In this document: one piece after another, positions 1 through 64,000 of the stretch
How positions within the stretch are numbered: the stretch's first letter is position 1
Layout of the letters: each line of letters begins with the position of its first letter
NCBI GenBank assembly: GCA_002280855.1
Contig: NCEU01000006.1
Span: forward strand, 38,090-102,089
Direction of reading: 5' to 3'
DNA from: Sphingomonadales bacterium 32-65-25
Lineage (GTDB): Bacteria; Pseudomonadota; Alphaproteobacteria; Sphingomonadales; Sphingomonadaceae
Length of the DNA: 64,000 nt
The notes under the pieces: model-generated
Told to the model about the DNA's origin: nothing
Databases searched by the model: none
What the model saw: only the letters and a program-made list of their open reading frames with translations
Translations under genes and position numbers: made by a program

Positions 1-309
1 GGCGCCGACCGCGTGCATGTAGCGGATCATCCAGCCGCCGTTGACGTCGCGCATGATGTGCTCGACCGAATCAAAGGCGACGCGCGTGTCGGCGGCAAAG
101 TGCATGGCCAGCACCACGCCGGTGATGATCTGGATCACCAGCGCCACGCCGGCGAGGACGCCGAAATTGTAGAAGGCGTTCAGGTTCTTCGGTGTCGGAT
201 AACCCGGACCCAAAGCGCCATGAACGAAACGGGCAAGCGGCAGGCGCTCGTCCATCCATTTGCCGACTTCGCTCGTCGGCTGATATTGTTTTGCCCAGGG
301 AAAGCTCAT
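1..309 (-). CDS. petB: Cytochrome b of the bc1 complex, N-terminal part (runs off the window edge)
   Basis: Manual reverse translation from ATG at 309: [25 protein letters not shown]...[13 protein letters not shown]...LAMHF...[16 protein letters not shown]; lies directly downstream of the Rieske gene. Confidence 0.95.
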
Positions 310-320
310 GCTCTTGCTCC

Positions 321-887
321 TCAGCCGATGGTCACAGCGGTGGGCGACTTGAACGCATAGGGCGGCACTTCCAGGTTCTTGGGAGCCGGACCCTTGCGGA
401 TGCGCGCGGCCGCATCATAGTGCGAGCCGTGGCAGGGACAGAAATACCCGCCGAAATCGCCCTTGGCCTCGCCTTCGGCTGCGCCCAGCGGCACGCAGCC
501 GAGGTGGGTGCAAACACCCAGCGTGATCAGCCATTGCTCGCTGCCTGGCTTGGTGCGGTCTTCCAGCTTCTGCGGGTCACGCAGAGTGGAAACGTCCACC
601 TTCTTGGCATCAGCGATCTCTTCCGGCGTCAGGTGCCGGGCAAAGACCGGCTTGCCGCGCCAGCTGGCCTTGATGGCCTGGCCAGGCTGCACAGCCGACA
701 GATCGAGATCGATCGACGCCAGCGCCAACACGTCCGCGGACGGGTTCATCTGGTTGACGAGGCTCCAGGCCACCGGCACGACGCCGGCGCCGGCAAAGGC
801 CGCCGTCGCCACATAAAGAAAATCACGGCGACGTTCGCCACCGGGACCGAGATCTTCGGCAGTCGCCTGCCGCACTTCGCTAGCCAT
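321..887 (-). CDS. petA: Ubiquinol-cytochrome c reductase Rieske iron-sulfur subunit
   Basis: Tat-like RRDFLY, Rieske boxes CTHLGC and CPCHGS, GPAPKNL. Confidence 0.97.
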
Positions 888-955
888 CTTGCCCCTTCCG
901 GAATCTGATGCATGACCGGCAAGCCCTCAGCCTGCCCGCATGACGGGCCCGGATA

Positions 956-1016
956 GACAAGGCGATGCCGCAACGCAACGGAGAAAAGCCGCACACCCCC
1001 CCGGACAAATTGGCGC
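956..1016 (-). promoter_or_regulatory. Possible RegA/PrrA-type boxes upstream of petA
   Basis: Minus strand GCGCCAATTTGTCCG (1016-1002) and TGCGGCATCGCCTTGTC (972-956) resemble the degenerate GCG...GTCGC RegA/RegR motif; match by eye only. Confidence 0.3.
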
Positions 1017-1103
1017 GGTTATGACAATCCGGTAAGGTCCATGGCCGAGCGCTGGCCACTGTAGGGGGTTTCGCGTCGCGAGAAGCCTGTCTAAAGCTTG
1101 GCT

Positions 1104-1958
1104 ATGATCGAGCTTGATGACCAGCAGAAGGCCGCGCAGGCCTGGTTCCGTTCCCTTCGCGACAGCATCTGGGCGATGCTGGAACAGCTGGAGGATGAAT
1201 CCACCCTTCCCGGTGACGCGGGCCGCTTTGAAAAGCGTGTGTGGAACCGCACCGATCATGCGGGAGGCGATGGCGGCGGCGGCGAGATGGGCATCATGAA
1301 AGGCCGGCTGTTCGAAAAGGCCGGAGTCAACATTTCCACCGTTTATGGCGAGTTCAACCCGGATTTCGCCAAGCAGATCAACGGCGCTGCCGAAGATCCG
1401 CGCTTCTTTGCCACCGGGCTCAGCCTGGTGATCCACCCGGCCAACCCGCTGGTGCCGGCAGTGCACATGAATACGCGCATGCTGGTCACGACGAAACGCT
1501 GGTTTGGCGGCGGGGTCGATCTGAACCCTGCCCTGCCCGATGCGGCTGAAACCGCCGCCTTCCATGCCGCCGTGAAGGACACATGCGATCGGCACAGCCC
1601 GGATTATTATCCGGCGCATTCGAAGTGGGCGGAGGAGTATTTCTGGGTGCCCCACCGCAACCGCCATCGCGGGGTGGGCGGCATCTTCTATGATCACCTG
1701 AACAGCGGCGACTGGGCGGCAGACTTTGCCTACACACAGGACGTGGGCCGCTGCTTCCTGGAAACCTATCCCAAGCTGGTGCGCGCCAAAATGCACCAGG
1801 ATTTCAGCGAAGCGCAGCGCATCGAGCAGCTGAAGTACCGCGGCCTCTATGCCGAGTTCAATCTCGTCTATGATCGCGGCACCACCTTCGGCCTGAAGAC
1901 CGGCGGCAACACCGATGCCATCCTGATGAGCCTGCCGCCGCTCGCGATCTGGGAATGA
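1104..1958 (+). CDS. hemF: Oxygen-dependent coproporphyrinogen III oxidase
   Basis: FEKAGVN, VHMNTR, WFGGG.DL, RGVGGIFYD, YAEFNLVYDRGTTFGL, ILMSLPP. Confidence 0.97.
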   Translation: MIELDDQQKAAQAWFRSLRDSIWAMLEQLEDESTLPGDAGRFEKRVWNRTDHAGGDGGGGEMGIMKGRLFEKAGVNISTVYGEFNPDFAKQINGAAEDPRFFATGLSLVIHPANPLVPAVHMNTRMLVTTKRWFGGGVDLNPALPDAAETAAFHAAVKDTCDRHSPDYYPAHSKWAEEYFWVPHRNRHRGVGGIFYDHLNSGDWAADFAYTQDVGRCFLETYPKLVRAKMHQDFSEAQRIEQLKYRGLYAEFNLVYDRGTTFGLKTGGNTDAILMSLPPLAIWE

Positions 1959-2587
1959 GCGAGCGGCAAGGTGGCGGCAGCATGGTGGCATCGCGGGTAA
2001 TCGCGGTGCCAGCCGGTCAGATTGCCACCATCGTCACTTGCCTCGAAATGACTGCGCCGCCGGCGCCGGCTGTGCCGGTGAAATCAGCGTTGAAGTTGGA
2101 ACGCTGGACGGCGCCCGTGGATCTGGACCGCTATCGCGCCCTGTTCCGCGCTATCGGTCAGCCTTGGTTGTGGCGCGGGCGGCTGGTGATGGATGACGAA
2201 ACGCTGGCCGCGACGTTGAACGCGCCGACGCTTGAGGTGCATGTCGCCACACGGCGGGATGGCACGCCGCAGGGCCTGCTCGAACTGGATTTCAGCGGCG
2301 ACCGCGAATGCGAGCTGGCCTATTTCGGCCTGGTCCCGGAACTGACCGGGCGCGGCCATGGGGCCTGGCTGATGGGCTACGCACTGAAACGGGCGTGGCG
2401 GGAGGGAATCCGCCGCGTCTGGGTGCACACCTGCGATCTCGATCATCCGGGCGCACTGACCTTTTACCAGCGCCACGGTTTCCGTCCTTATGAGCGGCTG
2501 GTCGAAATCTATGCAGATCCACGCGCCAGCGGGCTGTACCCGCCCGAAACGGCGCCGGCGGTGCCTCTGCTGCGCGCCGAGACCTAG
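1955..2587 (+). CDS. GNAT family N-acetyltransferase
   Basis: YFGLVPELTGRGHG acetyl-CoA motif, RVWVHTC.LDHP.AL.FY; ATGA overlap with hemF. Confidence 0.85.
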   Translation: MSERQGGGSMVASRVIAVPAGQIATIVTCLEMTAPPAPAVPVKSALKLERWTAPVDLDRYRALFRAIGQPWLWRGRLVMDDETLAATLNAPTLEVHVATRRDGTPQGLLELDFSGDRECELAYFGLVPELTGRGHGAWLMGYALKRAWREGIRRVWVHTCDLDHPGALTFYQRHGFRPYERLVEIYADPRASGLYPPETAPAVPLLRAET

Positions 2588-3294
2588 CGCAACGGTGCGG
2601 CCAGTTGGCGATAGGCCGCTGCACTGGCCCCGCCGACACCGATGGTGACAAGACAATTGCCGATGGCGGGCACCAGCGCGTGCAGGAAGCGCCCCACCGA
2701 CGCCAGCCCGCCGGTGCGCGCCACCACATCCAGTGCGGCGCCCGCGCCTTCAGCCAGGATGCCGACGCCGATCACACCGAACAGGCCCAACACCAGGAAC
2801 AGGGTCAATTGCAGGCCCTGCCCCTCGCTCAAGGCCCAGCTGCGGCGCAGCAGCGCAAAGGGCGTGCCGCCTTCGGCCAGTACCACAGCGCCCGAAAGAA
2901 ACAGCAGCCGGGCGAACAACCACAGGCCGGGCACCAGCAGCAGCAACAGGCCCAGCCCGACCGGCAATGAGCCGGAGACTTGCGCCAGTGCGTAGGCAGG
3001 AAACGCCGCCAGCGCCGCGGCCAGCGCTTCACGGGGCGTGGCATTGCCGCGCAGCACCAGATGGGTGGCAGCAAGCTGGCCGAACGCGGCGATCAGGCTC
3101 GGCACAGCCAGTCGCCACAGCAGTTGCTGGTTGCTGATTGCGTCAAGGCTGGTGGGTGCCGGCGGCCCGAACAGTTCAACCGCCACCGCCGGCAGCAGCG
3201 CGAACGGCGCCACCAGGAAAAACAGCCGCGGCAGATCTGCCCGTACGGCGGTGGACATCGTGTCCCACAGGGCGGCGGCCGACAGACGTTGCAT
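2584..3294 (-). CDS. Multi-pass membrane protein of unknown function
   Basis: About six hydrophobic segments; co-oriented downstream of grxD. Confidence 0.7.
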   Translation of the reverse strand: MQRLSAAALWDTMSTAVRADLPRLFFLVAPFALLPAVAVELFGPPAPTSLDAISNQQLLWRLAVPSLIAAFGQLAATHLVLRGNATPREALAAALAAFPAYALAQVSGSLPVGLGLLLLLVPGLWLFARLLFLSGAVVLAEGGTPFALLRRSWALSEGQGLQLTLFLVLGLFGVIGVGILAEGAGAALDVVARTGGLASVGRFLHALVPAIGNCLVTIGVGGASAAAYRQLAAPLR

Positions 3295-3330
3295 TGTCGG
3301 CCTCCTTCCCGCCACGGTATTCCAGCCGGA

Positions 3331-3663
3331 TCAGGCCGCCGGTTTGACGCCGGCTTCGGCCACCAGGGTATGCAATTCGCCGGCCTGGAACATTTCCATC
3401 ATGATATCGCTGCCGCCAACGAATTCGCCCTTGATGTAGAGCTGCGGGATCGTCGGCCAGTCGCTATATTCCTTGATGCCCTGACGGATTTCCTGATCGG
3501 CCAGCACATCAACGCCTTCGAAGGCGACGTTAAGCCGTTCGAGGATAGCAATGGCAGTGGAGGAAAAGCCGCACTGCGGGAAGAAGGGCGTGCCCTTCAT
3601 GAACAGCACGACATCGTTGCTGTTCACCAGATCTGCAATGCGTTCGTGGACTGGGTTGGTCAT
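3331..3663 (-). CDS. grxD: Monothiol glutaredoxin, Grx4 family
   Basis: LFMKGTP..PQCGFS, WPTIPQLY..GEFVGG. Confidence 0.97.
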   Translation of the reverse strand: MTNPVHERIADLVNSNDVVLFMKGTPFFPQCGFSSTAIAILERLNVAFEGVDVLADQEIRQGIKEYSDWPTIPQLYIKGEFVGGSDIMMEMFQAGELHTLVAEAGVKPAA

Positions 3664-3691
3664 CGGGAGGAATCCTTCTTGGCCGGGCTGT

Positions 3692-3922
3692 TCACGCCGC
3701 GACCGTGGTCAATTTCAAAGCATGGAGCGCACCCCCCATGCGACCGCCAAGAGCATTATACACCAGCCGCTGCTGTGCAACCCTTGAGAGGCCAGTGAAC
3801 TGCGGCGCTGTCACCACCGCAGCATAATGATCGCCATCGCCGGCCAGATCGGTGATCTCCACCGTTGCGCCGGGCAGCGCCGCCAGGATCGCCGCTTCGA
3901 TGTCGGCTGCAGCCATCGGCAT
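3692..3922 (-). CDS. BolA/IbaG family protein
   Basis: GDGDHY, F.GLSRV.QQRLVY.AL, LHAL.L.T; adjacent to grxD. Confidence 0.92.
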   Translation of the reverse strand: MPMAAADIEAAILAALPGATVEITDLAGDGDHYAAVVTAPQFTGLSRVAQQRLVYNALGGRMGGALHALKLTTVAA

Positions 3923-4239
3923 CAGGCGGCTCCGCTGATCTGGGCTTCGGCCTGGGCAAGTTTTTCGGCCAGCATCGCCTTGATGTCGTTCACGCCCACG
4001 CCCAGCCCGGCCAGATCGCCGTGCAACTTGGCAATGATGTCGTCATCGCCGGGAATTTCCAGATCCGACAGCAGCACTGACTTGGCATAATCGTCGGCGG
4101 CCTGGCCATCCTTGCCCAGCTTTTCCGCCGCCCACAGGCCAATCAGCTTGCCGCGGCGGGCAAGGATGCGAAAACGCATTTCCTCGTCATGGGCGAACTT
4201 GGTTTCAAAGGCTTTCTGGCGATCGTCGAACGTGGTCAT
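3922..4239 (-). CDS. DUF1476 protein (F1FO-ATPase zeta inhibitor family)
   Basis: MTTFDDRQKAFETKFAHDEEMRFRILARR.KLIGLWAA is the typical N-terminus of this family. Confidence 0.9.
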   Translation of the reverse strand: MTTFDDRQKAFETKFAHDEEMRFRILARRGKLIGLWAAEKLGKDGQAADDYAKSVLLSDLEIPGDDDIIAKLHGDLAGLGVGVNDIKAMLAEKLAQAEAQISGAA

Positions 4240-4437
4240 GTCATGCTGCTCCCAGGCGGGTATCCCACCCCAAATAGGTAAGCACGGCCGCCTGATCAAT
4301 GATTGTATCTCGTCTTCTTTGCCGCTATGGCCACTCGCCCGCGCTGAAGGGCCGTGTTAGCCTGCCCCGGCGCTGTTGATTTTAAGCCGCGACCTGCCCT
4401 GCACCGGGCTGGCCGCGCCGCCTTCGAAAGGTTTGCC

Positions 4438-5247
4438 ATGACCCGCCGCCGCCAGATTTATGAAGGCAAGGCCAAGATCCTGTATGAAGGTCCGGAACCC
4501 GGCACCATCATCCAGTATTTCAAGGATGATGCCACCGCCTTCAATGCCCAGAAGAAGGGCACGATCAGCGGCAAGGGCGTGCTGAACAACCGCATTTCCG
4601 AACATGTGTTCACGCTGCTCGGCATGATCGGCATCCCCACCCACTTCATCCGCCGCCTCAACATGCGCGAGCAACTGGTACGCCAGGTGGAGATCATCCC
4701 GATCGAGGTGGTGGTGCGCAACGTGGCTGCCGGCAGCATCGCCAAGCGCTTCGGCATCGAGGAAGGCACCCAGCTGCCGCGCACCATCATCGAATATTAT
4801 TACAAGGATGATTCGCTCGGCGATCCGCTTGTGAGCGATGAGCACATCGCCGCCTTCGGCTGGGCCAGCCAGGACGAGATGCACGACATCGCCGACATGG
4901 CGATCCGCGTGAATGACTTCATGGCCGGCATGTTCGCCGCCGTCGGCATCCGCCTCGTGGATTTCAAGCTTGAGTTCGGCCGGCTGTTCGATGGCGAATT
5001 TGCCCGTGTCATCCTGGCCGACGAGATCAGCCCGGATGGCTGCCGTCTGTGGGACATGAAGACCGGCGACAAGATGGACAAGGACCGTTTCCGCCGCGAT
5101 CTGGGCGGCGAAGTGGAAGCCTATCAGGAAGTCGCGCGCCGCCTTGGCCTGCTGACCGAGGACGAACCGGCCGTGCTCGACCTGGATGAGCACCGCAAGG
5201 CCAGGAGCCAGACTTCGGGCAAGGACAAGCCGACGCCGACCGAGTGA
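4438..5247 (+). CDS. purC: SAICAR synthetase
   Basis: [46 protein letters not shown]. Confidence 0.98.
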
Positions 5248-5251
5248 CGTA

Positions 5252-6532
5252 TCAAGCCGGTGCCCAGCGCACCGGCTCGATCCGCCGCACCACAAGGCCG
5301 AAAATCAGCGTGCCGGTGCCAACGATGGCAGCGGTGACGATGAAGGCGGGGCGATAACCCGCGGCATCGACGATGATGCCGGTCATCACCGGGCCGATCA
5401 CGCCCGACAGATTGCCCAGACTTGTCTGCACCCCCACCCAGCGCCCGGCTGAGGCCGGCCCGGCCATCGTCTGGCCGATGACAAACAACAGATTGGGCAC
5501 CGGGCCATAGCCAAAGCCGGTGATGGCGATGAGGGTGATCAGCGGCAGCCAGCCCTGGATATCGGGCAGCAGCAGCAGGCCGGTCACGCAGGCCGCCACA
5601 GAGCAGAACAGCATCCGCCGCCGCCACTTGGAGCCATCGCCGCCATTGCGGATTGCCCGGTCAATCGCCCAGGCGCCAAGCGTGCCGCCGGCGATCTGGG
5701 CGATGTAGAAGACGGACGTGAGCAGGCTCATGTCGATGATCGAGTAGCCGCGCGCCTTGACCAACCACAGCGGCAACCAGCCAACAATGAAATAGAGCGC
5801 GAAGGTGCCGGCCAGGTGCAGCAGGGTGACGGCCCAGAAGGTCGGCTGGCGCAGCACGGCGGCGAGCGGGGCGGCGTTCTCAGGCGTTTCTTCATGCCGC
5901 CCCTCGCCTTCCTCGATGCCGCGGCGGGCCAGCCACCACGGCACCAGCCACACCAAAGTGGCGAGGCCGAAGACGATGAACATCTCGCGCCAGCCCCACA
6001 ATTGCATCATGGCGCCGCCGGCCAACGTGCCAATCAGCGGCCCCAGCGCGAGGCCGCCGGACAGCGAGATATTGGCCAGCCCGCGTGCGCCTTCCGGCAC
6101 CCGCGCGATGAGTTTCGAACCGCAGGGGAAGGCCACGCCTTCGCCCAGACCCATGAGAAGCCGCAGCAGCAGCAGGCCGGTGACGCCGCCGGCCAGGCCG
6201 GTGCCGACAAAACCCATGCCGATGGTGGCCAGCGCCCAGGTGGCAACGCCCAGCGCCATCAGCAGCCGCACGCTCATGCGGTCGGCGAGCCAGCCGGCGA
6301 GCGCGAGAGCGGGCACATAGGTCCAGTAGAAGCTGGAGACGATGACGCCGTAACGCTCGTTGGTGAGGCCGAACTCATCCTTGATCAACGGCGCCGCCAC
6401 GCTGACAGCACCGCGATCGATGTAGTTCAGCGCAATCGCCGCTCCGATCAGAATGATCGCCCAGCGCAACGGACCTGACAGCATCAAATTCTCCCCGGCT
6501 GGCACAGTGGCGGCGACGGATTGGGCCGTCAA
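5252..6532 (-). CDS. MFS transporter (ACS / hexuronate-like)
   Basis: LNYIDRG, G.LADR motif A, about 12 TM segments; true start may be ATG at 6484. Confidence 0.88.
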   Translation of the reverse strand: MTAQSVAATVPAGENLMLSGPLRWAIILIGAAIALNYIDRGAVSVAAPLIKDEFGLTNERYGVIVSSFYWTYVPALALAGWLADRMSVRLLMALGVATWALATIGMGFVGTGLAGGVTGLLLLRLLMGLGEGVAFPCGSKLIARVPEGARGLANISLSGGLALGPLIGTLAGGAMMQLWGWREMFIVFGLATLVWLVPWWLARRGIEEGEGRHEETPENAAPLAAVLRQPTFWAVTLLHLAGTFALYFIVGWLPLWLVKARGYSIIDMSLLTSVFYIAQIAGGTLGAWAIDRAIRNGGDGSKWRRRMLFCSVAACVTGLLLLPDIQGWLPLITLIAITGFGYGPVPNLLFVIGQTMAGPASAGRWVGVQTSLGNLSGVIGPVMTGIIVDAAGYRPAFIVTAAIVGTGTLIFGLVVRRIEPVRWAPA

Positions 6533-6576
6533 CCGGCCACTGGATCGGCGAGCAGCGCTTTGGCATCGTAGCGAGC

Positions 6577-7092
6577 ATGATCATTCGAACGCTCGATCCA
6601 TACGCTGACGCCGCCCTGCTGCCTGACCTTGCCGCGATGATGGTGGAGGCGGTGGCCGGCGGCGCTTCCATCGGATTCATGGCCGGCTTTGCAAAGGCTG
6701 ACTCACTGGCCTGGTGGCAGGGCCGGATGGCGGCTGCGGCGCAGGGCGAGGTGCAGATATTGTTAGCGCTGGATCACGGTGGCGTTACCGGCACAGTGAG
6801 CCTGGTGCCCGCCGCCATGCCCAACCAGCCGCACCGCGCCGATATCGCCAAGATGATGGTTGCCCATCGCGTTCGCGGGCGCGGGGTGGGCGCGGCCTTG
6901 CTCGCAGCGGTGGAAGCGCTGGCGGTGGCGCAGGGGCGCACCACATTGGTGCTCGACACGATCAGCGGTTCGGCGGCGGCGCGGCTTTATGAACGGGCTG
7001 GCTGGGAAAAGGTAGGCGACATCCCGACCTATGCCTTGATGCCGGACGGCGAAATGGCGCCCACCACTTTCTATACCAAGCGGCTCGCCTGA
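6577..7092 (+). CDS. GNAT acetyltransferase, Ttr (tabtoxin-resistance)-like
   Basis: QPHRADIAKMMV..RVRGRGVG, TLVLDT, LYERAGW..VG.IP.YAL.PDG. Confidence 0.8.
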   Translation: MIIRTLDPYADAALLPDLAAMMVEAVAGGASIGFMAGFAKADSLAWWQGRMAAAAQGEVQILLALDHGGVTGTVSLVPAAMPNQPHRADIAKMMVAHRVRGRGVGAALLAAVEALAVAQGRTTLVLDTISGSAAARLYERAGWEKVGDIPTYALMPDGEMAPTTFYTKRLA

Positions 7093-7743
7093 TTACTTGC
7101 TGCCAGCAAGGATCAGTGCCGCTACGCCGCCAAATGCGACCAGCGCGGCGGTGAGCGGCCAGAACAGGCCCGGAGTCTTTACCCGCTTGGCAGGCGCCGC
7201 CGGAGCAGCAGGCTTCGCAACTGCCATAACCGGTTCCGGCGCGGGCGGCGGCGGTGGGGGCGGCGGAGGTGGCGGAGGCGGCGGAGGCGGCGCCATCACC
7301 GGTTCCGGAGCGGCCGCAGCCGGCGCAACTTTGGCCTTAGGCTTGGCGGCGGTTTTGGCCTTGGCGGCCACGACTTCGGGTTCAGCCACCGGCGCCGCGG
7401 CCTTGGTCTTGGCCTTCGTCTTGGGGCGGAAATCTTCCAACCGGCCAAAGGCGTCGGCCAGCAGATAATAGACGGTGACGCGATTCTTGGTGCGATCGGC
7501 CTTCATCTGCTCGCCCACCTTGGCAATGGCGGCGTCCAAAACGTCGTCACCGTCGGTAAGACCGAGCTTCTTCTTGAGGAAATTGGCCTTCACCCGGTCG
7601 GTCTCGGTCTTGTCCGAAAAGGAAACCAGCGCGGAATCCCGATTGCGCAGCGCGATCCCACAATAGCGAACCAAGCCCGCGATGATATCGGCATCGGCAA
7701 CCGGCGCATACTTGCGCACGTCTATCGCCCAATCTTCGGCCAT
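7093..7743 (-). CDS. DUF2853 protein with Ala/Lys/Pro-rich linker and C-terminal membrane anchor
   Basis: DVRKYAP, IIAGLVRYCGIALRNRDSALVS.SD..E..RVK.NFLKKKLGL, KNRVTVYYLLA; SD-like GGGGGA before ATG 7743. Confidence 0.8.
   Translation of the reverse strand: MAEDWAIDVRKYAPVADADIIAGLVRYCGIALRNRDSALVSFSDKTETDRVKANFLKKKLGLTDGDDVLDAAIAKVGEQMKADRTKNRVTVYYLLADAFGRLEDFRPKTKAKTKAAAPVAEPEVVAAKAKTAAKPKAKVAPAAAAPEPVMAPPPPPPPPPPPPPPPPAPEPVMAVAKPAAPAAPAKRVKTPGLFWPLTAALVAFGGVAALILAGSK
7243..7290 (-). repeat. Poly-proline tract (16 consecutive Pro codons)
   Basis: ccg cct ccg ccg cct ccg cca cct ccg ccg ccc cca ccg ccg ccg ccc, flanked by a duplicated PEPVMA. Confidence 0.95.
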
Positions 7744-7851
7744 GTCTGTTTCCCCCGGTCTGAAAATCCTCAGTTGACTGACGCTAATCGTCGAATCGCC
7801 CGACTGCAATGCGGGTTGCCGCACCGCTGGCATCACTGGCAACACTGGGCT

Positions 7852-9051
7852 ATGCGGACCACTGTGCAAGGCAAGACCATCCTTCTGATCGTGGGCGGCG
7901 GCATCGCCGCCTTCAAGACGCTCGAACTGGTGCGCGAACTGGGGCGCGCCGGGGCCCGCGTGCTGCCGGTGCTCACCGAAAACGGCGCGCGGTTCGTCAC
8001 CCCGCTTTCGCTGTCGGCGCTGGCCGGCGAGAAGGTGCGCACCAGTCTGTGGGATCTGGAGGATGAGGCGGCGATGGGCCATATCCAGCTTTCCCGCGCC
8101 GCCGATCTGGTGGTGGTGTGCCCGGCCACCGCCAGCCTGATGGCGCGCGCGGCGGCGGGCATGGCCGATGATCTGGCCACCACATTGCTGCTGGCGACCG
8201 ACAAGCCGGTGCTGATGGTCCCAGCGATGAACGTGCGCATGTGGCTGCATGCGGCCACCCAGCGTAACATCGCCACTCTGCGCAGCGACGGCATTACGGT
8301 GGTGCAGCCCGACGATGGGGCGATGGCCTGCGGTGAATTTGGTCCTGGCCGGTTGCCCGAAGTGCCCAAGATCATGGCGGCAATTGCGGCGCAGTTCGGT
8401 TCCAAGCCATTGCTGGGCCGCCACGCACTGGTCACCGCCGGACCGACGCATGAACCGATCGACCCGGTGCGCTTCATCGGCAATCATTCGTCGGGCAAGC
8501 AGGGTTTCGCCATTGCCGGCGCGCTGGCCCGTTTGGGTGCGCGCGTCACGCTGGTCGCGGGGCCGGTGCATCTGCCCACCCCCGCCGGCGTCACCCGGGT
8601 GGACGTGATGACGGCGCGCGACATGGCGGCCGCCTGTGAAGCTGCCCTGCCCGCCGATATCGCGGTGATGGTGGCGGCCGTGGCCGATTGGCGGGCCGAG
8701 ACGGCGCCGCAGAAACTGAAGAAGGACGGCAGCGCCCCTGCGCCGCTGGTGCTGACCGAAAACCCTGACATCCTAGCCGGCATCGCCCACCATGCCCAGC
8801 GCCCGGCGCTAGTGGTGGGCTTTGCCGCTGAAACCCATGATCTCATCCCCCACGCTGCTGCCAAGCGAACGCGCAAGGGTGCGGATTGGATCGTCGCCAA
8901 CGATGTCTCCGAAGGCGTGTTCGGCAGCGATTCAAACCATGTTCATCTGATCACGGCCACGGGCTACGAGGATTGGGGCGGACAGGCCAAGAACGACGTC
9001 GCCGCCACGCTCGCCGCCCGCATCGCCGCGCATTTTGCAGGACACGCATGA
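7852..9051 (+). CDS. coaBC: Bifunctional phosphopantothenoylcysteine decarboxylase/ligase
   Basis: [17 protein letters not shown]...[43 protein letters not shown]. Confidence 0.97.
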
Positions 9052-9497
9052 TTTCGATTCCGCTCACCATCCTGCCCCATGGCGAAGGCCTGCCCCTGCC
9101 CGCCTATGCCACCCCCGGCGCCGCCGGCATGGACGCGGTGGCAGCCGTCACTGAAACGATGCTGCTGCACCCTGGCGAGCGTTTTCCGGTGCCGCTGGGG
9201 TTCTGCATGGCCATCCCGGACGGCTATGAAGTCCAGGTGCGACCGCGGTCCGGCTTGGCGCTGAAAAACGGCATCACCGTGCCCAACAGCCCCGGCACCA
9301 TCGACAGCGATTATCGCGGCGAGGTGAAGGCGCTGCTGATCAATTTGGGCCAGGAACCCTTCGCCATCGAGCGCGGCATGCGGATCTGCCAATTGGTGCC
9401 GGCCGCCGTCACCCGGGCCACGCTGGCTGTGGTCGAGACGCTGGACGACACGCAGCGCGGCGCTGGCGGCTTCGGCTCCACGGGAGTGCATGGGTGA
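9048..9497 (+). CDS. dut: dUTP diphosphatase
   Basis: [36 protein letters not shown]. Confidence 0.98.
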
Positions 9498-10249
9498 ACT
9501 TTTCCGACGACGAGCTTGAACGCTACGCCCGTCACCTGGTGCTGCCGGAATTCGGCGGGCGCGGTCAGGCGGCGCTGGCACGGGCGCGGGTCGCCGTTGT
9601 CGGCGCCGGCGGGCTGGGCAGCCCGTGCCTGCTCTATCTCGCGTCGGCGGGCGTGGGCCGGCTGACCATCATCGATGATGACGCGGTGGCGCTGTCCAAC
9701 CTGCAACGCCAGGTGCTGTTCGAAACCGCCGATGCCGGCGAGATGAAAGCCGAGTGCGCCGCCAGCCACCTGCACGCGCTCAACCCCCATGTCGAAACGG
9801 TGGCGGTGCCGCTGCGGCTTGATGCCGACAATGTGGATGCGCTGCTGGCCGGACATGATCTGATCATCGATGGCTGCGACAGTTTCACCACACGGTTGCT
9901 GGTGGCAGATAGCGCGCTGGCCGCCGGCGTGCCGCTGGTTTCGGGTGCGGTCGGGCCGTTCGATGGCCAGGTCGCGGTGTTCAAGGGCCATGATCCCGCC
10001 CTGCCCTGCTATCGCTGCTTCGTTGGCAACCCAGAGGACCAGCCGGAGCGCAACTGTGCTGCCGTGGGCGTGCTCGGCGCGCTGACCGGCGTGATCGGCA
10101 GCCTGATGGCGATGGAGGCCATCCGCGAGCTGTCCGGCTTCTCGCCGTCCAGCGCAGGGCGCATCACCCTGTTCGACGCGATGGCTGGCCGCTTCCGCGC
10201 GATCAGCCTGCCGAAAGATCCGGCTTGTCCCGCCTGCTCTGCCCAATAG
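9494..10249 (+). CDS. moeB: MoeB/ThiF family adenylyltransferase
   Basis: [28 protein letters not shown] and CPAC zinc motifs. Confidence 0.88.
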
Positions 10250-10278
10250 CTGCCGTATTTGCTGGATAATACACCCAA

Positions 10279-12252
10279 GTGCCCCAACGTCGTCCCGCTC
10301 CGCGCCCGAAACAGTCCCGCTGGTATATCAGCCTCCTGAAGTGGGGGCTGGTGGCCGGGCTCGCGCTGTTCATCGCCTTGGCAGTGGCAGTTGCGCTGGC
10401 TTATCGCGACCTGCCCTCCTTCGACGACATGAAGCGCAGCCCAAATGGCCAGCCGGTGGAAATCCGCGGCGATGATGAAACGGTGCTGGCCAGCTTTGGC
10501 CCCAGCTATGGCGCATGGCTGAGCTATCCGGAGATTCCGGCGACGATGAAGAACGCCATGATCGCGGTGGAAGACCGGCGCTTCTGGTATCACCCCGGCA
10601 TTGATCCGATCGGCATCGTGCGCTCGTTCGTGGTGAACGCGGCGCGCGGCAACAAGGCGCAAGGCGCTTCCACCGTCACCCAGCAGCTGGCGCGCAACCT
10701 GTTCCTCACCGCATCCAAGGATTACACGCGCAAGCTGCGCGAAGTGGTGCTGGCGCTGGCCATCGAGCGCAAGTTTGCCAAGGAAGATATTCTCGAACTC
10801 TATCTGAACCGCGTCTATTTCGGTGGCGGCGCCTATGGCGTGGATGCGGCTTCGCGCAAATTCTATGGCCACAGCGCCCGCCGGCTTTCCCTGGAAGAAG
10901 CTGCCATCATCGCCGGGCTGGTGAAGGCGCCGTCGCGCTTTTCGCCCTCGGCCGATGCAGAAGCGGCCCGCAAGCGCGCAGCCACGGTGATCGCGGTGAT
11001 GGTGGAACAGGGCGGGATCACGCCCGAAGAGGCCACCGCCGCCGATCCGCGCCTGGTGCAGTTTGCGCCGCAGGCCCGCCTGGCCGGGGTGCGCTATTTC
11101 ACTGATTGGGTGCTCACCGAGCTGGAAAATCTGACCGACGAAGCCAATGAGCCGTTGCTGGTGGAAACCACGCTCAACAGCCAGATGCAGCGCGATGCCG
11201 AAGCCGCGATCCGCGCCGAAGCGCCCAAGGGCGCGCAAGGGGCACTGGTGGCGCTGGCCCGCGATGGCGGCGTGAAGGCGATGGTGGGCGGCACCGATTA
11301 TGTGCGCTCCAACTATAATCGGGCGATCGTGGCGCGGCGCCAGCCCGGTTCGGCGTTCAAGTTCTTCGTATACGCCGCCGCGCTGGAAAGCGGCGTGACG
11401 CCCGAAGATATCTACGAAGACAAGCCGGTGAGCATCGGTAACTGGAGCCCGAAGAACGACAATGGCCAATTCATCGGCCCGGTGAGCGTGCGCCAGGCCT
11501 TTGCCCGATCGATCAACACGGTGGCGGTGCAGCTGGCCGAACAGGTTGGCTTTGATACAGTGGCGGAAATGGCCCGCCGCTTCGGCATCACCACGCAGAT
11601 CAGCCGGCAACCGGCGATGGCGCTTGGTTCATCGGAAGTCACCTTGTTCGAAATGACCAACGCCTATGCGACGGTGGCCAACAATGGCCTGGAAAACACG
11701 CCTTTTGCCATCACCCGCATCACCACCGGATCCGGCCGCGTGCTGTACAACCGCAGCGAAGGCGAAACCCGCCAGGTCGTCGCCCCCGTGGTGGCCGCAC
11801 AGATGACGCAGCTGATGCAGGCCGCCGTGGAAGAAGGCACTGCCCGCGCCGCCCAGATCGGCCGGCCCTTGGCAGGCAAGACCGGCACGACCAGCAGCAA
11901 CAAGGATGGCTGGTTCATTGGTTTTTCCAGCGGCATCACCACCGGCGTGTGGATGGGCCGCGATGATGCCAAGGCGGTGCGCGGGCTAGCCGGTGGCCGC
12001 GCGCCAGCCCGCGCCTTTGCCCAGTTCATGGCGCGTGCCGTGGGCGGCACCCCGCCCGAGGCACTGGTGACCGAATTTGCCGATGATACGCTGGGGCCGG
12101 AGCCTGACGCGCAAAGCTATGGCATCACCATGGACGAAGCCCCGCCCATGGACGGCGAAGCCCCTCCCGGCGACGAGCCGCCGCGGCTGGACGACAATTG
12201 GCTGGACAAGACGCTGAAGGAGCCGGCGCAGCCGCAGGCCGAGCCGCGTTAA
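10279..12252 (+). CDS. Class A penicillin-binding protein (PBP1A family)
   Basis: Transglycosylase motifs EDRRFW.H.GID, GASTVTQQLARN, RKLRE; transpeptidase SAFK, SIN, KTG. Confidence 0.95.
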   Translation: MPQRRPAPRPKQSRWYISLLKWGLVAGLALFIALAVAVALAYRDLPSFDDMKRSPNGQPVEIRGDDETVLASFGPSYGAWLSYPEIPATMKNAMIAVEDRRFWYHPGIDPIGIVRSFVVNAARGNKAQGASTVTQQLARNLFLTASKDYTRKLREVVLALAIERKFAKEDILELYLNRVYFGGGAYGVDAASRKFYGHSARRLSLEEAAIIAGLVKAPSRFSPSADAEAARKRAATVIAVMVEQGGITPEEATAADPRLVQFAPQARLAGVRYFTDWVLTELENLTDEANEPLLVETTLNSQMQRDAEAAIRAEAPKGAQGALVALARDGGVKAMVGGTDYVRSNYNRAIVARRQPGSAFKFFVYAAALESGVTPEDIYEDKPVSIGNWSPKNDNGQFIGPVSVRQAFARSINTVAVQLAEQVGFDTVAEMARRFGITTQISRQPAMALGSSEVTLFEMTNAYATVANNGLENTPFAITRITTGSGRVLYNRSEGETRQVVAPVVAAQMTQLMQAAVEEGTARAAQIGRPLAGKTGTTSSNKDGWFIGFSSGITTGVWMGRDDAKAVRGLAGGRAPARAFAQFMARAVGGTPPEALVTEFADDTLGPEPDAQSYGITMDEAPPMDGEAPPGDEPPRLDDNWLDKTLKEPAQPQAEPR

Positions 12253-13016
12253 CGCAGCACGCAGTAGGCCGGCGCGTGATCGCTGGCCTTTTCCTGGCCG
12301 CGCACAGCTTTCATCACGCCGGCATCGGCCAAACGGTCGGCCGCCGCCGGTGACAGCAGCAGGTGATCGATGCGGAAACCGTGGTCGCGTTGCCAGGCCC
12401 CGGCCTGATAATCCCAGAAGCTCCAGATACCCCCAACCGGATGGAGCTGGCGCACGGCATCGGTCCAGCCCTGCCAAAGCAGCTGCCGGTAGGCGGCCAC
12501 CGATTCCGGCTGGCGCAAAGCGTCGTCCCGCATCGCCGTGGTATCCCAGATGTCGTCATCATTGGGGATGACATTGTAATCGCCGGCCAGCACCACGGGC
12601 AGGCCGGTTTCCAGCAGCCGGGCAGCGTGGACGCGCAGCCGCTCCATCCAGGCCAGCTTGTAATCGAACTTGGGGCCCGGCTGCGGGTTGCCGTTTGGAA
12701 GGTAGATGCTCGCCACCCGCACGCCCATCACATCAGCTTCGAGATAGCGGGATTGTTCGTCCGTCTCATCACCAGGCAGACCGCGCTGCACTTCTGTGGC
12801 GGGTTCGCGGCTGAGGATGGCGACGCCGTTGAAGCCCTTCTGGCCGTAGACAAGGCAGTGGTAGCCCGCCTCGCGCAGCGTCTCGACGGGAAAATTCTCC
12901 GTCATCATCTTGATTTCCTGCAGGCAGGCGATGTCGGGCTTGGCCTCCTCCAGCCATTCCAGCAGGCGTGGCAGGCGGGCGTTGGTGCCGTTGATGTTGA
13001 AGGTGGCGATCAGCAT
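12249..13016 (-). CDS. xth: Exodeoxyribonuclease III
   Basis: ATFNING, LQEIK, YLPNGN, GDYNV, RIDHLLLS, SDHAP. Confidence 0.96.
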   Translation of the reverse strand: MLIATFNINGTNARLPRLLEWLEEAKPDIACLQEIKMMTENFPVETLREAGYHCLVYGQKGFNGVAILSREPATEVQRGLPGDETDEQSRYLEADVMGVRVASIYLPNGNPQPGPKFDYKLAWMERLRVHAARLLETGLPVVLAGDYNVIPNDDDIWDTTAMRDDALRQPESVAAYRQLLWQGWTDAVRQLHPVGGIWSFWDYQAGAWQRDHGFRIDHLLLSPAAADRLADAGVMKAVRGQEKASDHAPAYCVLR

Positions 13017-13033
13017 GGGTGAACCCTAGGCGC

Positions 13034-14617
13034 TCAGGTGGCGAGCTTCAACAGCGCCGCGATCGTATCGGCCTCTATCGCCGGCTTGTCGGTGCGGATA
13101 CGCGAAATGCGCGGGAAACGCATGGCGAGGCCGGACTTATGGCGGCTGGAGGCGTGGAGCGAGTCGAACGCGACTTCCAGCACCAGCGATTTTTCCACCT
13201 CCCGCACCGGGCCGAATTTCTGCATCGTGTGCCCGCGCACGAACTTGTCCAGCATCGCCAGTTCGGCATCGGTGAAGCCGCTGTAGGCCTTGCCGACCGG
13301 CAGCAACTGGCCATCCGGCGTCCAACACCCAAACGTGAAATCGCTGTAGAGGCTCGACCGTTTGCCGTGGCCGCGCTGGGCATACATCAGCACGCAATCG
13401 GCAGTGAGCGCGCTGCGCTTCCATTTGAACCACTGGCCAGCTTTGCGCCCCGCCACATAGGGTGCGTCCCGACGTTTCAGCATCAGGCCCTCAATGGCGG
13501 CATCACGGGCGGCATCGCGCAGGGTGGCCAGATCGGCCCAGCTTCCGGCCTCCACCAGCGGCGACAGCTCAAACCGGGCCGGATCAAGGCCGGGCATCAC
13601 TGACTCCAGCCGGGCGCGACGCGCCGTCCACGGTAAGGCGCGCAGATCCTCGCCAACATGGGACAGCAGATCATAGGCGCGGATGAAGGCCGGGCGCTCG
13701 GCCATCAGCTTCGCTGTCGGCGCCTTGCGGCCCAGGCGTTGCTGCAAGGCATTGAAACTGCCGGAGGCGGCCACCCTATCTGCCTGCCCCTCCCCCCGCA
13801 CCAGCAGTTCGCCATCCAGCGCCAGCGGCGCTTGCAAGGCCTGCGCCACATCGGGGAAGCTGGCCGAAATATCGTCGCCGGTGCGGCTGAACAGCCGGGT
13901 CTGGCCGCCGGCGTGGACGATCTGGACGCGGATGCCATCCCATTTCCATTCGGCGGCATGGTCGGCCAGATCGAGCGTCGCCCCGTCTTCCAGCGGACTG
14001 GCCAGCATGAATGGGCGGAACACCGGAACGTCGCCGGCGGTGGGCGGCGGCGCGGCGCCGGTGGCCCATGAGAACAGCGGTGTGAACGGCGGTGTCAGGC
14101 TGTGCCAGACTTCCTCAACCGCTTCCACATCCAGGTCAAAACCCTGTGCCAGCCCGGTCTTCGCCAGCCGTGCCGATACGCCAACCCTCAGCGCGCCGGT
14201 GGCCAGCTTGATGAGAGAATAACGGCCCTGCACATCCAGCCGGTCGAGCAGCGCCGCGACCGCCGCCGGTGCTTGACCACGCGACAGACCGGAAAGCTGG
14301 ACGACCACTTCGTCGAGCGCGGGTGACGGTGGCTTTTCGCCCGGCGGATCAGGCCACAGCAACGAAATCGTCTCCGCCATGTCACCCACGAAATCATGGG
14401 ACAGCGCAAACAGGGTCGCATCAACCCGTTCGGCCATCAGCGCCTTGAGCAGACTGGGCTGCACCGCCTTCAGATCAATCGTGCTGGTCAGCGCCGCCAG
14501 CGCCCAGCCGCGATCGGGATCAGGCGTGGCCACCAGATAGTCCGCGATCAACCGCAACTTGGCGGTGCGACTGCGCGTGTAGAGCAGCGCATCGAGCAGG
14601 CGGGCAAAGGATTCCAT
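13034..14617 (-). CDS. ATP-dependent DNA ligase (PP_1105 / cisplatin-damage family)
   Basis: Motif I EWKWDGIR, LDGELLV, EGLMLKR, YVAGR..GQWFKWK, LMYAQRG.GKRSS, AMRFPRI. Confidence 0.93.
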   Translation of the reverse strand: MESFARLLDALLYTRSRTAKLRLIADYLVATPDPDRGWALAALTSTIDLKAVQPSLLKALMAERVDATLFALSHDFVGDMAETISLLWPDPPGEKPPSPALDEVVVQLSGLSRGQAPAAVAALLDRLDVQGRYSLIKLATGALRVGVSARLAKTGLAQGFDLDVEAVEEVWHSLTPPFTPLFSWATGAAPPPTAGDVPVFRPFMLASPLEDGATLDLADHAAEWKWDGIRVQIVHAGGQTRLFSRTGDDISASFPDVAQALQAPLALDGELLVRGEGQADRVAASGSFNALQQRLGRKAPTAKLMAERPAFIRAYDLLSHVGEDLRALPWTARRARLESVMPGLDPARFELSPLVEAGSWADLATLRDAARDAAIEGLMLKRRDAPYVAGRKAGQWFKWKRSALTADCVLMYAQRGHGKRSSLYSDFTFGCWTPDGQLLPVGKAYSGFTDAELAMLDKFVRGHTMQKFGPVREVEKSLVLEVAFDSLHASSRHKSGLAMRFPRISRIRTDKPAIEADTIAALLKLAT

Positions 14618-14669
14618 CGGCAATCAGCCCATTAGCATGACCGCCTCAGTTGCGCTAAGGCGCTCAGGG

Positions 14670-15392
14670 ATGAGAATGCGCGATCTTGAAAAGGCCAGTG
14701 GCGTCGGCCGGGAAACCATCCGATTCTACATCCGCGAAGGCCTGTTGCCGGAACCGGACAAGACCAGCCCGAACAGCGCACGTTACACCGATGTGCATGT
14801 CGCGCGGCTGAAGGCGATCAAGCGCCTGCAGGAAGAACGCTTCCTGCCGCTGGCCGTGATCCGCACCCTGCTGGAGGCCGACGATGGCGACCGCTGGCTG
14901 CTGCCCGAAGTGTTTCCCACGCTGGATGCCCTGCTCGCCCAGCGGCTTGAAGACGGCGGCCCGGCGCGGGTGGTCTTTGACGATCTTGGCCTGCCGCCGC
15001 ACAGCCGCGAACATCTCGATGATCTGATGATCCCGCTGGCCGAAGACGGCACTGTCACCGCCCGGGATGCGGCCATATTGCGCACGGTGCAGCGGCTCGA
15101 CGATATCGGCTTCACACCGGAACTGGGTTTTGATGGCGGCCAGATGCGCCTGTACAACGTCCTGATCGACTGGCTGACCGCCCAAGAAGTCCGCCACTTT
15201 CTGGAGCACACCGCCGGCCATGTTGGCGAAGCCAAGGCCTTGGACATGGCCGAACAGGGCATTTCAGTGGTCAACGAACTGCTCGGCCAGTTGCGCACAC
15301 GGGCGCTGCTGCGGAAGCTCGCCGAACGGCGGACTATCGCCAACCCGGGCGCCAACCCGGGCACCAACCCGGGCGCCAACAACAATGGGTGA
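14670..15392 (+). CDS. MerR family transcriptional regulator
   Basis: MRMRDLEKASGVGRETIRFYIREGLLP...ARYT..HV.RL..I..LQ..RFLPL..I. Confidence 0.9.
   Translation: MRMRDLEKASGVGRETIRFYIREGLLPEPDKTSPNSARYTDVHVARLKAIKRLQEERFLPLAVIRTLLEADDGDRWLLPEVFPTLDALLAQRLEDGGPARVVFDDLGLPPHSREHLDDLMIPLAEDGTVTARDAAILRTVQRLDDIGFTPELGFDGGQMRLYNVLIDWLTAQEVRHFLEHTAGHVGEAKALDMAEQGISVVNELLGQLRTRALLRKLAERRTIANPGANPGTNPGANNNG
15339..15380 (+). repeat. 12-bp tandem repeat, 3.5 copies (encodes NPGA-NPGT-NPGA)
   Basis: gccaacccgggc gccaacccgggc accaacccgggc gccaac. Confidence 0.95.
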
Positions 15393-16485
15393 AGGACAGG
15401 CTTTGCACAAATCCACATGGCTTCTGGCCGCTGCCATGCTGCTGGCCGGCACGACGCTGCATGCGCAGCCCGTTGAACCTGCTGCGACAAGCCAGGTGCG
15501 CATATTGGCTACCGGCGGCACCATTGCCGGCAAGGGCAATGCGGCGGGCACCAGCTATCGCTCAGGCGCCGTTTCCGTTGACGATCTGATTGCCGCGCTG
15601 CCGGGGGTCGACAAGATTGCCCGGGTTACCGGCGAGCAGATCGCCAACGTGGCGAGCGGCGACATGGACGAAACCATCTGGCGCAGGCTCCATGCCCGCG
15701 CGCTGGCCGCGTTTGCTGATCCTGATGTGGCCGGCGTGGTCGTCACGCATGGCACCGACACGCTGGAGGAAACCGCCTTTCTGCTCAGCCTGATTCTGCC
15801 GCCGACCAAGCCGGTGGTGGTGGTCGGCGCGATGCGGCCCAGCACCGCCGTTTCCGCCGACGGGCCACAAAACATGCTGGATGCGATCCGGGTGGTGACC
15901 TCGCCCGCTTCGGCTGGGCGCGGCGTGATGGTGGTGATGAACGACACGATCTTCGATCCGCGTTCCGTCACCAAATTTGACGTGAACCGCGTCGATGCGT
16001 TCACCGCCCCCAGCCGCGGCCCGATTGGGCAAGTGCTTGGCCTGGCACCGCGCTATTTCGGGCCGCCGCAGCCGCAGCCCGACATGCTGGCTCTGGGCGA
16101 AGCCAAGCTGCCGCGCATTGCGGTGGTTTATGCCTATGCCGGCCAGACCGAAGACGAAGTGCGCGACATCGTGCGCAATGCCGATGGCGTGATTGTGGCC
16201 GGTGTTGGCGCCGGCGGCGTTTCCAGCGGCGCCCGCAAGGCGCTGCGGGCGCTGGCGGAAAAGAAGATTCCGATGGTCACCACGCCGCGCCAAGGCCACG
16301 GCGACATCCGGCGTTCGGAACCGACGCCAGCAGCGAATTCGGATGATGATGATCGGGTGCCGACGATCGGCGGCCGCGAACTGACACCGGCCAAGGCGCG
16401 TATCCTGCTGATGCTGGCCCTGCAGCAGCGGCGGACATTCGCCGAACTGCAGGCGATCTTCGACCGGGCCGGCACAACGAACTAA
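15385..16485 (+). CDS. Secreted type II L-asparaginase/glutaminase
   Basis: Signal peptide, ATGGTIAG, HGTDTLEET, GAMRP, PAKARILLMLAL; start overlaps the MerR stop. Confidence 0.93.
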   Translation: MGEGQALHKSTWLLAAAMLLAGTTLHAQPVEPAATSQVRILATGGTIAGKGNAAGTSYRSGAVSVDDLIAALPGVDKIARVTGEQIANVASGDMDETIWRRLHARALAAFADPDVAGVVVTHGTDTLEETAFLLSLILPPTKPVVVVGAMRPSTAVSADGPQNMLDAIRVVTSPASAGRGVMVVMNDTIFDPRSVTKFDVNRVDAFTAPSRGPIGQVLGLAPRYFGPPQPQPDMLALGEAKLPRIAVVYAYAGQTEDEVRDIVRNADGVIVAGVGAGGVSSGARKALRALAEKKIPMVTTPRQGHGDIRRSEPTPAANSDDDDRVPTIGGRELTPAKARILLMLALQQRRTFAELQAIFDRAGTTN

Positions 16486-17651
16486 AAGCCCGCGGATACG
16501 GTCAGCACCGGCCCACTGCCCGGCGCAGCATTGCCGCCCACGCGTTGCCGCCAATCAGCTTCGATGCGGATACCCTTCACGCTGGCGCTGAGTGAGGGGC
16601 CGACATCCACGCGCCAGACATCGGGCGTACCCGTCTGCACGCTGGCCCAGGTGGCGGCGTTCAGCGTTGCCGGGCCAAACCGTACGATGCGGGCGCGCGC
16701 CTGGCCGCCGGCATAGACCTGGCCTGTGTCGAGCACGCCGGCTTCGCCATAGGCTTCCAGCCGTTGCCCCAAAGGCTTCAACCGTGCACCGGCAGCCAGG
16801 CGAGCCGTGAAGGCACCTTGCGTCGCCGCACCCAGCGGAATCAGGCGCTCGACTGAAAGTGACACGCCCGGCAGCAGCGTCTGCCGCAACCCAAGTGCCA
16901 GTTGTGCGGTCTCACCGCGCACGCCCTGTGGATCGGCAGCGACATTGGTCCGCGCCACCAGTGCCAGCGGCCGGCGCGCATAGGGATCGGTGACAAAGGC
17001 GATACTGCCCCCCACCTGCCCACCGCCCAGCACCGGCGACGCAGCAAAGCCGGGCAATCCATTGCCCGGCTGATTTGGCAGCGGCCCGCCATCACGCAGC
17101 AGGGCAAAGCCACCCAACTGCCAACGCCGGCCCAGCGCGGCACGATCCGCCAGCCATTGGCGATTGCCCGGCTGCAGGGCCAGCGCCGCATCGAACAAAG
17201 CGGCGGCCTGGCGGCGCTGACCGGCGCGCAGCCGGTCGTAGGCCGCGTTTGCCAGGGTGAAGGCCGGATCGAGTGGCGGCACGCTGGCAGGCGGAACAGC
17301 GAGTAGCGCTGAGGACGGTGCTGGCGGCGGCAGTGGCGCGGGCTGCGGTGTCCGGCTAGCCGCTGGCAGGGATTGGCTGGCAGCGAGTATCAACGGCGCA
17401 GGCAGCGCCAGCAAAGGCGGCGGCGGCGCCGACCGGTGCAACGGTGCCATTACGGGGCCATCCGGCAGATTCCCCCTGCTCGGAACGGGCATGCGGGGCG
17501 GCTTTGCCCGGGCTGTACCCGTCGCCAGCCGTGCCAGCGCCTGCAGATCGTGCTGCATCGCCGGCAGCCGCATGCCGATCCACAGTGCCAGCAGCAGCCC
17601 CAGCCCGGTGAAGGCCCGCAGCGGCCGGCCAGTCAGGCCCGCAGCCTTCAT
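16482..17651 (-). CDS. Hypothetical NfrA-like export protein (anchor, Pro-rich linker, TPR-like pair, probable beta-barrel)
   Basis: Hydrophobic N-terminus, AAALFDAALALQPGN TPR-like segment, alternating beta-strand pattern, C-terminal LTVSAGF; ATGA overlap with the upstream glycosyltransferase. Confidence 0.65.
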   Translation of the reverse strand: MKAAGLTGRPLRAFTGLGLLLALWIGMRLPAMQHDLQALARLATGTARAKPPRMPVPSRGNLPDGPVMAPLHRSAPPPPLLALPAPLILAASQSLPAASRTPQPAPLPPPAPSSALLAVPPASVPPLDPAFTLANAAYDRLRAGQRRQAAALFDAALALQPGNRQWLADRAALGRRWQLGGFALLRDGGPLPNQPGNGLPGFAASPVLGGGQVGGSIAFVTDPYARRPLALVARTNVAADPQGVRGETAQLALGLRQTLLPGVSLSVERLIPLGAATQGAFTARLAAGARLKPLGQRLEAYGEAGVLDTGQVYAGGQARARIVRFGPATLNAATWASVQTGTPDVWRVDVGPSLSASVKGIRIEADWRQRVGGNAAPGSGPVLTVSAGF

Positions 17652-19018
17652 GGGGAAAAGCCGGGGAAACGGTGGATCGTCTTGTCCCACGCCAGGCGGC
17701 GGCCTGTTCGCACCGCCTGGGCATAGCGCGACAGCGCGCGCAGTGCCGCCATGGCGTTGATGAAATTGCCGATCAGCGCGCGTGGCGGCGTCAATATCGC
17801 TTGGTTCAGGTCATGCACGCGCAAGGTGAACAGCGCCCGCACCAGCAGCCGCCAGCACAGCAGGGTCCAGTTCAGCCACAGCAGCGCCCGCGTGACGTCG
17901 CCCGCCACTGGCGGCATCCGCGCCGCCGCTGGCAACGCCAGCCGCAGCAGGCTATCGATGCCGAGCAGCAGGGCGATGCCATAAGCAGCCAGCGTCAGCA
18001 GCGCCATCAACGGCGCCTTACGATCGCGCAGCAGCATCCAGCGGTTGACCAGCCCACCGCGCCACCCGATCCGATCCCAGCCGGCCAGCGCGATGCCAGT
18101 GAGCCAGCGCGCTTTCTGCCGCACGGCCGCATCAAAGCTGGCCGGAAAATGCTCCCGCGTTGCCACCGGCTGGCCATCGGCGTTCACCCACACCAGCCGA
18201 CCACGCCCGCCAAGTGCGTGAACATGTTGGCCCAGTTCATAATCCTCGGTCAGGCTGGCGGCATCAAAGGGGGCGCCATCGCGGGCATCGGCAATGCGGC
18301 CCACCATGGCCCGATCGATGGCAACCCCCACGCCGGCCGCCGGCACCGCCGCGTCCAGCCACTGCCGCACCAGCAGATCCTTGGCATGCGCCTCTGCAAA
18401 TTCATCGATATAATGGCCGGAAATCAACGGGCTGGCAGCATCAGGCAAAGGCAGCACCGGCAATTGCACCATGGCATATTCCGGCAAATGGGCTGCAAAC
18501 ACTGCCAGTTCGCAGGCGTGCACCAGATCTTCGGCATCATGCAGCACCATGGCCGCAAACGCCCGGCCGCTGGCTGCCTCCTCTGCCAGAACCGCCCGCC
18601 ACAGGCTGTTCAGGCAATCGGCCTTGGTGGTGGGGCCAGGCGTGGCGCCAATCGCTACGTGCAGGCGCGCATCGTCCAGCGCCGCCACCGCCGCCTGACC
18701 TTTCGGATCATTGGGATAAAGGCCAACGAACACGGCATAATCCGGCCAGTCCAGCGTGGCCAGCAGGCGCTGCAACATGGCACCGATGACCGCCGATTCA
18801 TCCCAGGCCGGGATCAGGATGGCAAAGCGCGCTGACGGCGGTGCGGGCGGCAGCGGTTGCGCCAGAGGCTGGGGCGCACGCTGGTGGCGCGGCATCATCA
18901 GCCACAGCACATCGATGGCGAGATCATCCAGGCCGTTGATGGCCACCAGCAGCGCTACCAGCAACAAGGCTTCGGCCAGCGCGACATGCCACAGGGCCAG
19001 CAATTCAGGCAGCATCAT
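17648..19018 (-). CDS. NfrB-like GT2 glycosyltransferase (polysaccharide synthase)
   Basis: IPAWDES.VI, GPTTKADCLN, LHDAED, SLTEDYELG, RQKARW, flanking TM helices. Confidence 0.88.
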   Translation of the reverse strand: MMLPELLALWHVALAEALLLVALLVAINGLDDLAIDVLWLMMPRHQRAPQPLAQPLPPAPPSARFAILIPAWDESAVIGAMLQRLLATLDWPDYAVFVGLYPNDPKGQAAVAALDDARLHVAIGATPGPTTKADCLNSLWRAVLAEEAASGRAFAAMVLHDAEDLVHACELAVFAAHLPEYAMVQLPVLPLPDAASPLISGHYIDEFAEAHAKDLLVRQWLDAAVPAAGVGVAIDRAMVGRIADARDGAPFDAASLTEDYELGQHVHALGGRGRLVWVNADGQPVATREHFPASFDAAVRQKARWLTGIALAGWDRIGWRGGLVNRWMLLRDRKAPLMALLTLAAYGIALLLGIDSLLRLALPAAARMPPVAGDVTRALLWLNWTLLCWRLLVRALFTLRVHDLNQAILTPPRALIGNFINAMAALRALSRYAQAVRTGRRLAWDKTIHRFPGFSP

Positions 19019-19040
19019 GGTGGCAAGTTCTTGAAGGGGT

Positions 19041-19115
19041 GGATGCCCCGGCCTTCACCATAATCTGCGCACGGGGAGGGCCGTTTGCAGGTGGATTCAG
19101 CAGACCGGGGCATCC
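19041..19115. other. Long inverted repeat / candidate structured leader RNA upstream of the nfrB-like gene
   Basis: GGATGCCCCGG (19041-19051) and CCGGGGCATCC (19105-19115), with inner TCTGC/GCAGA pairing. Confidence 0.55.
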
Positions 19116-19141
19116 TCGGCAGGAAAGCGACAGACGCAGGG

Positions 19142-19849
19142 TCAAAACGCCTGTTCATTCTCCCGGCCGATCGGGGGCGGCGACAGCACCGGCCGGGCAA
19201 TCGCCCAGGCCGCGCGCAGGCGCTGCAAGGTGGTCTCGTCAATATGGATCCGCAGCGCGGCGACGGCATTCACGCCCTCTCCGTGCGGCAGGCCCAGTGG
19301 TTCAGCATCCCAGCCGATGGACAGCAGACTCGGCAACCACGGCAGATGTGTGACCATGATATAATATTGAATTCTATTTGCAAGTGCATGTTCTTGCAGG
19401 GCAATTGCCAATTGTCTGCGCACCTGCAGCGCCTCAGCGCGTGTCAGGCCGGGCGCGGTGACCAGACGGGTGATCTCCCACACATCGGGGCCCACCGGGA
19501 CACCATCGGCACACAGATGCGCGAACTTGTCGCCCAGCAGGTGCGCGCCGGTGGAGGGCAACAGCCGCACCGATCCCAGATGGCGGCCGGTTTCGGGTTG
19601 ATGAACGATCAGATAGAGCGTGTCTTCATCATCATATTCGTCCAGCTCGTGCAGACCATCGGGCGATTGCAGATCCCAGCCCAGCCGGTCCATCAGCACG
19701 ATCTTGCGATCCTTCAGCATGGCAGAACGCAGGGCGGCATGGAGCATTCCCCGGCTGGACAAGGCCTCCGCCTCGCCCTGTGCGTCGCGCCACAGGCCGG
19801 GAATGGCCTGAATATCGTGGCTGGTGCCTGTTGTGGCTGTGCCGAACAT
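19142..19849 (-). CDS. LuxI-family acyl-homoserine-lactone synthase homolog
   Basis: DRK.V..DRLGWD, ELDEYDD, SVRLLPS, WEITR, LGLP; SD AGGA before ATG 19849. Confidence 0.85.
   Translation of the reverse strand: MFGTATTGTSHDIQAIPGLWRDAQGEAEALSSRGMLHAALRSAMLKDRKIVLMDRLGWDLQSPDGLHELDEYDDEDTLYLIVHQPETGRHLGSVRLLPSTGAHLLGDKFAHLCADGVPVGPDVWEITRLVTAPGLTRAEALQVRRQLAIALQEHALANRIQYYIMVTHLPWLPSLLSIGWDAEPLGLPHGEGVNAVAALRIHIDETTLQRLRAAWAIARPVLSPPPIGRENEQAF
19356..19383 (-). promoter_or_regulatory. Candidate internal sigma70 promoter inside the luxI homolog
   Basis: TTGCAA-N16-TATCAT on the minus strand within a very AT-rich patch. Confidence 0.35.
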
Positions 19850-19925
19850 CGCCTGCTTCCTGATGGGGTTCGCAAGCGTTGTGGCAATGGTTGACGCGGG
19901 CGCGCCATATCCCTGACAAGGGGCA

Positions 19926-20849
19926 ATGACTCATGGCGGCGAACAGCAATATCTTTCCCTGATGGACCGTGTGTGGCGGACCGGCGCCATGCGCGGCGAC
20001 CGCACCGGCACCGGCACCCGCGCCCTTTTCGGCGAGACGCTGAAATTCGATCTTTCCGATGGCACGGTGCCGCTGCTCACCACCAAGCGCGTCTATTGGA
20101 AATCGGCCATCAAGGAACTGATCTGGTTCCTGAATGGCGAATCGAACATCCGCCCTTTGGTGGCACAGGGCGTGCATATCTGGACGGACTGGCCGCTGGA
20201 TGCCTATCGCAAGGCCACCGGCGAAGCGATCAGCCGCGATGATTTCGAAGCGCGGATCATTGCCGATGATGATTTTGCCGCGAAGTGGGGTGATCTGGGG
20301 CCGGTGTACGGTGTGCAGTGGCGGCGCTGGCCGCGTTATGCCGCCAATGAAGACGGCAGTTTCCGCGCCGACACGCCGTTCGACCAGATGACCGAGCTGG
20401 TCCACGGCCTTAAAGCTAACCCCGCCAGCCGCCGCCACATCTTCACCGGCTGGAACGTGCCCGAACTGCACCGCATGGCACTGCCGCCCTGCCACATGAC
20501 CTATCAATATTTCGTCGCTGATGGCCGTCTATCCGGCATCCTCTATCAGCGCAGTTGCGATCTGGGGCTGGGCTTTCCGTTCAATATCTTTGAAGCTGCC
20601 GTGCTGATCCGCATGCTGGCGCAGCAGTGCGGGCTGGAACCGGGGGTGCTCACCTGGATGGGGGCGGATTGTCACCTCTATTCCAACCACGAGCATCTGG
20701 TGACGGAGCAGCTTTCGCGCACGCCCCGCCCCTTCCCGCGTATGGACTTCGCGCGACAGCCGGAGGATCTGTTCTCCTATCGGCTGGAGGACTTCCTGAT
20801 CACCGGCTACGACCCGCATCCGCACATCGCAGCGCCGGTGGCGGTATGA
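19926..20849 (+). CDS. thyA: Thymidylate synthase
   Basis: DRTGTGT, PLLTTKRV, LGPVYGVQWR, MALPPCH, YQRSCD..LG.PFN, HLYSNH. Confidence 0.98.
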   Translation: MTHGGEQQYLSLMDRVWRTGAMRGDRTGTGTRALFGETLKFDLSDGTVPLLTTKRVYWKSAIKELIWFLNGESNIRPLVAQGVHIWTDWPLDAYRKATGEAISRDDFEARIIADDDFAAKWGDLGPVYGVQWRRWPRYAANEDGSFRADTPFDQMTELVHGLKANPASRRHIFTGWNVPELHRMALPPCHMTYQYFVADGRLSGILYQRSCDLGLGFPFNIFEAAVLIRMLAQQCGLEPGVLTWMGADCHLYSNHEHLVTEQLSRTPRPFPRMDFARQPEDLFSYRLEDFLITGYDPHPHIAAPVAV

Positions 20850-21346
20850 GCCTCGATGTCACCATGGTGGTTGCCCGCGCCCGAAACGGCGTGATCGGCA
20901 ACAAGGGCGCCATGCCCTGGCATCTGCCGGCGGACCTGAAGCGCTTCAAGGCGATCACCGTCGGCAAGCCGGTCGTGATGGGCCGCAAGACATTCGAATC
21001 CATCGGGAAGCCCCTGCCCGGCCGGCAGAATATCGTGCTGACCCGGCAGCCGGGCTGGACGGCGGACGGCGTGACAGTGGTGCCCAACCTGGCCGAAGCC
21101 ATTGCCGCAGCCGGCCTTGATCCGCGCATCCGGGGGCACATCATGATCATCGGCGGGGCAGAGATTTATGCGCTCGCCATGCCGATCGCGACACGGGTGG
21201 AATTGACCGAGGTGGACGCGGAGCCGGAGGGCGATACCTTCCTGCCCGCCTTCGATCCGGCGCGCTGGGAAGAAGTGGCGCGGGTGACGCATGAACCGGA
21301 GGGCGACAAGCCGGGATATGCGTTCATCACGCTGGAACGGCGATAG
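20846..21346 (+). CDS. folA: Dihydrofolate reductase
   Basis: NGVIG..GAMPWHLPADLKRFK, MGRKTFESI, LPGRQN, IGGAEIY. Confidence 0.97.
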   Translation: MSLDVTMVVARARNGVIGNKGAMPWHLPADLKRFKAITVGKPVVMGRKTFESIGKPLPGRQNIVLTRQPGWTADGVTVVPNLAEAIAAAGLDPRIRGHIMIIGGAEIYALAMPIATRVELTEVDAEPEGDTFLPAFDPARWEEVARVTHEPEGDKPGYAFITLERR

Positions 21347-21355
21347 GGGGAACCA

Positions 21356-22519
21356 ATGAAGAAGCTGGTGTGGGGAACGGCCGCGCTGTTGGGCGTGGCG
21401 GCGGTGGGCTTGTTCGGCTTCGCCCCCGGCATTGCCGAGCGCGGCATGAACAAGCAGACGGGCGCGACGTGGCCGGTGAGCGCCGAGGCCCAGGCGCTGC
21501 ACAAGACGCTGACCGTGATCGATCTGCACAGCGATACGCTGATGTGGAAACGCGATCTGCTTTCCGAAACCAGTGATGGCCATGTCGATCTGAAGAGGCT
21601 GGAGACCGGCAATGTCGCATTGCAGGTATTTTCCAGTGTCACCAAGACGCCGCGTGGGCAGAATTACGAGAAAAATTCGGGCGAAACCGACAATATCACC
21701 CCGCTGGTGATCGCGCAGATGCAGCCCGTCCGCACGTGGGGCAGCCTGCTGGAACGCTCGCTCTGGCACGCCGAAAAGCTGCACGACGTGGAGAAACGCG
21801 CCGATGGCCGGCTGCGGGTCGTCAAGACGCCGACTGATCTGGCCAGCCTGCTGGCGGACCGTGCGGCGGGCAAGCGCGTGACCGGCGCGCTGCTTTCCAC
21901 CGAAGGCGGGCAGAATCTGGAAGGCAGCCTGGCCAATGTGAAGCGACTGCACGACGCGGGTTTCCGCATGCTGGGGCTGGCGCATTTTTTCGATACTGAA
22001 CTGGCCGGTTCAATGGCGGGGGAGAAGAAGGGCGGGCTCACCGCGCTGGGCGCCGACGTGGTGCGTGAGGCCGAGAAGCGCGGGATGATCATCGATGTCG
22101 CGCACAGCAGCCCGGCCGCCTTTGCCGACGTGCTGAAGATCGCCACCCGGCCGGTCGTCGTGAGCCATGGCGGCGTGAAAGGCACCTGCGACACGCCGCG
22201 CAATCTTTCCGACGATCAGTTGCGGGCGCTGGCCGCCAATGGCGGCGTGGTGGGCATCGGCTATTGGGATGCCGCCATCTGCCAGCCGACACCGGAAGCC
22301 ACCGCCAAGGCGATCCTGCACGCGGTGAAGGTGGCCGGCATCGATCATGTCGGGCTGGGCAGCGATTATGATGGCGCCACCACGGTGGGGTTCGATACCG
22401 CGCACCTCGATGTCGTCACTCAGGCCCTGATGCAGGCGGGCATGAACGAGGCCGACATCGCCAAGGTGATGGGCGGCAATACGGCACGGCTGCTTGCCGC
22501 CGGGCTGGCTCCCCGCTAA
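21356..22519 (+). CDS. Membrane dipeptidase (M19 family)
   Basis: IDLHSD, STEGG, LAHF, DVAHSS, SHGG, GLGSDYDG; N-terminal anchor. Confidence 0.9.
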   Translation: MKKLVWGTAALLGVAAVGLFGFAPGIAERGMNKQTGATWPVSAEAQALHKTLTVIDLHSDTLMWKRDLLSETSDGHVDLKRLETGNVALQVFSSVTKTPRGQNYEKNSGETDNITPLVIAQMQPVRTWGSLLERSLWHAEKLHDVEKRADGRLRVVKTPTDLASLLADRAAGKRVTGALLSTEGGQNLEGSLANVKRLHDAGFRMLGLAHFFDTELAGSMAGEKKGGLTALGADVVREAEKRGMIIDVAHSSPAAFADVLKIATRPVVVSHGGVKGTCDTPRNLSDDQLRALAANGGVVGIGYWDAAICQPTPEATAKAILHAVKVAGIDHVGLGSDYDGATTVGFDTAHLDVVTQALMQAGMNEADIAKVMGGNTARLLAAGLAPR

Positions 22520-22544
22520 GCCGCCTGCCCATGGAGCTGATCGC

Positions 22545-23474
22545 GTGGACCTGATTTCTGGGGGCGCCGCCCTGCCTGGCCATTTGCGTGGCGGCATCGT
22601 GGCGCTGGGCAATTTCGATGGATTTCACGCCGGGCACCAGGCTGTGGTGGGCGCCGCGCGTGATTGGGCACGCAAGCTCGGCCGGCCGGCGCTGGTGGCG
22701 AGCTTCGATCCGCACCCGGCGCGGCTGTTCCAGCCCGATGTGCCGCCCTTCTCGCTTTCCACCATCAGCCAGCGCGGCGAATGGCTGGGCCAGTTCGGCA
22801 TGGATGGCGCGGTGGTGATGCCGTTCAATCGGGCGCTGGCGGCGCTTTCGGCCGAGGAATTCGTCGACGAATGGCTGGTCACGCGGCTGGGCGTGGCTGG
22901 CGTGGTGACCGGCGGCGATTTCACCTTCGGGCGCGGGCGCAGCGGCAACGTGACCGATCTGGAGCGGCTGGGGCTGGCGCATGGCTTTGCGGCGCGGGTG
23001 GTCGATGCGGTGCAGGATGGTACCGGCACGATCAGTTCCACCCGCGTGCGCGCCCTGCTGCGCGATGCGCGGCCAGGGATGGCCGCGGAACTGCTCACCC
23101 GGCCGTTCACCATTCGCGGCACAGTCGAGCATGGCGCCAAGCTGGGGCGGACGCTGGGTTTCCCCACCGCCAACATGACATTGGGCGATTATGTGCGGCC
23201 GGCTTACGGGGTGTATGCCGTGCAGGTCGTGCTGCCCTCGGGCGAGCGTGTGGATGGCGTGGCGAACCTGGGCATCCGGCCGATGATCGATCCCCCAGTT
23301 GAACTGCTCGAAACCTGGCTGATGGATTGGTCCGGCGATCTCTATGGCCAGACGCTGGATGTGCAGCTGGTCGCCTATCTGCGGCCGGAAATGAAACTGA
23401 ATGGCCTTGATGCATTGAAGGCGCAGATTGCGGCCGATGCGACGGCGGCACGGCGCATGCTCAAGGGTGGGTGA
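22545..23474 (+). CDS. ribF: Bifunctional riboflavin kinase / FAD synthetase
   Basis: GNFDGFHAGHQ, ISST.VR, GRTLGFPTAN, E..L.DWSGDLYG; GTG start with GGAG SD. Confidence 0.96.
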   Translation: MDLISGGAALPGHLRGGIVALGNFDGFHAGHQAVVGAARDWARKLGRPALVASFDPHPARLFQPDVPPFSLSTISQRGEWLGQFGMDGAVVMPFNRALAALSAEEFVDEWLVTRLGVAGVVTGGDFTFGRGRSGNVTDLERLGLAHGFAARVVDAVQDGTGTISSTRVRALLRDARPGMAAELLTRPFTIRGTVEHGAKLGRTLGFPTANMTLGDYVRPAYGVYAVQVVLPSGERVDGVANLGIRPMIDPPVELLETWLMDWSGDLYGQTLDVQLVAYLRPEMKLNGLDALKAQIAADATAARRMLKGG

Positions 23475-23507
23475 CAGGCACGCGCCCTTCCCCTAAAGCC
23501 CACCCTC

Positions 23508-26357
23508 ATGAGCGCGCCCGATTATCGCCCCACCGTTTTCCTGCCGAAAACCGACTTTCCAATGAAAGCTGGCTTGCCGGAGCGTGAGCCGCAGATTCTC
23601 AGCGTATGGCAAGCGGCCGATCTTTACACCCAGTTGCGTGAAGCCCGCGCCGGACGGCCGAAGTTCATCTTCCACGATGGCCCGCCCTATGCCAACGGCG
23701 ACATGCACATCGGCCACGCGCTGAACCATATCCTGAAGGATGCGGTGGTGCGCACGCAGACGCTGCTGGGCAAGGATGCGCCCTACATCCCCGGTTGGGA
23801 TTGCCACGGCCTGCCGATCGAATGGAAGGTGGAAGAAGCCTACCGCGCCAAGAAGCAGAACAAGGACGACGTGCCGGCGGTGGAATTCCGCGCCGAATGC
23901 CGCGCCTATGCCCAGCATTGGGTGAACGTGCAGCGTGAACAGCTGAAACGGTTGGGCATCAGCGCGAATTGGGAAAAACCCTATCTCACCATGGACTTCC
24001 AGGCGGAAGCCACCATCGTTTCCGAACTGCTGAAGTTTGCGCAGAGCGGCCAGCTGTATCGCGGCGCCAAGCCGGTGATGTGGTCGCCGGTGGAAAAGAC
24101 CGCGCTGGCTGATGCCGAAGTGGAATATCACGACATCACCTCGACCCAGATCGATGTGGCGTTCGAGATCATGGAAGCCCCGAACGCGCCGGAACTGGTG
24201 GGGGCGCATGCCGTCATCTGGACGACGACGCCGTGGACCATCCCGGTGAACCAGGGCATCGCGTATGGGCCGGAGGTGGGATATGTCGAATGCCAACTTC
24301 TCCTTGCCGACCGGCTTATTGCTCAAGACGAACGCGAGTCTATTTGGGAACAAATCGCTTGGACCGAGGCTGGACGGTATTTGGTTGCGGACAATCACCT
24401 CCGCGCTGATCTTGAAAAGCGTGTAACAGACCTGCTTGGCGTTACGGCATTTCTACGTCCAGATGGCGAATATAGCGGAAGAGATCTAGCCGGCGCGAAG
24501 GTCCGCCACCCCATGCACCATCTCGGCGGGTTCTTCGCAACCCCCCGCCCCTTGCTGCCCGGCGATTTCGTCACCACCGATCAGGGCACTGGCCTCGTCC
24601 ACATGGCGCCGGATCATGGTGAGGATGATTTCGCGCTGTGCAAGGCGCATGGGATCAATCCCGTCTTTGCCGTGGAAGGCGATGGCCGTTACCGCGCCGA
24701 TTGGCTGTGGCTGGGCGGCGAGTCCAAAAACGTCATCAACCCCAATCTCAATGCGCCGGATGGGCCGATCTGCACCGATCTGCGCGGCGCGGGCGGGTTG
24801 CTGAGCGCCGGGCCGTTTGCGCACAGCTATCCGCACTCGTGGCGGTCGAAGAAGAAGGTGATCTTCCGCTGCACGCCGCAATGGTTCGTGCCGATGGATC
24901 AAGGTGAGCACACGCTGCGCCAGAAGGCCGTTGCCGCCATCGCCGCCACCCAGTTCACGCCGGACAAGGGACGCAACCGCATCGGCGCGATGGTGGAAGG
25001 CCGGCCGGATTGGGTCCTCAGCCGCCAGCGGGCCTGGGGTGTGCCGATCACCTTGTTTGTTGATCGCAAGACTGGCGACTATCTTGTTGATAAGACAATC
25101 AACGACAAGATTATCGCGCGGTTCCGCGAACAGGGCGTGGACGCCTGGACGCCGGAGTTCGCCGCCGAGTTGCTCGGCGACAAGGCCGATCACTACGAAC
25201 AGGTCACCGACATTCTGGACGTGTGGTTCGACAGCGGCTGCACCCATGCCTTCGTGCTGGAATCGGGCCGCTGGCCGGAAATGCAGTGGCCGGCGGATCT
25301 GTATCTGGAAGGCAGCGATCAACATCGCGGTTGGTTCCAATCCAGCCTGCTGGAAAGCTGCGGCACCCGCGGCCGCGCTCCTTACAACGCCATCCTCACC
25401 CACGGCTTCACCATGGATGCCAGTGGCCGCAAGATGTCGAAGTCGGAAGGCAATACGGTCAATCCGCTCGACGTGATGAAGACCTATGGCGCCGATATAT
25501 TGCGGCTGTGGGCGCTGTCGGTCGATTTCACCGAAGATCACCGCATCGGCGATGAAATCCTGAAGGGCGTGGCCGATCAGTATCGCAAATTGCGCAATAC
25601 CTTCCGTTATTTGCTTGGCGCTCTTGAGGGCTGGAGCGAGGAAGAGCGCCTGCCGGTCGATCAGATGCCGGCACTGGAGCGCTGGGTGATGCACCGGCTG
25701 TCGGTAATTTCCGGCGAGCTCAAGGCGGCGGCCGTGGCCTATGACTTCAATCGCTACACCAGCCTGATCACCGAGTTCGTGCAGAATGATCTGTCCGCCT
25801 TTGCGATGGATGTCCGCAAGGACAGTCTCTATTGCGACGCGCCCACCGCGCCGGCCCGCCGCGCCTGGCGCACGGTTCTGGATCTCACCTTCCACGCCCT
25901 CACCCGCTGGCTGGCGCCGGTGATGGTATTCACCGCCGAAGAAGTGTGGGGTACGCGATATCCGGATGCTGGCAGTGTGCATCTACTGGAATGGCCGGAA
26001 ATTGATGCCGGCTGGCAGGATGCGGCGCTGGACAAGCAGTTCACTTTGGCGCGCAAGTTGCGCGAGGAAGTCTATCTGAAACTGGAAGAATTGCGCCGCG
26101 CCAAGACGGTGGGCAGCTTCCTGGAAGCCAGAGTGACGATCACCACCACTCATGAAGACCGGATCGCAGCACTGGCCGGGCTTGATCTGGCTGAACTGCT
26201 GCTGGTCGCCAATGTGTCATTGACCCATGGCGACAACGAAACGCTGACCGTTGAAAAGGCCGATCTGGCCAAGTGCGCCCGCTGCTGGCGCCACCTGCCC
26301 GATGTGAATGCCGAAACCGAGCTGTGCGGGCGTTGCGACGCGGTCGTTCATGGCTAA
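23508..26357 (+). CDS. ileS: Isoleucine--tRNA ligase (type 1)
   Basis: HDGPPYANG, HIGH, WTTTPWT, GTGLVH.AP.HG, WVLSRQR.WG, KMSKS, C-terminal CxxC...CxxC. Confidence 0.99.
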   Translation: MSAPDYRPTVFLPKTDFPMKAGLPEREPQILSVWQAADLYTQLREARAGRPKFIFHDGPPYANGDMHIGHALNHILKDAVVRTQTLLGKDAPYIPGWDCHGLPIEWKVEEAYRAKKQNKDDVPAVEFRAECRAYAQHWVNVQREQLKRLGISANWEKPYLTMDFQAEATIVSELLKFAQSGQLYRGAKPVMWSPVEKTALADAEVEYHDITSTQIDVAFEIMEAPNAPELVGAHAVIWTTTPWTIPVNQGIAYGPEVGYVECQLLLADRLIAQDERESIWEQIAWTEAGRYLVADNHLRADLEKRVTDLLGVTAFLRPDGEYSGRDLAGAKVRHPMHHLGGFFATPRPLLPGDFVTTDQGTGLVHMAPDHGEDDFALCKAHGINPVFAVEGDGRYRADWLWLGGESKNVINPNLNAPDGPICTDLRGAGGLLSAGPFAHSYPHSWRSKKKVIFRCTPQWFVPMDQGEHTLRQKAVAAIAATQFTPDKGRNRIGAMVEGRPDWVLSRQRAWGVPITLFVDRKTGDYLVDKTINDKIIARFREQGVDAWTPEFAAELLGDKADHYEQVTDILDVWFDSGCTHAFVLESGRWPEMQWPADLYLEGSDQHRGWFQSSLLESCGTRGRAPYNAILTHGFTMDASGRKMSKSEGNTVNPLDVMKTYGADILRLWALSVDFTEDHRIGDEILKGVADQYRKLRNTFRYLLGALEGWSEEERLPVDQMPALERWVMHRLSVISGELKAAAVAYDFNRYTSLITEFVQNDLSAFAMDVRKDSLYCDAPTAPARRAWRTVLDLTFHALTRWLAPVMVFTAEEVWGTRYPDAGSVHLLEWPEIDAGWQDAALDKQFTLARKLREEVYLKLEELRRAKTVGSFLEARVTITTTHEDRIAALAGLDLAELLLVANVSLTHGDNETLTVEKADLAKCARCWRHLPDVNAETELCGRCDAVVHG

Positions 26358-26853
26358 ACGTGGTTTTCTCCTTGCGGCGTTGGTGCTGATCCTGGATCAG
26401 ATCAGCAAATATTGGGTGCTGGAAATCATCCATCTGCCCGAACGCGGCGGCATTGATGTGTGGCCGTTCTTCCGCCTGACGTTTGTGGGCAATATCGGCG
26501 TGTCGATGGGCATGTTGCAGGCCGATTCCGATCTGGGCCGCTGGCTGCTCACCTTCATCACGGCCGGTATCGCGCTGGCGGTGGCGCTGTGGCTGCGGCG
26601 GGAGAAGAACCCGGTGGATGTGGCAGCGCTGGGCCTGGTACTGGGCGGCGCCATCGGCAACATCCTCGATCGGGTGCGGTTCGGTTATGTTGTCGATTTC
26701 CTGCATTTCTTCTGGGGGCAAACCAGCTTCTGGGTCTTCAATCTTGCCGATGCCGCGATTACACTGGGTGTGATATTGCTGTTGGCGCGTGCCGTGCTGG
26801 CCAAGCCAGAGCCTGAAGCTGCTGTTAATTCAAGGGATGCCAAAGATGCGTAA
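26350..26853 (+). CDS. lspA: Lipoprotein signal peptidase II
   Basis: DQISK, N.GVSMG, GGAIGN..DRVRFG.VVDF, FNLAD. Confidence 0.97.
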   Translation: MAKRGFLLAALVLILDQISKYWVLEIIHLPERGGIDVWPFFRLTFVGNIGVSMGMLQADSDLGRWLLTFITAGIALAVALWLRREKNPVDVAALGLVLGGAIGNILDRVRFGYVVDFLHFFWGQTSFWVFNLADAAITLGVILLLARAVLAKPEPEAAVNSRDAKDA

Positions 26854-27271
26854 CCTGCTGATCCTGACCGTGGCCGCCCTGGCGCTGACAGCTTGTGGCG
26901 GCAAGAAGGACCGGCTTTCCGGCCGTGGCCCCGATGAGCTGGCCATCGCCCGCGGCGCGCCACTGGTTGTGCCGCCCGATTTTTCGCTGGCGCCGCCTAA
27001 GCCCGGCGCGCCGCGCGCCATGGGCGTCGATTCGCAGGCTGCCGCCATGGAAGCGCTGTTCGGCCCCGGCGTTAAGCCGCCGCCGAAGAGCGCCGCCGAA
27101 CAGCAGTTGCTGGATCGCGCCGGCGCCAACACGCCTGATCCCGCCGTGCGCAGCCAGGCCGGCGATCCGCGCACCAGCACGGTGAACAAGGGCGTCTTCC
27201 TGCAGGAAGTGCTCGCGGCGCCCGTGGGCGTGCGCGACAGCAAGGTGGCTGATCTCACCGTACCGAGCTGA
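26846..27271 (+). CDS. DUF3035 family lipoprotein
   Basis: Lipobox LTAC, PDELAI...PLVVPPDFSL.PP.PG.PR. Confidence 0.85.
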   Translation: MRNLLILTVAALALTACGGKKDRLSGRGPDELAIARGAPLVVPPDFSLAPPKPGAPRAMGVDSQAAAMEALFGPGVKPPPKSAAEQQLLDRAGANTPDPAVRSQAGDPRTSTVNKGVFLQEVLAAPVGVRDSKVADLTVPS

Positions 27272-27346
27272 AAGCGCGCAAACCGCTTGTGGATCGTCCG
27301 GCTGCACCGCTTGATTTCCAGCCTGCTTTGACGTGATGTGCCGGAC

Positions 27347-27724
27347 ATGACGATGCGGGAAGCAACAGGTGGCTGCCATTGCGGCAAGGTGCATTTTCGG
27401 GTGCGTTTTCCAGACCCCCCGGAACTGCTCGACTGCAATTGCTCGATCTGCACCAAAAGCGGGTTTCTGCACCTGATTGTCGCCAAGGCAGAGTTCACGC
27501 TGGAGCGCGGCGCAGACGCACTGACCGATTATCGCTGGGGCAGCGGCACGGCGCGACACCTGTTTTGCAGTTCGTGTGGGATCAAGAGCTTCTATGTGCC
27601 CCGCTCTCACCCGGATGGTTTTTCGGTTAACTGGCGGGCACTGGACGACGTGGACGATGTGGTTCCGCGCGTGCGTTTCTATGACGGGCGCAATTGGGAG
27701 AAAGCGCGGGCCGATCTGGGTTAG
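27347..27724 (+). CDS. GFA / CENP-V family zinc protein
   Basis: GGCHCG.V, CNCSIC, H.FC..CGI. Confidence 0.92.
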
Positions 27725-28803
27725 CGCCCGGCCTGCCCCCCCGTTTGACCTCTGTGCAGCAGCATCGCATCGGCGAGCACCAAAGCCACCATGGCTTCCA
27801 GCACTGGCGCGGCGCGAATGCCGACGCACGGATCGTGGCGGCCCTTGGTGACGATTTCAGCGGCCTGGCCGTCCTTGGTGATGGTTTCCACAGGCGTCAG
27901 GATCGAACTGGTCGGCTTCAGCGCCATGCGCACCACGATGGGCTGGCCGGTGGAGATGCCGCCGGCAATGCCGCCAGCGTGGTTGGAAAGGAATTCGGGG
28001 CCGTCTTCACCGGGGCGCATGCGATCGGCATTTTCTTCACCGCGCAGGCGGGCAGCGGCGAAACCATCGCCGATTTCGACGGCCTTTACCGCGTTGATGC
28101 TCATGGCGGCGTTGGCCAGTTGCGCGTCGAGTTTGTGATAGAGCGGGCTGCCCCAGCCGGCCGGCACGCCGGTGGCGACGCATTCGACGATAGCGCCCAG
28201 TGAGGAGCCTGACTTACGCGCCGCGTCGAGATGCTCTTCCCAGATCGCAGCGGTCACTGCGTCCGGGCACCAGAAGGGATTGCGCTCGATCTCGGCGAAA
28301 TCGAAGCGGCTGCGATCAATCGCGATGCCACCGATTTCAACAAGATAGGCGGAAATATTGACCCCCGCTATGACCTTCCGCGCCACTGCACCGGCGGCCA
28401 CGCGGCTTGCGGTTTCCCGCGCCGACGAGCGCCCGCCACCGCGCGGATCGCGCAGGCCGTATTTGGCATCATAGGCATAATCGGCGTGGCCGGGCCGGTA
28501 TTTGGCAGCGACGTCGCTGTAATCCTTCGAACGTTGATCGACATTCTCGATCATCAGGCTGATCGGCGTGCCGGTGGTCTGTCCTTCATACACGCCCGAC
28601 AGGATGCGGACTTCATCCGGCTCCTGCCGCTGGGTGGTGAATTTCGATTGGCCGGGCCGGCGCTTGTCGAGGAAGGGCTGGATATCGGCTTCGGACAGGA
28701 TGAGCCCCGGAGGGCAGCCATCGACCACCGCGCCGATCGCCGGGCCGTGGCTTTCGCCCCAGGTGGTGAAACGCAGCAGGTGGCCGAAGGTGTTGAGGCT
28801 CAT
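27721..28803 (-). CDS. aroC: Chorismate synthase
   Basis: [42 protein letters not shown]. Confidence 0.98.
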
Positions 28804-29603
28804 TTTTCGAGCCCGATATCAGGCGCATCCTCCGCCTTCATGCCGATCACGTTGTAGCCGGCATCAACATGGTGCGTTTCGCCCGTCACGCCACTGGCCA
28901 GACCGGAGAGCAGGTAAAGGCCGGCACCGCCGACATCCTCGATCGTGACGTTGCGGCGCAGCGGCGAATTATATTCGTTCCACTTCATGATGTAGCGGAA
29001 ATCGCCGATGCCGCTGGCAGCCAGCGTCTTGATCGGGCCGGCGGAGATGGCGTTGACGCGCACATTCTGCGGCCCAAGATCCATGGCCAGATACTTCACG
29101 CTGCATTCCAGCGCCGCCTTGGCCACGCCCATCACGTTATAGTGCGGGATCACCTTTTCGGCGCCATAGTAGGACAAGGTGAGCATCGCGCCGCCTTCGG
29201 GCATCATCACGGCAGCACGCTGGGCAACGGCGGTGAAGCTGTAGACGGAGACGTTCATGGTGAGCAGAAAATTGTCCAGCGACGTATCGACATAGCGGCC
29301 GCGCAGCTCGTTCTTGTCCGAAAAGCCGATGGCGTGGACGAGGAAATCGATGGTCGGCCATTCAACCGCCAGCGCGGCGAAGCAGGCGTCCATGCTTTCC
29401 ACTGACGACACATCGCATTCGAACAGGCGGGCGACACCCAGTGCTTCGGCCAGCGGACGCACCCGCTTTTCCATCATCGGGCCCTGGTAGCTGAAGGCCA
29501 GTTCGGCGCCCTGTTCCGCCAAGGCCTTGGCAATGCCCCAAGCCAGGCTCTTGTCGTTCGCCAGCCCCATGATGAGGCCGCGTTTTCCCGCCATGATTCC
29601 CAT
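28800..29603 (-). CDS. fabI: Enoyl-ACP reductase
   Basis: [39 protein letters not shown]. Confidence 0.97.
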
Positions 29604-29626
29604 GAAAATCTCCTTGGCTGCCGGCC

Positions 29627-30490
29627 TTAATTGGCAATTGCGGCAATTTCCAGCCGGGCGCGGGCAATGGCGGCATTCAGCTGCGCACCCAGCACCAGGC
29701 CAAGGCCGATGATGTAGAAATAGAGCAAGGCGATGATCACGCCGGCGAGGCTGCCATAGGTGAGCGCATAGCCACCAAACAGGGTGAGCGCGCGCGGCAG
29801 CGCAAGGGTTGTCGCCGTCCACGCCGCCGCCGTGGCCAGCGCACCGGGCCACACCGGGGCGATGCGGAAACGGCGTGGGCACAGCAGCGCAAACAGCCCC
29901 CACAGCGCCATGAACAGCAGCAGCGCCGGCACGATGCGTTGCAGGCCCAAGGCCGGGAAGATGTTCGCCGCCATCGGCATCAGGCGATAAACGAAGGTTT
30001 CGGCGCCGGTCACCACCACCTGCGCGGCAAAGGCGATCAGCAGCAGCAGCACCAGGCCCAGCACCTCGAGCAAGCCGAGCAGGCGCCAACGCAGATAGGG
30101 CATTTCCGATTCCCGGCCATAGGCCTGGGTGACGATGGTGCGCAGCGTGACCAGCACGCCCGAAGACGTCCACAGCGCCACCGCCAGGCTGAAGGTGATG
30201 ACGCCGCTGCTCGAATCGGCCGCGATCACATCGGTCAGCGCCGGGGCGATGAGTGCGGCGACATTGCTGGGCAGCGCAGTGAGGAAGCCGTTGACGGCCG
30301 CCAACCCGTCGGCGGTGCGGCCCAGTTGCCCGGCGATGGCTGCGAGCAGGATGACGAAGGGAAACAGGGTGACGAGGCTGAGATAGGCGAGATTGCCGGC
30401 GTGAGTGAAGCCATGTTCAAAGGTGCCGCTGGCGGTATCACGCGCGATGGCAGGCCACGACAGCCGTCGGCTCGGGCTAGCTTCAACCAT
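29627..30490 (-). CDS. YihY / BrkB family membrane protein
   Basis: AGNLAY..L..LFP, PGA..A, YGSLAGVII.LL..Y. Confidence 0.88.
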   Translation of the reverse strand: MVEASPSRRLSWPAIARDTASGTFEHGFTHAGNLAYLSLVTLFPFVILLAAIAGQLGRTADGLAAVNGFLTALPSNVAALIAPALTDVIAADSSSGVITFSLAVALWTSSGVLVTLRTIVTQAYGRESEMPYLRWRLLGLLEVLGLVLLLLIAFAAQVVVTGAETFVYRLMPMAANIFPALGLQRIVPALLLFMALWGLFALLCPRRFRIAPVWPGALATAAAWTATTLALPRALTLFGGYALTYGSLAGVIIALLYFYIIGLGLVLGAQLNAAIARARLEIAAIAN

Positions 30491-30497
30491 CCAGCCC

Positions 30498-31442
30498 TTA
30501 TCCGTCCAATGTCGCGCGAATGTTGCGCGGATCGACGAAGCTGGCGGCAAAGGCCTTCAGTTCCTCGTGATCGGGCGGGATATCAATCTGCACCGTCACC
30601 AGTTGATCGCCGCGGGTGCCATCCAGCTTGCGAAAACCCCTGCCCTTCAGCCGAAACATCTTGCCCGATGCGGTGCCGGGCGGGATGGACAGCGAGACCA
30701 TGCCTTCGGCGGTGGGCATGCGGATCTTGGCACCGAGCACGGCTTCATCCAGCTTGATCGGCAAGGTAAGGCGCACATCATTGCCGTCGCGGGTAAGGGC
30801 GCGGTGCGGCCCGATCTCGATGGTGACAATGGCATCGCCGTGGCCACCGGGGCCAGCCTCCCCCTTGCCGGCCAGCCGCACCTGCTTGCCGGTTTCAAGG
30901 CCAGCCGGCAGCTTGATCTCGATCGTCTGGCCGGAACGCAGGGTGACGCGCTGCGGGGTCAGCTGCACGGCATCGACAAAGGGCACAGTCAGGCGATAGG
31001 CCACATCGGGCCCGCGCACCTGAGTGCGAAAGCCGCGGCCACCACCACTTGCGGCGCCGCTGCCGCCGAACGGGCTGCGGCCGCCAAAGATTTCAGCAAA
31101 CAGATCATCGGCGGCACCGGCAAAATCCGCGCCGCCGCCGCTGCGGCCATTGCTGCCGAAATCGCGCGGGTTGAAACCGCCGCCACCGCCAAATCCACCA
31201 CCGCCAAAGGGATTGGTGGGCTGGCCATCCGGGCCGATCTCGCCGCGATCAAACTGCGCGCGCTTGGCTGTATCAGACAGGAGCTCATAGGCGAGGTTGG
31301 CTTCCTTGAAGCGTTCCAGCGCCTTGGGATCATCGGCGTTGCGATCGGGGTGATTGTCCTTGGCGAGCTTGCGGAACGCCTTCTTGATATCGGCATCCGT
31401 TGCCGACCGCGGCACGCCCAAAACGCTGTAGGGATCTCGCAT
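30498..31442 (-). CDS. DnaJ-class co-chaperone (CbpA-like, no zinc finger)
   Basis: J-domain with HPD, G/F-rich linker, C-terminal DnaJ_C domain. Confidence 0.93.
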   Translation of the reverse strand: MRDPYSVLGVPRSATDADIKKAFRKLAKDNHPDRNADDPKALERFKEANLAYELLSDTAKRAQFDRGEIGPDGQPTNPFGGGGFGGGGGFNPRDFGSNGRSGGGADFAGAADDLFAEIFGGRSPFGGSGAASGGGRGFRTQVRGPDVAYRLTVPFVDAVQLTPQRVTLRSGQTIEIKLPAGLETGKQVRLAGKGEAGPGGHGDAIVTIEIGPHRALTRDGNDVRLTLPIKLDEAVLGAKIRMPTAEGMVSLSIPPGTASGKMFRLKGRGFRKLDGTRGDQLVTVQIDIPPDHEELKAFAASFVDPRNIRATLDG

Positions 31443-31468
31443 CGTCTGTCTTTATCCTGTTGGCCCAA

Positions 31469-31497
31469 AGATTGGCAGCAAGGGCCCGCTTTGCAAG
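31469..31497 (-). promoter_or_regulatory. RpoH (sigma32)-type promoter
   Basis: CTTGCA-N16-CCAATCT upstream of the DnaJ-class gene. Confidence 0.6.
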
Positions 31498-31557
31498 CCC
31501 ATACAGCCACCCTGCGGCACTGGCCAGCGTCACCGCCGTGCGGCATGGGCGAAAGCC

Positions 31558-32472
31558 ATGATGCACCGCCTGATTCGCCCCCTCACCTGGCTGGCCCTGC
31601 CGCTTGCCCTGATTGCTTCCCAACCGGCGCTGGCCTGGGGCGAATATGCCCACCGGTTGACCGGGCGCATCGCGCTGGCCCAGCTCACACCGGCGGTGCG
31701 TGCTGAGGTGAAACGCCTGTATCGCGCCGAAGCGGCATTGAACACGCCCGAATGCCGGCTGCGCAGCATTGAGGAGGCCAGCGTGTGGCCCGATTGCGTG
31801 CGCGCTCGTTATCGCGACCGTTTCGCCTTCTCTGCACCCTGGCACTATCAGAACATCAGCGTGTGCGGCGATTTCGACATCAACGCCAAATGCCCGGACG
31901 GCGATTGCGTGACGGTGCAGATTTCGCGCCAGCAGGCCATATTGGCTGATCGCAGCCGGCCGGCGCACGAACGCCTGCAGGCCTTTGGCTTCCTGGTGCA
32001 TTTCGTGGGCGACATGCACCAGCCGCTGCACCTCGGCGACAAGGCCGATCTGGGCGGCAACCAGGTGCGCGCCGATTATGGCTATAAACAGCGGTTGAAC
32101 CTGCACTGGATCTGGGATGGTGACTTGGCCGAACGCGCGCTGACCGAACCGCCAGCGATCACGCCGCAGCGCATCACGCCGGCACAGGCCCGCGCCTATA
32201 CCGCCGGCCCGGCCGACACCGCAGCACGGGTGGCGCTTTGGGCGCGCGACGTGTGGGAGATTTCGCGCACGGTCGTCTATCCGCAATTACAGGGTTATCC
32301 CGACAGTTGCCCGATCCCCGCCGACCAGCGCCGCGCCCTGCCGCGCGGGATGGTGACGCCCGACTATATCACCAAGGCGACTCCAGGCGTGCGTGATCAG
32401 GTGGCCAAGGCCGGCAGCCGCATCGCCCTGCTGGTGAACGAGGCGCTGGCGCCGGGCGGGCGCACCCGGTAA
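31558..32472 (+). CDS. Secreted S1/P1 nuclease
   Basis: Signal peptide then WG..AH; WPD, WHY, H..GDMHQPLH, NLH.IWD. Confidence 0.92.
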   Translation: MMHRLIRPLTWLALPLALIASQPALAWGEYAHRLTGRIALAQLTPAVRAEVKRLYRAEAALNTPECRLRSIEEASVWPDCVRARYRDRFAFSAPWHYQNISVCGDFDINAKCPDGDCVTVQISRQQAILADRSRPAHERLQAFGFLVHFVGDMHQPLHLGDKADLGGNQVRADYGYKQRLNLHWIWDGDLAERALTEPPAITPQRITPAQARAYTAGPADTAARVALWARDVWEISRTVVYPQLQGYPDSCPIPADQRRALPRGMVTPDYITKATPGVRDQVAKAGSRIALLVNEALAPGGRTR

Positions 32473-32495
32473 TCTGCCTGCCGGAGACCACGCCC

Positions 32496-33389
32496 ATGAA
32501 CCTCGACGACGAACAGGAAAGCAGCAACATCGTTGATCGGCGCGGAGAGCGCGGCGGCGGCGGTGGCATGCGGCTGCCGATTGGCGGCGGCAAGCTGGGC
32601 ATCGGCGGCATGCTCGTGGTTGGCGTCATCGCACTGCTGCTGGGGCAGAACCCGTTGGCGATGATCGGCATGGTGGAAGGCGCCGGCGTTGGTGGTCCGG
32701 GAGTTGGCCAGCCACAGGAGGTCGCTGCTCCGGCAGCGCCGGCCGCTCTGAATGGCATGCATGACCGGTTCATCGCCAAGGTGCTGGGCAGCACCGAACG
32801 CACCTGGGATGCGGTGTTCCGCGATCAGCTGGGCAAGCCCTATCCGCAGCCAAAGCTCAACCTGTTCGAAGGTGGTGTGAACAGCGGTTGCGGCCAGGCA
32901 GACAGCGGCATGGGGCCATTCTACTGCCCGGCCGATCGCCAGGTCTATCTGGATGCCAGCTTCTTCGATGATCTGTCGCGCCGCTTTGGCGCGCCGGGCG
33001 ATTTTGCCGCCGCCTATGTAATCGCCCATGAAGTGGGCCATCATATCCAGACCGTGCTGGGCATTTCCGCCGAGGTACAGAAGGCCCGCCGCGCGTCAGG
33101 GCCGGCGCAGGGCAATGCGCTTTCGGTGCGGCAGGAATTGCAGGCCGATTGCCTTGCCGGGGTTTGGGCGCACCATAATCGCGATCTGCTGGAAGCCGGT
33201 GACATCGAGGAAGGACTGCGCGCTGCCCAGGCCATCGGGGATGACACGCTGCAACAAAAGGCCGGGGCGCGGGTGAACCCGGAAAGCTTCACCCACGGCA
33301 CGTCGGCACAGCGCATGCGCTGGCTGCAGGCCGGGCTGCAATCCGGGCAGATGAACAGCTGCGACACCTTTGCGGCGCGCAAGCTCTAA
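32496..33389 (+). CDS. YpfJ-like neutral zinc metallopeptidase
   Basis: GPFYCPAD..VY.D, YVIAHEVGHH.Q, ELQADC.AG, FTHGTS.QR. Confidence 0.92.
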   Translation: MNLDDEQESSNIVDRRGERGGGGGMRLPIGGGKLGIGGMLVVGVIALLLGQNPLAMIGMVEGAGVGGPGVGQPQEVAAPAAPAALNGMHDRFIAKVLGSTERTWDAVFRDQLGKPYPQPKLNLFEGGVNSGCGQADSGMGPFYCPADRQVYLDASFFDDLSRRFGAPGDFAAAYVIAHEVGHHIQTVLGISAEVQKARRASGPAQGNALSVRQELQADCLAGVWAHHNRDLLEAGDIEEGLRAAQAIGDDTLQQKAGARVNPESFTHGTSAQRMRWLQAGLQSGQMNSCDTFAARKL

Positions 33390-33395
33390 AGCGGA

Positions 33396-33950
33396 TCAGC
33401 CCTTGCGGTCGCTGATGGTGATGCGGCCGCGGGCGACGCCGGTGTCGCCATCTTCCACAGCAATCACCATGCGATCACCATCTTCAGTGGTGCCGGTGAG
33501 CGTGTTGCCGCTGCGGCTGGGGGGGCGGCCCTTGTCGGCCAGGGCCTTGGCATACCAATTGGCCACCTGCGTTGCCGTGCCCGGCGCGCTGAAGCCCAGC
33601 AGCACCTGACCGCGGCCGTCGCCATCCTTGCCACTGGCCTGCACATTCACGCTGGTCAGCTTGGCACCGGGAAAGCGGCCCACCCCGTCCAGATCGAACT
33701 TCGCATCCGGTTCAATGCCGGCCGGGATGCTCACCTTGCCGGCGATGCCGCCGGGCAGCTTCAGCTCGACTTCGCCCTTTTCCATGTCGGCCTTGATGTT
33801 CACGCCGGTCTCACCGGCGGCGCCCTCATCCCAATCCTTGTCGACACTGATCGCGGCCGCTTCGGCCTGTTCCTTCTCATCAACGCGCCGGGCATCGCAG
33901 GCCGCCACAGCGACACCGCACAGCAGGATGGCGATCAAGGCATTCTTCAT
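33396..33950 (-). CDS. Hypothetical lipoprotein
   Basis: MKNALIAILLCGVAVAAC lipobox; host-like codon usage. Confidence 0.7.
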   Translation of the reverse strand: MKNALIAILLCGVAVAACDARRVDEKEQAEAAAISVDKDWDEGAAGETGVNIKADMEKGEVELKLPGGIAGKVSIPAGIEPDAKFDLDGVGRFPGAKLTSVNVQASGKDGDGRGQVLLGFSAPGTATQVANWYAKALADKGRPPSRSGNTLTGTTEDGDRMVIAVEDGDTGVARGRITISDRKG

Positions 33951-33964
33951 GATGTCAGGCTCCA

Positions 33965-33986
33965 GTGTATTGCCGTAACAATACAC
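33965..33986. promoter_or_regulatory. Perfect palindromic operator (GntR/YtrA-like)
   Basis: GTGTATTG-CCGTAA-CAATACAC, 15-36 nt upstream of the lipoprotein start. Confidence 0.6.
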
Positions 33987-34002
33987 GATGAATGAAGGGC
34001 AA

Positions 34003-34956
34003 TCAATGGCCCTTGCGCGGGATGGCGTGCAGCGTGGCCACGATCAGCGCGCCGAGCGCAACGCCGAACAGGCCGGCGCCGCCCGCTTCGGCCAACCACG
34101 TGGCAAAGCCACCTGCGTCTTCAACGGCGTGCATGGTGGCATGCAGCAGATCATGCGGCGCATCGATACCGAACTTGTGCAGGCCGTCGATCACGATATG
34201 GCCGCCCACCCACAACATGGCCGCCAGCCCAACCCAGCCCAGAAGCAAAAGGAACAGCGGCATGCCAACGACCAGACCGCGCCCGAGCGCCGCCACAGCG
34301 CCATTGCGCTTGCGGGCGAGAAAGACCCCGAAATCATCGGCCTTCACGATCAGCGCGACGGCGCCATAGACCAGCGCGGTAATCCCCAGCGCCACCACAA
34401 CCAGTGCGGCGGCCTGTTCGGCGATGGGCTCCTGTTCTACCGTGCCCAACGCGATCGCCATGATTTCAGCCGACAGGATGAGATCGGTGCGGATGGCGCC
34501 CGATACCATCGTGCGTTCCTTCTCCACCGGGTCCATCGCAGCATCGTCTGCGGCGTCTTCATCATGCGGGTTCAGCTTTTCCCACAATTTTTCCGCGCCT
34601 TCAAAACACAAGAACGCCCCGCCCGCCATCAACAGCGGGGTGATTACCACCGGCAGGAAGTAGGACAGCGCCAGCGCGCCGGGCAGCAGGAACACCAATT
34701 TGTTCTTCAGGCTGCCGCGCGCGATCTTGGCGACGATGGGGATTTCGCGATCCGCCGCAAAGCCGGTGACATAGCGCGGCGTGACGGCGGCATCATCCAC
34801 CACCACGCCGGCCGCCTTGGCCGAAGCCTTGGCCGCTGCCGCTGCGGTATCGTCCAGGCTGGCGGCCGCCATGGTGCCAACATCATCGACACTGGCCGCC
34901 GCCACCTTGGCGATCGCCGCAATATCATCCAGCAATGCAAACAGGCCGCTTGCCAT
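34003..34956 (-). CDS. DUF808 / YedI family inner-membrane protein
   Basis: MASGLFALLDDIA, KAAGVVVDDAAVTPRYV, GAIRTDLILSAEIM. Confidence 0.92.
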   Translation of the reverse strand: MASGLFALLDDIAAIAKVAAASVDDVGTMAAASLDDTAAAAAKASAKAAGVVVDDAAVTPRYVTGFAADREIPIVAKIARGSLKNKLVFLLPGALALSYFLPVVITPLLMAGGAFLCFEGAEKLWEKLNPHDEDAADDAAMDPVEKERTMVSGAIRTDLILSAEIMAIALGTVEQEPIAEQAAALVVVALGITALVYGAVALIVKADDFGVFLARKRNGAVAALGRGLVVGMPLFLLLLGWVGLAAMLWVGGHIVIDGLHKFGIDAPHDLLHATMHAVEDAGGFATWLAEAGGAGLFGVALGALIVATLHAIPRKGH

Positions 34957-35018
34957 GCGTTATCCCTCGAAAATGCTGCCGTTTGATACCGCAGCCGCAC
35001 GCCAGAGCAATGCGGTGT

Positions 35019-35204
35019 TCAGCGGCGGTCGCGCACAGCGAGCAGGATGGCCGCTAATAAACCCACGCCCAGCCCTGCCAGCAGCCCCACAGACGGCTGC
35101 CCGGCGAGCATGCCGCCGACGGCGCCCGCCACCAGCCCAAAGGCGATGAAGATACCGCCGCCACGTTGTGGTGGACGCGAAACAGGAGAGCCGGGAGACG
35201 CCAT
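35019..35204 (-). CDS. Small two-TM membrane protein (61 aa)
   Basis: MASPGSPVSRPPQRGGGIFIAFGLVAGAVGGMLAGQPSVGLLAGLGVGLLAAILLAVRDRR; occupies the gap upstream of the likely tamA start. Confidence 0.65.
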   Translation of the reverse strand: MASPGSPVSRPPQRGGGIFIAFGLVAGAVGGMLAGQPSVGLLAGLGVGLLAAILLAVRDRR

Positions 35205-35289
35205 GCCCAGCCCCTTGCACCAGAGCGACGGCCAGCGCCAGAGGCGCGTGCGCCTTGCGCTGTCTTGCCCATCCGGTAAACCCTGTCTG

Positions 35290-37272
35290 GTGCATAGGCT
35301 CCTGCCCCTCTTGCTCGCCGCTGCGGCCGGAACCGCACAGGCCCAAACTGCGCCCGCTGAGCCGCCGCCGCCAGCACCAACTGCCGAGCCTGTCGCTCCT
35401 CCCGTGACCGTCGATATTCCGGGGCCGCAAGCCCCCCTGCCCGATCTGCCCGGCGGCGAGGCCGTGGCGTGGCCCGATGTCGAATCGACCAGCTCCGGCG
35501 ACGCTGATGCTCCAGATGCCGCCGTTCGATACAGCGTTGAGGTCAGCGGGCTGGCCGAACTGGGCCTCGACGATGAATTTCGCGGGCTGTCGACGCTGTG
35601 GCTGCATCGGGGCGAAGAGACCAACCTGGCACAATTGGGCCGCCGCATCACTGAAGACCGTGATCTGGTCGATTTGCTGCTGCGCTCGATAGGTCATTAT
35701 GGTGGCCAGGCCCGCATCAGCATCGCGCCGGGCACCGCCGCCGCGCCGGCCAGCGTCGTGCGCGTCGTTGCCCAGCCCGGCCCCGTCTACAATTTCCGCG
35801 AAATCACCATCTCGGCATCGCCGGGTGCCGTGAACAGCAGTGATCCGGCCCGCATTGTCGGCCGGCTGTTGCCGATCCGGGTGGGCGATGCAGTGGAAGC
35901 CGCGCGCGTGCAATCGGCGCAGGATGGCCTGCCGATCCGCCTTGCCGATGCCGGCTATCCGTTCGCGCGCATTGCGCTGCCCGATATCACCATCGATCAT
36001 GCCAGCCGCGACGCCACGCTGGTGCAAAGTGTCGATCTGGGCCGGCGCGGCGTGTTTGGCGCCATCCGCATCGATAATGGTGTGAAGGGCATGAACGAAA
36101 AGCATGTCGCCCTGCTCGCCCGCTTCAAGCCTGGTGACCGGTACAGCAACGCCGGCCGCGAGGATCTGCGCCGTGCACTGGTGCAAACCGGATTGTTCGG
36201 CGCGGTGGCGATCAAGCCTGGCGAAGGCGCCGTGCGCGAGGATGGCACACAGACGGTCAATCTCGACATCAACAGCGAAGCCGCGCCGATGCGCACCATC
36301 GCCCTGTCCGGCGGTTTTTCCACCGGCCAGGGCGTGCGCGCCGAAGGCAGCTGGACCCACCGCAACCTGTTCCCGCCCGAAGGCGCCTTCACCGCCCGTG
36401 CTGTTGCGGCGCAGCGCGAACAGGTGGCGCAAGTGGAACTGCGCAAGCGCAATTTCGGCCAGCGCGATCGGCAATTGCTGGTTGCCGGCGGCTTCACCGC
36501 CAGCCAGCAATTCGCCTTTGCCGCCGAAACGCTGGGCATATCGGCGGCACTGGCGCGCGAATCCAACATCCTCTGGCAGAAAGACTGGACGTGGAGCATC
36601 GGCGCCCAGGCGCTGATCACCAGCCAGCGCGACCGTTCGGTGCCGGGCGACCCGCGCCGCACCTTCACGGTTTTGGCAGTGCCGGCCAGCGTCACCTGGG
36701 ACCGGTCCGATGATCTGCTCAACCCATCACGGGGGTTCCGGCTGACCACGCGCCTCAGCCCGGAATTCACGCTCAGAGACCAGAGCAATTTCAATTATCT
36801 CAAGGCCCAATTCGAAGCGACCGCCTACAAGCCGATTGGCGACAGCCTGGTGCTCGCGGGACGCTTCCACCTCGGCAGTATCGTTGGCGCCAATCGCGGC
36901 GTGATCGCGCCAGATCGGCGCTTCTATGCCGGCGGTGGCGGTTCGGTACGCGGTTATGTGTTCCAGGGCGTTGGCCCGCGCAATGCCGATAATGTGCCCA
37001 CTGGCGGCAACAGCCTCACCGAACTGGCGGTGGAAGCCCGCTATCGCTTCCAGGCGCTGGGCCAGGACTTGGGCATCGTGGCGTTCGTCGATGCCGGCGA
37101 GGTTTCCACCGGCACCACCCCGGCCTTTGATCGGTTGTCGCTGGGAGCGGGCATCGGCGCGCGCTTCTACACCGGCTTTGGCCCGGTGCGAGTGGACATC
37201 GCCACACCGGTCAATCCGCAAAAGGGTGACCCCCGGTTGGTGTTCTATGTCTCCATAGGGCAGGCGTTCTGA
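35290..37272 (+). CDS. tamA: TamA / Omp85 family outer-membrane protein
   Basis: Signal peptide after GTG 35290, POTRA-like region, RFYAGGGGSVRGY, C-terminal FYVSIGQAF. Confidence 0.9.
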   Translation: MHRLLPLLLAAAAGTAQAQTAPAEPPPPAPTAEPVAPPVTVDIPGPQAPLPDLPGGEAVAWPDVESTSSGDADAPDAAVRYSVEVSGLAELGLDDEFRGLSTLWLHRGEETNLAQLGRRITEDRDLVDLLLRSIGHYGGQARISIAPGTAAAPASVVRVVAQPGPVYNFREITISASPGAVNSSDPARIVGRLLPIRVGDAVEAARVQSAQDGLPIRLADAGYPFARIALPDITIDHASRDATLVQSVDLGRRGVFGAIRIDNGVKGMNEKHVALLARFKPGDRYSNAGREDLRRALVQTGLFGAVAIKPGEGAVREDGTQTVNLDINSEAAPMRTIALSGGFSTGQGVRAEGSWTHRNLFPPEGAFTARAVAAQREQVAQVELRKRNFGQRDRQLLVAGGFTASQQFAFAAETLGISAALARESNILWQKDWTWSIGAQALITSQRDRSVPGDPRRTFTVLAVPASVTWDRSDDLLNPSRGFRLTTRLSPEFTLRDQSNFNYLKAQFEATAYKPIGDSLVLAGRFHLGSIVGANRGVIAPDRRFYAGGGGSVRGYVFQGVGPRNADNVPTGGNSLTELAVEARYRFQALGQDLGIVAFVDAGEVSTGTTPAFDRLSLGAGIGARFYTGFGPVRVDIATPVNPQKGDPRLVFYVSIGQAF

Positions 37273-40200
37273 TGCGCGGGTGGCGCGTCTTACTGGTTTC
37301 GCTGCTGGCGTTGCTGGCGCTGATCATCGCCCTGCCCTTTGCGCTTGATACCCAATCCGGTCGCGACTGGACGGCACGGCGGCTGGCCGGGTTCAGCCTG
37401 GCCAACGGCATTTCGCTGCACGTGACGCGGATCAGCGGCAGCCTGTGGGGCAAGGCGACGCTGGAGGGCGTGGAACTGCGCGATCAGGACGGCCGCTTTG
37501 CCCGCGCACCGCGGGTGCTGCTCGACTGGACGCCGCGGGCGCTGATCAGCAACCGCTTCGAGGCGGCCGAACTAATCATCCCCGATGCCACGCTGGAACG
37601 CCTGCCGCGCCTGAAGCCAGTTTCTGATCCACGCATCCTGCCCGATATCGATATCCGCATCGGCAAACTGGAACTGGGTCGGCTGCTGGTAGCCAGAGGC
37701 ATCGCCGGGCCGGAACGACTGCTGAGTGCCAAGAGCCGGCTCGATCTCCACGCCGGGCGGGCGCTGGTTGATCTGGATGCCGCCGTGTCTGACGGAGACA
37801 CGCTGGCGCTGCACCTTGATGCCGAACCGGATCGGGACAAGTTCGCGCTCAACGCCAAGCTGGCAGCGCCAGCCGGTGGCCTGGTGACGACGCTGGCGCG
37901 AATGCAGGCGCCGCTCAATGCCACCGCCACTGGGCGCGGCCGCTGGCGCGATTGGACCGGGCAGTTGGTGGCCAGCCTGGGTTCCGCGCCGCTGGCCGAT
38001 CTGGCGCTGGCGGGCAAGGCCGGGGCGTTGGGGGCGCGCGGGCGCATCGATCCGGTGCCGCTGTTGGGTGGCGCCGCGAAAGAGGCGCTGGCCGGCGGGT
38101 TGGCTGTGGTGGCCGAAGTGGTGCCCGATGGCGATCTGACCCGACTGAAACTGACGCTGGATGGCAGGCAATTCACCGGCCGCTTGGGTGGCCGGATCGA
38201 CCGTGCCGAAGAACGCTGGACCGAAGCCGACATACGGCTGAGCCTGGCGGAGGGCAGCGCGCTCGCCAAGGGGTGGGGCGTCGATGGCGGCCTGCTCACG
38301 GCGCGGCTAGCCGGGCCATTGCTCGCTCCAATCATCGATGCGCGACTGCTGGCGAAGCGGCTGGCGCTGCCAGGCGGGCTGGCGCTGAACGGTCTGTCCG
38401 TGGCCGGGATCGCCGATCTGAACGAAACGGGCCTGTCGGCCCCGTTGGTTGCCACCGCTACGAGTCTCACCGGCTTGCCCGACAATTTGAAGCCCTTGGC
38501 CGGCAAATGGCGCGCCGAAGGACGGCTGCTTTATGCCAAGGGCCAGTTGCAAACCAATGATCTGAAGCTGGCCAGTGGGCCATTGGCGGCACGCATCGGC
38601 CTGTCGTTCGTGCCGGCCACCAGCGCCTGGGGGCTGAGCGCGGCGGGCGATGTGCGCGGTTGGGCGCTGCCGCAACTGGGCGTTGCCGACGCGACCTTCC
38701 GCGCCAATCTGAAACCCGGCGCCAACCGGAGCGTTGCCGGTAGCGGCGATTTCCGCCTGATCGCGGCGCGCCCGCCCGCCGGCGGGCTCACCCGCATTAC
38801 CGGCGGCGGCCTCACGCTGAGCGGGCGTTTTGCGCTGCTGCCTGGCCTGGCCGTTGCCCTGTCGGATCTGGTGCTGTCATCATCGAAACTGGCCGCTGCG
38901 GGGCGCGCGGGTTGGGCAAATGGCCGCTTCACGCTCGCCTCCTCCGGCAAAAGTCTTGATTGGGGGCCATTCGCACTCGATGGCGAAGGCACGGTCGCCG
39001 CGCCGCATTTAACCGCCCGGCTGGCGAAACCCGGCTATGGCCTCACCGCCGTGGCGGCCCGTATCGATCCTGCCGGCGATGGCTGGCGGGTGGATGGTGA
39101 TGCGCAATCGGGGCTGGGGCCGGTCACCTTGAAAGCCGATATCAGCCTGTCACCGGTGCTGCGGATCGATGTGGACCGGCTGGCCGCCGCGGATTTTGTC
39201 GCCAGCGGCCGGCTTGACCAGTCCCCCGCCGGGCCGTTCGCTGGCACGCTGGCGCTGGCCGGCAAGGGCCTCACCGGCAGCGCCAAGCTGTCTGCCGCCG
39301 GCGTCGTGCAACTGGCGGAACTGGCCGTGGCCGGCGACACACTCAATCTGCCGCTGGCGACGCCGATCACGGTTGACCGGTTGCGGCTGGCAGCGCGCGT
39401 GCTGCTGCCGGCCAGCGGCCCCGATATCGATGCCGCGCTTGATGTGGCCGGATTGGAACGGGGCAATCTGGTGGTGGAAAAGGCCACCGGCACGCTGCAG
39501 ATGAAGGGCGGTTCCGGCACCGCGAGCCTTGCCCTGTCCGGCAACAGCGGCGAGGCGTTCAACCTCGCCTTCACCGGCGCCATCGCGCCCAACCGTTGGC
39601 AGATCAGCGGCGGCGGCGACTATGATGGCCGTGCGGCCAAACTGGCCGGGCCGGCGGTGATCACCCGCGATACGGCCGGCTGGCACCTCGCCCCCGTCAC
39701 GCTCACCAGCGCGCTGGGCAATGCCGAAGTGGCCGGCGATTGGGGCGCGACGAAGCGGCTCAATGCCCGGCTCGACAAGGTATCGCTGCAGATGGTGGGC
39801 TTGGCCTATCCCACGCTCAATCTGGCCGGGCGGGTTTCGGGCACAATGTCGCTGGCACAGGCCGGCGATGCCGCCCCCACCGGCACGGCGGCCTTGCGCC
39901 TGAACGGCCTGTCGCGCAGCAACATCACCTCCACCTCCACCCCGATCGACGTTGGCCTCAACGCCGCACTGGGGGCCGGCGGCACGGTGATGCGCGCGGT
40001 GATCGTGCGCGCCGGCAAAGTGGAAGGCCGTGCCCAAGCCCGATTGGGCCCGATCCCGGCCGGCGATGCTGACCTTGTTTCCCGTCTGTTCGATGCCAGC
40101 GTCACTGGCCAATTGCGCTATGCCGGGCCGGCGCAGGATCTGTGGGGCCTGTCCGGCCTTACCGCGCTGGATGTGCGCGGCGCGGTGCAGGTGGCGGCCG

Positions 40201-41381
40201 ATGTTTCAGGCACGCTGGGCGATCCGCAAGTGGCAGGCCGGATCCGTGGGCTGGGTGGCCGGGTGGAAGCGCCCTTGCTCGGCGCGGTGGCCACCGATGT
40301 CAGCCTGGATGCCCGGTTCACCGCGTCGAAGCTGGAACTCACCCGCTTTGCCGGGAAATCCGGCCAAGGCAGCATCAGCGGATCGGGCAGCATCGATCTG
40401 AGCTATGAGCGCGCCTTTCCGATGGATATCCGCATGGTGGTGACCAACGCCGCCATCCTGGGCCGCGATGATCTTTCCGCCACCGGCAGCGGCAACATCC
40501 GGTTGGCGACCGACGAATATGGCGGCGTCGTTTCGGGTACGCTCACACTGTCGCGGGCCGATTATCGGGTGGGGCGGACGGCTGTGGCCGATGTGCCAGT
40601 GCTGCAGGTGACCGAGAAGAACACCCGCGTGCTTGGCCGGCGCACTTTGCAGTATATCGCCCCCACGCGTTGGCTGTTCAACCTCAACATCAAGGCCGAT
40701 CGCCGCTTGCTGGTTACCGGCATGGGCATCAATTCGGAATGGCAGGCCGATGTGCGGCTGCGCGGCGGCGCCACCACGCCGGAATTGTTTGGCCGCGTGC
40801 AACTGGTGCGCGGCGATTATGATTTTGCTGGCAAGCGCTTTCAGCTCACGCGCGGCGATATCCGTTTTGTCGGCGGCTATCCGCCCGATCCGATCATTGC
40901 CGTGACCGCCGAAAACGCCGGCAACGGCTTCACCGCCTTCCTGAATGTGGAAGGCACGGCGCAGCGGCCGCAGATCAAGTTCAGCTCGGTACCCGCCCTG
41001 CCCGAAGATGAAGTGCTGTCGCGCGTGCTGTTCGGCAGCAATGTCACCGACCTTTCGGCGCCCGAAGCCATCCAGCTGGCCGGCGCGCTCGCTTCCCTGC
41101 GCGGCAGCGGTGGCGGCTTCAACCCGATCGGCGCGGTTGGCAAGGGCCTGGGCATCGATCGGTTGCGCATCCTGCCGGCTGATGTGGTCACCGGGCGGCG
41201 CACCACCGTGGCCGCCGGGCAATATGTGGGCCGCAATGTCTATGTCGAACTCGCCACCGACGCGCAGGGATATACCGCCACCAGCATCGAGATCGGGCTG
41301 ACCCGCACCTTGTCAGTGCTCAGCCAGGTGGCGACGCTGGGCGGCACATCAGGCAGCGTGCGCTGGAAGAAGGACTATTGA
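37272..41381 (+). CDS. tamB: TamB translocation and assembly module subunit
   Basis: N-terminal TM, long beta-rich repeats, DUF490-like end (P.LPEDEVLSRVLFG...VRWKKDY); coupled to tamA. Confidence 0.9.
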   Translation: MRGWRVLLVSLLALLALIIALPFALDTQSGRDWTARRLAGFSLANGISLHVTRISGSLWGKATLEGVELRDQDGRFARAPRVLLDWTPRALISNRFEAAELIIPDATLERLPRLKPVSDPRILPDIDIRIGKLELGRLLVARGIAGPERLLSAKSRLDLHAGRALVDLDAAVSDGDTLALHLDAEPDRDKFALNAKLAAPAGGLVTTLARMQAPLNATATGRGRWRDWTGQLVASLGSAPLADLALAGKAGALGARGRIDPVPLLGGAAKEALAGGLAVVAEVVPDGDLTRLKLTLDGRQFTGRLGGRIDRAEERWTEADIRLSLAEGSALAKGWGVDGGLLTARLAGPLLAPIIDARLLAKRLALPGGLALNGLSVAGIADLNETGLSAPLVATATSLTGLPDNLKPLAGKWRAEGRLLYAKGQLQTNDLKLASGPLAARIGLSFVPATSAWGLSAAGDVRGWALPQLGVADATFRANLKPGANRSVAGSGDFRLIAARPPAGGLTRITGGGLTLSGRFALLPGLAVALSDLVLSSSKLAAAGRAGWANGRFTLASSGKSLDWGPFALDGEGTVAAPHLTARLAKPGYGLTAVAARIDPAGDGWRVDGDAQSGLGPVTLKADISLSPVLRIDVDRLAAADFVASGRLDQSPAGPFAGTLALAGKGLTGSAKLSAAGVVQLAELAVAGDTLNLPLATPITVDRLRLAARVLLPASGPDIDAALDVAGLERGNLVVEKATGTLQMKGGSGTASLALSGNSGEAFNLAFTGAIAPNRWQISGGGDYDGRAAKLAGPAVITRDTAGWHLAPVTLTSALGNAEVAGDWGATKRLNARLDKVSLQMVGLAYPTLNLAGRVSGTMSLAQAGDAAPTGTAALRLNGLSRSNITSTSTPIDVGLNAALGAGGTVMRAVIVRAGKVEGRAQARLGPIPAGDADLVSRLFDASVTGQLRYAGPAQDLWGLSGLTALDVRGAVQVAADVSGTLGDPQVAGRIRGLGGRVEAPLLGAVATDVSLDARFTASKLELTRFAGKSGQGSISGSGSIDLSYERAFPMDIRMVVTNAAILGRDDLSATGSGNIRLATDEYGGVVSGTLTLSRADYRVGRTAVADVPVLQVTEKNTRVLGRRTLQYIAPTRWLFNLNIKADRRLLVTGMGINSEWQADVRLRGGATTPELFGRVQLVRGDYDFAGKRFQLTRGDIRFVGGYPPDPIIAVTAENAGNGFTAFLNVEGTAQRPQIKFSSVPALPEDEVLSRVLFGSNVTDLSAPEAIQLAGALASLRGSGGGFNPIGAVGKGLGIDRLRILPADVVTGRRTTVAAGQYVGRNVYVELATDAQGYTATSIEIGLTRTLSVLSQVATLGGTSGSVRWKKDY

Positions 41382-41388
41382 AGGCGGT

Positions 41389-42492
41389 TCAGCGCCCGAT
41401 CAACGCCTGCGCCGTGCGATCCGCCACCACATCCGTCGCCAGCCCGCTGGCATCGGCCTCCGCAAACAGGGTGGCCAAGCGCGGGCCGATGGCATCCACC
41501 TGCACGTTCACCTCCGCCAGCGTCACCTTGTGCCCTTCGGTCTTGGCCAGATATTCAGCCACGACCGAGATGATGCCGCCAGCGTTGATGACATAATCAG
41601 GAGCATAGAGGATGCCGCGCGCCGCCAGCCGGGCACCGTCTTCCGGCGTGGCAAGCTGGTTGTTGGCAGCGCCGGCCACCACCGCCACGTCAAGCGCGGC
41701 AATGCTGTGCTGATCAAGGATCGCGCCCAGCGCGTTCGGGCTGAACACGTCGGCCTTCACCGCCATGATCGCGGCGACGTTCACCTGGGTCGCGCCCAGT
41801 TCGGCGGCCAACGCCGCGGCGCGGGCCGGATCGACATCGGCGATGGTCAGCCGTGCCCCCTCGGCGGCCAGCGCCCGGGCCAGCGCACCGCCCACGCTGC
41901 CAACGCCCTGGATAGCGATATGGAGCCCAGCAACACGATCGGTGCCCAGCTTGTGACGCACCGCAGCCTTCAGCCCGGCCAGCGCGCCCCGCGCCGTGAA
42001 CGGCCCCGGATTGCCGCCCACTTCGCCGGCCGCCACCGGCAACCCGGCCACATGCGGGGTGCGACGGGAAACGACCACCATATCGGCATCGCTCATACCC
42101 ACATCCTCGGCGGTCAGATAACGGCCGCCGAGCGCGGCGACGGCATCGCCAAAGGCTTCCAGCAGCGCTTCCGTCTTGGGCGCGTCAGCGATTACGACTG
42201 CCTTGCCGCCGCCCGCCTTGAGCCCCGCCATGGCATTCTTGTAGCTCATGCCGCGGGACAGGCGCAGCGCATCGGTGAGCGCCGCGGCCTCGCTGGCATA
42301 GGCCCAGCGCCGCACGCCACCGGCCGCCGGACCGAGATGGGTGGAATGGATGGCGACGATGGCATGCAGGCCGGTGGCCGCATCCTTCACCAGCGCCACG
42401 TGTTCATGCGCGTCGAACCCCGGCGCGCCGGCAGCATCAAGGGCAGCCAGCTGAACGGTCGCGAAACGGGCAACGGGGGCGGCAGCGGTCAT
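41389..42492 (-). CDS. Glu/Leu/Phe/Val dehydrogenase (leucine dehydrogenase-like)
   Basis: LGPAAGGVR, GMSYKNA, GGGKAV, TAEDVG, QGVGSVG, GAANNQL, PDYVINAGG. Confidence 0.93.
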   Translation of the reverse strand: MTAAAPVARFATVQLAALDAAGAPGFDAHEHVALVKDAATGLHAIVAIHSTHLGPAAGGVRRWAYASEAAALTDALRLSRGMSYKNAMAGLKAGGGKAVVIADAPKTEALLEAFGDAVAALGGRYLTAEDVGMSDADMVVVSRRTPHVAGLPVAAGEVGGNPGPFTARGALAGLKAAVRHKLGTDRVAGLHIAIQGVGSVGGALARALAAEGARLTIADVDPARAAALAAELGATQVNVAAIMAVKADVFSPNALGAILDQHSIAALDVAVVAGAANNQLATPEDGARLAARGILYAPDYVINAGGIISVVAEYLAKTEGHKVTLAEVNVQVDAIGPRLATLFAEADASGLATDVVADRTAQALIGR

Positions 42493-42592
42493 CAGTTCTG
42501 CTCCAACGGTCAGGATTTCATTGCGCGATATTGTAATAAAATTTCCGTTCGGCGCAACGGTCATTCACGGGCTGGCGCGCGGAACTTCTGGC

Positions 42593-42621
42593 TTGCCACT
42601 GGCCCCGCCCTCGTCTATCCC
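42593..42621 (+). promoter_or_regulatory. Sigma70-type promoter of tRNA-His
   Basis: TTGCCA-N17-TATCCC ending 23 nt before the tRNA. Confidence 0.55.
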
Positions 42622-42644
42622 GCGCCTCCCGGCAGGTTTGTCGT

Positions 42645-42722
42645 GGCGACTGTAGCTCAGCTGGTTAGAGCGCTGGTTTGTGGTACCAGAGGTCGCGGGT
42701 TCAAGCCCCGTCAGTCGCCCCA
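42645..42722 (+). tRNA. tRNA-His (GUG) with encoded G-1:C73 and CCA
   Basis: Acceptor GCGACTG/CAGTCGC, anticodon arm CTGGT-TTGTGGT-ACCAG, T loop TTCAAGC. Confidence 0.97.
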
Positions 42723-43267
42723 CCTGTTTTCCGCACTTCCCCACATGCGATTCTGGAACCGGCATTGCCGGCCGGATCGCTGCGATAATCATCGGCCTTG
42801 GCGTGCAGCACCACCGCCGCGCCATCAGCATCGAGCAGCGGCGTATCGCCATCGGCGAGGCGGAGACCGGGCAACAACAGGTTCATCTCTCCGATACCCT
42901 TTTCGGTCACGGCCAGATTGGGCAGATCGCCGGCATGGGCGCCCATTGGGTTATCCCGGCCATGCTGCTTGCCCGCCGGGTTGAAGTGCGGCCCGGCGCT
43001 GGTGAAATCCGGGCCAACGCAGCGGCCAACGGCGTGCAGGTGCATGGCATATTGTCCCGCCGGCAGCCCCTTGACCGTGGCGATCAGCTGCACGCCGTCG
43101 GTCATCTGCAGCAATTCCACTTCGCCCAGGCTGTTGCCGTCCGCCGTGAGCAGGCGGGTGGAGAGCATCAGCGATGGCGGCGCGCCGCCCACCCGGCCGA
43201 GGGATTCGGCCTTCGGCCCGCAGGCAGCGAGGGCGAGGAGCGGGATGATGAAAGCGGCGCGCTGCAT
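42701..43267 (-). CDS. sodC: Cu/Zn superoxide dismutase, lipoprotein
   Basis: Lipobox LAAC; ligands MHLH, GPHFNP, KQHG, HAGDLPNL, VLHA; GNAGSRIACG. Confidence 0.93.
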   Translation of the reverse strand: MQRAAFIIPLLALAACGPKAESLGRVGGAPPSLMLSTRLLTADGNSLGEVELLQMTDGVQLIATVKGLPAGQYAMHLHAVGRCVGPDFTSAGPHFNPAGKQHGRDNPMGAHAGDLPNLAVTEKGIGEMNLLLPGLRLADGDTPLLDADGAAVVLHAKADDYRSDPAGNAGSRIACGEVRKTGGATDGA

Positions 43268-43272
43268 GGGGG

Positions 43273-43785
43273 TTACTCCGATTGGTTCAGGCCATAATGG
43301 CTGACCAAACGATCAAGCGCCAGTTGCAGCACGAGTTTTCCCGCCCGCACCGGCCAACCCAGCGCGCGTTCGGCGGCTTCAAGCCCCTCGCCCTGGCAGA
43401 TCACCCGCCAGGCGATATCGGACAGGCCAGGGCCGCAGGCGGCAACCGCTGCCTCGAACCGGCGTTTGGCGGCGATCTGCCCCCCCGAAAGATCGGGCGG
43501 GCCGCCCTGCCCGCGCGCGGCTGCAGGCAGCGGATCCCAGCGCATCGTCACGCGCGGGCCCAATTGCGCATGGTAGAAATCGGCGCGCAGCCGTTCGCTT
43601 GCCAGCAGTTGCACCGGCGAGACATGGCCACGGCGCGCCAACCAGGCCAGCGGCGACTCGGCCAGATTCACCGTCACCCGGGCGCGATCGATGATATCGG
43701 GTGCCGGCAGGATGCGGGTGGCGAGCAGACGATTTTCGGTCGGCGGTGCGATGTCCGGGGTGATTTCCTGTGCATGGCGAGCCAT
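43273..43785 (-). CDS. DUF6456 protein (GafZ / GafA C-terminal-like, sigma4-like HTH)
   Basis: VTVNLAESPLAWLARRG, ERLRADF, RVTMRWD, GPGLSDIAWRVIC.GEGLEAAERALGWP.RAGKLVL.LALDRL; SD GGAG before ATG 43785. Confidence 0.8.
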   Translation of the reverse strand: MARHAQEITPDIAPPTENRLLATRILPAPDIIDRARVTVNLAESPLAWLARRGHVSPVQLLASERLRADFYHAQLGPRVTMRWDPLPAAARGQGGPPDLSGGQIAAKRRFEAAVAACGPGLSDIAWRVICQGEGLEAAERALGWPVRAGKLVLQLALDRLVSHYGLNQSE

Positions 43786-43853
43786 CGGCTTTTCTCCGTT
43801 GCGGCACGTTGATGATGGATTACCTCTTGCACAGGAGAGGGATTGTAGGACAG

Positions 43854-43874
43854 AAGTAACCAGAGAGGTTACTT
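43854..43874. promoter_or_regulatory. Perfect palindromic operator between the DUF6456 and XRE genes
   Basis: AAGTAACC-AGAGA-GGTTACTT, ending 5 nt before the XRE ATG. Confidence 0.7.
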
Positions 43875-43879
43875 GACCC

Positions 43880-44443
43880 ATGCTCACCCGTATCCGTGAC
43901 GTTCGAAAGGCGCGCGGCCTCACGCTGGCCGATGTTGCGGCCGCCTGCGATCCACCCACAACGCCGCAAACCATCGGGCGGCTGGAAACCGGCATGCGCA
44001 CCGTCTCGATCGACTGGCTGGAGCGCATCGCTGCCGCGATGGCGGTGCCGGCATCCAGCTTGGTCACCCTGCCCGATCGGGCGGACGTGCCGGTGGCGGC
44101 GCTGATCGGCAGCAATGGCGCCGATGCCCCCGATCGGCCACGCACGCTGCTGCCGCCGCAGCCGCAACCCGATCTGATCGGCCTGGTGGTGGAAACCGCT
44201 CAGGGCGATTATCGCAGCGGTGACGAACTTTGGGCGCAACGCCTAACCCCTGGCCAGTTCGGCCGCGCCATCAACCGCGATGTGCTGGCGCCGCGGCCCG
44301 CCGGCCGTTTTGCCTTTGGGCGCCTGATCGCCGTGGACGGCAGCCGCATCCAGCTGCTGCCCACAACGCCCGGCGCGCGCCAACAGGTGCTGGCTGAGGT
44401 GCCGTGGCTGGCGATGGTAACGATGCTGGTGCGACGGCCCTAG
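43880..44443 (+). CDS. XRE-family HTH regulator with degenerate S24-like C-terminal domain
   Basis: IRDVRKARGLTLADVA...TTPQTIGRLETGMR..SIDWLERIAAAM. Confidence 0.9.
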   Translation: MLTRIRDVRKARGLTLADVAAACDPPTTPQTIGRLETGMRTVSIDWLERIAAAMAVPASSLVTLPDRADVPVAALIGSNGADAPDRPRTLLPPQPQPDLIGLVVETAQGDYRSGDELWAQRLTPGQFGRAINRDVLAPRPAGRFAFGRLIAVDGSRIQLLPTTPGARQQVLAEVPWLAMVTMLVRRP

Positions 44444-44450
44444 GCCAGGC

Positions 44451-45803
44451 TCAGTTCGGCAGATTGCCGTTCAGTTCCAGCGCCCGGCCCGCCAGGTGCA
44501 GCGATCCGGTGACCAGCACCAGCGGCGGGCTTTCACTGTTGCGCGCGATGGCGCGCAAAGCCTTGGTCAGATCAGGCGCGGTTACAGCGGCCATGCCCAT
44601 GGCCGATGCGGTGGCTGCCAACTTGGCGGGATCATGGGCGGCATGACCCGGCACCGGCACGGCATAGAGCGCCGATGCCATGCCGGCAAAGCTCTTCAGG
44701 AAGCCTTCGGCATCCTTAGCGGCCAGCATGCCCGTCACCAGCAGCAGGCGCTGGCCGGATTGCAGCAAGGGTCGCACGCTTTCGGCCAGGGCACGGCCGG
44801 CGGCGGGATTGTGGCCGCCATCGACCCACAGGCTGCTGCCCGCTGGCAGCAATGCCCACAAGGGCCCGCTTTCCAGTTTCTGCAGCCGCGCCGGCCATTC
44901 CACCCAGCCCATGCCGGCGCGATAGGCCGCATCCTTGACCGGCAGCGCGGACTGCGCGCGCAGCATGGCGATGGCAAGCGCGGCATTGTCGTGCTGATGC
45001 ACCCCAGCCAGGCGCGGCAACGACACGGCCAGCTTGCCGGCTTCATCGCGGTAATGCAGCTGGCCCTCATAGGTCGCCGCATCCCAATCCTGCCCGCGGA
45101 TCAACAGCTTGGCGCCAGCCAGGCCCGCCACTTCCGCAATGCGGGCGGTGACGGCGGCGGGGTGACGGCCGGTGACCAGTGGCACACCCTTGCGCGCGAT
45201 GCCGGCCTTTTCGCGGGCGATATCCAATATGGTCGGGCCAAGCCATTGCGTGTGATCGAGGCCCAATTGCGCGATGCCGCTCACCAGCGCGGTGGGGATG
45301 ATGTTGGTGGCGTCCATGCGCCCGCCCAGGCCCACTTCGATGATGCAGGCATCGGCCTCCACCGTGGCAAAGGCCAGGAAGGCCGCCGCCGTGGTGAGTT
45401 CAAAGAAGGTGATCGGCGCTTCGCCGTTGCGCTGGATCACATCGTTCAGCAGCACGATCAGTGCATCATCGTCGATCAATTGGCCGGCAAGCCGGATCCG
45501 CTCGTTGAAGCGCACGAGGTGCGGGCTCGAATAGACATGCACACGCCGGCCTTCGGCTTCCAGGCAGGCGCGCAGCATGGCGCAGGTGCTGCCCTTGCCG
45601 TTGGTGCCGGCGACATGGAACACCGGCGGCAAGCGATGGTGGGGATTGCCGAGCGCGCCGAGCAGGCGTTCAAGGCGACCGAGCGTAAGATCGATCTCGG
45701 TGGGATGCAGATCGTGCGCCTTGCGGAGCAAGGCATCCAGGCGCGGGTTGTCAGACCGCGCCGGCGGCATGCGCGCGCCGGGTGGAGGGGGCGGCAGGCT
45801 CAC
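44451..45803 (-). CDS. folC: Folylpolyglutamate synthase / dihydrofolate synthase
   Basis: [40 protein letters not shown]. Confidence 0.96.
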
Positions 45804-46666
45804 GCGGCGCCGCTAACCTTTTTTGGGCGCGCCATCAGCAGAGTAATCAGGCGACCCAGGGTTTCCTTCAGGTCGCGGCGGTGCACCACCATGTCGAGCA
45901 TGCCATGTTCGAGCAGATATTCGGCGCGCTGGAAGCCCTCGGGCAGTTTCTCGCGAATCGTCTGTTCGATCACGCGCTGGCCGGCGAAGCCAATGAGCGC
46001 GTTCGGCTCGGCAATCTGGATATCGCCCAGCATGGCATAGCTGGCGGTCACACCGCCGGTGGTCGGATCGGTGAGCACGACGATATAGGGCAGCCCGGCT
46101 TCGCTCAGCATCTGGATGCCCACGGTGGAGCGCGGCATCTGCATGAGGGACAATATGCCTTCCTGCATGCGCGCGCCGCCGGCGGCGGTGAACACGATAT
46201 AGGGCGCCTTGGCGGCCAGCGCGGCATCAACGCCGGCAAGAAACGCCTCCCCCACACCCATGCCCATCGATCCGCCCATGAAAGCGAAATCCTGCACGCC
46301 CACAATGGCGCGCTGGCCCATGATGTGGCCGTCGCCGATCATCATGGCTTCGGGTTCACCGGTGGCGGTGCGAGCGGCTTTCAGGCGATCAGTGTATTTC
46401 TTCTGATCCTTGAACTTCAACGGATCTTCCGCGACCTTCGCCGCCGGCAGCACACGGAAATCGCCATCGAACAACTGGGTGAAGCGCGCATTCGGGCCAA
46501 TGCGATCATGGTGGTCACAGCGCGGGCAGACGCTGCCATTGTCTTCCCATTCCTTGGTATAGACCATGGCGCCGCAATTCTTGCACTTGGTCCACAGATT
46601 GTCGGGCGTGTCGCGGCGGGCGAGGAAGCCGGTCAATTGTTGGCGGGTGCGGGTGATCCAGCTCAT
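45800..46666 (-). CDS. accD: Acetyl-CoA carboxylase carboxyltransferase beta subunit
   Basis: LWTKC..C...[37 protein letters not shown]. Confidence 0.98.
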
Positions 46667-47496
46667 GCGGCTTTCTCCGTACGGGCGGTGCGCACCGCCT
46701 GGGCCAACGCGGCCACCTGGGCGGCCACGCGGGCGGGAATATCGTTGGCGCGCTCTTCAGCGGCGGCACCAATGGCATCGACGATGGCGCTGCCAACCAC
46801 CACCGCATCGGCGTGGGTGGCGATGGCAGCGGCCTGCTCCGGCGTGCGCACACCAAAGCCGACCGCGATCGGCAGGCTGGTTGACGCCTTCAGGCGGGCG
46901 ACGGCTTCGGCAACATCGGTCGCCGCTGCGCTGTTGGCACCGGTAACCCCGGCGACCGCAACATAATAGAGGAAGCCCGACGCGCCGCTGAGCACGGTCG
47001 GCAAGCGATGGGCGTCGGTTGTCGGTGTGGCGAGGCGCACCAGATGCAGGCCGTGCGCGGCCAATGCGGGCGCCAGTTCGCCCGCTTCTTCGGGCGGCAG
47101 ATCGACGACGATGCAACCATCGATGCCGGCGGCTTTGGCGGCGGCGGCAAAGCGTTCGGGGCCAAAGGCGAGGAGCGGGTTGAAATAGCCCATCAGCACG
47201 ATCGGCGTGGCATCATCGGCCTTTCGGAAGTCCGTCACCATCGCCAGCACCTTGCGCAGCGTGGTGCCGGCCGCAAGGCTGCGCAGATTGCCACGCTGGA
47301 TCGCCGGGCCATCGGCCATCGGATCGGTGAACGGCATGCCGATTTCGATCACGTCGGCTCCCGCGCCCGGCAATGCGGCGAGGATTTCGGCGCTGGTGGC
47401 AAGATCGGGATCGCCCGCGGTCACGAACGTCACCAGCGCGGCGCGGCCTTGCGCAGCGCAGGCGGCAAAGCGGGTGGAAAGACGATCCCCGCTCAC
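46663..47496 (-). CDS. trpA: Tryptophan synthase alpha subunit
   Basis: [41 protein letters not shown]; GTG start overlaps the trpB stop. Confidence 0.97.
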
Positions 47497-48707
47497 ATCG
47501 TCACTCCCAGCGCGGCGGCGACGGTGAAGATATCCTTGTCGCCCCGGCCACACAGATTGGCGATGATGATCTGATCCTTGGCCATTGTCGGCGCGATGCG
47601 CGCCACAGCAGCGATGGCGTGGGCCGGTTCCAGCGCCGGGATGATGCCTTCGGTGCGGCACAGCAGCTGGAAGCCTTCCAGCGCCTCGGTATCCGTCGCG
47701 CTTTGATATTCCACGCGGCCGATGGCGTGCAGCCAGGCATGTTCAGGGCCGATGCCGGGATAATCCAGGCCGGCAGAAATGCTGTGGGCTTCGGTGATCT
47801 GGCCGTCTTCATCCTGCAGCAGCATCGTCTTGTTGCCGTGCAGCACCCCGGCACGGCCACCGGCCAGCGACGCGGCGTGCTCGTGCGTGGTCAGGCCCTT
47901 GCCAGATGCTTCGATGCCGACGATGCGCACATCCTTGTCATCCAGGAACGGGTGGAACAGGCCGATTGCGTTGGAGCCGCCGCCGATCGAGGCCACCAGC
48001 AGATCGGGCAAGCGCCCTTCCCGCTCAAGAATCTGAGCGCGAGCTTCCTTGCCGATCACCGTCTGGAAATCGCGTACCAGTTCGGGATAGGGGTGCGGGC
48101 CGGCGGCGGTGCCGATGATGTAGAAGGTGTCGTGCACGTTGGTCACCCAATCGCGCAGCGCTTCGTTCATGGCGTCTTTCAGCGTGCGGCTGCCGCTTTC
48201 CACGGCTTTCACCTCGGCACCCAGCAGCTTCATGCGGAACACGTTCGGCGCCTGGCGCTCGATATCGCGCGCGCCCATGAAGATGGTGCACGGAAGGCCA
48301 AAGCGCGCTGCCACGGTGGCAGTCGCCACGCCGTGCTGGCCGGCGCCGGTTTCGGCGATGATGCGCGTCTTGCCCATGCGGCGGGCGAGCAGGATCTGGC
48401 CGATGCAATTGTTGATCTTGTGCGCGCCGGTGTGATTCAGCTCGTCGCGCTTCAGGTAGATCTTTGCGCCGCCCAGTTCCTCGGTCAGGCGTTCAGCGAA
48501 ATACAGCGGGCTGGGCCGGCCGACATAATGCTTCAGCAGATCGTCGAGCTCGGCCTGAAACGCCGGGTCGGCCTTGGCGGCAATATAGGCCTGTTCCAGT
48601 TCCAGGATCAGCGGCATCAGCGTTTCGGCAACATAACGCCCGCCGAACTCACCGAAATGGCCGTTCGCATCGGGGCCGGCGCGCAGGGAGCCTGTCGGGG
48701 CGTTCAT
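47493..48707 (-). CDS. trpB: Tryptophan synthase beta subunit
   Basis: [40 protein letters not shown]. Confidence 0.99.
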
Positions 48708-49336
48708 GCGGCCCTCACGGCGCTGGCAAAAGCCCTGATCTTGTCCACCGATTTCACCCCTGCACTCTCTTCCACACCTGATGCCACATCCACCAGCGCC
48801 GGCGCCACCCGGCGGATGGCATCTGCGACATTGCCGATACCAAGTCCGCCGGCCAGGCCAAAGCGCCGTCCCGGCCGCGTGTCGATCAGCAACTGCCAAT
48901 CAAAGGCCAGCCCGTTGCCGCCGGGAAGCGGAGCGTCGTTAGGCGCTTTGGCATCGAGGAGCAACAGATCAGCCGGGCCTGCGGCCTTTTCAGCGCTGCG
49001 GATATCGTTTCGGGTCTTCACCCCCGCCGCCAGCCAGACCGGCAGATTGTAGCGCGTTTTCAGCTCGCTCACCCGCTCTGCGCCGGCATCGTGCAGCTGC
49101 AGGATGGTGATGCCTGCGGCGATCACGGCGGCCACCAGCGCATCATCCGGCGCCACCAGCACGGCGACCCGGCCCACCCCGGACGGCACGCGGGCGATCA
49201 GCGATGCGGCGGCGCCCGGTTCGACAAAGCGCGGGCTGGGCGCAAAGAAGTTGAATCCAAGATGCGCCGCGCCAACCGCGACCGAGACATCCACGGTTTC
49301 CGGCGTGGACAGCCCACAGATCTTGAAGGGCGTCAC
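48704..49336 (-). CDS. trpF: Phosphoribosylanthranilate isomerase
   Basis: [32 protein letters not shown]. Confidence 0.95.
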
Positions 49337-50010
49337 AGGCTGGCCGCGATGGCAGCAGCCGCGGCGGCCGGATCGGGAGCGGACGTGATCGGGCGGCCGA
49401 TGACGAGCACACCAGCGCCCGCCTTGAGGGCCTCGTCGGGCGTCATCACCCGTTTCTGATCGCCAACGTCGCTGCCGGCCGGGCGCACGCCGGGGACGAC
49501 GAACAGGCCATCGGCCCATTCGGCCTTCACGGCGGCGACTTCGTGCGGCGAGCAGACGATGCCATTCAACCCTGCCCCGCGCGTCAACCGGGCGAGGCGC
49601 GCAGCCTGGGTGGCGGCGCCATCAGGCACACCGGCGCTGAGCAGATCAGCATCATCAAGGCTCGTGAGGACGGTGACGGCCACCACTCGCGTGCCGGGCA
49701 GCGCGGCAGCGCGGGCGGCGGCCAGCATGGCGTGGCCACCGGCGGCGTGAACGGTGAGGATGGACGGGGCCAGCGGCGCGAGGCTGCGCACGGCGCCGGC
49801 AACGGTGTTGGGAATGTCGTGGAGTTTGAGATCGAGGAACAGCGGCAACGACTGGCCGTCCATCACAGCGGCAATGCCGGCCGGGCCATGGGCGCAGAAG
49901 AATTCGAGGCCGAGCTTTACCCCGCCAACATGCGGCGCAACAGCAGCGACCAGCGCGCGCGCAGCAGCGACATCGGGCGTATCGACCGCCACGAACACCG
50001 GATTGCTCAT
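49333..50010 (-). CDS. pyrF: Orotidine-5'-phosphate decarboxylase
   Basis: VAVD, KLGLEFF, FLDLKLHDIPNTV, VPGVRP, VIGRPIT. Confidence 0.97.
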   Translation of the reverse strand: MSNPVFVAVDTPDVAAARALVAAVAPHVGGVKLGLEFFCAHGPAGIAAVMDGQSLPLFLDLKLHDIPNTVAGAVRSLAPLAPSILTVHAAGGHAMLAAARAAALPGTRVVAVTVLTSLDDADLLSAGVPDGAATQAARLARLTRGAGLNGIVCSPHEVAAVKAEWADGLFVVPGVRPAGSDVGDQKRVMTPDEALKAGAGVLVIGRPITSAPDPAAAAAAIAASL

Positions 50011-50014
50011 GGCG

Positions 50015-50311
50015 TCAGGCTCCGCTGGCGGGGGAAGCAACCGGGGCGGCCACATGGGCCTGCTCGACCCGGGCCGGGCGCACGCGCCGGCTTTCGGCCA
50101 AGGGCCGCAGCAACACGTGCCAGATCCAGGTGGGGATCACGCCGGCCAGGAAAGCGGCACCGAGCAGGAGCGGCAGCGGCAGCGCCTTGGGCGTGCCGTC
50201 GGGCAGAACAAAATCGACGAGTGTCCAGTTGGACACCGCCAGCAAGATGAATAACGCCGCCATCACGGCGAGAAAGACCCAACGAACGATTGCCCAAGGT
50301 CGCATATGCAT
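50015..50311 (-). CDS. LapA / DUF1049 family membrane protein
   Basis: Two TM segments, LAVSN...V, LPL.LL..AF.AG; usual position upstream of pyrF. Confidence 0.7.
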   Translation of the reverse strand: MHMRPWAIVRWVFLAVMAALFILLAVSNWTLVDFVLPDGTPKALPLPLLLGAAFLAGVIPTWIWHVLLRPLAESRRVRPARVEQAHVAAPVASPASGA

Positions 50312-50317
50312 GTGCCC

Positions 50318-51088
50318 TCACAGCTCTCCGTCAACCGCGGTGATACCAGCTTCCGACAGGGCTGCCATCAGCTTTTGTGCCACCTCGGCCAGTTGCGCTT
50401 CACTGGTGGAGCGCATGACGAAATTGGCGCCGGTCTTGCCTTCGCGCCAGAACGGGTAGGAACCGATCTGCACGCCGGGATTGTCCTTCTCGGTGCGCTT
50501 CAATATCTCGGCCGCCTTGCTCTCCTGCGTCCACGCACCCACGCTGCGCGACAACACCGGGGCGCCGCCCGGCAACTGGCCATCCAGCCAGGCCAGCATG
50601 CCCTGCGTGATCATCGGCACGCCGGCCATGATGAAGATGTTTTCCACACGGATACCGGGCGCCTTGGTGCGCGGATTCTCGATCAGGCTGGCACCAGCCG
50701 GGGTGCGGGCCATGCGCAGGCGGGCATCGGTGAGCTGATCGCCATAATGCGCTGCCAGAATGGCGCGGGCATCGGGGTGGATGATCACGTCAAGGCCGAG
50801 TGCGGCAGCGATGGCATCCACGGTGATATCGTCATGCGTCGGGCCGATGCCGCCGGTGGTGAACAGATAGTCGTGCTTCACCCGCAGGGCGTTCACGGAT
50901 TCGGCAATGGCATCCATCTCGTCGGCGACAACGCGCACTTCCTTCAGGCGGATGCCCTGCACGCCCAGCCATTTCGCCAGATAGGCGGTGTTGGCGTCCT
51001 GCGTGCGGCCGGACAATATCTCGTCGCCGATGATGACGAGAGCGGCGGTGTAGATGCGCCCCGCCTGCGTGTGACTCGGTTCGTTCAT
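50318..51088 (-). CDS. CinA-like molybdopterin-binding domain protein
   Basis: IIGDEILSGRTQDAN, TTGGIGPTHDDIT, MAGVP. Confidence 0.9.
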   Translation of the reverse strand: MNEPSHTQAGRIYTAALVIIGDEILSGRTQDANTAYLAKWLGVQGIRLKEVRVVADEMDAIAESVNALRVKHDYLFTTGGIGPTHDDITVDAIAAALGLDVIIHPDARAILAAHYGDQLTDARLRMARTPAGASLIENPRTKAPGIRVENIFIMAGVPMITQGMLAWLDGQLPGGAPVLSRSVGAWTQESKAAEILKRTEKDNPGVQIGSYPFWREGKTGANFVMRSTSEAQLAEVAQKLMAALSEAGITAVDGEL

Positions 51089-51157
51089 GCGCCCGGACTT
51101 AGCGCAGGGCGGCGGCCGTGACCATGGTGAAGATGGACTTTGCCGGCCTGAAACCCT

Positions 51158-51991
51158 ATGGGCGTGGATATGACGCAAGCGCTCTATACCACGGTGATGG
51201 ACCCACACGAAGGCCAACTGCGCCTGCATGGGCCGGCGGCCTTTGAAGGGATGCGCAAGGCTGGCCGGCTGGCCGCCGAGGTGCTGGACCATCTGACGCC
51301 GCATGTATTGCCCGAAGTGGCGACCATCGATCTCGACACGATGGCGTGGGAATTCGTCCGCGCTGCCGGGGCTGCATCCGCCACGGTTTTCTATCGCGGT
51401 TTCTCGCACTCGCTGTGCACCAGCGTGAACCATGTCGTATGCCACGGCATTCCTGGGCCGAAGAAGTTGAAGAGTGGCGACATCGTCAACATCGATGTGA
51501 CCGTGGTGGTGGACGGCTGGTATGGCGACACAAGCCGCATGTTCCTGGTGGGCGATGTGCCGTTGAAGGCGCGCAAGCTGGTGGAAGTGACGCATGAATG
51601 CCTGATGATGGGCATCGAACAGGCTCGGCCCGGCAAGACGCTGGGCGACGTGGGCCACGCCATCCAAACCCATGCTGAGCGGAACCGTTTCAGCGTGGTG
51701 CGCGATTTCTGCGGGCACGGGCTGGGCCAGGATTTCCACACGGCGCCCAACGTGGTGCATGTCGGCAAGCCGGGGCGCGGTGTCGTGCTGAAGCCCGGCA
51801 TGTTCTTTACCATCGAACCGATGATCAATGGTGGCGGCCCGGCGGTGAAGGTGCTGGACGATGGCTGGACGGCGGTGACGCGCGACCGCTCGCTGTCGGC
51901 CCAGTTCGAACACAGTATCGGGATCACCGAAACCGGCTGCGAGATCTTCACGGCCTCGCCCAAGGGCTGGCACGCGCCGCCCTACGCTTAA
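51158..51991 (+). CDS. map: Methionine aminopeptidase type I
   Basis: CTSVNHVVCHGIP, NIDVT, GDTSRM, CGHGLG..FH, FTIEPMIN, SAQFEH. Confidence 0.97.
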   Translation: MGVDMTQALYTTVMDPHEGQLRLHGPAAFEGMRKAGRLAAEVLDHLTPHVLPEVATIDLDTMAWEFVRAAGAASATVFYRGFSHSLCTSVNHVVCHGIPGPKKLKSGDIVNIDVTVVVDGWYGDTSRMFLVGDVPLKARKLVEVTHECLMMGIEQARPGKTLGDVGHAIQTHAERNRFSVVRDFCGHGLGQDFHTAPNVVHVGKPGRGVVLKPGMFFTIEPMINGGGPAVKVLDDGWTAVTRDRSLSAQFEHSIGITETGCEIFTASPKGWHAPPYA

Positions 51992-52680
51992 CGTCGCTTC
52001 GGCAGCGGCTTCTTCGCAGCGGGCTTGGCTGCGGGGTTCGGCGGCAGCGGGATCAGTCGATTGACGCTGATGATCTTCACCGGCGCCTCGATCATCTGCC
52101 CTTTCATCACGCCTTCGCCCTTGGTGGCAGAAATGGGTACGTTCAATATCTTGCGCACCACGTCCATGCCGTCGGTGACGCGGCCGAACACGGCAAAACC
52201 CAGATTGTCCCCCGGCCCGGCGGGATTGGCATCCAGCGCCTTCAGGCTGCCGAGGATGAAGAAGAATTGCGCCTGCGCCGTGCCGGGCGCCGCGCGGGCG
52301 AGGCTGACAGCGCCTTCATCATGAGTGAGACCGGTGGCCGTCGTCGGTTCATGGGCCACCGGCGGCAGCAGCTTGCGGCCATCCTGGATGCCAGCTTGCA
52401 CCAGGCCAATGCTGCCATCGGGCGTGATCTTGTAGGCCCGATAGAAGGCGGCGCCATCCAGCCGCTTTTCATCGACATGTTTGAGGATATAGCCGGCAGT
52501 GACCGGCGCGCGCTCGGTTTCCAGCGCGATGGTGATCGGGCCAAGCTCGGTGGTCATCACCACCTTCACCGTCACCGGCTCAGGTGCTGCGGGTGGCGAC
52601 GGCGGGGCTGGCACCTCTTGTGCAAGGGTAGGAAGAGCCAGCCCCAGCAGGGCGGCGGCAAGGACAGTGCGGCGAATCAT
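51988..52680 (-). CDS. Periplasmic cyclophilin-type peptidyl-prolyl isomerase
   Basis: Signal peptide, T.LG.I.I.L...RAP.T, SLAR..PG.A..QFF, FAVFGRVTDGMDVV. Confidence 0.9.
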   Translation of the reverse strand: MIRRTVLAAALLGLALPTLAQEVPAPPSPPAAPEPVTVKVVMTTELGPITIALETERAPVTAGYILKHVDEKRLDGAAFYRAYKITPDGSIGLVQAGIQDGRKLLPPVAHEPTTATGLTHDEGAVSLARAAPGTAQAQFFFILGSLKALDANPAGPGDNLGFAVFGRVTDGMDVVRKILNVPISATKGEGVMKGQMIEAPVKIISVNRLIPLPPNPAAKPAAKKPLPKRR

Positions 52681-52711
52681 GGCCACAGCATAACCCTGTC
52701 GCCAGCAATCG

Positions 52712-52885
52712 CTACAGCTTGCAGGTGTTCACCCCCACCAGCCGATAAAGCGGGCAGAAACCCACCAAGCCGGTGAACAGCGGCACCAGCCCCAGCCAGC
52801 CCCACGGCGTTTGCGGGCCGACAAAGATGAGGGCGACGCCCAGCCCGACGCGGAGGACTCGATCGATTGTTCCTTCGTTGCGCAT
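52712..52885 (-). CDS. DUF2892 (YgaP-like) small membrane protein, 57 aa, missing from the ORF track
   Basis: Manual translation MRNEGTIDRVLRVGLGVALIFVGPQTPWGWLGLVPLFTGLVGFCPLYRLVGVNTCKL*; SD AAAGGA. Confidence 0.88.
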   Translation of the reverse strand: MRNEGTIDRVLRVGLGVALIFVGPQTPWGWLGLVPLFTGLVGFCPLYRLVGVNTCKL

Positions 52886-52940
52886 GGGGAATTCCTTTCA
52901 ACTGTGGCAGTGATAATGGCCGCACAGCGGACAAACGGCT

Positions 52941-52954
52941 TTGATCCTGATCAA
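52941..52954. promoter_or_regulatory. FNR/FixK box
   Basis: Perfect TTGAT-CCTG-ATCAA, 56-69 nt upstream of the DUF2892 start. Confidence 0.8.
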
Positions 52955-52997
52955 ACAACCTGCAATGGCAGGCGCAGGAAACGACGGCCCTTCGCAG

Positions 52998-53198
52998 CGG
53001 CGGTGCTAGCGTGACATCGCGGGCACGACGCATGGCGATGAAATCGTCTGCCGAAACGCCATCATGCACGTGGATGTTGCCGGCCTTCTGCGCGGCCATA
53101 ATGGTTTCGCAGGCATAGTCGCTGCGCCCGGCGGGCAGATAATCGTGGCCAACAAAGATGCGGGTTTCCGGCGGCAGCGCCAGGATCTTCTGGATGGC
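52998..53198 (-). pseudogene. C-terminal remnant of a persulfide dioxygenase (Blh/ETHE1-like MBL-fold hydrolase)
   Basis: AIQKILALPPETRIFVGHDYLP...ET....QK..NIHVHDG.S.DDFIAMRRARD.TL..P; no N-terminal HxHxDH half and no start of its own. Confidence 0.75.
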
Positions 53199-53218
53199 GG
53201 GCGCTGGGAACAAGATGT

Positions 53219-53295
53219 TGGCGCGCCCGGCAGGACTCGAACCTGCAACCCCGAGGGTAGAAGCCACGTGCTCTATCCAGTTGAGCTACGGGCGC
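53219..53295 (-). tRNA. tRNA-Arg (UCU) with encoded CCA and atypical anticodon arm
   Basis: GCGCCCG/CGGGCGC acceptor, A20, anticodon arm CGTGG-CTTCTAC-CCTCG, T arm GCAGG-TTCGAGT-CCTGC. Confidence 0.9.
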
Positions 53296-53335
53296 GTGGC
53301 CTGCAATTGCAGCGGAAAGCCGGGAAAATCCAGCG

Positions 53336-53533
53336 TTACTCGTCCGCCAGATCAAGATAGGGGGCGACGTCGTTATCGGTGGCGATCCACAGGCTGGCTT
53401 GCACGTCGTCGCTCTGGGCGGCCGCGATGGCCAAAGCGTCGGCAAGCGGGCCATAGAACAGGGTTTCGGCCACCGGATCGCCCTCATCAAGCCGATAAAG
53501 CCGCACCGTCGCCGTGGCGAAGGTGGAACGCAT
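53336..53533 (-). CDS. Small hypothetical protein (65 aa)
   Basis: Start overlaps the upstream stop (TGATG); host-like codons. Confidence 0.6.
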   Translation of the reverse strand: MRSTFATATVRLYRLDEGDPVAETLFYGPLADALAIAAAQSDDVQASLWIATDNDVAPYLDLADE

Positions 53534-53811
53534 CAGCGGAAATTGTCGGCGTAGGCTTGGATCTTCAGCCGGCGCGGGCCCAGCGGCAGGATCTCCACCT
53601 CCAGCCCATTGGCCTTGGCATAGGCCAGCGCCGCATCCTGGCTGGCAAAGCGCAGCTGCACCTGGCCGGCGGTGAAGCCGCTGCCGGTCCAGCCGGTCAG
53701 TGGATCGGCGCGCATGCGATCATCGCGTTCGAATTCCAGCAGCCATTCACCGGTGTGAGCGCGGCCGGACTGGGTGGCAGGCTTGGGGCGTTGGTAAAGA
53801 CGAGCGTGCAT
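53533..53811 (-). CDS. ETC complex I subunit family protein (NDUFS4-like)
   Basis: MHARLYQRPK.ATQSG, W.LEF, DPLTGWTGS, L.F.SQDAALAYA. Confidence 0.9.
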   Translation of the reverse strand: MHARLYQRPKPATQSGRAHTGEWLLEFERDDRMRADPLTGWTGSGFTAGQVQLRFASQDAALAYAKANGLEVEILPLGPRRLKIQAYADNFR

Positions 53812-53862
53812 GAACGCCCTTTTGCGCCTGCCAGCGCCGGCAGGCAAGAGGGGGCCGGTGCC

Positions 53863-54870
53863 TCAGTAGGCGCGGTGAATCGCGAACTCGACCGTTTCGG
53901 TAAGTGCGTCGCGCGCCGGTCCCTTGGCAAAACTGCCCAGCACGTCAATGGCGCGCTGGCCATAGTGGCGTGCGCGGGCCATGGTATCAGCCACGGCATT
54001 GGTGGTGCGCAGCAATTCGCCAGCGCGGACCAGTTCCGCATCGCCATTGGCTCTACCGGTCATGGCGCGGCGCCAGAATTCGCGATCATCCTCGCTGCCA
54101 CGGGCATAGGCCAGGATCACCGGAAGGGTGATCTTGCCGTCGCGGAAATCATCGCCGGCATTCTTACCCATGGTCTCCGCGTCCGACACATAGTCGATCG
54201 CGTCATCAACCAGCTGGAAGGCAATGCCGAGATAGCGGCCATAGCTGGCCAGCGCTTCCTCGCCCTTTTCATCACGTTCGGCGACCACGCCGGCAATCTG
54301 GCAAGCGGCAGCGAACAGCGCGGCCGTCTTGGCACTGATGATGTCGAGGTAACGATCTTCGGTGGTGGTCACATCGCGCGCGGCGGTGAGCTGGGCCACC
54401 TCGCCTTCCGCAATCACGGCCGATGCACGCGAAAGGATCTTGAGCACCCTGAGCGACCCATCTTCGACCATGAGTTCAAACGCGCGGCTGAACAGGAAAT
54501 CGCCCACCAGCACGCTGGCCGGATTGCCATAGAGCGAATTGGCCGTGACCTTGCCGCGCCGCAGGCCCGAGGCATCAACCACATCATCATGCAGCAACGT
54601 GGCAGTGTGGATGAACTCAACAGCGGCCGCCAGCTTGTAGTGGCGGGTGCCTTCATAACCCAGCAGGCTGGCGCAGCCCAGGGTGAGCATCGGCCGCAGC
54701 CTCTTGCCGCCGCCAGCAATCAGATGACCGGCCAGTTCCGGAATCAGCGCCACCGGCGATTGCATGCGATCGAGAATGACATGATTCACCGCATTCAGAC
54801 CCGGCGCGGTCAGGTTCATCAACGCCTGGATCGAGGGTTCGCGGCGGAGGGTATGGACGGTGGCTGTCAC
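53863..54870 (-). CDS. ispB: Polyprenyl diphosphate synthase (IspB-like)
   Basis: GGKRLRP, HTATLLHDDVVD, VLVGDFL, KTAALF, FQLVDD. Confidence 0.9.
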   Translation of the reverse strand: MTATVHTLRREPSIQALMNLTAPGLNAVNHVILDRMQSPVALIPELAGHLIAGGGKRLRPMLTLGCASLLGYEGTRHYKLAAAVEFIHTATLLHDDVVDASGLRRGKVTANSLYGNPASVLVGDFLFSRAFELMVEDGSLRVLKILSRASAVIAEGEVAQLTAARDVTTTEDRYLDIISAKTAALFAAACQIAGVVAERDEKGEEALASYGRYLGIAFQLVDDAIDYVSDAETMGKNAGDDFRDGKITLPVILAYARGSEDDREFWRRAMTGRANGDAELVRAGELLRTTNAVADTMARARHYGQRAIDVLGSFAKGPARDALTETVEFAIHRAY

Positions 54871-54980
54871 GGCGTTTTCCTTAACGCAAGTAATGGCTCG
54901 TGCAAGCGCGGCCTTGCTCCCCGCGCTGCTGTGCCGCAAAAGGCCAATGTGGCCATTACGGGCCAGATGGGGGACACAGC

Positions 54981-55259
54981 GTGAGCGATCCGGTGTTGCA
55001 GGCTTATCGTGAAAGCATCGACAATATCGATGCCGCCCTGGTGTTCATGCTGGCCGAACGCTTCAAGATCACCCAGTCAGTGGGCCGCTACAAGGCGGAA
55101 ACCGGCTTGCCGCCCGCCGATCCCGGCCGCGAGACCGAGCAGATCGCCCGCCTGCGTGCGCTCGCCGCCAGCGCCAATCTGGATCCAGAGTTTTCCGAGA
55201 AGTTCCTGCGCTTCGTGATCGACGAGGTGATCCGCCACCATCAGGCGGCGCGCGGCTGA
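54981..55259 (+). CDS. Stand-alone chorismate mutase (AroQ type)
   Basis: YRESIDNIDAALV..LAERF, KA...LPPADP.RE..QI.RLR, FLRFVIDEVI. Confidence 0.9.
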   Translation: MSDPVLQAYRESIDNIDAALVFMLAERFKITQSVGRYKAETGLPPADPGRETEQIARLRALAASANLDPEFSEKFLRFVIDEVIRHHQAARG

Positions 55260-55266
55260 CGCCGGC

Positions 55267-56658
55267 TCAGGCAGCGCGCGGCAGAGTGAGCGTTACCAGC
55301 AGACCGCCCAGATCTTCCGAACTGTCGAGCGCGACGTTGCCGCCATAAAGTTCGGCGACATCCTTGACGATGGCCAATCCCAGCCCGGTGCCCGGCTTGT
55401 CGGTGTCCAGCCGTTCGCCGCGTTCGAACAGCCGGCTGCGCTGGTCGGGCGCAATGCCCTTGCCGTCATCCTCCACCAGCACCCGCACCTGATCGGCGTC
55501 GGCCTCCACGGTGATGAACACGCGGCCGCCGCCATGCAGGGCGGCATTGTCGATCAGATTGCCCAGCATTTCCTCAAGGTCCTGCTGTTCACCGCGAAAG
55601 GCCGCTTCGCGGTCGCCAGCCAGGTCGATCAGCACCTTGCCCTGGTGGATGCGCCCCACGGTGCGCGCGATAGCTTCCAGCGACGGCCACACCGGCGTGC
55701 GGGCGGTGGAGGCCGCGCGGCGGCCGGCGGCGCGGGCGCGGGCCAGCTGATGATCGACATGGCGGCGCATCACCTGCACCTGGGCTTCGATAGTGCGGGC
55801 CAGCGGATCATCCCGGCCACGCGCTTCGCCGATCAGCACGCTCATCGGCGTTTTCAGCGCATGAGCAAGATTGCCGGCATGGCGGCGCGCCGCTTCCGAC
55901 TGGGCTTCGCCATGCGCCAGCAACTCGTTGATTTCCGCCACCAGCGGTTCAACCTCCACCGGGAATTGCGCTTCAACCCGCCGCGCCTCGCCGGAACGGA
56001 TGGCGGCGATGGCCTTGGAAACCCGCCTGAGCGGCGCCAGGCCATAAATGGATTGCAGGCCAACCATGACGATCAGGCCGATGCCCAACACCCCAAGACT
56101 CCAGCCAACAACGGTGCGAGTGCGCGCCTTCTGCATGTTCAGATCGCGGCTGGATTGGGCCACCTGGAACAGGAAGGGCTGAGCCGCGCCGGGCAGGCGC
56201 ACGCTGCGCGCGATCACCCGCAGCGTTTCGCCGGCAAATTGCGTGCTTTCGAACTTGCAGGGGGTGCGGCAATCCTGATTGCCCGGCGGCAGCGCCAGCT
56301 GGCGATCCCACAGGCTGCGCGAGGGGAACGGCGCATGGCCGCCGCCCGATACCTGCCAGTAGAGCCCGGAATAAGGCTCTGCAAACCGCTGATCGCCCAG
56401 CGGACGCAGCAGGCGCACATCGCCCACTTCGTCCAGCTCGGCCGCATTGATCATCGCATTGAGGTTGTTGGCCAGCTGCTCGTCGAAGCTGGCGGTGAGC
56501 GTATCATCCAGCACCTGCACCAGTGCCAGGCCGCCCACACCCAGCAACATGGTGATCCACACCGCAGCGATCAGCACCATGCGCCGCTGCAACGAGCGGC
56601 GCGTGCTCACCGCTGCCTGTGGCAGCGGTTCAGAGCTGATCGTTGAGACTGTAGCCAA
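55267..56658 (-). CDS. Sensor histidine kinase (PhoQ/FeuQ-like)
   Basis: Two TMs, SGLYWQ, SRSLWD, LAHALKTP, GNLIDNA, EDDG.G, GTGLGL; start may be GTG at 56610. Confidence 0.93.
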   Translation of the reverse strand: MATVSTISSEPLPQAAVSTRRSLQRRMVLIAAVWITMLLGVGGLALVQVLDDTLTASFDEQLANNLNAMINAAELDEVGDVRLLRPLGDQRFAEPYSGLYWQVSGGGHAPFPSRSLWDRQLALPPGNQDCRTPCKFESTQFAGETLRVIARSVRLPGAAQPFLFQVAQSSRDLNMQKARTRTVVGWSLGVLGIGLIVMVGLQSIYGLAPLRRVSKAIAAIRSGEARRVEAQFPVEVEPLVAEINELLAHGEAQSEAARRHAGNLAHALKTPMSVLIGEARGRDDPLARTIEAQVQVMRRHVDHQLARARAAGRRAASTARTPVWPSLEAIARTVGRIHQGKVLIDLAGDREAAFRGEQQDLEEMLGNLIDNAALHGGGRVFITVEADADQVRVLVEDDGKGIAPDQRSRLFERGERLDTDKPGTGLGLAIVKDVAELYGGNVALDSSEDLGGLLVTLTLPRAA

Positions 56659-57292
56659 GGCCGCGCGTGGTCATGATCAGATCGGCACCCAATTTCTTGC
56701 GGATGCGGGTGATGAACACTTCGATCGTGTTGGAATCGCGATCGAAATCCTGGTCATAGATATGTTCGATCAGTTCGGTGCGGCTCACCACCTTGCCCTT
56801 GTGGTGCATCAGGTAGGACAGCAGCTTGAACTCCTGCGCGGTCAATTTCACCGGTTCGCCGTTCAGCGTCACCCGACCCGAGCGGCCATCCAGGCGCACG
56901 CCGCCGGCGGTCAATTCCGACGTCGCCTGCCCTGCCGCCCGCCGGATGATGGCCCGCAGCCGGGCGACCAGTTCCTCGATCTGGAAGGGCTTGGCCAGAT
57001 AATCATCGGCGCCGGCATCCAGCCCGGCCACCTTGTCTGACCAACTGTCGCGCGCGGTCAGCACCAGAACGGGCATCACCCGGCCTTCGCGGCGCCAGCG
57101 GTCAAGCACAGTCAACCCGTCAAGGCCCGGCAGGCCCAGATCGAGGATCACCGCGTCATAGGCTTCGTTGGCGCCCAGATAATGGCCCTCTTCGCCGTCA
57201 CCGGCGGCGTCCACGGCATAGCCCGCCTGTTCCAGCGCATTCTTCAGCTGGCGACGCAGATTGGGTTCGTCTTCGACGATCAGTATTCGCAT
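56630..57292 (-). CDS. OmpR-family response regulator (PhoP/FeuP-like)
   Basis: VEDE, LDLGLP, LTARDSW.DKV.GLDAGADDY..KPF, SNTIEVFI.RIRKK. Confidence 0.96.
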   Translation of the reverse strand: MRILIVEDEPNLRRQLKNALEQAGYAVDAAGDGEEGHYLGANEAYDAVILDLGLPGLDGLTVLDRWRREGRVMPVLVLTARDSWSDKVAGLDAGADDYLAKPFQIEELVARLRAIIRRAAGQATSELTAGGVRLDGRSGRVTLNGEPVKLTAQEFKLLSYLMHHKGKVVSRTELIEHIYDQDFDRDSNTIEVFITRIRKKLGADLIMTTRGLGYSLNDQL

Positions 57293-57376
57293 TGGCCCCT
57301 GTCCACGAAAATCCTTGGCAACATGAAACCAACTCCTGTCTGGTTGGCGGCGTTGCCCGCGCCTCCCTGGCGGTTC

Positions 57377-57667
57377 TCAAAAACTCTGACGGCGCCGAAT
57401 GGGGGTGCCAGTACGGGCATCCACATCAACATTGATCAGATTGCCATCCTTCAAAAACCGAAAACGATAGGTGCGGCTGTTATGATCAAACTGCACGCCA
57501 ACATACTCACCCCGGTTTTCCTGCATCACACGGCGCTGGATCGGTTCCAGCGGCATGATCTCCCCGGCGCGCACCATGTCGTGCACGTCGTTGGGGCCAG
57601 CAAAGGCCGGTGACGCAGCCAACAAGGCCAGACCGGACAGGAAAGACAAGAAGATACGCACACACAT
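57377..57667 (-). CDS. Secreted PepSY-like protein
   Basis: Signal peptide, V..GEI.PL, DVDARTG; first gene of the two-component operon. Confidence 0.75.
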   Translation of the reverse strand: MCVRIFLSFLSGLALLAASPAFAGPNDVHDMVRAGEIMPLEPIQRRVMQENRGEYVGVQFDHNSRTYRFRFLKDGNLINVDVDARTGTPIRRRQSF

Positions 57668-57738
57668 GATCCCGTTTATCAACCGCGCTCAACAGGTTTT
57701 CGCGCCGGTTCCGACAACACCCATCTGCCCGCTGCCGC

Positions 57739-57755
57739 TTGAACCCGCCCTGAAC
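57739..57755 (-). promoter_or_regulatory. PhoP-type direct-repeat box
   Basis: GTTCAG-N5-GTTCAA (11-bp period) plus an extra GTTCA upstream. Confidence 0.6.
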
Positions 57756-57864
57756 ATGAACAGGATTCTGGCCTACAGCATCTGGCGATCTTGTGCCGCA
57801 TCGCCGCCATCAGTGCAACCGCTGCCTCTTGCCAGCCGCGGCAGGACAGGCCACTGCCTCCCCC

Positions 57865-59652
57865 ATGTCCCCTCCCCGGCCCGAACCCATTTTCACTCTT
57901 GAATCGATCGGACTGAAGAACGGCGCCGGTTGGCTGTTCCAAGGCCTGTCGCTCACCCTTGATGCACGCGACCGTGTCGCCCTGATCGGCCGCAACGGCG
58001 CCGGCAAATCCACGCTGCTGAAGATCATCGACGGCAGTATCGAACCGGATCAGGGCCGGCGCGCCCTCGCCGGCCGGCTGAAGATCGGCCGGCTGGAACA
58101 GGATCCGCCGATGGGCGATTTCGAAGCCCTGGAAGACTATGTGCTGGCCGGCGGCGCGCAGCCGCACGAAGTGGCGGCGCTGGCCGATCAGATCGGGCTC
58201 GATCTTGCCCGCCCCGCTGCCACGGCATCGGGCGGCGAACGTCGCCGCGCCGCGCTGGTGCGTGTGCTGGCCGAAGCGCCCGATCTGCTGCTGTTGGATG
58301 AACCGACCAACCATCTGGATATCGGCGCCATCGAATGGCTGGAAAACTGGCTTGATCGCAGCCGTTGCGCACTGGTCGTCATCAGCCATGATCGCGCCTT
58401 CCTCACCCGGTTGACGAAGAATTGCCTGTGGCTTGATCGCGGTATGCTGCGCCGCGCCGAAGTGGGTTTTGGTGGGTTCGATGCCTGGTCCGAAGCGGTG
58501 GCCGCAGAAGAAGAGCGCACTGCCCAGCGGCTCGACACGAAATTGCGCGCCGAAGAACATTGGCTGCAGCGCGGCGTGACCGCCCGGCGCAAACGCAACA
58601 TGGGCCGGCTTTCCAAGCTGATGGACCTGCGCGAAACCCGCCGCAGCCTGGATCGTGGGCCGACATCAGCGCGGATCGCCACCGAATCCAGCGATCCCGG
58701 CTCAAAGATCCTGATCGACGCCAAGGGCATATCGCTGGCGTTCGGTGATCGCGCCATCCTCAATGATTTCTCCTTGCGCATCCGCAAGGGTGATCGAATC
58801 GGCATCGTCGGCCCCAACGGTGCCGGCAAATCCACCCTGATCAAGCTGCTGCTCGGGCAGATCGCACCCGACAGCGGCACTATAACCCGCAGCGCCGCGC
58901 TGGCTCCCACCATCATCGATCAGCATCGCCAGCGGTTGAAAGGCCGCACAGTGCGCGAAGTGCTGGCCGATGGCGGCGAGTGGATCGAGGTGAACGGTTC
59001 CAAAAAGCATATCGCCGGCTATCTGAAGGAATATCTGTTCGATCCCGGCGTGATTGATGCGGCGGCCGAAACCCTGTCAGGCGGCGAACAGTCCCGCCTG
59101 TTGCTGGCACGCGAGTTCGCAACGCCATCGAACCTGATGGTGCTCGATGAGCCGACCAACGATCTCGACATGGAAACGCTCGATCTGATCGAGGAGGTGA
59201 TCGGCGATTATGCCGGCACCGTGGTGCTGGTCAGCCACGATCGCGCCTTCCTCGATCGGGTGGTAACGATGATCGTTGCCCTCGATGGCACCGGCAAGGT
59301 CGAAGTGAGCGTGGGCGGCTGGAGCGACTGGGTGGCACGTCAGGCACCGGCAGCGGCAGCAACCAAGGGCGGCCGGATCAGCGCCGCGACCCCAGCCAGC
59401 GCGCCCCGCAAGGCCGGCAAGCTCAGTTATAAGGACGCCCGCGAACTGGCCGAACTGCCTGCCCGCATCGCTGCGTTGGGCAAGGATATCGCCGCTCGCG
59501 AGACGGCGCTGGCCGATCCCGATCTCTACGCGAAGAACCCGCCGCGTTTTGCCGCGCTCACCACCGAACTGGATTCCTTACGCGAAACACTGGAAGCCGC
59601 GGAACTGCGCTGGCTGGAATTGGCGCAGATGGAAGAGCAGCTGGCAGGCTGA
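57865..59652 (+). CDS. ABC-F family ATPase (Uup-like)
   Basis: Two NBDs (GRNGAGKST, GPNGAGKST; SGGE; LDEPTN), no TM domain, C-terminal KLSYKD.REL..LP. Confidence 0.92.
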   Translation: MSPPRPEPIFTLESIGLKNGAGWLFQGLSLTLDARDRVALIGRNGAGKSTLLKIIDGSIEPDQGRRALAGRLKIGRLEQDPPMGDFEALEDYVLAGGAQPHEVAALADQIGLDLARPAATASGGERRRAALVRVLAEAPDLLLLDEPTNHLDIGAIEWLENWLDRSRCALVVISHDRAFLTRLTKNCLWLDRGMLRRAEVGFGGFDAWSEAVAAEEERTAQRLDTKLRAEEHWLQRGVTARRKRNMGRLSKLMDLRETRRSLDRGPTSARIATESSDPGSKILIDAKGISLAFGDRAILNDFSLRIRKGDRIGIVGPNGAGKSTLIKLLLGQIAPDSGTITRSAALAPTIIDQHRQRLKGRTVREVLADGGEWIEVNGSKKHIAGYLKEYLFDPGVIDAAAETLSGGEQSRLLLAREFATPSNLMVLDEPTNDLDMETLDLIEEVIGDYAGTVVLVSHDRAFLDRVVTMIVALDGTGKVEVSVGGWSDWVARQAPAAAATKGGRISAATPASAPRKAGKLSYKDARELAELPARIAALGKDIAARETALADPDLYAKNPPRFAALTTELDSLRETLEAAELRWLELAQMEEQLAG

Positions 59653-59679
59653 AACGGCAGCCGGCCAACAAGCTCCATC

Positions 59680-60987
59680 TCAGGCGACTTCAACGCCCGG
59701 CGGCACGTCCGGCTCGATATGGCTGGGCAGCACAACCCGCAGCGGGGCCGGGGCCACACGGCGGGTGTCGTGCGCGCGCACGAACTGCTCCATCACCGGC
59801 GCAACCACCTCGCGCCACTTGCGGCCGTTGAAGATGCCATAATGGCCGGCGCCAACAGCCATGTGATATTGCTTCTTGGCGTCGGGCAGGTTCACCGCCA
59901 GATCCAGCGCCGCCCGCGTCTGGCCGATGCCCGAGATATCGTCGCGCTCGCCTTCTATGGCCAGCAGCGCCGTGCGGGTGATCTTGGCCGGATCGGCAAT
60001 GCGGCCGCGATGTTCGAACTGGCCCGTGGCCAGCGCCTGACGCTGGAATACCAGATCGATGGTCTGCAGGTAGAATTCCGCGGTCATGTCGCAGACGGCG
60101 CGATATTCGTCATAGAAGGCCTTGGTGGCGTCCGCGGATTCTTCATCGCCATCCACCAGGTGCTTGAACATTTCCCAGTGTGATTTCATGTGGTTGGCCA
60201 GGTTCATCGACATGAAGCCCGACAATTGCAGATAGCCAGGATAAACCTTGCGGCCCGCACCCGGGTAGATGGCCGGCACGTCCTGAATCACCGTGTGTTC
60301 AAACCAGGCGAAGGGCCGTTTGAAGGCCAGATCGTTCACCGATGTCGGCGCTTTGCGCACATCCACCGGCCCGCCCATCATCGTCAGGCTGGGCGGGGTG
60401 CAGGGATGATCATCCTCGTTCATCAGCGCCACGGCAGCCAGCGCCGGTACCGACGGCTGACAAACCGCCAGCATGTGCGTATCCGGACCCAGTGCTTCGA
60501 GATACTCGATCAGATAATCGACATAGTCGTTGAGGTCGAAGCGGCCTTCACTGGTCGGCACCAGGCGGGCGTCGCGCCAATCGGTGATGTACACCTCGTG
60601 ATCGGGCAGCAACCGCTCCACCGTGCCGCGCAGCAACGTGGCATAATGGCCCGACATTGGCGCCACGATCAGGATGCGCGGATCACGCCGGCCAGTCACG
60701 TCACGCTGAAAATATTTGAGCTGGCCAAAGGGCTTCCTCAGCACCACGGCTTCGGTTACGGGCACCGACACGCCATCAACGATGGTGGTATGCAGATCGA
60801 ATGCCGGCTTGCCGCGCACTTCCACCGTGTGGGCAAACACTTCCAACGCCCGCGCCATCGATGGCGCTGTGGGCGACCAGGCCACCGGGTTGGCAAAGCT
60901 GAGCAACCAATCTGAACTGGATTGGGCCGCCAGGCCCATCCCTGCCAACCAGGCTTTCTGCATCTCAAAGGCGGTGTACAGCATCAA
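59680..60987 (-). CDS. phaZ: Intracellular polyhydroxyalkanoate depolymerase
   Basis: IVAPMSGHYATLLRGTV, AVCQP, MGGPVD, EGERDDISG.GQT, GHYGIFNG. Confidence 0.95.
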   Translation of the reverse strand: MMLYTAFEMQKAWLAGMGLAAQSSSDWLLSFANPVAWSPTAPSMARALEVFAHTVEVRGKPAFDLHTTIVDGVSVPVTEAVVLRKPFGQLKYFQRDVTGRRDPRILIVAPMSGHYATLLRGTVERLLPDHEVYITDWRDARLVPTSEGRFDLNDYVDYLIEYLEALGPDTHMLAVCQPSVPALAAVALMNEDDHPCTPPSLTMMGGPVDVRKAPTSVNDLAFKRPFAWFEHTVIQDVPAIYPGAGRKVYPGYLQLSGFMSMNLANHMKSHWEMFKHLVDGDEESADATKAFYDEYRAVCDMTAEFYLQTIDLVFQRQALATGQFEHRGRIADPAKITRTALLAIEGERDDISGIGQTRAALDLAVNLPDAKKQYHMAVGAGHYGIFNGRKWREVVAPVMEQFVRAHDTRRVAPAPLRVVLPSHIEPDVPPGVEVA

Positions 60988-61015
60988 ACATCCTTCCGGC
61001 GCAGCCGCGCATTTA

Positions 61016-61090
61016 ATGCACTGCCATATCGCACATGCAGCATAAACCGGAAATGAGCGTCGCGGTAAATTAATCTGCTGCAGTGCAACA
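61016..61090. promoter_or_regulatory. Clustered TGC-rich PhaR-like sites upstream of phaZ
   Basis: ATGCACTGCCATAT, GCACATGCAGCAT and CTGCTGCAGTGCAACA in an AT-rich spacer. Confidence 0.45.
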
Positions 61091-61181
61091 TTATTTGTAA
61101 CGGCTGCTGCCGCCGGAACTGTCGCAGGTGCTGGCCAGTGCTTGCCATTGAGTGCGGCTCATGGCCCTGCTATCAGCCCGC

Positions 61182-62972
61182 ATGGCTTCCAGACCACCCA
61201 AACCGCCACTGCCCCCGCCGGCCGAGCGCAAGCTTTCCCGCCTCGCCTTGCTGTGGCGGTTTGCCCGCGCCTATCCGCTGCAGCTATCGGCAGCGCTCGC
61301 CGCGCTGTGCGTTGCCGCGCTGACCACGCTGGCCATCCCCCAGGGGCTGAAAACCGTGGTGGACAATGGCTTTGCCCGCGGCAGTGATCCCACCGATATC
61401 GCGCCCTTCTTCGTGGGTTTCCTCGGGCTCGTCCTGCTGCTCGGGCTGGCGACGGCCGTGCGTTTCTTCTTCGTCTCGTGGATCGGCGAGCGCGTGGTGG
61501 CCGATCTGCGCACCGCCGTGCAGCGCCACCTCGTTACCCTTGATCCGGTGTTCTTCGAAGAAAACCGCCCAGCCGAAATCGCCAGCCGCATCACGTCTGA
61601 CACCGCGATCATCGAACAGGTGGTCGGCACCTCGGCCAGCCTGGCGCTGCGCAACACGGTGATGGGCATCGGCGGCATTGGTTATATGTTCTGGGTCAGC
61701 CCGCGCCTCACCTTGATGATGCTGCTGGTGATCCCGCTCACCATCGTTCCGATCTTCGTGCTCGGCCGCAAGGTGCGCGAAATCAGCCGCACCAGCCAGG
61801 ATCGGGTCGCCGATATGGGCACGATGGTTTCTGAAGTGCTGGGCGCCATCCGTATCGTGCAGGCCTTCACCCAGGAAGGCCGCGAAGCGAAGCGGTTCGG
61901 CGCCGCGGTGGAAAGCAGCTTCGATACTGCCAAGCGCCGCATCCGCCTGCGAGCGGTGATGACGGCGCTGGTAATCACCCTCGTGTTCGGCGCCATCACG
62001 CTGGTGCTGTGGCAAGGTGCGCTCGACGTGATTTCGGGCCGGCTTTCGGGCGGCGCCATCGCCGCTTTCGTGTTCGCTGCCGCCATCGTTGCCGGCGCGT
62101 TCGGCACACTCACCGAGGTGTATGGCGATTTCATGCGCGCGGCCGGCGCATCCGGCCGCATGGAAGAACTGCTCGCCGCGCGGCCGTTGATCCGCGCCCC
62201 GGCCGATCCGGTCGCCCTGCCCGCATCGCGGGGCGAACTGGAACTGGTGGATGTGCATTTCCACTATCCGTCCAAACCCGATGCCCCGGCGCTGAATGGC
62301 TTCACCCTGAAAGTGGCGCCGGGCGAAACGGTGGCCGTTGTCGGCCCGTCGGGTGCAGGCAAGTCCACCCTGTTTCAGCTGGTGCAGCGATTCTATGATC
62401 CGGAAGCCGGCGCGTTGCGGATCGACGGCGTTGCCTATCGCGACGCGGATCCGCACCAGATCCGCGAACGGATCGCCGTGGTCCCCCAGGAAACGGTGAT
62501 CTTTGCCACCAGCGCACTGGAAAATATCCGTTATGGCCGCCCGGAGGCGACCGAAGCTGAAGTGTGGGCCGCGGCCGAAGCCGCCCATGCCGATGGCTTC
62601 CTGAAAGACCTGCCCGAAGGCATCCACAGCTTCCTGGGCGAAAGCGGTACCAGGCTTTCCGGCGGCCAGCGCCAGCGCGTGGCCATCGCGCGCGCCATCT
62701 TGCGCAACGCGCCAATCCTGCTGCTCGATGAAGCCACCAGCGCGCTCGATGCCGAAAGCGAGCAGTTGGTGCAAGAAGCGCTCGACGGGCTGATGAAGCA
62801 GCGCACCACCCTGGTGATTGCCCACCGGCTCGCCACCGTGCGCGATGCCGACCGCATCGTTGTGCTCGACAAGGGCCGCATCGTTGCCGAAGGCACGCAC
62901 GACAGCCTGATGGCCGGCGGCGGGCTCTATGCGCGCCTTGCCCGGCTGCAGTTCGACCAGTTGGCGGCTTGA
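61182..62972 (+). CDS. ABC exporter, fused permease/ATPase (MsbA-like)
   Basis: Six TMs, GPSGAGKST, LSGGQRQR, LLDEATSALD, IAHRLATV. Confidence 0.93.
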   Translation: MASRPPKPPLPPPAERKLSRLALLWRFARAYPLQLSAALAALCVAALTTLAIPQGLKTVVDNGFARGSDPTDIAPFFVGFLGLVLLLGLATAVRFFFVSWIGERVVADLRTAVQRHLVTLDPVFFEENRPAEIASRITSDTAIIEQVVGTSASLALRNTVMGIGGIGYMFWVSPRLTLMMLLVIPLTIVPIFVLGRKVREISRTSQDRVADMGTMVSEVLGAIRIVQAFTQEGREAKRFGAAVESSFDTAKRRIRLRAVMTALVITLVFGAITLVLWQGALDVISGRLSGGAIAAFVFAAAIVAGAFGTLTEVYGDFMRAAGASGRMEELLAARPLIRAPADPVALPASRGELELVDVHFHYPSKPDAPALNGFTLKVAPGETVAVVGPSGAGKSTLFQLVQRFYDPEAGALRIDGVAYRDADPHQIRERIAVVPQETVIFATSALENIRYGRPEATEAEVWAAAEAAHADGFLKDLPEGIHSFLGESGTRLSGGQRQRVAIARAILRNAPILLLDEATSALDAESEQLVQEALDGLMKQRTTLVIAHRLATVRDADRIVVLDKGRIVAEGTHDSLMAGGGLYARLARLQFDQLAA

Positions 62973-62978
62973 GGCGCG

Positions 62979-63743
62979 TTATTGGGCGGTAAAGCCGCCG
63001 TCCACCACAAGTTCGGCGCCAGTGATGAAACTGGCATCATCGCTGGCCAGGAAAGCGATGGCATCGGCAATCTCGCGCGGCACGCCAAAGCGGCCGATCG
63101 GATGGGCGTTCATCAGCGCCACGCGCATCTCGTTGCCATCTTCCCGATCGGCCAGCGCATTGCTCACCATCGGCGTGTCGATGAAGCCGGGATGCACGCT
63201 GTTCACCCTGATGCCCAGCGGTGCCCATTCCAACGCCGCCGCCTTGGTAAGCAACGTGACCCCACCCTTTGACGCACAATAGGCCGCGGCCCCGGCCATC
63301 CCGACCTTGCCGAGGATGGAACTGAGGTTGATCACACTGCCACCGCCTGACGCGGCAATGCGCGGGCCGGCGTGGCGCAGGCCGAGGAACACGCCATCGA
63401 GATTGACCGCGAGGATCTGACGCCAGGCATCATAGCTGTGGTCCATCAGTTCGTGACGGCCGCCGGCCACACCGGCATTGTTGACCAGGATATCGAGCCG
63501 GCCGAAATCTTGAACGGCATGCTCAACAGCGGCGGCCCAATCAGGATGGCTGGTCACGTCGTGCAGGCGGAATGCGGCCTGACCGCCAGCGGCCGTGATG
63601 CCGGCAGCAATATCCTCGCCGGCCAGATCACGATCGGTCAACAATACCGCCGCGCCATCCTTGGCCAGCCGTCGCGCGGTTGCCGCGCCCAATCCCGAAG
63701 CCGCACCTGTAACCAGAGCCACCTTGCCTGAAAGTCGTGCCAT
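62979..63743 (-). CDS. SDR family oxidoreductase
   Basis: TGAASGLG, NNAG, YCASK, VNSVHPG..DTPM, VDGG. Confidence 0.95.
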   Translation of the reverse strand: MARLSGKVALVTGAASGLGAATARRLAKDGAAVLLTDRDLAGEDIAAGITAAGGQAAFRLHDVTSHPDWAAAVEHAVQDFGRLDILVNNAGVAGGRHELMDHSYDAWRQILAVNLDGVFLGLRHAGPRIAASGGGSVINLSSILGKVGMAGAAAYCASKGGVTLLTKAAALEWAPLGIRVNSVHPGFIDTPMVSNALADREDGNEMRVALMNAHPIGRFGVPREIADAIAFLASDDASFITGAELVVDGGFTAQ

Positions 63744-63906
63744 GTCGTGATCCTCTCCTGATTGCGAGGAGGCTAGGCTGGTTCAGGAGGCAGCGATACT
63801 GGGGGGATTGCGGGGTGTGGAATGTCTCGTTTGTCGGGGTGCCGGGCGGTCGGAGGCGGTAGCCCATTGGGCGCGGCCGGCGGCGGAGCCACGCTGTCAG
63901 ACAGGC

Positions 63907-63944
63907 AAAGAAAAAGGGCGGCCTGTTGAGGCCGCCCTTTTCTT
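63907..63944. terminator. Intrinsic, possibly bidirectional terminator
   Basis: AAAGAAAAA-GGGCGGCC-TGTTGA-GGCCGCCC-TTTTCTT. Confidence 0.85.
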
Positions 63945-64000
63945 CCTGCTGGCTGATCTTTCCGGAGCCGGTGAATAACGCTCAGCGTTGTGCACGCGCC

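Follow-up and report, generated by a model that had tools for sequence, protein, structure and literature searches.

Within the 64-kb stretch of DNA analysed here (the window), a minus-strand gene at 19142-19849 can be recognised from its sequence as encoding a real, divergent LuxI-family AHL synthase of predicted enzymatic activity. Comparison with relatives points to this luxI and a luxR on contig C7 of the same genome as a split pair of common origin, not to a solo, and to positions 19905-19926 as a retained lux-box homologue and candidate site for that LuxR. The whole model, in which a functional LuxI, the relocated LuxR and the lux box act together with read-through into an Nfr-type operon, is given a probability of about 0.6. 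In the proposed circuit, the luxI product would synthesise an HSL signal as one half of the pulled-apart quorum-sensing pair, and the signal-bound LuxR would bind the lux box and activate luxI. The transcript begun there would continue through a structured leader RNA into the genes for a glycosyltransferase (GT) and its outer-membrane partner. Production of an Nfr-type surface glycan would thereby be coupled to cell density, with the leader adding a second checkpoint.

Table 1. Features of the luxI locus, with positions in the window.
Feature	Position	Strand	Description and basis
luxI-family AHL synthase gene	19142..19849	-	235 aa; stop TGA at 19142-19144; PF00765 match, PDB homologues, AF2 fold
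Candidate lux box TTGCCCCTTGTCAGGGATATGG	19905..19926	-	core CCCC-N6-GGGA; homologous to outgroup luxR-luxI boxes
Structured leader RNA of the nfrB-like operon	19035..19176	-	covariation in 27 sequences; CM match
NfrB-like family-2 GT	17648..19018	-	456 aa, without MshEN c-di-GMP module; PF13641/PF13632, NF011307
NfrA-like outer-membrane partner	16482..17690	-	402 aa as listed; follows GT in relatives; local similarity to G032 homologue
Sigma-70-like TTGCAA-16-TATCAT within luxI	19356..19383	-	consensus scan; possible internal promoter for leader/GT
thyA, divergent neighbour	19926..20849	+	PF00303, 338 bits; synteny

The reading frame exists as the initial annotation described it, and it is indeed followed on its strand by genes for an NfrB-like GT2 and a TPR/barrel-like protein. 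In the ORF listing of the window, luxI is followed on the minus strand by a 123-nt spacer, the GT gene and the 402-aa ORF, the last two overlapping by 43 nt, and on its other side it is separated from thyA by 76 nt. The luxI product scored 61.2 bits (cut-off 24) with the Pfam family Autoind_synth (PF00765), its residues 39-210 aligning to profile positions 9-182 of 183. Its scores with the NCBIfam TraI models were only 42-47 bits, far below their cut-offs of 250-292, and it is therefore not a TraI equivalog. Sequence matches in the PDB by phmmer were RpaI (E 2e-18), TofI, BjaI, LasI and MesI. An AF2 model of the protein (pLDDT 84.7, pTM 0.82) was compared with known structures by Foldseek; all of the top 12 matches were AHL synthases, led by BjaI (TM 0.83, rmsd 2.1 Å over 202 columns), with RpaI among the best folds and a TM range of 0.80-0.83 for these two. 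The host genome was assigned to Sandarakinorhabdus, near S. limnophila, and the homologue in S. limnophila DSM 17366 is 97% identical to the window protein.

The LuxI core residues listed in the initial annotation (R, W, E/D/D, R, E..R) are all present. In an alignment of 92 relatives, R48, D70, D73, R95, E125 and R128 showed no variation, and W58 and E68 almost none. Together with the Pfam match and the fold, these SAM-binding and catalytic residues identify a genuine member of the family. Both of the reported Phe-to-Leu changes (in RKIVL and WEITRL) are real and correspond to L52 and L129. L52 corresponds to F30 of LasI (chain index), a site at which RpaI has Tyr; Leu occurs there only in a Sandarakinorhabdus sub-clade and in three Rhizomicrobium copies linked to luxR. 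L129 lies directly after the E..R motif, where 62 of the 92 subfamily sequences have Leu, RpaI has Ile and BjaI has Tyr. The description of the synthase as atypical is thus only mildly true: it holds for L52, which is lineage-specific, and fails for L129, which is normal for the subfamily.

The N-terminal extension was likewise found to be real and translated, with about 20 residues preceding the first strand of the AF2 model. Among 11 orthologues, pairwise differences in codons 1-24 numbered 275, 181 and 560 at codon positions 1, 2 and 3, respectively, and all columns vary in the 45 nt 5' of the start. This codon-position bias argues for purifying selection in the extension too. An alternative start at Met35 was considered and rejected, as Met35 is unconserved and coding constraint covers codons 1-24.

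Which acyl donor would such an enzyme use? Basic residues in the ACP-docking helix and loop (LasI 146-173) mark ACP-using enzymes (Christensen et al., 2014, PMC4234381). In the window LuxI, the equivalent region is devoid of Lys and Arg, as it is in 38 of the 40 relatives linked to a GT; the corresponding reference counts are 5 for LasI, 5 for TofI, 1 for BjaI and 3 for RpaI. In a tree containing only two ACP-type references, the window LuxI grouped with RpaI and BjaI against TofI and LasI (SH-aLRT 96) without being sister to RpaI/BjaI. The lack of basic residues and the closeness to BjaI, RpaI and MesI favour acyl-CoA over acyl-ACP as the donor, and the window LuxI probably takes acyl-CoA. 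An aryl- or branched-acyl-HSL is a plausible signal, and acyl-CoA-derived signals form a small and chemically interesting class.

The initial annotation called this luxI an orphan. For the window the term is correct: a search detected no luxR in the 64 kb, nor elsewhere on the contig to which the window belongs (C6). At the genome level it fails, because a LuxR is present on contig C7, which co-occurs with the synthase and shares its ancestry. The search for LuxR proteins that the initial annotation had suggested covered the whole 3.04-Mb genome, in which a single LuxI is encoded, and yielded one strong, unlinked, full-length LuxR of 254 aa (G000:C7:301677-302435), beside msrA. It contains an Autoind_bind domain (PF03472, 99-100 bits) and a GerE HTH domain. 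Its AHL head-group pocket is intact, with the contacts W60, D73, P74, W88, G113 and S129 (LasR numbering) all kept; the position of Tyr64 is aliphatic, as it is throughout this receptor subfamily.

The history of the two genes was traced by comparing gene order at 75 loci of reference genomes. In Caulobacteraceae, Phenylobacterium, Rhizomicrobium and other sphingomonads, a luxR is directly followed by the gene for the nearest LuxI homologue (identity 37-49%), and the product of this luxR is 38-48% identical to the C7 LuxR. Two Sphingomonadales MAGs (loci L104 and L108) show the order thyA<->luxR->luxI, with LuxR 58-60% and LuxI 43-45% identical to the proteins considered here. Forty-one loci from Sandarakinorhabdus, Polymorphobacter, Glacieibacterium and Sandaracinobacter carry thyA<->luxI->GT->nfrA-like, without luxR; this order holds in nearly all of them, the exceptions being one locus (L075) and two contig ends. 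The co-occurrence of luxI with an nfrB-like GT gene in relatives, for which the initial annotation had also proposed a survey, is thereby established in the family. In the tree, the clade of the window LuxI is nested among canonical luxR-luxI pairs. Since outgroups and sister lineages retain adjacent genes, the pair was formerly adjacent, and the simplest history from synteny and tree together is that luxR departed from an ancestral thyA-luxR-luxI locus.

The presence and absence of the two genes within the genus are consistent with this history. A LuxR orthologue was found in 17 of the 18 luxI-containing genomes, without a visible stop codon in 16 and as a pseudogene in one (G003); the remaining luxI-containing genome is an assembly of 81% completeness. 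None of the seven genomes lacking luxI has an intact orthologue. In one of these lineages (G001), a deletion spans luxI codon ~45 to nfrA codon ~228, and luxR has decayed by frameshifts and a stop. In S. limnophila DSM 17366, luxI is intact, luxR is broken by a Q110->TAG change and a 19-aa deletion, and the GT gene is broken by a +1 frameshift. Sandarakinorhabdus sp. AAP62 and S. cyanobacteriorum TH057, by contrast, retain the system intact. Losses of luxI fall in at least three places on the thyA tree, and a search of the thyA-GT gaps of luxI-lacking loci detected no luxI remnant at E 1e-5 except the deletion scar of G001. The two or three usable independent contrasts for joint loss of luxI and luxR were all concordant, a number too small to reach significance.

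The initial annotation had seen no obvious lux box. This view is superseded by the candidate box homologue in the thyA-luxI spacer. Almost all outgroup luxR-luxI spacers contain an inverted repeat, mostly (C/T)ATCCCC-N6-GGGGAAT, and the form in the sphingomonad branch is TACCCC-N6-GGGGTA. The window box has one degenerate half-site (GGGA) and is identical to the box of L104 at 17 of 22 positions in a manual alignment. Its centre lies ~67 nt 5' of the luxI ATG, within the outgroup distance range, and it abuts the start codon and RBS of thyA on the opposite strand. Among 11 clade-A loci, the box is unchanged save for two spacer positions, and the remainder of the 76-nt spacer is variable. In genomes lacking both luxI and luxR, the box is degenerate in three of four; the fourth (L038) keeps a nearly intact copy. 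Given this copy and the overlap with the thyA RBS, the element may serve thyA.

The search for further boxes points to the luxI locus. A loose genome scan with TACCCC-N6-GGGGTA (at least 10 of 12 matches) returned 18 sites, which is not above chance. With the tighter pattern TRCCCCN6RGGRTA, the window site was the only match in the whole 3.04-Mb genome, for which base composition predicts about five; as the window site helped to define the pattern, the informative part is the absence of other genomic sites. No wider regulon can be defined, since only the luxI site was found with this pattern. An alignment of the region 5' of luxR contained a GCGTCGCA...TGCGACGC hairpin in some genomes and no lux-box-like element. 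Palindrome searches 5' of luxI or GT in two further sphingomonad genomes with linked luxI and nfrB-like genes (G032 and G038, discussed below) gave nothing recognisable.

The overlap of luxI with a covarying leader RNA absent from Rfam is the most unusual feature of the locus. The luxI-GT spacer is more conserved than the genes that flank it and folds as a two-domain RNA. The 5' domain consists of P1-P2-P3 with the invariant loop UUUUGACCCUG and overlaps the last 11 luxI codons, and the 3' domain comprises a long stem topped by a small hairpin whose loop reads CCCUCC. The 27-sequence alignment contains 35 pairs, 20 of them with compensatory changes; the CM R1 matched the window leader at 125 bits, and the MFE z-score of the latter is -3.8. 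Neither a leader-related family nor a c-di-GMP riboswitch was matched when positions 18800-20100 were scanned against Rfam at E<=10. The CM gave one match per genome, always directly 5' of GT; in an order-wide sample of 301 genomes from 86 genera, 6 genomes from 4 genera had a match. All fetched family loci carry the leader, with or without luxI, except L080. In all 37 loci with a locatable loop motif, luxI terminates within the leader: its stop codon coincides with the UGA of the loop in 20, precedes it by 11 nt in 15 and falls at P1 in two. As the 5' strand of the leader is luxI coding sequence, a complete leader transcript has to begin either in luxI or 5' of it.

The operon behind the leader encodes an NfrB-like GT and an NfrA-like partner. 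The GT scored 469.6 bits with NCBIfam NF011307 (PRK14716.1-5; cut-off 431) and 334 bits with the NfrB equivalog NF008411 (cut-off 1170), where it aligned to positions 2-475 of 723; the latter score is low because the GT is without the C-terminal half. The 402-aa protein gave weak TPR matches only and remained below the Pfam NfrA_C threshold. It shows local similarity to its G032 homologue (pairwise E 2e-5), and the syntenic homologues in G032 and G038 match NfrA_C at 104 and 52 bits, respectively. In relatives, an NfrA-like gene always follows GT. The sigma-70-like site within luxI sits in a patch of 38% GC, is limited to the S. limnophila lineage and might start operon transcription without the lux box.

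Further associations of luxI with such operons were found outside the family. The gene order is luxI->wecB-type epimerase->nfrB-like->NfrA_C protein in G032 and nfrB-like->TPR/NfrA_C->luxR->luxI in G038. The LuxIs of the two genomes are on separate branches of the tree, by which these two other sphingomonad lineages linked luxI to an nfrB operon independently. A quorum-sensing-coupled Nfr-type polysaccharide is the likely output. The proposal in the initial annotation that a quorum signal linked to glycan production is read by a distant LuxR fits the unlinked receptor, the shared origin, the co-loss, the box, the lack of a terminator and the independent luxI-nfrB links.

How strongly is luxI tied to the operon behind it? 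The core arrangement thyA<->leader-GT-nfrA also occurs without luxI or luxR in several relatives, and quorum sensing is therefore not required for the operon; the adjacency could be inherited synteny. It is accordingly possible, if on balance doubtful, that LuxI and the unlinked LuxR work as a pair while the operon depends on its own promoter and leader, the neighbourhood being an inherited gene order. The genes thyA, folA and ribF are equally syntenic, one ancestral insertion suffices for the whole family, and the promoter-like site within luxI would fit such an arrangement. Yet in all loci the 5' strand of the leader is inside the luxI ORF, which places the start of leader transcripts in or upstream of luxI, and a scan from luxI to the end of the operon found no terminator-like site. 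With the luxI frame ending inside the leader, read-through from a lux-box promoter would be expected. The two independent linkages, the inactivation of both luxR and GT in DSM 17366, and the uniqueness of the box pattern, which leaves the luxI locus as the sole candidate target of that type, also speak against mere inheritance and for the read-through circuit.

The initial annotation had alternatively suggested that the protein acylates something else. A LuxI-fold acyltransferase acting on the Nfr-type glycan or another acceptor, like the FeeM-type N-acyl amino acid synthases or the exosortase-associated acyltransferases, would agree with the position of the gene beside a glycan operon, with the N-terminal extension and F-to-L change, and with a weak match to the NCBIfam model TIGR03694 for an exosortase-associated acyltransferase (17 bits, E 0.003). 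This is very improbable. The SAM and lactonisation residues are strictly kept in relatives, LuxI enzymes score far above FeeM and other GNATs in both sequence and fold, and the window protein is nested among luxR-linked synthases. Moreover, the gene co-varies with LuxR, not with GT, and the GT operon and its leader persist unchanged without luxI; they are older than luxI and independent of it, which argues against a glycan-modifying LuxI. That luxI is a decaying relic, open by chance since luxR departed, is hardly credible, despite the decay of the system in some relatives (G001, G003) and the replacement of F30 (LasI index) by Leu, because the frame is open in about 40 genomes at 49 to 99% identity with catalytic residues conserved, codon-position bias indicates purifying selection that includes the N-terminal extension, and 16 of 18 luxI-containing genomes have a LuxR orthologue without a stop codon.

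Overall, we infer a basically ordinary quorum-sensing system, in which the synthase would be active and make its product, LuxR would bind the box, transcription would read through the leader and the glycan would be affected. For these freshwater phototrophs, the analysis offers a complete testable circuit comprising a synthase, a relocated receptor, a box and one prime output operon; a literature search found no quorum-sensing study in Sandarakinorhabdus. More generally, a luxI that looks orphan locally may be half of a split pair, whose partner and box can be recovered from outgroup synteny. A more specific joint reading, that the enzyme uses an acyl-CoA donor to make an aryl- or branched-HSL new to sphingomonads, that its transcript is merged with a structured leader RNA of a new class and that LuxR and the leader input together gate the Nfr-type glycan, is unlikely to hold in full. 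On this reading, luxI translation, which ends in the invariant loop, could also remodel the leader fold. Were it true, density and a leader-sensed input would gate a type of glycan known elsewhere as a phage receptor.

What distinguishes this locus from known systems? Control of exopolysaccharide by quorum sensing is classical. EsaI/EsaR in Pantoea stewartii (stewartan) and SinI/ExpR in Sinorhizobium meliloti (EPS II) are AHL circuits that control exopolysaccharide, and their regulators act at separate EPS promoters. The window system resembles them as an AHL circuit with a surface or extracellular polysaccharide as proposed output, and differs in that the coupling is proposed to occur by read-through of luxI via a structured leader. 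The acyl-CoA-dependent synthases BjaI, RpaI and MesI of Bradyrhizobium, Rhodopseudomonas and Mesorhizobium (PDB 5w8a, 6wn0 and 6wns) come closest to the window LuxI in sequence (E 2e-18 and 9e-16) and in fold (TM 0.80-0.83). They share a WLP motif with the window LuxI, and the basic residues of the ACP-docking helix are missing in both. The identity is 26-28%, and the window enzyme has ~20 extra N-terminal residues and, behind the first Arg, Leu in place of Phe/Tyr; unlike the genes of these synthases, window luxI has no adjacent receptor gene.

luxI solos have already been described in roseobacters and sphingomonads, namely SscI in Ruegeria sp. KLH11 (Zan et al., 2012) and those of Sphingobium sp. 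KK2 and S. chinhatense IP26 (Gan et al., 2015, PMC4288048). Like the window luxI, they have all signature residues and no luxR alongside, and a sphingomonad relative is among them. Unlike the solos, the window luxI is accompanied in its genome by exactly one matching LuxR, with the ancestry and the presence/absence pattern of the synthase, and its position is fixed across the whole family, overlapping a leader RNA.

E. coli NfrB and NfrA are a c-di-GMP-activated synthase of a ManNAc polymer and its exporter, and this polymer is the phage N4 receptor glycan (PMC8669469, PMC8669472). The window operon is similar in consisting of an NfrB-type GT2 followed by a TPR/barrel outer-membrane partner, and the WecB-type UDP-GlcNAc 2-epimerase in the G032 operon is a further likeness. 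With 456 aa and no MshEN c-di-GMP domain, the window GT differs from E. coli NfrB; its partner falls far short of E. coli NfrA in length and stays below the Pfam NfrA_C threshold, and the window operon, unlike nfrBA, is preceded by a structured leader RNA and luxI. New relative to these systems are the reconstruction of a split pair together with its box, the proposed transcriptional merging of luxI with the structured leader that precedes an nfrB operon without MshEN, and the probable CoA-type chemistry.

A conserved two-domain leader RNA precedes the nfrB-like glycosyltransferase (GT) gene and is a candidate for a new cis-regulatory RNA. Covariation was observed in 20 of its 35 pairs, the loop UUUUGACCCUG is invariant, and a CCCUCC loop is similar to an anti-Shine-Dalgarno sequence. 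No entry for this leader was found in Rfam. It is present in one copy per genome, with matches only in Sphingosinicellaceae-type genomes, and occurs both with and without luxI.

Within luxI itself (65% GC), a 60-nt stretch of 38% GC gives rise to a promoter-like TTGCAA-16-TATCAT. This AT-rich patch is restricted to the S. limnophila lineage, the same region being GC-rich in other orthologues, and the motif is possibly a recently evolved internal promoter driving the downstream operon. Upstream of luxI, the lux-box homologue overlaps the ribosome-binding site of thyA and touches its start codon, so that putative LuxR binding at this predicted box could also affect thyA-folA expression. Relatives without luxI/luxR still carry the element, in partly degenerate form.

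Coordinates of the features and loci described
Feature	Location	Strand
Two-domain leader RNA, 5' of GT	window 19035-19176	-
TTGCAA-16-TATCAT, inside luxI	window 19356-19383	-
lux-box homologue	window 19905-19930	
S. limnophila DSM 17366 loci	L129 (G003:C7:108500-113000), L007/L046	
luxI/nfrA-like deletion scar	L127 (G001:C1:236000-250000), ~5281-5901	
Second LuxR-type protein	L002 (G000:C9:50695-53988), ORF 1282-2052	+
luxI-nfrB linkage	L042 (G032:C24:1-10000)	
luxI-nfrB linkage	L043 (G038:C458:9000-21000)	

In the type strain S. limnophila DSM 17366, codon 110 of the luxR orthologue is TAG and a 19-aa in-frame deletion is also present, and the GT carries a +1 frameshift (extra C), while luxI is intact. 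Both signal reception and the glycan have probably been lost in this strain. In the related genome G001, a deletion joined the initial ~45 codons of luxI to the final ~175 codons of the nfrA-like gene, removing both leader and GT, and the luxR of this genome has become a pseudogene (L128).

Several genomes carry the inverted repeat GCGTCGCA...TGCGACGC ~60-90 nt 5' of the relocated luxR, and msrA is divergent to luxR in all 12 loci examined (L025-L036). The second LuxR-type protein of the source genome (256 aa) matches the autoinducer domain only weakly, with a sub-threshold score of 20.8 bits, and its gene is followed by one for a secreted protein of 195 aa. This second LuxR-type protein is probably not an AHL receptor.

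The luxI-nfrB linkages of L042 and L043 are independent and belong to other sphingomonad families. The gene order is luxI, WecB-type UDP-GlcNAc 2-epimerase, nfrB-like and NfrA_C protein in the former, and nfrB-like, TPR/NfrA_C, luxR, luxI and P450 in the latter.

What the first reader, a model, noticed from the sequence alone, without database searches (positions are those of the whole stretch)
24279..24490. In-frame foreign-looking cassette inside the IleRS editing (CP1) domain
Seen: just after WTTTPWT, about 70 codons (residues ~258-327) drop to about 51% GC (107/210 by my count). More than half the codons end in A/T, including CTA, AGA, GTA, ACA and CCA, which are rare elsewhere. Host-like sequence resumes sharply at ARHPMH-type conserved residues. 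The protein (949 aa) is near normal length, so this is a replacement, not a large insertion. Inference: a hypervariable, swapped surface segment in an essential synthetase. It could reflect escape from a toxin, phage protein or inhibitor, or targeted micro-recombination.
Basis: partly seen in the sequence, partly recalled or inferred. Interest (0 to 1): 0.65.

Follow-up and report, generated by a model that had tools for sequence, protein, structure and literature searches.

The report
Swappable hypervariable cassette in IleRS
The AT-rich patch in this bacterium's essential isoleucyl-tRNA synthetase gene is real: it is one of at least 70 unrelated versions of a small folded piece of the proofreading domain that related bacteria exchange by recombination, and nearly all versions share the odd codon usage.

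Summary
Observation confirmed. Codons 258-327 of ileS (window 24279-24488) have GC3 0.41 against 0.77 in the rest of the gene. GC1 and GC2 are normal. This is the strongest internal GC3 dip in any convincing gene of the genome.

The patch is not a one-off foreign insert. It is one allele of a hypervariable cassette in the CP1 editing domain, lying between the WTTTPWT peptide and the conserved His. In Sandarakinorhabdus and other Sphingomonadaceae the cassette is 40-113 aa long and falls into about 71 types. IleRS pairs up to 98.6% identical outside it can carry unrelated cassettes.

This ileS is a recombination mosaic on an S. limnophila-like background. Its cassette type is rare and old: four other carriers are known, with flanks only 66-87% identical. 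Within the type it is under purifying selection (dN/dS 0.13-0.22), and it is predicted to fold.

Low GC3 is a family-wide property of the cassette: a mean of -0.21 across 71 genes, negative in 67. It is therefore not evidence for a low-GC donor. Its cause is unresolved.

The parts
23508..26357 (+). ileS, a type 1 bacterial isoleucyl-tRNA synthetase of 949 aa. It is the only ileS in the genome and sits between ribF and lspA.
   Evidence: ORF and neighbours. Pfam PF00133, PF08264 and PF06827. Best PDB matches are IleRS1 of P. megaterium and S. aureus. Only one IleRS-level match in G000.
24219..24239 (+). Thr-rich editing peptide WTTTPWT (codons 238-244). It is the conserved upstream anchor of the cassette.
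   Evidence: Sequence. W238-T244 are invariant in 75 IleRS.
24279..24488 (+). Hypervariable CP1 cassette (codons 258-327) with GC3 0.41. This is the rare 'CQLLLAD...GRYLVAD...TAFLRPD' type.
   Evidence: Loss and return of homology at codons 258 and 328. GC3. Five carriers of this type. dN/dS 0.13-0.22. Predicted fold is beta 258-266, helices 273-282 and 287-290, beta 291-295, helix 296-310, beta 314-323, with pLDDT 63-93.
24324..24377 (+). Extra helical element (codons 273-290) in the first beta-hairpin. It is absent from the canonical short (E. coli-length) form.
   Evidence: AF2 secondary structure. Alignment with the short forms of G003, G004, G007 and G001.
24228..24542 (+). Largest likely extent of the imported recombination tract (codons ~241-345). 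In it the nearest sampled sequence is S. rubra, at only 71-88% nt identity.
   Evidence: Nearest-neighbour scan in 25-codon windows and sliding identity.
24507..24518 (+). HPMH (codons 334-337). It contains the conserved editing-site His and is the downstream anchor of the cassette.
   Evidence: Sequence. H334 and P335 are invariant.
24543..24722 (+). Adjacent mosaic segment (codons ~346-405). It is 97-99% identical to G005 (S. oryzae-like) but only 85-89% identical to the otherwise closest G003.
   Evidence: G005 is identified through contig length 25,197 and the P0057 name.

Best explanation
The patch is one allele of a hypervariable, exchangeable in-frame cassette. The cassette encodes a small folded sub-element (beta-hairpin, helix, beta) of the IleRS CP1 editing domain. 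It lies between the Thr-rich peptide and the conserved His.

Shown:
- In Sandarakinorhabdus and other Sphingomonadaceae this element exists in dozens of mutually unalignable versions, 40-113 aa long.
- Identical or near-identical IleRS backbones carry unrelated versions.
- The same version occurs on backbones only 65-87% identical.
- This genome's ileS is a patchwork of segments, each closest to a different species.

Inferred:
- The cassette was placed into an S. limnophila-like ileS by homologous recombination through the conserved flanks. The tract covers at most codons ~241-345.
- The donor was an unsampled lineage carrying an old, rare cassette type, shared with S. rubra and three other Sphingomonadaceae.
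- The cassette is functional. It is under purifying selection, is predicted to be ordered, and leaves the editing motifs intact.

The low GC3 is a stable, family-wide property of the cassette region and not a donor signature. The most likely cause, by inference only and at about 35%, is this: because nearly every lineage has a different version, cassette DNA is left out of the between-lineage gene conversion that homogenises and GC-enriches the flanks. Its synonymous sites then sit nearer the AT-biased mutational equilibrium.

Why the diversity is kept is unknown. It could be a tolerant loop combined with recombination, or balancing selection.

The confidence given (0.75) is for the cassette-swap core of this statement, not for the cause of the low GC3.
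For: Break in the closest relatives:
- G003, G004 and G007 match residues 1-270 and 317-949 at 92-94% and do not align across the patch.

Recombination mosaic:
- The flank tree nests G000 among the short-type genomes G003, G004 and G007. S. rubra and the other carriers of the type lie outside that clade.
- G000 is 99-100% nt identical to G003 at codons 441-500, 571-650 and 700-800. It is 97-99% identical to G005 at 351-405. In the cassette tract the best match is S. rubra at 71-88%.
- Breakpoints fall at codons 258 and 328.

Cassettes swap between backbones:
- Core identity is bimodal. With flanks 98.6% identical the core is 29% identical (P0027/P0044), and with flanks 96.8% identical it is 17% (P0001/P0005). 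Conversely, cores 55-59% identical sit on flanks 65-71% identical.
- 138 distinct cores fall into 71 types.

The G000 type is rare and old:
- Only four other carriers were found among 5.8 billion proteins and 185,579 species genomes.
- S. rubra, P0003 and P0004 also carry an insertion near residue 465-497 that G000 lacks. G000 therefore received only the cassette tract.

The cassette is functional:
- dN/dS is 0.13-0.22 in the cassette and 0.11-0.25 in the flanks. Cassette dS is 1.6-2 times higher.
- AF2 pLDDT is 63-93 over the cassette.

The GC3 trough is general:
- The mean shift is -0.21 in 71 genes, negative in 67, Wilcoxon p = 4.6e-13.
- The trough steps down about 5 codons after WTTTPWT and recovers about 10 codons before the His.
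- Other variable columns and insertions of ileS have normal GC3, 0.73-0.80.
- Polarised third-position changes in the cassette are balanced, 7 W>S against 8 S>W, so there is no sign of amelioration.
Against: - No donor was identified. The best cassette match is only 79% nt identical, so the direction and date of the swap are inferred from tree nesting alone.
- The recombination-exclusion explanation of low GC3 is not demonstrated. The GC3 deficit does not correlate significantly with how many same-type sequences were sampled (rho 0.12, p = 0.31).
- Some long, rare types show no deficit (G008 type -0.02, G360 +0.04).
- The higher dS in the cassette may partly be an artefact of NG86 under skewed composition.
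- The correlation between GC3 and synonymous identity along the gene (rho 0.40) is confounded by composition.
- The polarised-substitution test rests on 15 sites.
Confidence: 0.75

Rival explanations
1. Recent import from a low-GC foreign donor. Under this reading the patch keeps its donor's codon usage and has not yet ameliorated. This is the literal 'foreign cassette' reading.
For: - The composition boundaries are sharp and coincide with the loss of homology.
- The tract has no close relative among 61 species of the genus.
- Several other long versions are equally AT3-rich: G440 at 0.42 vs 0.85, and G029 at 0.40 vs 0.80.
Against: - GC1 and GC2 are host-like, and only GC3 differs.
- All five carriers of the type have GC3 0.23-0.37 below their own gene, although their synonymous sites are saturated against each other.
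- Cassette divergence tracks flank divergence.
- W>S and S>W changes are balanced.
- No low-GC, phage or plasmid source was found.
- 67 of 71 versions share the trough. Under this reading that would need a low-GC donor each time.
Confidence: 0.1
2. Position-specific selection for rare, slowly translated codons. Under this reading a translational pause while the CP1 sub-element is made aids co-translational folding, so AT-ending codons are kept whatever the amino-acid sequence.
For: - The GC3 trough sits at the same place in 67 of 71 genes, although the protein sequences are unrelated.
- Other variable parts of ileS have no trough.
- The composition looks stationary.
Against: - Canonical short versions have little or no trough. 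These are the S type of G001, G003 and G004, and most other families of the order.
- The deficit grows with cassette length (rho -0.39).
- Synonymous divergence in the cassette is higher than in the flanks, not lower. That is the opposite of what constraint on codon choice predicts.
- No expression or ribosome data are available.
Confidence: 0.12
3. Conflict-driven diversification. Under this reading the cassette is a docking surface for an antagonist such as a toxin, a phage protein or a protein inhibitor. Negative frequency-dependent selection then keeps many types and favours swaps.
For: - The pattern resembles a balanced polymorphism. There are many old, discrete types, swaps occur between near-identical backbones, and selection within types is purifying.
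- Divergence in the cassette is deeper than in the flanks.
- Earlier notes of this scan, unchecked by me, report similar AT-rich swappable cassettes in HisRS, ThrRS, TrpRS and SerRS.
Against: - There is no direct evidence for any antagonist.
- No linked immunity or toxin gene is seen. The neighbours ribF and lspA are ordinary.
- A neutral model may suffice: an insertion-tolerant hairpin, frequent recombination and long-lived alleles.
- No literature on such an antagonist of IleRS CP1 was found.
Confidence: 0.15
4. Assembly chimera or mis-join that places a fragment from another organism inside ileS.
For: Reads could not be inspected. The exact protein could not be looked up on independent contigs.
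Against: - The reading frame is intact through both junctions.
- The tract is a proper IleRS CP1 segment.
- An isolate genome (S. rubra MO-4) and three other assemblies carry the same cassette type in the same place.
- The genome is 100% complete with 0.05% contamination.
- Mosaicism is seen along the whole gene.
Confidence: 0.02

Closest known systems
Mosaic chromosomal genes made by homologous recombination between related lineages, for example penA and pbp genes of Neisseria and Streptococcus (from my own knowledge).
   Same: A short internal tract with a different history from the rest of the gene is bounded by conserved sequence. The gene as a whole is a patchwork of segments closest to different species.
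   Different: - The exchanged piece is not a diverged homologous stretch. It is one of about 71 mutually unalignable versions of different lengths.
- No drug selection is known.
- The tract carries a family-wide GC3 trough.
Segmentally variable genes (Zheng, Roberts and Kasif 2004, PMC387263)
   Same: A highly variable region is embedded between well-conserved regions. That paper lists aminoacyl-tRNA synthetases, with the ProRS insertion/editing domain as its example, among such genes.
   Different: - The paper's definition compares distant species and needs at least 70 variable residues. Here the variability is between species of one genus and between near-identical backbones.
- The segment here is 40-113 aa.
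- The paper attributes aaRS variability to tRNA recognition, which was not tested here.
Aminoacyl-tRNA synthetase homeoalleles
   Same: Divergent aaRS allele classes coexist in a group of relatives and are exchanged by recombination. This gives a patchy, trans-species distribution.
   Different: Homeoalleles are whole-gene classes, usually two. Here only a ~70-codon sub-domain is exchanged, and there are dozens of classes.
Hypervariable central domains between conserved ends, such as flagellin FliC, and target-recognition domains of type I restriction HsdS (from my own knowledge)
   Same: A conserved scaffold carries a cassette-like middle part with many unrelated alleles shuffled by recombination.
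   Different: Those proteins are surface-exposed or are specificity determinants under known diversifying pressure. IleRS is a cytoplasmic housekeeping enzyme with no known antagonist at CP1.
Conserved rare-codon clusters (Clarke and Clark 2008; Chaney et al. 2017; from my own knowledge, not read here)
   Same: Rare (AT-ending) codons are enriched at a homologous position in many orthologues.
   Different: The enrichment is tied to the non-canonical cassette versions and is absent from the canonical short form. Synonymous divergence is not reduced.

Membership tests
Type 1 bacterial isoleucyl-tRNA synthetase (IleRS1) | Class I signature motifs HIGH and KMSKS | tested here: met
   The translation contains 'GDMHIGHALN' and 'GRKMSKSEGN'. 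Pfam PF00133 is recorded for the protein.
Type 1 bacterial isoleucyl-tRNA synthetase (IleRS1) | CP1 editing domain with the Thr-rich peptide, the conserved His and the GTGxVHxAPxHGxxD block | tested here: met
   WTTTPWT is at 238-244, H334-P335 follow, and GTGLVHMAPDHGEDD is at 360-374. All are invariant in 75 relatives.
Type 1 bacterial isoleucyl-tRNA synthetase (IleRS1) | C-terminal zinc-binding domain, and closest structures of type 1 rather than type 2 | tested here: met
   CxxC...CxxC lies at 923-943 and PF06827 is recorded. The best sequence and fold matches are 8C9E/8C9F (P. megaterium IleRS1) and 1QU2/1FFY (S. aureus). IleRS2 entries score lower.
Mosaic gene made by homologous recombination | Different segments of one gene have different nearest relatives (phylogenetic incongruence) | tested here: met
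   Window-wise nearest neighbours switch between G003, G004, G007, G005 and S. rubra. The flank tree conflicts with the distribution of cassette types.
Mosaic gene made by homologous recombination | An identified donor lineage, or a formal breakpoint test (RDP, GARD or PHI) | tested here: inconclusive
   The nearest cassette (S. rubra) is only 79% nt identical. No formal recombination program was run. Breakpoints were read from alignments.
Segmentally variable gene (Zheng et al. 2004) | A variable region of at least 70 aa flanked by well-conserved regions | tested here: met
   The cassette is 69-70 aa here and 40-113 aa in relatives. Its flanks are invariant over many residues. It is borderline on length. 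The definition comes from PMC387263.
Diversity-generating retroelement target (variable repeat) | A near-identical template repeat elsewhere in the genome, with adenine-specific differences | tested here: not met
   blastn and tblastn of the patch against the whole genome find only the patch itself.
Intragenic repeat element (RPE- or MITE-like in-frame insertion) | Multiple copies in the genome and terminal inverted repeats | tested here: not met
   There are no further copies. Only short, chance-level inverted repeats are present. No Rfam family matches.
aaRS homeoalleles | Whole-gene divergent allele classes replacing one another | tested here: not met
   Outside the cassette, G000 is 92-97% identical to the short-type genes. 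Only the sub-domain differs.
Conserved rare-codon cluster | Rare-codon enrichment conserved at a homologous position regardless of sequence | tested here: inconclusive
   A trough is present in 67 of 71 genes, but it is absent in the canonical short forms and dS is not reduced.

The most novel reading that the evidence does not exclude
The IleRS CP1 cassette is a recognition surface in a genetic conflict. An unknown antagonist (a toxin, a phage protein or a protein inhibitor) docks on it, and negative frequency-dependent selection keeps dozens of old types that lineages exchange through the conserved editing motifs. Earlier notes of this scan, not checked by me, report similar AT-rich swappable cassettes in HisRS, ThrRS, TrpRS and SerRS. 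Together with those, this would point to a general, undescribed arms race centred on aminoacyl-tRNA synthetase surfaces.
Probability: 0.15. Interest if true: 0.85.

Novelty: new variant of a known kind. Interest (0 to 1): 0.6.

Why it matters
- An essential, single-copy translation enzyme shows allelic diversity of a kind normally seen in surface antigens or restriction-specificity subunits. There are about 71 unrelated versions of one folded sub-element, swapped between near-identical genes. I found no description of this for IleRS.
- It bears on how ileS is used. The gene is unsafe as a phylogenetic or typing marker across this region in sphingomonads.
- It shows that the CP1 editing domain tolerates wholesale replacement of one structural element.
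- The sharply bounded, family-wide GC3 trough is a natural experiment on what keeps GC3 high in GC-rich bacteria. The candidates are recombination-linked biased gene conversion (Lassalle et al. 2015, PMC4450053, listed but not read), codon selection and mutation. Here the same gene holds a segment that seems to escape that force.

Tried and rejected
- Frameshifted origin of the patch, in which the old GC-rich third positions become first or second positions. Rejected: total GC is lower, and GC1 and GC2 are normal with no position near 0.8.
- DGR template, repeat element or MITE. Rejected: there is no second copy in the genome and no meaningful inverted repeats.
- Embedded RNA. Rejected: the only Rfam hit in 23400-26500 is a chance mir-7 match at E = 0.36.
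- Antisense ORF 23493-24398. It has an Arg/Pro/Gly-rich off-frame composition and was treated as spurious.
- 'Variable sites simply have weaker codon bias'. Rejected as sufficient: poorly conserved columns and other insertions of ileS keep GC3 at 0.73-0.80.
- 'Only the inserted residues are AT-rich'. Rejected: high-occupancy (canonical) columns inside the cassette are as GC3-poor as insertion columns, about 0.58 vs 0.62.
- Phage or plasmid reservoir of cassettes. Nothing was found.
- Rarity of a type as a predictor of the GC3 deficit. Not significant with this sampling.
- GC3 against synonymous identity along the gene. The correlation is positive but confounded by composition, so it was not used as evidence.
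- Other genes of this genome with similar patches. No convincing case was found. The other top dips are start-codon miscalls, off-frame ORFs, a tRNA region or low-complexity tails.
Independent contigs for the exact protein: none on record.
Full report
**1. The observation**

ileS occupies window 23508-26357 on the + strand and encodes 949 aa. It lies between ribF (22494-23474) and lspA (26308-26853).

The reported stretch covers codons 258-328.
- Its GC is 109/212 = 0.514.
- In 70-codon windows GC3 falls to 0.43 at residues 261-330. The rest of the gene stays at 0.73-0.87.
- For codons 258-326, GC1/GC2/GC3 are 0.725/0.406/0.406, against 0.645/0.442/0.774 elsewhere. The anomaly is therefore purely one of synonymous codon choice.

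Against the whole genome (64.9% GC), 64-codon windows average GC3 0.777 (sd 0.073), and 0.05% are at or below 0.45. The ileS dip is about 5 sd from the mean maximal internal dip. The few ORFs ranked above it look like off-frame ORFs, start miscalls, a tRNA region or low-complexity tails.

The edges are exact. Homology to the nearest relatives ends at codon 258 and returns at codon 328.

**2. What the segment is**

The protein is an ordinary type 1 bacterial IleRS.
- HIGH, KMSKS, the editing motifs and the C-terminal zinc fingers are all present.
- The best sequence and fold matches are P. megaterium IleRS1 and S. aureus IleRS.
- It is the only ileS in the genome.

Names attached to close homologues place the genome in Sandarakinorhabdus, family Sphingomonadaceae.

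The patch lies in the CP1 editing domain, between the Thr-rich peptide WTTTPWT (238-244) and the conserved His334. PDB relatives align on both sides of it but not across it.

AlphaFold2 (75-sequence alignment, mean pLDDT 79.5) predicts the patch as ordered, with 10-residue block pLDDT of 63-93. The predicted elements are:
- strand 258-266
- helices 273-282 and 287-290
- strand 291-295
- helix 296-310
- strand 314-323

Compared with the short, E. coli-length form carried by the closest relatives, this version adds a helical element in the first hairpin and a few residues later on.

**3. Hypervariability and swapping**

The closest genomes (G003, G004, G007) match residues 1-270 and 317-949 at 92-94% but do not align across the patch.

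Across 36 species of the genus nearly every one has a different sequence here. On the column range used, lengths run from 32 to 105 aa, while the flanks stay 70-97% identical.

Among 120 full-length homologues from metagenomes and genomes the relation between flank identity and core identity is bimodal.
- P0027 and P0044 have flanks 98.6% identical and cores 29% identical, which is the background level of a forced alignment.
- This protein and P0005 have flanks 96.8% identical and cores 17% identical.
- Conversely, cores 55-59% identical occur on flanks only 65-71% identical.

In total, 138 distinct cores (40-113 aa) fall into 71 types by single linkage. Gradual divergence cannot give unrelated cores on 98.6%-identical backbones, so the cores must be exchanged.

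In other families of the same order the segment mostly keeps a canonical length and is recognisably conserved. The hypervariability is therefore concentrated in this family.

**4. This gene is a mosaic**

A tree of the flanks nests G000 inside the short-type clade G003/G004/G007. S. rubra and the other carriers of the G000 type lie outside that clade.

In 25-codon windows the nearest neighbour changes along the gene.
- Codons 441-500, 571-650 and 700-800 are 99-100% identical to G003.
- Codons 351-405 are 97-99% identical to G005 (S. oryzae-like).
- In codons ~241-345 the best match is S. rubra, at only 71-88%.

S. rubra, P0003 and P0004 also carry an insertion near residue 465-497 that G000 lacks. 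G000 therefore has a short-type, 921-aa-class backbone into which only the cassette tract was placed. The donor is unsampled.

That would be a plausible vehicle for the exchange, but I did not test it.

**5. The cassette type is rare, old and constrained**

A search with the patch alone against 5.8 billion proteins found three other carriers:
- S. rubra
- a Sphingomonadales MAG
- an uncultured Sphingomonadaceae genome

A fifth carrier, P0114, appeared in the full-length search. A scan of 185,579 species genomes found only S. rubra and the uncultured Sphingomonadaceae. Within the genus, 2 of 61 species carry the type.

Patch identity tracks flank identity: 81 vs 87%, 65 vs 68% and 59 vs 67%.

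Within the type, dN/dS is 0.13-0.22, much as in the flanks (0.11-0.25). Both dN and dS are about 1.6-2 times higher in the cassette. That fits cassettes being older than, or less homogenised than, their flanks. NG86 may exaggerate the dS difference under skewed composition.

**6. Low GC3 is a property of the cassette region, not of a donor**

All five carriers of the type have cassette GC3 0.23-0.37 below the rest of their own gene. The same holds for four unrelated cassette types on backbones that are 87-92% identical to this protein in the flank-dominated full-length alignment (87-89% by BLASTP).

Over 71 distinct ileS genes the cassette averages 0.21 below the surrounding gene. It is negative in 67 (Wilcoxon p = 4.6e-13), and this genome is the third most extreme. 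The deficit grows with cassette length (rho -0.39, p = 8e-4).

Averaged over 70 genes, the trough starts about 5 codons after WTTTPWT and ends about 10 codons before the His.

Several simpler causes do not fit.
- It is not a general effect of variability. Weakly conserved columns and other insertions in ileS keep GC3 at 0.73-0.80.
- It is not confined to inserted residues.
- Canonical short versions show little or no trough.
- Polarised third-position changes between G000 and S. rubra are balanced inside the cassette, 7 W>S against 8 S>W. This gives no sign of amelioration, but it rests on few sites.
- No copy of the patch exists elsewhere in the genome, no RNA family matches, and no phage or plasmid carries it.

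**7. Mechanism**

Shown:
- The segment is a cassette-like hypervariable sub-element.
- Exchange occurs between near-identical backbones.
- This gene is a mosaic.
- Selection within a type is purifying.
- The GC3 trough is family-wide, sharply bounded and apparently stationary.

Inferred:
- The exchange works by double crossover or conversion in the conserved flanks, at codons ~225-257 and ~328-350.
- My preferred cause of the trough, at about 35%, is that heterologous cassettes cannot pair with incoming DNA from other lineages. They therefore miss the gene conversion that homogenises the flanks. Under the biased-gene-conversion hypothesis (PMC4450053, listed, not read) that conversion also raises the flanks' GC3.

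Rivals for the trough:
- selection for slow codons, about 12%
- repeated low-GC import, about 10%
- locally weakened selection through interference, not separately scored

The ultimate reason for the diversity is open. It could be a neutral tolerant hairpin with long-lived alleles, or balancing selection by an antagonist. I put the conflict reading at about 15%.

**8. Comparison with what is known, and novelty**

The mechanics match mosaic genes and 'segmentally variable genes'. The paper that defined the latter already lists aaRS, with the ProRS insertion domain as its example.

This case differs in several ways.
- The number of unalignable types is large.
- Exchange occurs between near-identical backbones within one genus.
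- The cassette sits inside the IleRS editing domain.
- It carries a conserved GC3 trough.

Three literature searches found no description of this for IleRS. Earlier notes of this scan report analogous AT-rich swappable cassettes in HisRS, ThrRS, TrpRS, SerRS and GlyRS genes of other bacteria. I did not check these notes. If they hold, this is one more member of a recurrent and so far unpublished pattern.

**Verdict**

- The 'swapped hypervariable segment' reading is supported.
- The 'foreign donor' reading is not supported, and the 'escape' reading is untested.
- Novelty class: new variant of a known kind. Interest: 0.6.

Noticed in passing
window 25938-26027 (ileS codons 811-840): A second, weaker GC3 dip (0.50 in a 30-codon window). 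It coincides with a stretch where no sampled relative is close: best synonymous identity is 0.68 and nt identity 0.80-0.89. It may be another small imported tract.
   Followed up: partly
window 24543-24722 (ileS codons ~346-405): The segment directly downstream of the cassette tract is 97-99% identical to G005 (S. oryzae-like) but only 85-89% identical to G003, which is otherwise the closest genome. This is a separate recombination tract next to the cassette.
   Followed up: partly
L031 (S. rubra ileS), L032, L033; equivalent to window ~24900-25000 (after ileS codon ~465): S. rubra, P0003 and P0004 carry a ~30-aa insertion near residue 465-497 (for example PMPWVEPKSRAEKGWENEGGAIDPAEEGLAASP). 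G000 and the 921-aa class lack it. Unlike the CP1 cassette, this variable insertion has near-normal GC3 (0.74).
   Followed up: partly
ileS flanks, G000 vs S. rubra (whole gene outside 24279-24488): Polarised third-position changes on the G000 branch are strongly GC-to-AT, 45 S>W against 7 W>S. G000 ileS GC3 (0.77) is lower than that of S. rubra (0.835). This may be real GC loss in this lineage or a polarisation bias from GC-rich outgroups.
   Followed up: no
G000 contig C8, minus strand, ORF at 175203-177618 of the reverse complement (outside the window): An 805-aa ORF carries a C-terminal low-complexity tail of RGDRGPRRDGDR-like repeats with GC3 0.46 against 0.82 in the rest. It was seen only in the genome-wide scan for dips.
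   Followed up: no
window 23493-24398 (-) and 24486-25982 (-): Long antisense ORFs of 301 and 498 aa overlap ileS. Their Arg/Gly/Pro/Ala-rich composition is typical of off-frame reading in GC-rich DNA, so they are probably not genes.
   Followed up: no

Follow-up and report, generated by a model that had tools for sequence, protein, structure and literature searches.

The divergent pair and its control region

Two genes in divergent orientation, with start codons 94 bp apart, were found in the window, i.e. the whole 64,000-nt stretch of Sphingomonadales bacterium 32-65-25 analysed here, as the earlier note had described. A minimal gafZ-like gene on the reverse strand (43273-43785) encodes a 170-aa DUF6456 protein, identified by its match to PF20057 and its identity to Caulobacter GafZ, and the forward strand carries a gene (43880-44443) for a 187-aa XRE-type, cI/LexA-like repressor, identified by its HTH_3/HTH_31 match and its predicted fold. 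The pair has no capsid, terminase or integrase gene next to it, again as noted before; genes for SodC, tRNA-His, a Leu/Glu-type dehydrogenase and TamB are on one side, and those for FolC, AccD and TrpA are on the other. An XRE homologue (52-98% identity, full length) was divergently adjacent in 79 of the 80 loci at which a relative of the DUF6456 protein is encoded, and none of the remaining neighbours was kept outside the genus in these 80 loci. The pairing of both genes is far beyond chance. The sequencing runs holding the sequence of this locus were DNA metagenomes only.

The start codon of the gafZ-like gene (43785-43783), with a GGAG-type ribosome-binding site at 43791-43797, is fixed by upstream stop codons in close relatives. 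Three blocks of the divergent control region (43786-43879) are kept across the order and, in the direction of xre, 79 related loci show the conserved order CTTGCCA, 12-13 nt, TGTAGGA(A/C)AG, about 5 nt, AACC-N5-GGTT(A), 8-16 nt and ATG. The first block, on the forward strand, reads CTTGCAC here (43826-43832; CTTGCCA in most relatives) and, judged from its sequence and its fixed distance of 12-13 nt to the next block, is a candidate -35 of the xre promoter; it falls within the early gafZ leader too. The second, TGTAGGACAG (43844-43853), reads CTGTCCTACA on the gafZ strand and is a candidate -10 region of gafZ (TACAAT). It was discarded as a GTA-specific site, as the genome contains 11 copies against about 5 expected, 8 of them without a nearby pair of half-sites, and it is more likely a general -10-type element. 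In 24 holin loci, which come from several genera, a CCTACA element like that of gafZ stands just upstream of the palindrome before the holin gene, and TACANA occupies the equivalent -10 position of the GTA cluster promoter.

The third block is a perfect palindrome, AAGTAACC-agaga-GGTTACTT (43854-43874), with the core TAACC-N5-GGTTA at 43857-43871, which we propose as the XRE operator; AACC-N5-GGTT is conserved at related pair loci. A CtrA box has TTAA flanks and N7 spacing, and the palindrome was rejected as such a box because its flanks are not TTAA and its spacing would be N9. A leaderless xre mRNA was considered unlikely, since in relatives an AGGAG precedes the ATG by 8-10 nt, and the distance to the upstream -10-like block is about 28 nt.

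The two regulatory proteins

The DUF6456 protein matched Pfam PF20057 over residues 38-165 with 149.3 bits (cut-off 26.3; E 8.9e-44). Its suspected kinship with GafZ was confirmed by 46% identity over 136 aa (E 3e-28) to the C-terminal DUF6456 domain of Caulobacter GafZ, the sequence of which was retrieved via published primer sequences (gafY start-codon primer). The full architecture of GafZ was not found, as the N-terminal part of about 108 aa is missing from the 170-aa protein, where 37 residues stand ahead of the domain (14-37 in relatives). In the AlphaFold model (pLDDT 73) this short N-terminus was of low confidence, and the C-terminal helical bundle was most like sigma region 4, KorA and phage DUF6456 proteins. 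A sigma4/Q-like helix-turn-helix had been read from the sequence previously, and its sigma-4 half was weakly supported by a superposition on SigD4 with a TM score of 0.80 and rmsd 1.7 over 60 columns, in a region of pLDDT 84-95, at a Foldseek E of only about 0.9. The other half failed at the fold level, with no phage Q protein (lambda Q, 21 Q or 82 Q) among the top 50 PDB or BFVD structure matches. The label 'Q-like' can apply to no more than the antiterminator function published for GafZ (PMC11150451). Other DUF6456 proteins are encoded in phages and in a cryptic prophage of the same genome.

The XRE protein consists of an N-terminal HTH_3/HTH_31 domain (about residues 4-60; Pfam E about 4e-9), a linker and an S24-like beta domain. 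Its AlphaFold model (pLDDT 89) gave 186 CI, lambda cI and LexA C-domains as top Foldseek matches (E 4e-6 to 1e-3); its sequence gave no match to Pfam S24. Among 73 family members there was neither a Ser nor a Lys at the 47 invariant positions that could form a catalytic dyad, nor an Ala-Gly cleavage site in the linker consensus PVAAxLDxxGAxAP, so that RecA-type autocleavage is unlikely. On the basis of the modelled fold, the protein is most likely a cI/LexA-fold repressor that has lost the residues for self-cleavage. Sequence searches of solved structures with both proteins returned nothing useful.

RogA, the repressor of gafYZ in Caulobacter, is an HTH protein with a non-catalytic, LexA/cI-like S24 domain (Gozzi et al., 2022, PMC9632790). 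The parallel drawn earlier with this protein holds for the architecture, as seen in the fold, whereas the relationship in sequence is marginal: BLASTP gave a weak match in the C-domain (E 0.019), hhalign gave a collinear alignment over 175 columns (E 1.2e-3) with a probability of just 19%, Pfam Peptidase_S24 was matched by RogA at 1e-17 and not by the XRE protein, and whole-genome searches showed no mutual match between them.

The earlier note had also pointed out the lack of an adjacent GafY equivalent, which was borne out; moreover, no GafY homologue was detectable genome-wide, as a PF08299 profile search of the genome detected DnaA alone and tblastn with GafY against the genome gave nothing below E 0.15. 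Caulobacter GafY, a DnaA domain IV-like protein used as positive control, scored 46 bits with the PF08299 model. Across the order, 118 of 121 genomes had no second PF08299 copy, with weak extra matches in the other 3.

The GTA cluster and the distribution of the palindrome

A search of the genome for GTA head-tail genes revealed a complete RcGTA-type cluster on another contig (C10, 144.1-162.0 kb), with genes for TerS-like, TerL, portal, DUF6127, protease, capsid, tube, GTA-gp10, DUF2460 and hub proteins and an Rcc01698-like gene. PF13547 (GTA_TIM) was absent from the genome, which is no evidence against a GTA, as the g15-like protein has Phage-tail_3 plus Rcc01698_C domains instead and g12 has a TIM barrel fused to it. 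A strong terminator, a 12-bp hairpin with 10 GC pairs followed by a T-tract, comes immediately after the capsid stop codon. A terminator scan detected 10 hairpins overall compared to 10.4 in shuffled sequence, the post-capsid hairpin alone being striking. When 121 genomes were compared, DUF6456 and GTA g12 (DUF2460) were both present in 41, DUF6456 only in 15, g12 only in 18 and neither in 47.

The exact core TAACC-N5-GGTTA has one copy in the 3.04-Mb genome, at the switch. Allowing up to one mismatch there were 12 sites, and of the 11 besides the switch, each with one mismatch, three coincided with GTA loci (cluster promoter, terL-portal junction, holin gene). The idea that the pair controls a distant GTA thus gained support, as the cluster promoter bears the palindrome of the switch. 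This promoter combines a consensus TTGACA with a TACANA -10 at 17 bp, one palindrome site 7-8 bp upstream of the TTGACA, a second, degenerate site overlapping the spacer and the -10, and a conserved CGTCACGCT block between -35 and -10, an architecture that recurs in 43 of 80 terL loci.

A composite box made up of CCTACA plus the half-sites was present in three copies only, before gafZ, before the GTA_holin_3TM gene (PF11351, E 3e-29) and before a second small-terminase-like gene (terS-like; PHROG 4044, E 3.5e-15), the last with the everted variant GGTTA-N3-TAACC rather than the standard palindrome. The holin box was found in 24 of 80 holin loci, in several genera, wherever the holin gene was the first gene, and in these promoters the palindrome begins 2-3 nt past the CCTACA -10-like element, over the presumed transcription start. 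Two other candidates were dismissed: AACC-N5-GGTT before many Sphingomonas holin genes is coding sequence of the preceding gene (ending in ANRIG), and at TAACCATGCAGGTTA in one family (f8) a gene, apparently rpsU, seems to begin.

Three genomes of the same family having XRE but no DUF6456 protein (none even at E 0.1) were examined, and in two of them AACC-N5-GGTT was present upstream of xre, for which reason the palindrome is probably that of the XRE protein. In one DUF6456-less genome (G074), the GTA promoter kept the upstream palindrome and TTGACA, and the CGTCACGCT block was absent; on the sequence of this one GafZ-less genome, the block is a candidate GafZ site.

A proposed GafY-less circuit

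To our knowledge, no more than two or three model species have had their GTA regulation dissected, and these need GafA, or GafY plus GafZ; we know of no description so far of how sphingomonads control their GTA genes. From the observed gene identities, folds, synteny, motif positions and phyletic patterns we infer which protein acts at which site, the sign of the regulation and antitermination. The reading that we favour, with some reserve, is that the pair acts as the switch controlling the RcGTA-type GTA encoded elsewhere in this Sandarakinorhabdus genome, with the XRE protein repressing the regulon and the minimal GafZ driving or antiterminating the cluster. The circuit is most likely a GafY-less variant, conserved across sphingomonads, of the one known from Caulobacter.

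In such a circuit the XRE protein would bind TAACC-N5-GGTTA, probably as a dimer, at the switch, the cluster promoter, the GTA holin gene and, in variant form, the terS-like gene. Because the palindrome of the switch covers the -35 position of the gafZ promoter, and lies just downstream of the presumed xre promoter, its occupation would repress gafZ and autoregulate xre. On removal of the repressor by some signal, the regulon and gafZ would be transcribed, and the minimal GafZ, equivalent to only the presumably sigma-4-like DNA-binding domain of GafA/GafZ, would engage the cluster promoter, probably at the CGTCACGCT block, and help RNA polymerase to pass the strong post-capsid terminator into the tail genes. 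Its action on RNA polymerase is putative, as the protein is devoid of the part of GafZ that matches the omega-binding central region of GafA. Some observations count against this model: with its centre near -50, the upstream site of the cluster promoter has a location seen more often for activators, the palindrome at the terS-like gene is everted, and the co-occurrence of DUF6456 with GTA g12 is imperfect (15 plus 18 genomes discordant). A bolder version, which we put forward tentatively and hold to be somewhat less probable than its negation, is a lambda-like circuit free of GafY in which a non-cleavable cI-fold repressor sits directly on every GTA promoter (cluster, holin, terS-like and gafZ) and a sigma-4-only GafZ suffices both for loading onto RNA polymerase in the spacer of the promoter and for preventing termination. 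In that case the core mechanism would not require the omega-binding and DnaA-like modules of GafA/GafYZ.

The strongest competing explanation, itself unlikely, is that the minimal GafZ works simply as a sigma-4-like activator of GTA promoters, or else as a sigma appropriator, without antitermination, which in Caulobacter would then need the GafZ N-terminus and GafY. Such a role would fit a protein with the C-terminal DNA-binding domain alone, whose best fold matches are sigma region 4 domains and no Q protein, in an order where GafY is absent from 118 of 121 genomes, and also the lack of a recognisable -35 in the gafZ and holin promoters. However, the cluster promoter, with its consensus TTGACA and TACANA at 17 bp, should need no activator, a strong intrinsic terminator stands between the capsid and tail genes, and the conserved block between -35 and -10 is in the place of the GafZ element of Caulobacter (Tran and Le, 2024, PMC11150451). 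It is improbable that the palindrome is instead the site of the GafZ-like protein, as a direct activator with positive autoregulation like GafA, the XRE protein controlling the switch only, through another contact. Two of three DUF6456-less genomes of the family retain AACC-N5-GGTT immediately before the XRE gene, and one such genome has kept the palindrome at its GTA promoter, which argues against this, as do the locations of the palindrome over the presumed start site of the holin gene, a position for a repressor, and at the -35 position of gafZ. Yet the C-terminal (DUF6456) domain of GafA does bind both its own and the RcGTA promoter (Sherlock and Fogg, 2022, PMC9638019), the GafZ element of Caulobacter is likewise palindromic (PMC11150451), the palindrome was present at every GTA promoter found, that of gafZ included, and at the cluster promoter it lies upstream of the -35, as activator sites do.

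We regard as very improbable a domesticated phage switch with mainly non-GTA targets (other operons, a stress response), the GTA matches being incidental. The motif reappears specifically at the cluster promoter, the holin gene and the terS-like gene, and is conserved there across genera; the family without the pair is also without the promoter motif in the stretches examined; and 196 of 208 GTA-bearing alphaproteobacteria are reported to have gafA homologues, which co-evolve with the cluster (Kogay and Zhaxybayeva, 2022, PMC9765227). These data outweigh, in our opinion, the 15 of 56 DUF6456-positive genomes without a DUF2460 match and the 18 GTA-positive genomes without DUF6456, the unrelated genes (ArsR-like; oxidoreductase) adjoining the XRE homologues of two genomes, and the occurrence of DUF6456 proteins in phages and in the cryptic prophage.

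The proposed GTA switch shares with the RogA/GafY-GafZ control of Caulobacter crescentus (PMC9632790; PMC11150451) a DUF6456 regulator homologous to GafZ, a repressor of HTH plus non-catalytic S24-like architecture, a distant RcGTA-type cluster with internal terminator(s) and a conserved element between -35 and -10. In contrast to Caulobacter, there is no GafY in this genome and in effect none in the order, the N-terminal part of GafZ is lacking, the repressor gene is divergent beside gafZ while rogA is unlinked, and the repressor appears to belong to a different sequence family. Furthermore, the putative XRE operator is present at the cluster, holin and terS-like promoters too, whereas RogA has two ChIP peaks only and GafY serves the accessory promoters. 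With respect to GafA of Rhodobacter capsulatus (Fogg, 2019, PMC6363796; PMC9638019), the DUF6456 protein is the counterpart of its C-terminal DNA-binding domain, without the N-terminal DnaA-like DNA-binding domain and the central RNA-polymerase-omega-binding region, and its gene is paired with a repressor gene. The two-domain fold of the XRE protein, the divergence of its gene from that of a late-gene regulator and the palindromic operator are shared with lambda cI, 186 CI and LexA, and the spacing of two sites by about three helical turns at the main promoter also recalls a phage repressor, unlike the absent Ser/Lys dyad and linker Ala-Gly site.

The gafA (DUF6456) orthogroup of Kogay and Zhaxybayeva (2022, PMC9765227) includes Sphingomonadales and is the same gene family as here; in the text searched there is no mention of an XRE partner, a lack of GafY, the minimal architecture or an operator in common, and the study reports sphingomonads as having the strongest selection on GTA genes. 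The locus offers a compact circuit, with a proposed 21-bp operator, a minimal GafZ of 170 aa and one clear internal terminator, and a natural experiment to tell which parts of GafA/GafZ are indispensable. As a predicted regulon marker, the operator could also lead to GTA accessory genes (holin, second terS) dispersed over any sphingomonad genome.

The divergent pair and its spacer

The gafZ-like DUF6456 gene (window 43273-43785, minus strand) encodes a 170-aa protein with a Pfam DUF6456 match at residues 38-165 (E 8.9e-44), and the XRE gene (43880-44443, plus strand) a 187-aa protein with an N-terminal XRE-type HTH. Both gene calls and Pfam agreed fully with the earlier description of a divergent pair, with 94 bp between the two start codons. 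The source genome, a Sandarakinorhabdus (Sphingomonadales; 3.04 Mb, 12 contigs), has a completeness rating of 100%. The pair sits among housekeeping genes, with TamB, a Leu/Glu-type dehydrogenase, tRNA-His and sodC to one side of it and FolC, AccD and TrpA to the other. An XRE homologue adjoined divergently in 79 of the 80 loci with relatives of the DUF6456 protein, which span Sphingomonas, Sphingobium, Stakelama, Allosphingosinicella, Parasphingopyxis and others, and none of the remaining neighbours was common to these loci beyond Sandarakinorhabdus. The XRE and DUF6456 genes are one unit.

The gene for a lipoprotein-type Cu/Zn superoxide dismutase, sodC (42701-43267, minus strand), starts only 5 nt past the gafZ stop and may therefore be co-transcribed with gafZ; this neighbour was common to Sandarakinorhabdus only, and the 3' end of the predicted ORF overlaps the opposite-strand tRNA-His (42646-42722, plus strand) by 22 nt. 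In-frame stops were detected in the gafZ homologues of a Stakelama MAG and of Sphingosinithalassobacter portus (loci L017, 4001-4408, and L053, 4001-4402), which may be pseudogenes or assembly errors.

In related loci, read in the xre direction, three blocks were found in register: CTTGCCA, 12-13 nt, TGTAGGA(A/C)AG, about 5 nt and AACC-N5-GGTT(A), the last ending 8-16 nt before the xre ATG. The corresponding blocks in the window lie at 43826-43832, 43844-43853 and 43854-43874, the latter being a perfect palindrome. Promoter positions are predicted from conservation and spacing.

A short GafZ and a probable repressor like RogA

Primers listed in the supplement to Gozzi et al. were used to recover the sequences of Caulobacter gafY, gafZ and rogA. 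The proposed kinship of the DUF6456 protein with GafZ held, with 46% identity to GafZ residues 109-241 (E 3e-28). Caulobacter GafZ has ~108 extra N-terminal residues, whereas the window protein has 37 at its N-terminus and its sphingomonad relatives 14-37, their starts being pinned by upstream stops; the window protein is a truncated GafZ. A DNA-binding domain of R. capsulatus GafA (residues 221-382) binds the RcGTA and gafA promoters, and the omega-binding region and DnaA-like domain are N-terminal to it (PMC9638019). The sphingomonad protein therefore retains the last, DNA-binding module only.

The AlphaFold model of the DUF6456 protein (pLDDT 73; C-terminal helices 84-95) resembled sigma region 4 domains (TM 0.7-0.8 over ~60 residues), but with a Foldseek E of about 1, and the likenesses among viral models were sigma-4 proteins and phage DUF6456 proteins, for example those of Roseobacter phage RDJL Phi 1 and Rhodobacter phage RcRhea. 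No Q antiterminator appeared in either list of structure matches. The genome also carries a phage-borne GafZ relative of 186 aa, whose DUF6456 match is sub-threshold (E 2.8e-5); it is encoded directly downstream of a 592-aa tape-measure-like ORF in a cryptic prophage remnant (C11:141077-149826; L086, L002) with integrase, portal, protease and HK97 capsid genes.

The lack of an adjacent GafY was borne out and proved to be wider. The Pfam Bac_DnaA_C profile, with which Caulobacter GafY scores 46 bits as a positive control, found DnaA alone in this genome, and the best tblastn match to GafY was no better than E 0.15. Of 121 genomes of the order, drawn from 47 genera, 116 gave exactly one match (DnaA), 2 none and 3 a weak second match below cut-off. 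The missing GafY is a trait of the whole order, not of one locus. Gozzi et al. counted GafZ-type genes without adjacent GafY (265 of 759; PMC9632790) but did not analyse them.

The AlphaFold model of the XRE protein (pLDDT 89) joins an HTH domain of five helices to a beta domain, and the Foldseek top ranks were 186 CI, lambda-186 hybrid repressors, lambda cI and LexA C-domains (E 4e-6 to 1e-3). Neither Ser nor Lys is found among the 47 positions invariant in 73 family members, and the Pfam search gave no S24 match; the protein is a cI/LexA-fold pseudo-peptidase. RogA is alike in architecture, an HTH followed by an S24-like domain without catalytic residues (PMC9632790). The sequence link to RogA was marginal in BLASTP (E 0.019), hhalign gave a collinear alignment of 175 columns (E 1.2e-3) with a probability of only 19%, and genome searches returned no reciprocal matches. 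The protein is therefore named RogA-like, in its architecture and its likely role, and not a demonstrated orthologue.

The GTA cluster and its candidate operator copies

The search for a distant GTA cluster was successful, as a complete RcGTA-type cluster was found at C10:144.1-162.0 kb, on another contig than the switch. Its order is TerS-like (PHROG 4044, weak, E 0.002), TerL, portal, DUF6127, prohead protease, HK97 capsid, an insert with 158-, 892- and 122-aa ORFs and a Gp77-type (fibre-tail) adaptor, connector, tail completion protein, tube, GTA-gp10, tape-measure-like protein, a fused NCTSP/TIM-barrel/DUF2460 protein, hub (Gp84_N + BR0599), g14-like protein and a Phage-tail_3 + Rcc01698_C protein. 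The capsid stop is followed, 12 nt on, by a hairpin of 12 bp (10 GC pairs) with a T-tract. The insert (about 4.4 kb; L085 7140-11130, C10:153139-157129) directly follows this strong terminator; its three ORFs had no match in Pfam or PHROG, and it may serve as a module for head fibres or spikes.

The palindrome TAACC-N5-GGTTA, with one mismatch allowed, has 12 copies in the genome; the switch, the cluster promoter, the terL-portal junction and the GTA holin gene account for four. The cluster promoter (ATAACC-aaata-GGCAC, N7, TTGACA, AGCG-TAACG-ctttt-GGTTA-TTAA) combines a consensus -35, a 17-bp spacer and TATTAA with two palindrome sites 32 bp apart, one upstream of the -35 and the other over the spacer and -10. 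This architecture was found again in 43 of 80 terL loci (Sandarakinorhabdus, Polymorphobacter, Novosphingobium, Sphingopyxis, Sphingomonas and others), with the shared layout palindrome, 7-8 nt, TTGACA, (T/AG)CGTCACGCT and GG(T/C)AC overlapping a TACANA -10. A composite of CCTACA and half-sites has only three genome copies, before gafZ, the GTA_holin_3TM gene (C3:149406-148993; PF11351, E 3e-29) and a 158-aa terS-like gene far from the cluster (C8:198252-198728; PHROG 4044, E 3.5e-15), whose upstream sequence (region C8:198215-198728) reads CTGTCCTACAAC, 10 nt, GGTTA-tat-TAACC abutting the ATG. Among 80 holin loci, the 24 with the holin as first gene had CCTACA-N2-3-AACC-N5-GGTT directly upstream; they come from several genera.

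A full-length XRE homologue, but no DUF6456 match at a cut-off as loose as E 0.1, was found in three complete genomes of the same family (G052, G074, G116). AACC-N5-GGTT is found just upstream of the XRE gene in two of the three, and the G074 GTA promoter retains TTACC-N5-GGTAA and TTGACA, without the CGTCACGCT block. The palindrome, retained without DUF6456, is thus assigned to XRE as its predicted site. The spacer block CGTCACGCT, which matches the position of the Caulobacter GafZ element (PMC11150451), is the best candidate GafZ site on the basis of one genome, G074. At holin promoters the palindrome covers the start site and at gafZ the -35 position, and at the cluster promoter the palindromes bracket the -35 and cover the -10, a placement compatible with repression.

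In G052 (L269) XRE lies opposite an ArsR-like gene, with extra AACC-N4-GGTT repeats, and in G074 (L270) opposite an oxidoreductase-like gene; in these loci and in L272 (G116) the repressor may have been kept after activator loss. The terL-portal copy (TAACC-ttttt-GGTTT, one mismatch; L085 14046-14060, C10:160045) falls in a 19-nt gap inside the cluster and could have arisen by chance or act in regulation within the cluster. A further element, CTGTCCTACA, has 11 copies in the genome (e.g. C2:125310, C6:123389, C8:209755, C3:1270, C3:1560), three of them followed by a common CG(G/A)GC...CCTGTCATCATGG element and two in tandem on C3 with 290 bp between them; it may represent a strong promoter element of the -10 type that is specific to the lineage.

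Novelty and phyletic pattern

The DUF6456 gene family is known, and PMC9765227 records its occurrence in sphingomonads. Full-text literature searches returned no description of the conserved XRE partner, the order-wide GafY absence, the minimal GafZ architecture or an operator common to GTA promoters. The switch is a variant of the known GTA control system, not a separate kind of system.

Among the 121 genomes, DUF6456 (E <= 1e-10) and the GTA g12 marker (DUF2460) occurred together in 41, neither in 47, DUF6456 alone in 15 and g12 alone in 18, an odds ratio of about 7; the link between DUF6456 and the GTA is real, yet not absolute. The g12-only genomes belong mostly to one family, f8. Ten f8 genomes (G018, G025, G031, G036, G045, G057, G066, G078, G087, G049) have a fused ~800-aa DUF2460 GTA gene and lack DUF6456, and no full-length XRE homologue was found in them; XRE and DUF6456 are thus gained and lost largely together. 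The TTGACA/CGTCACGCT promoter motif was absent from the stretches fetched from five f8 genomes. The f8 GTA, if active, must be under a different control.
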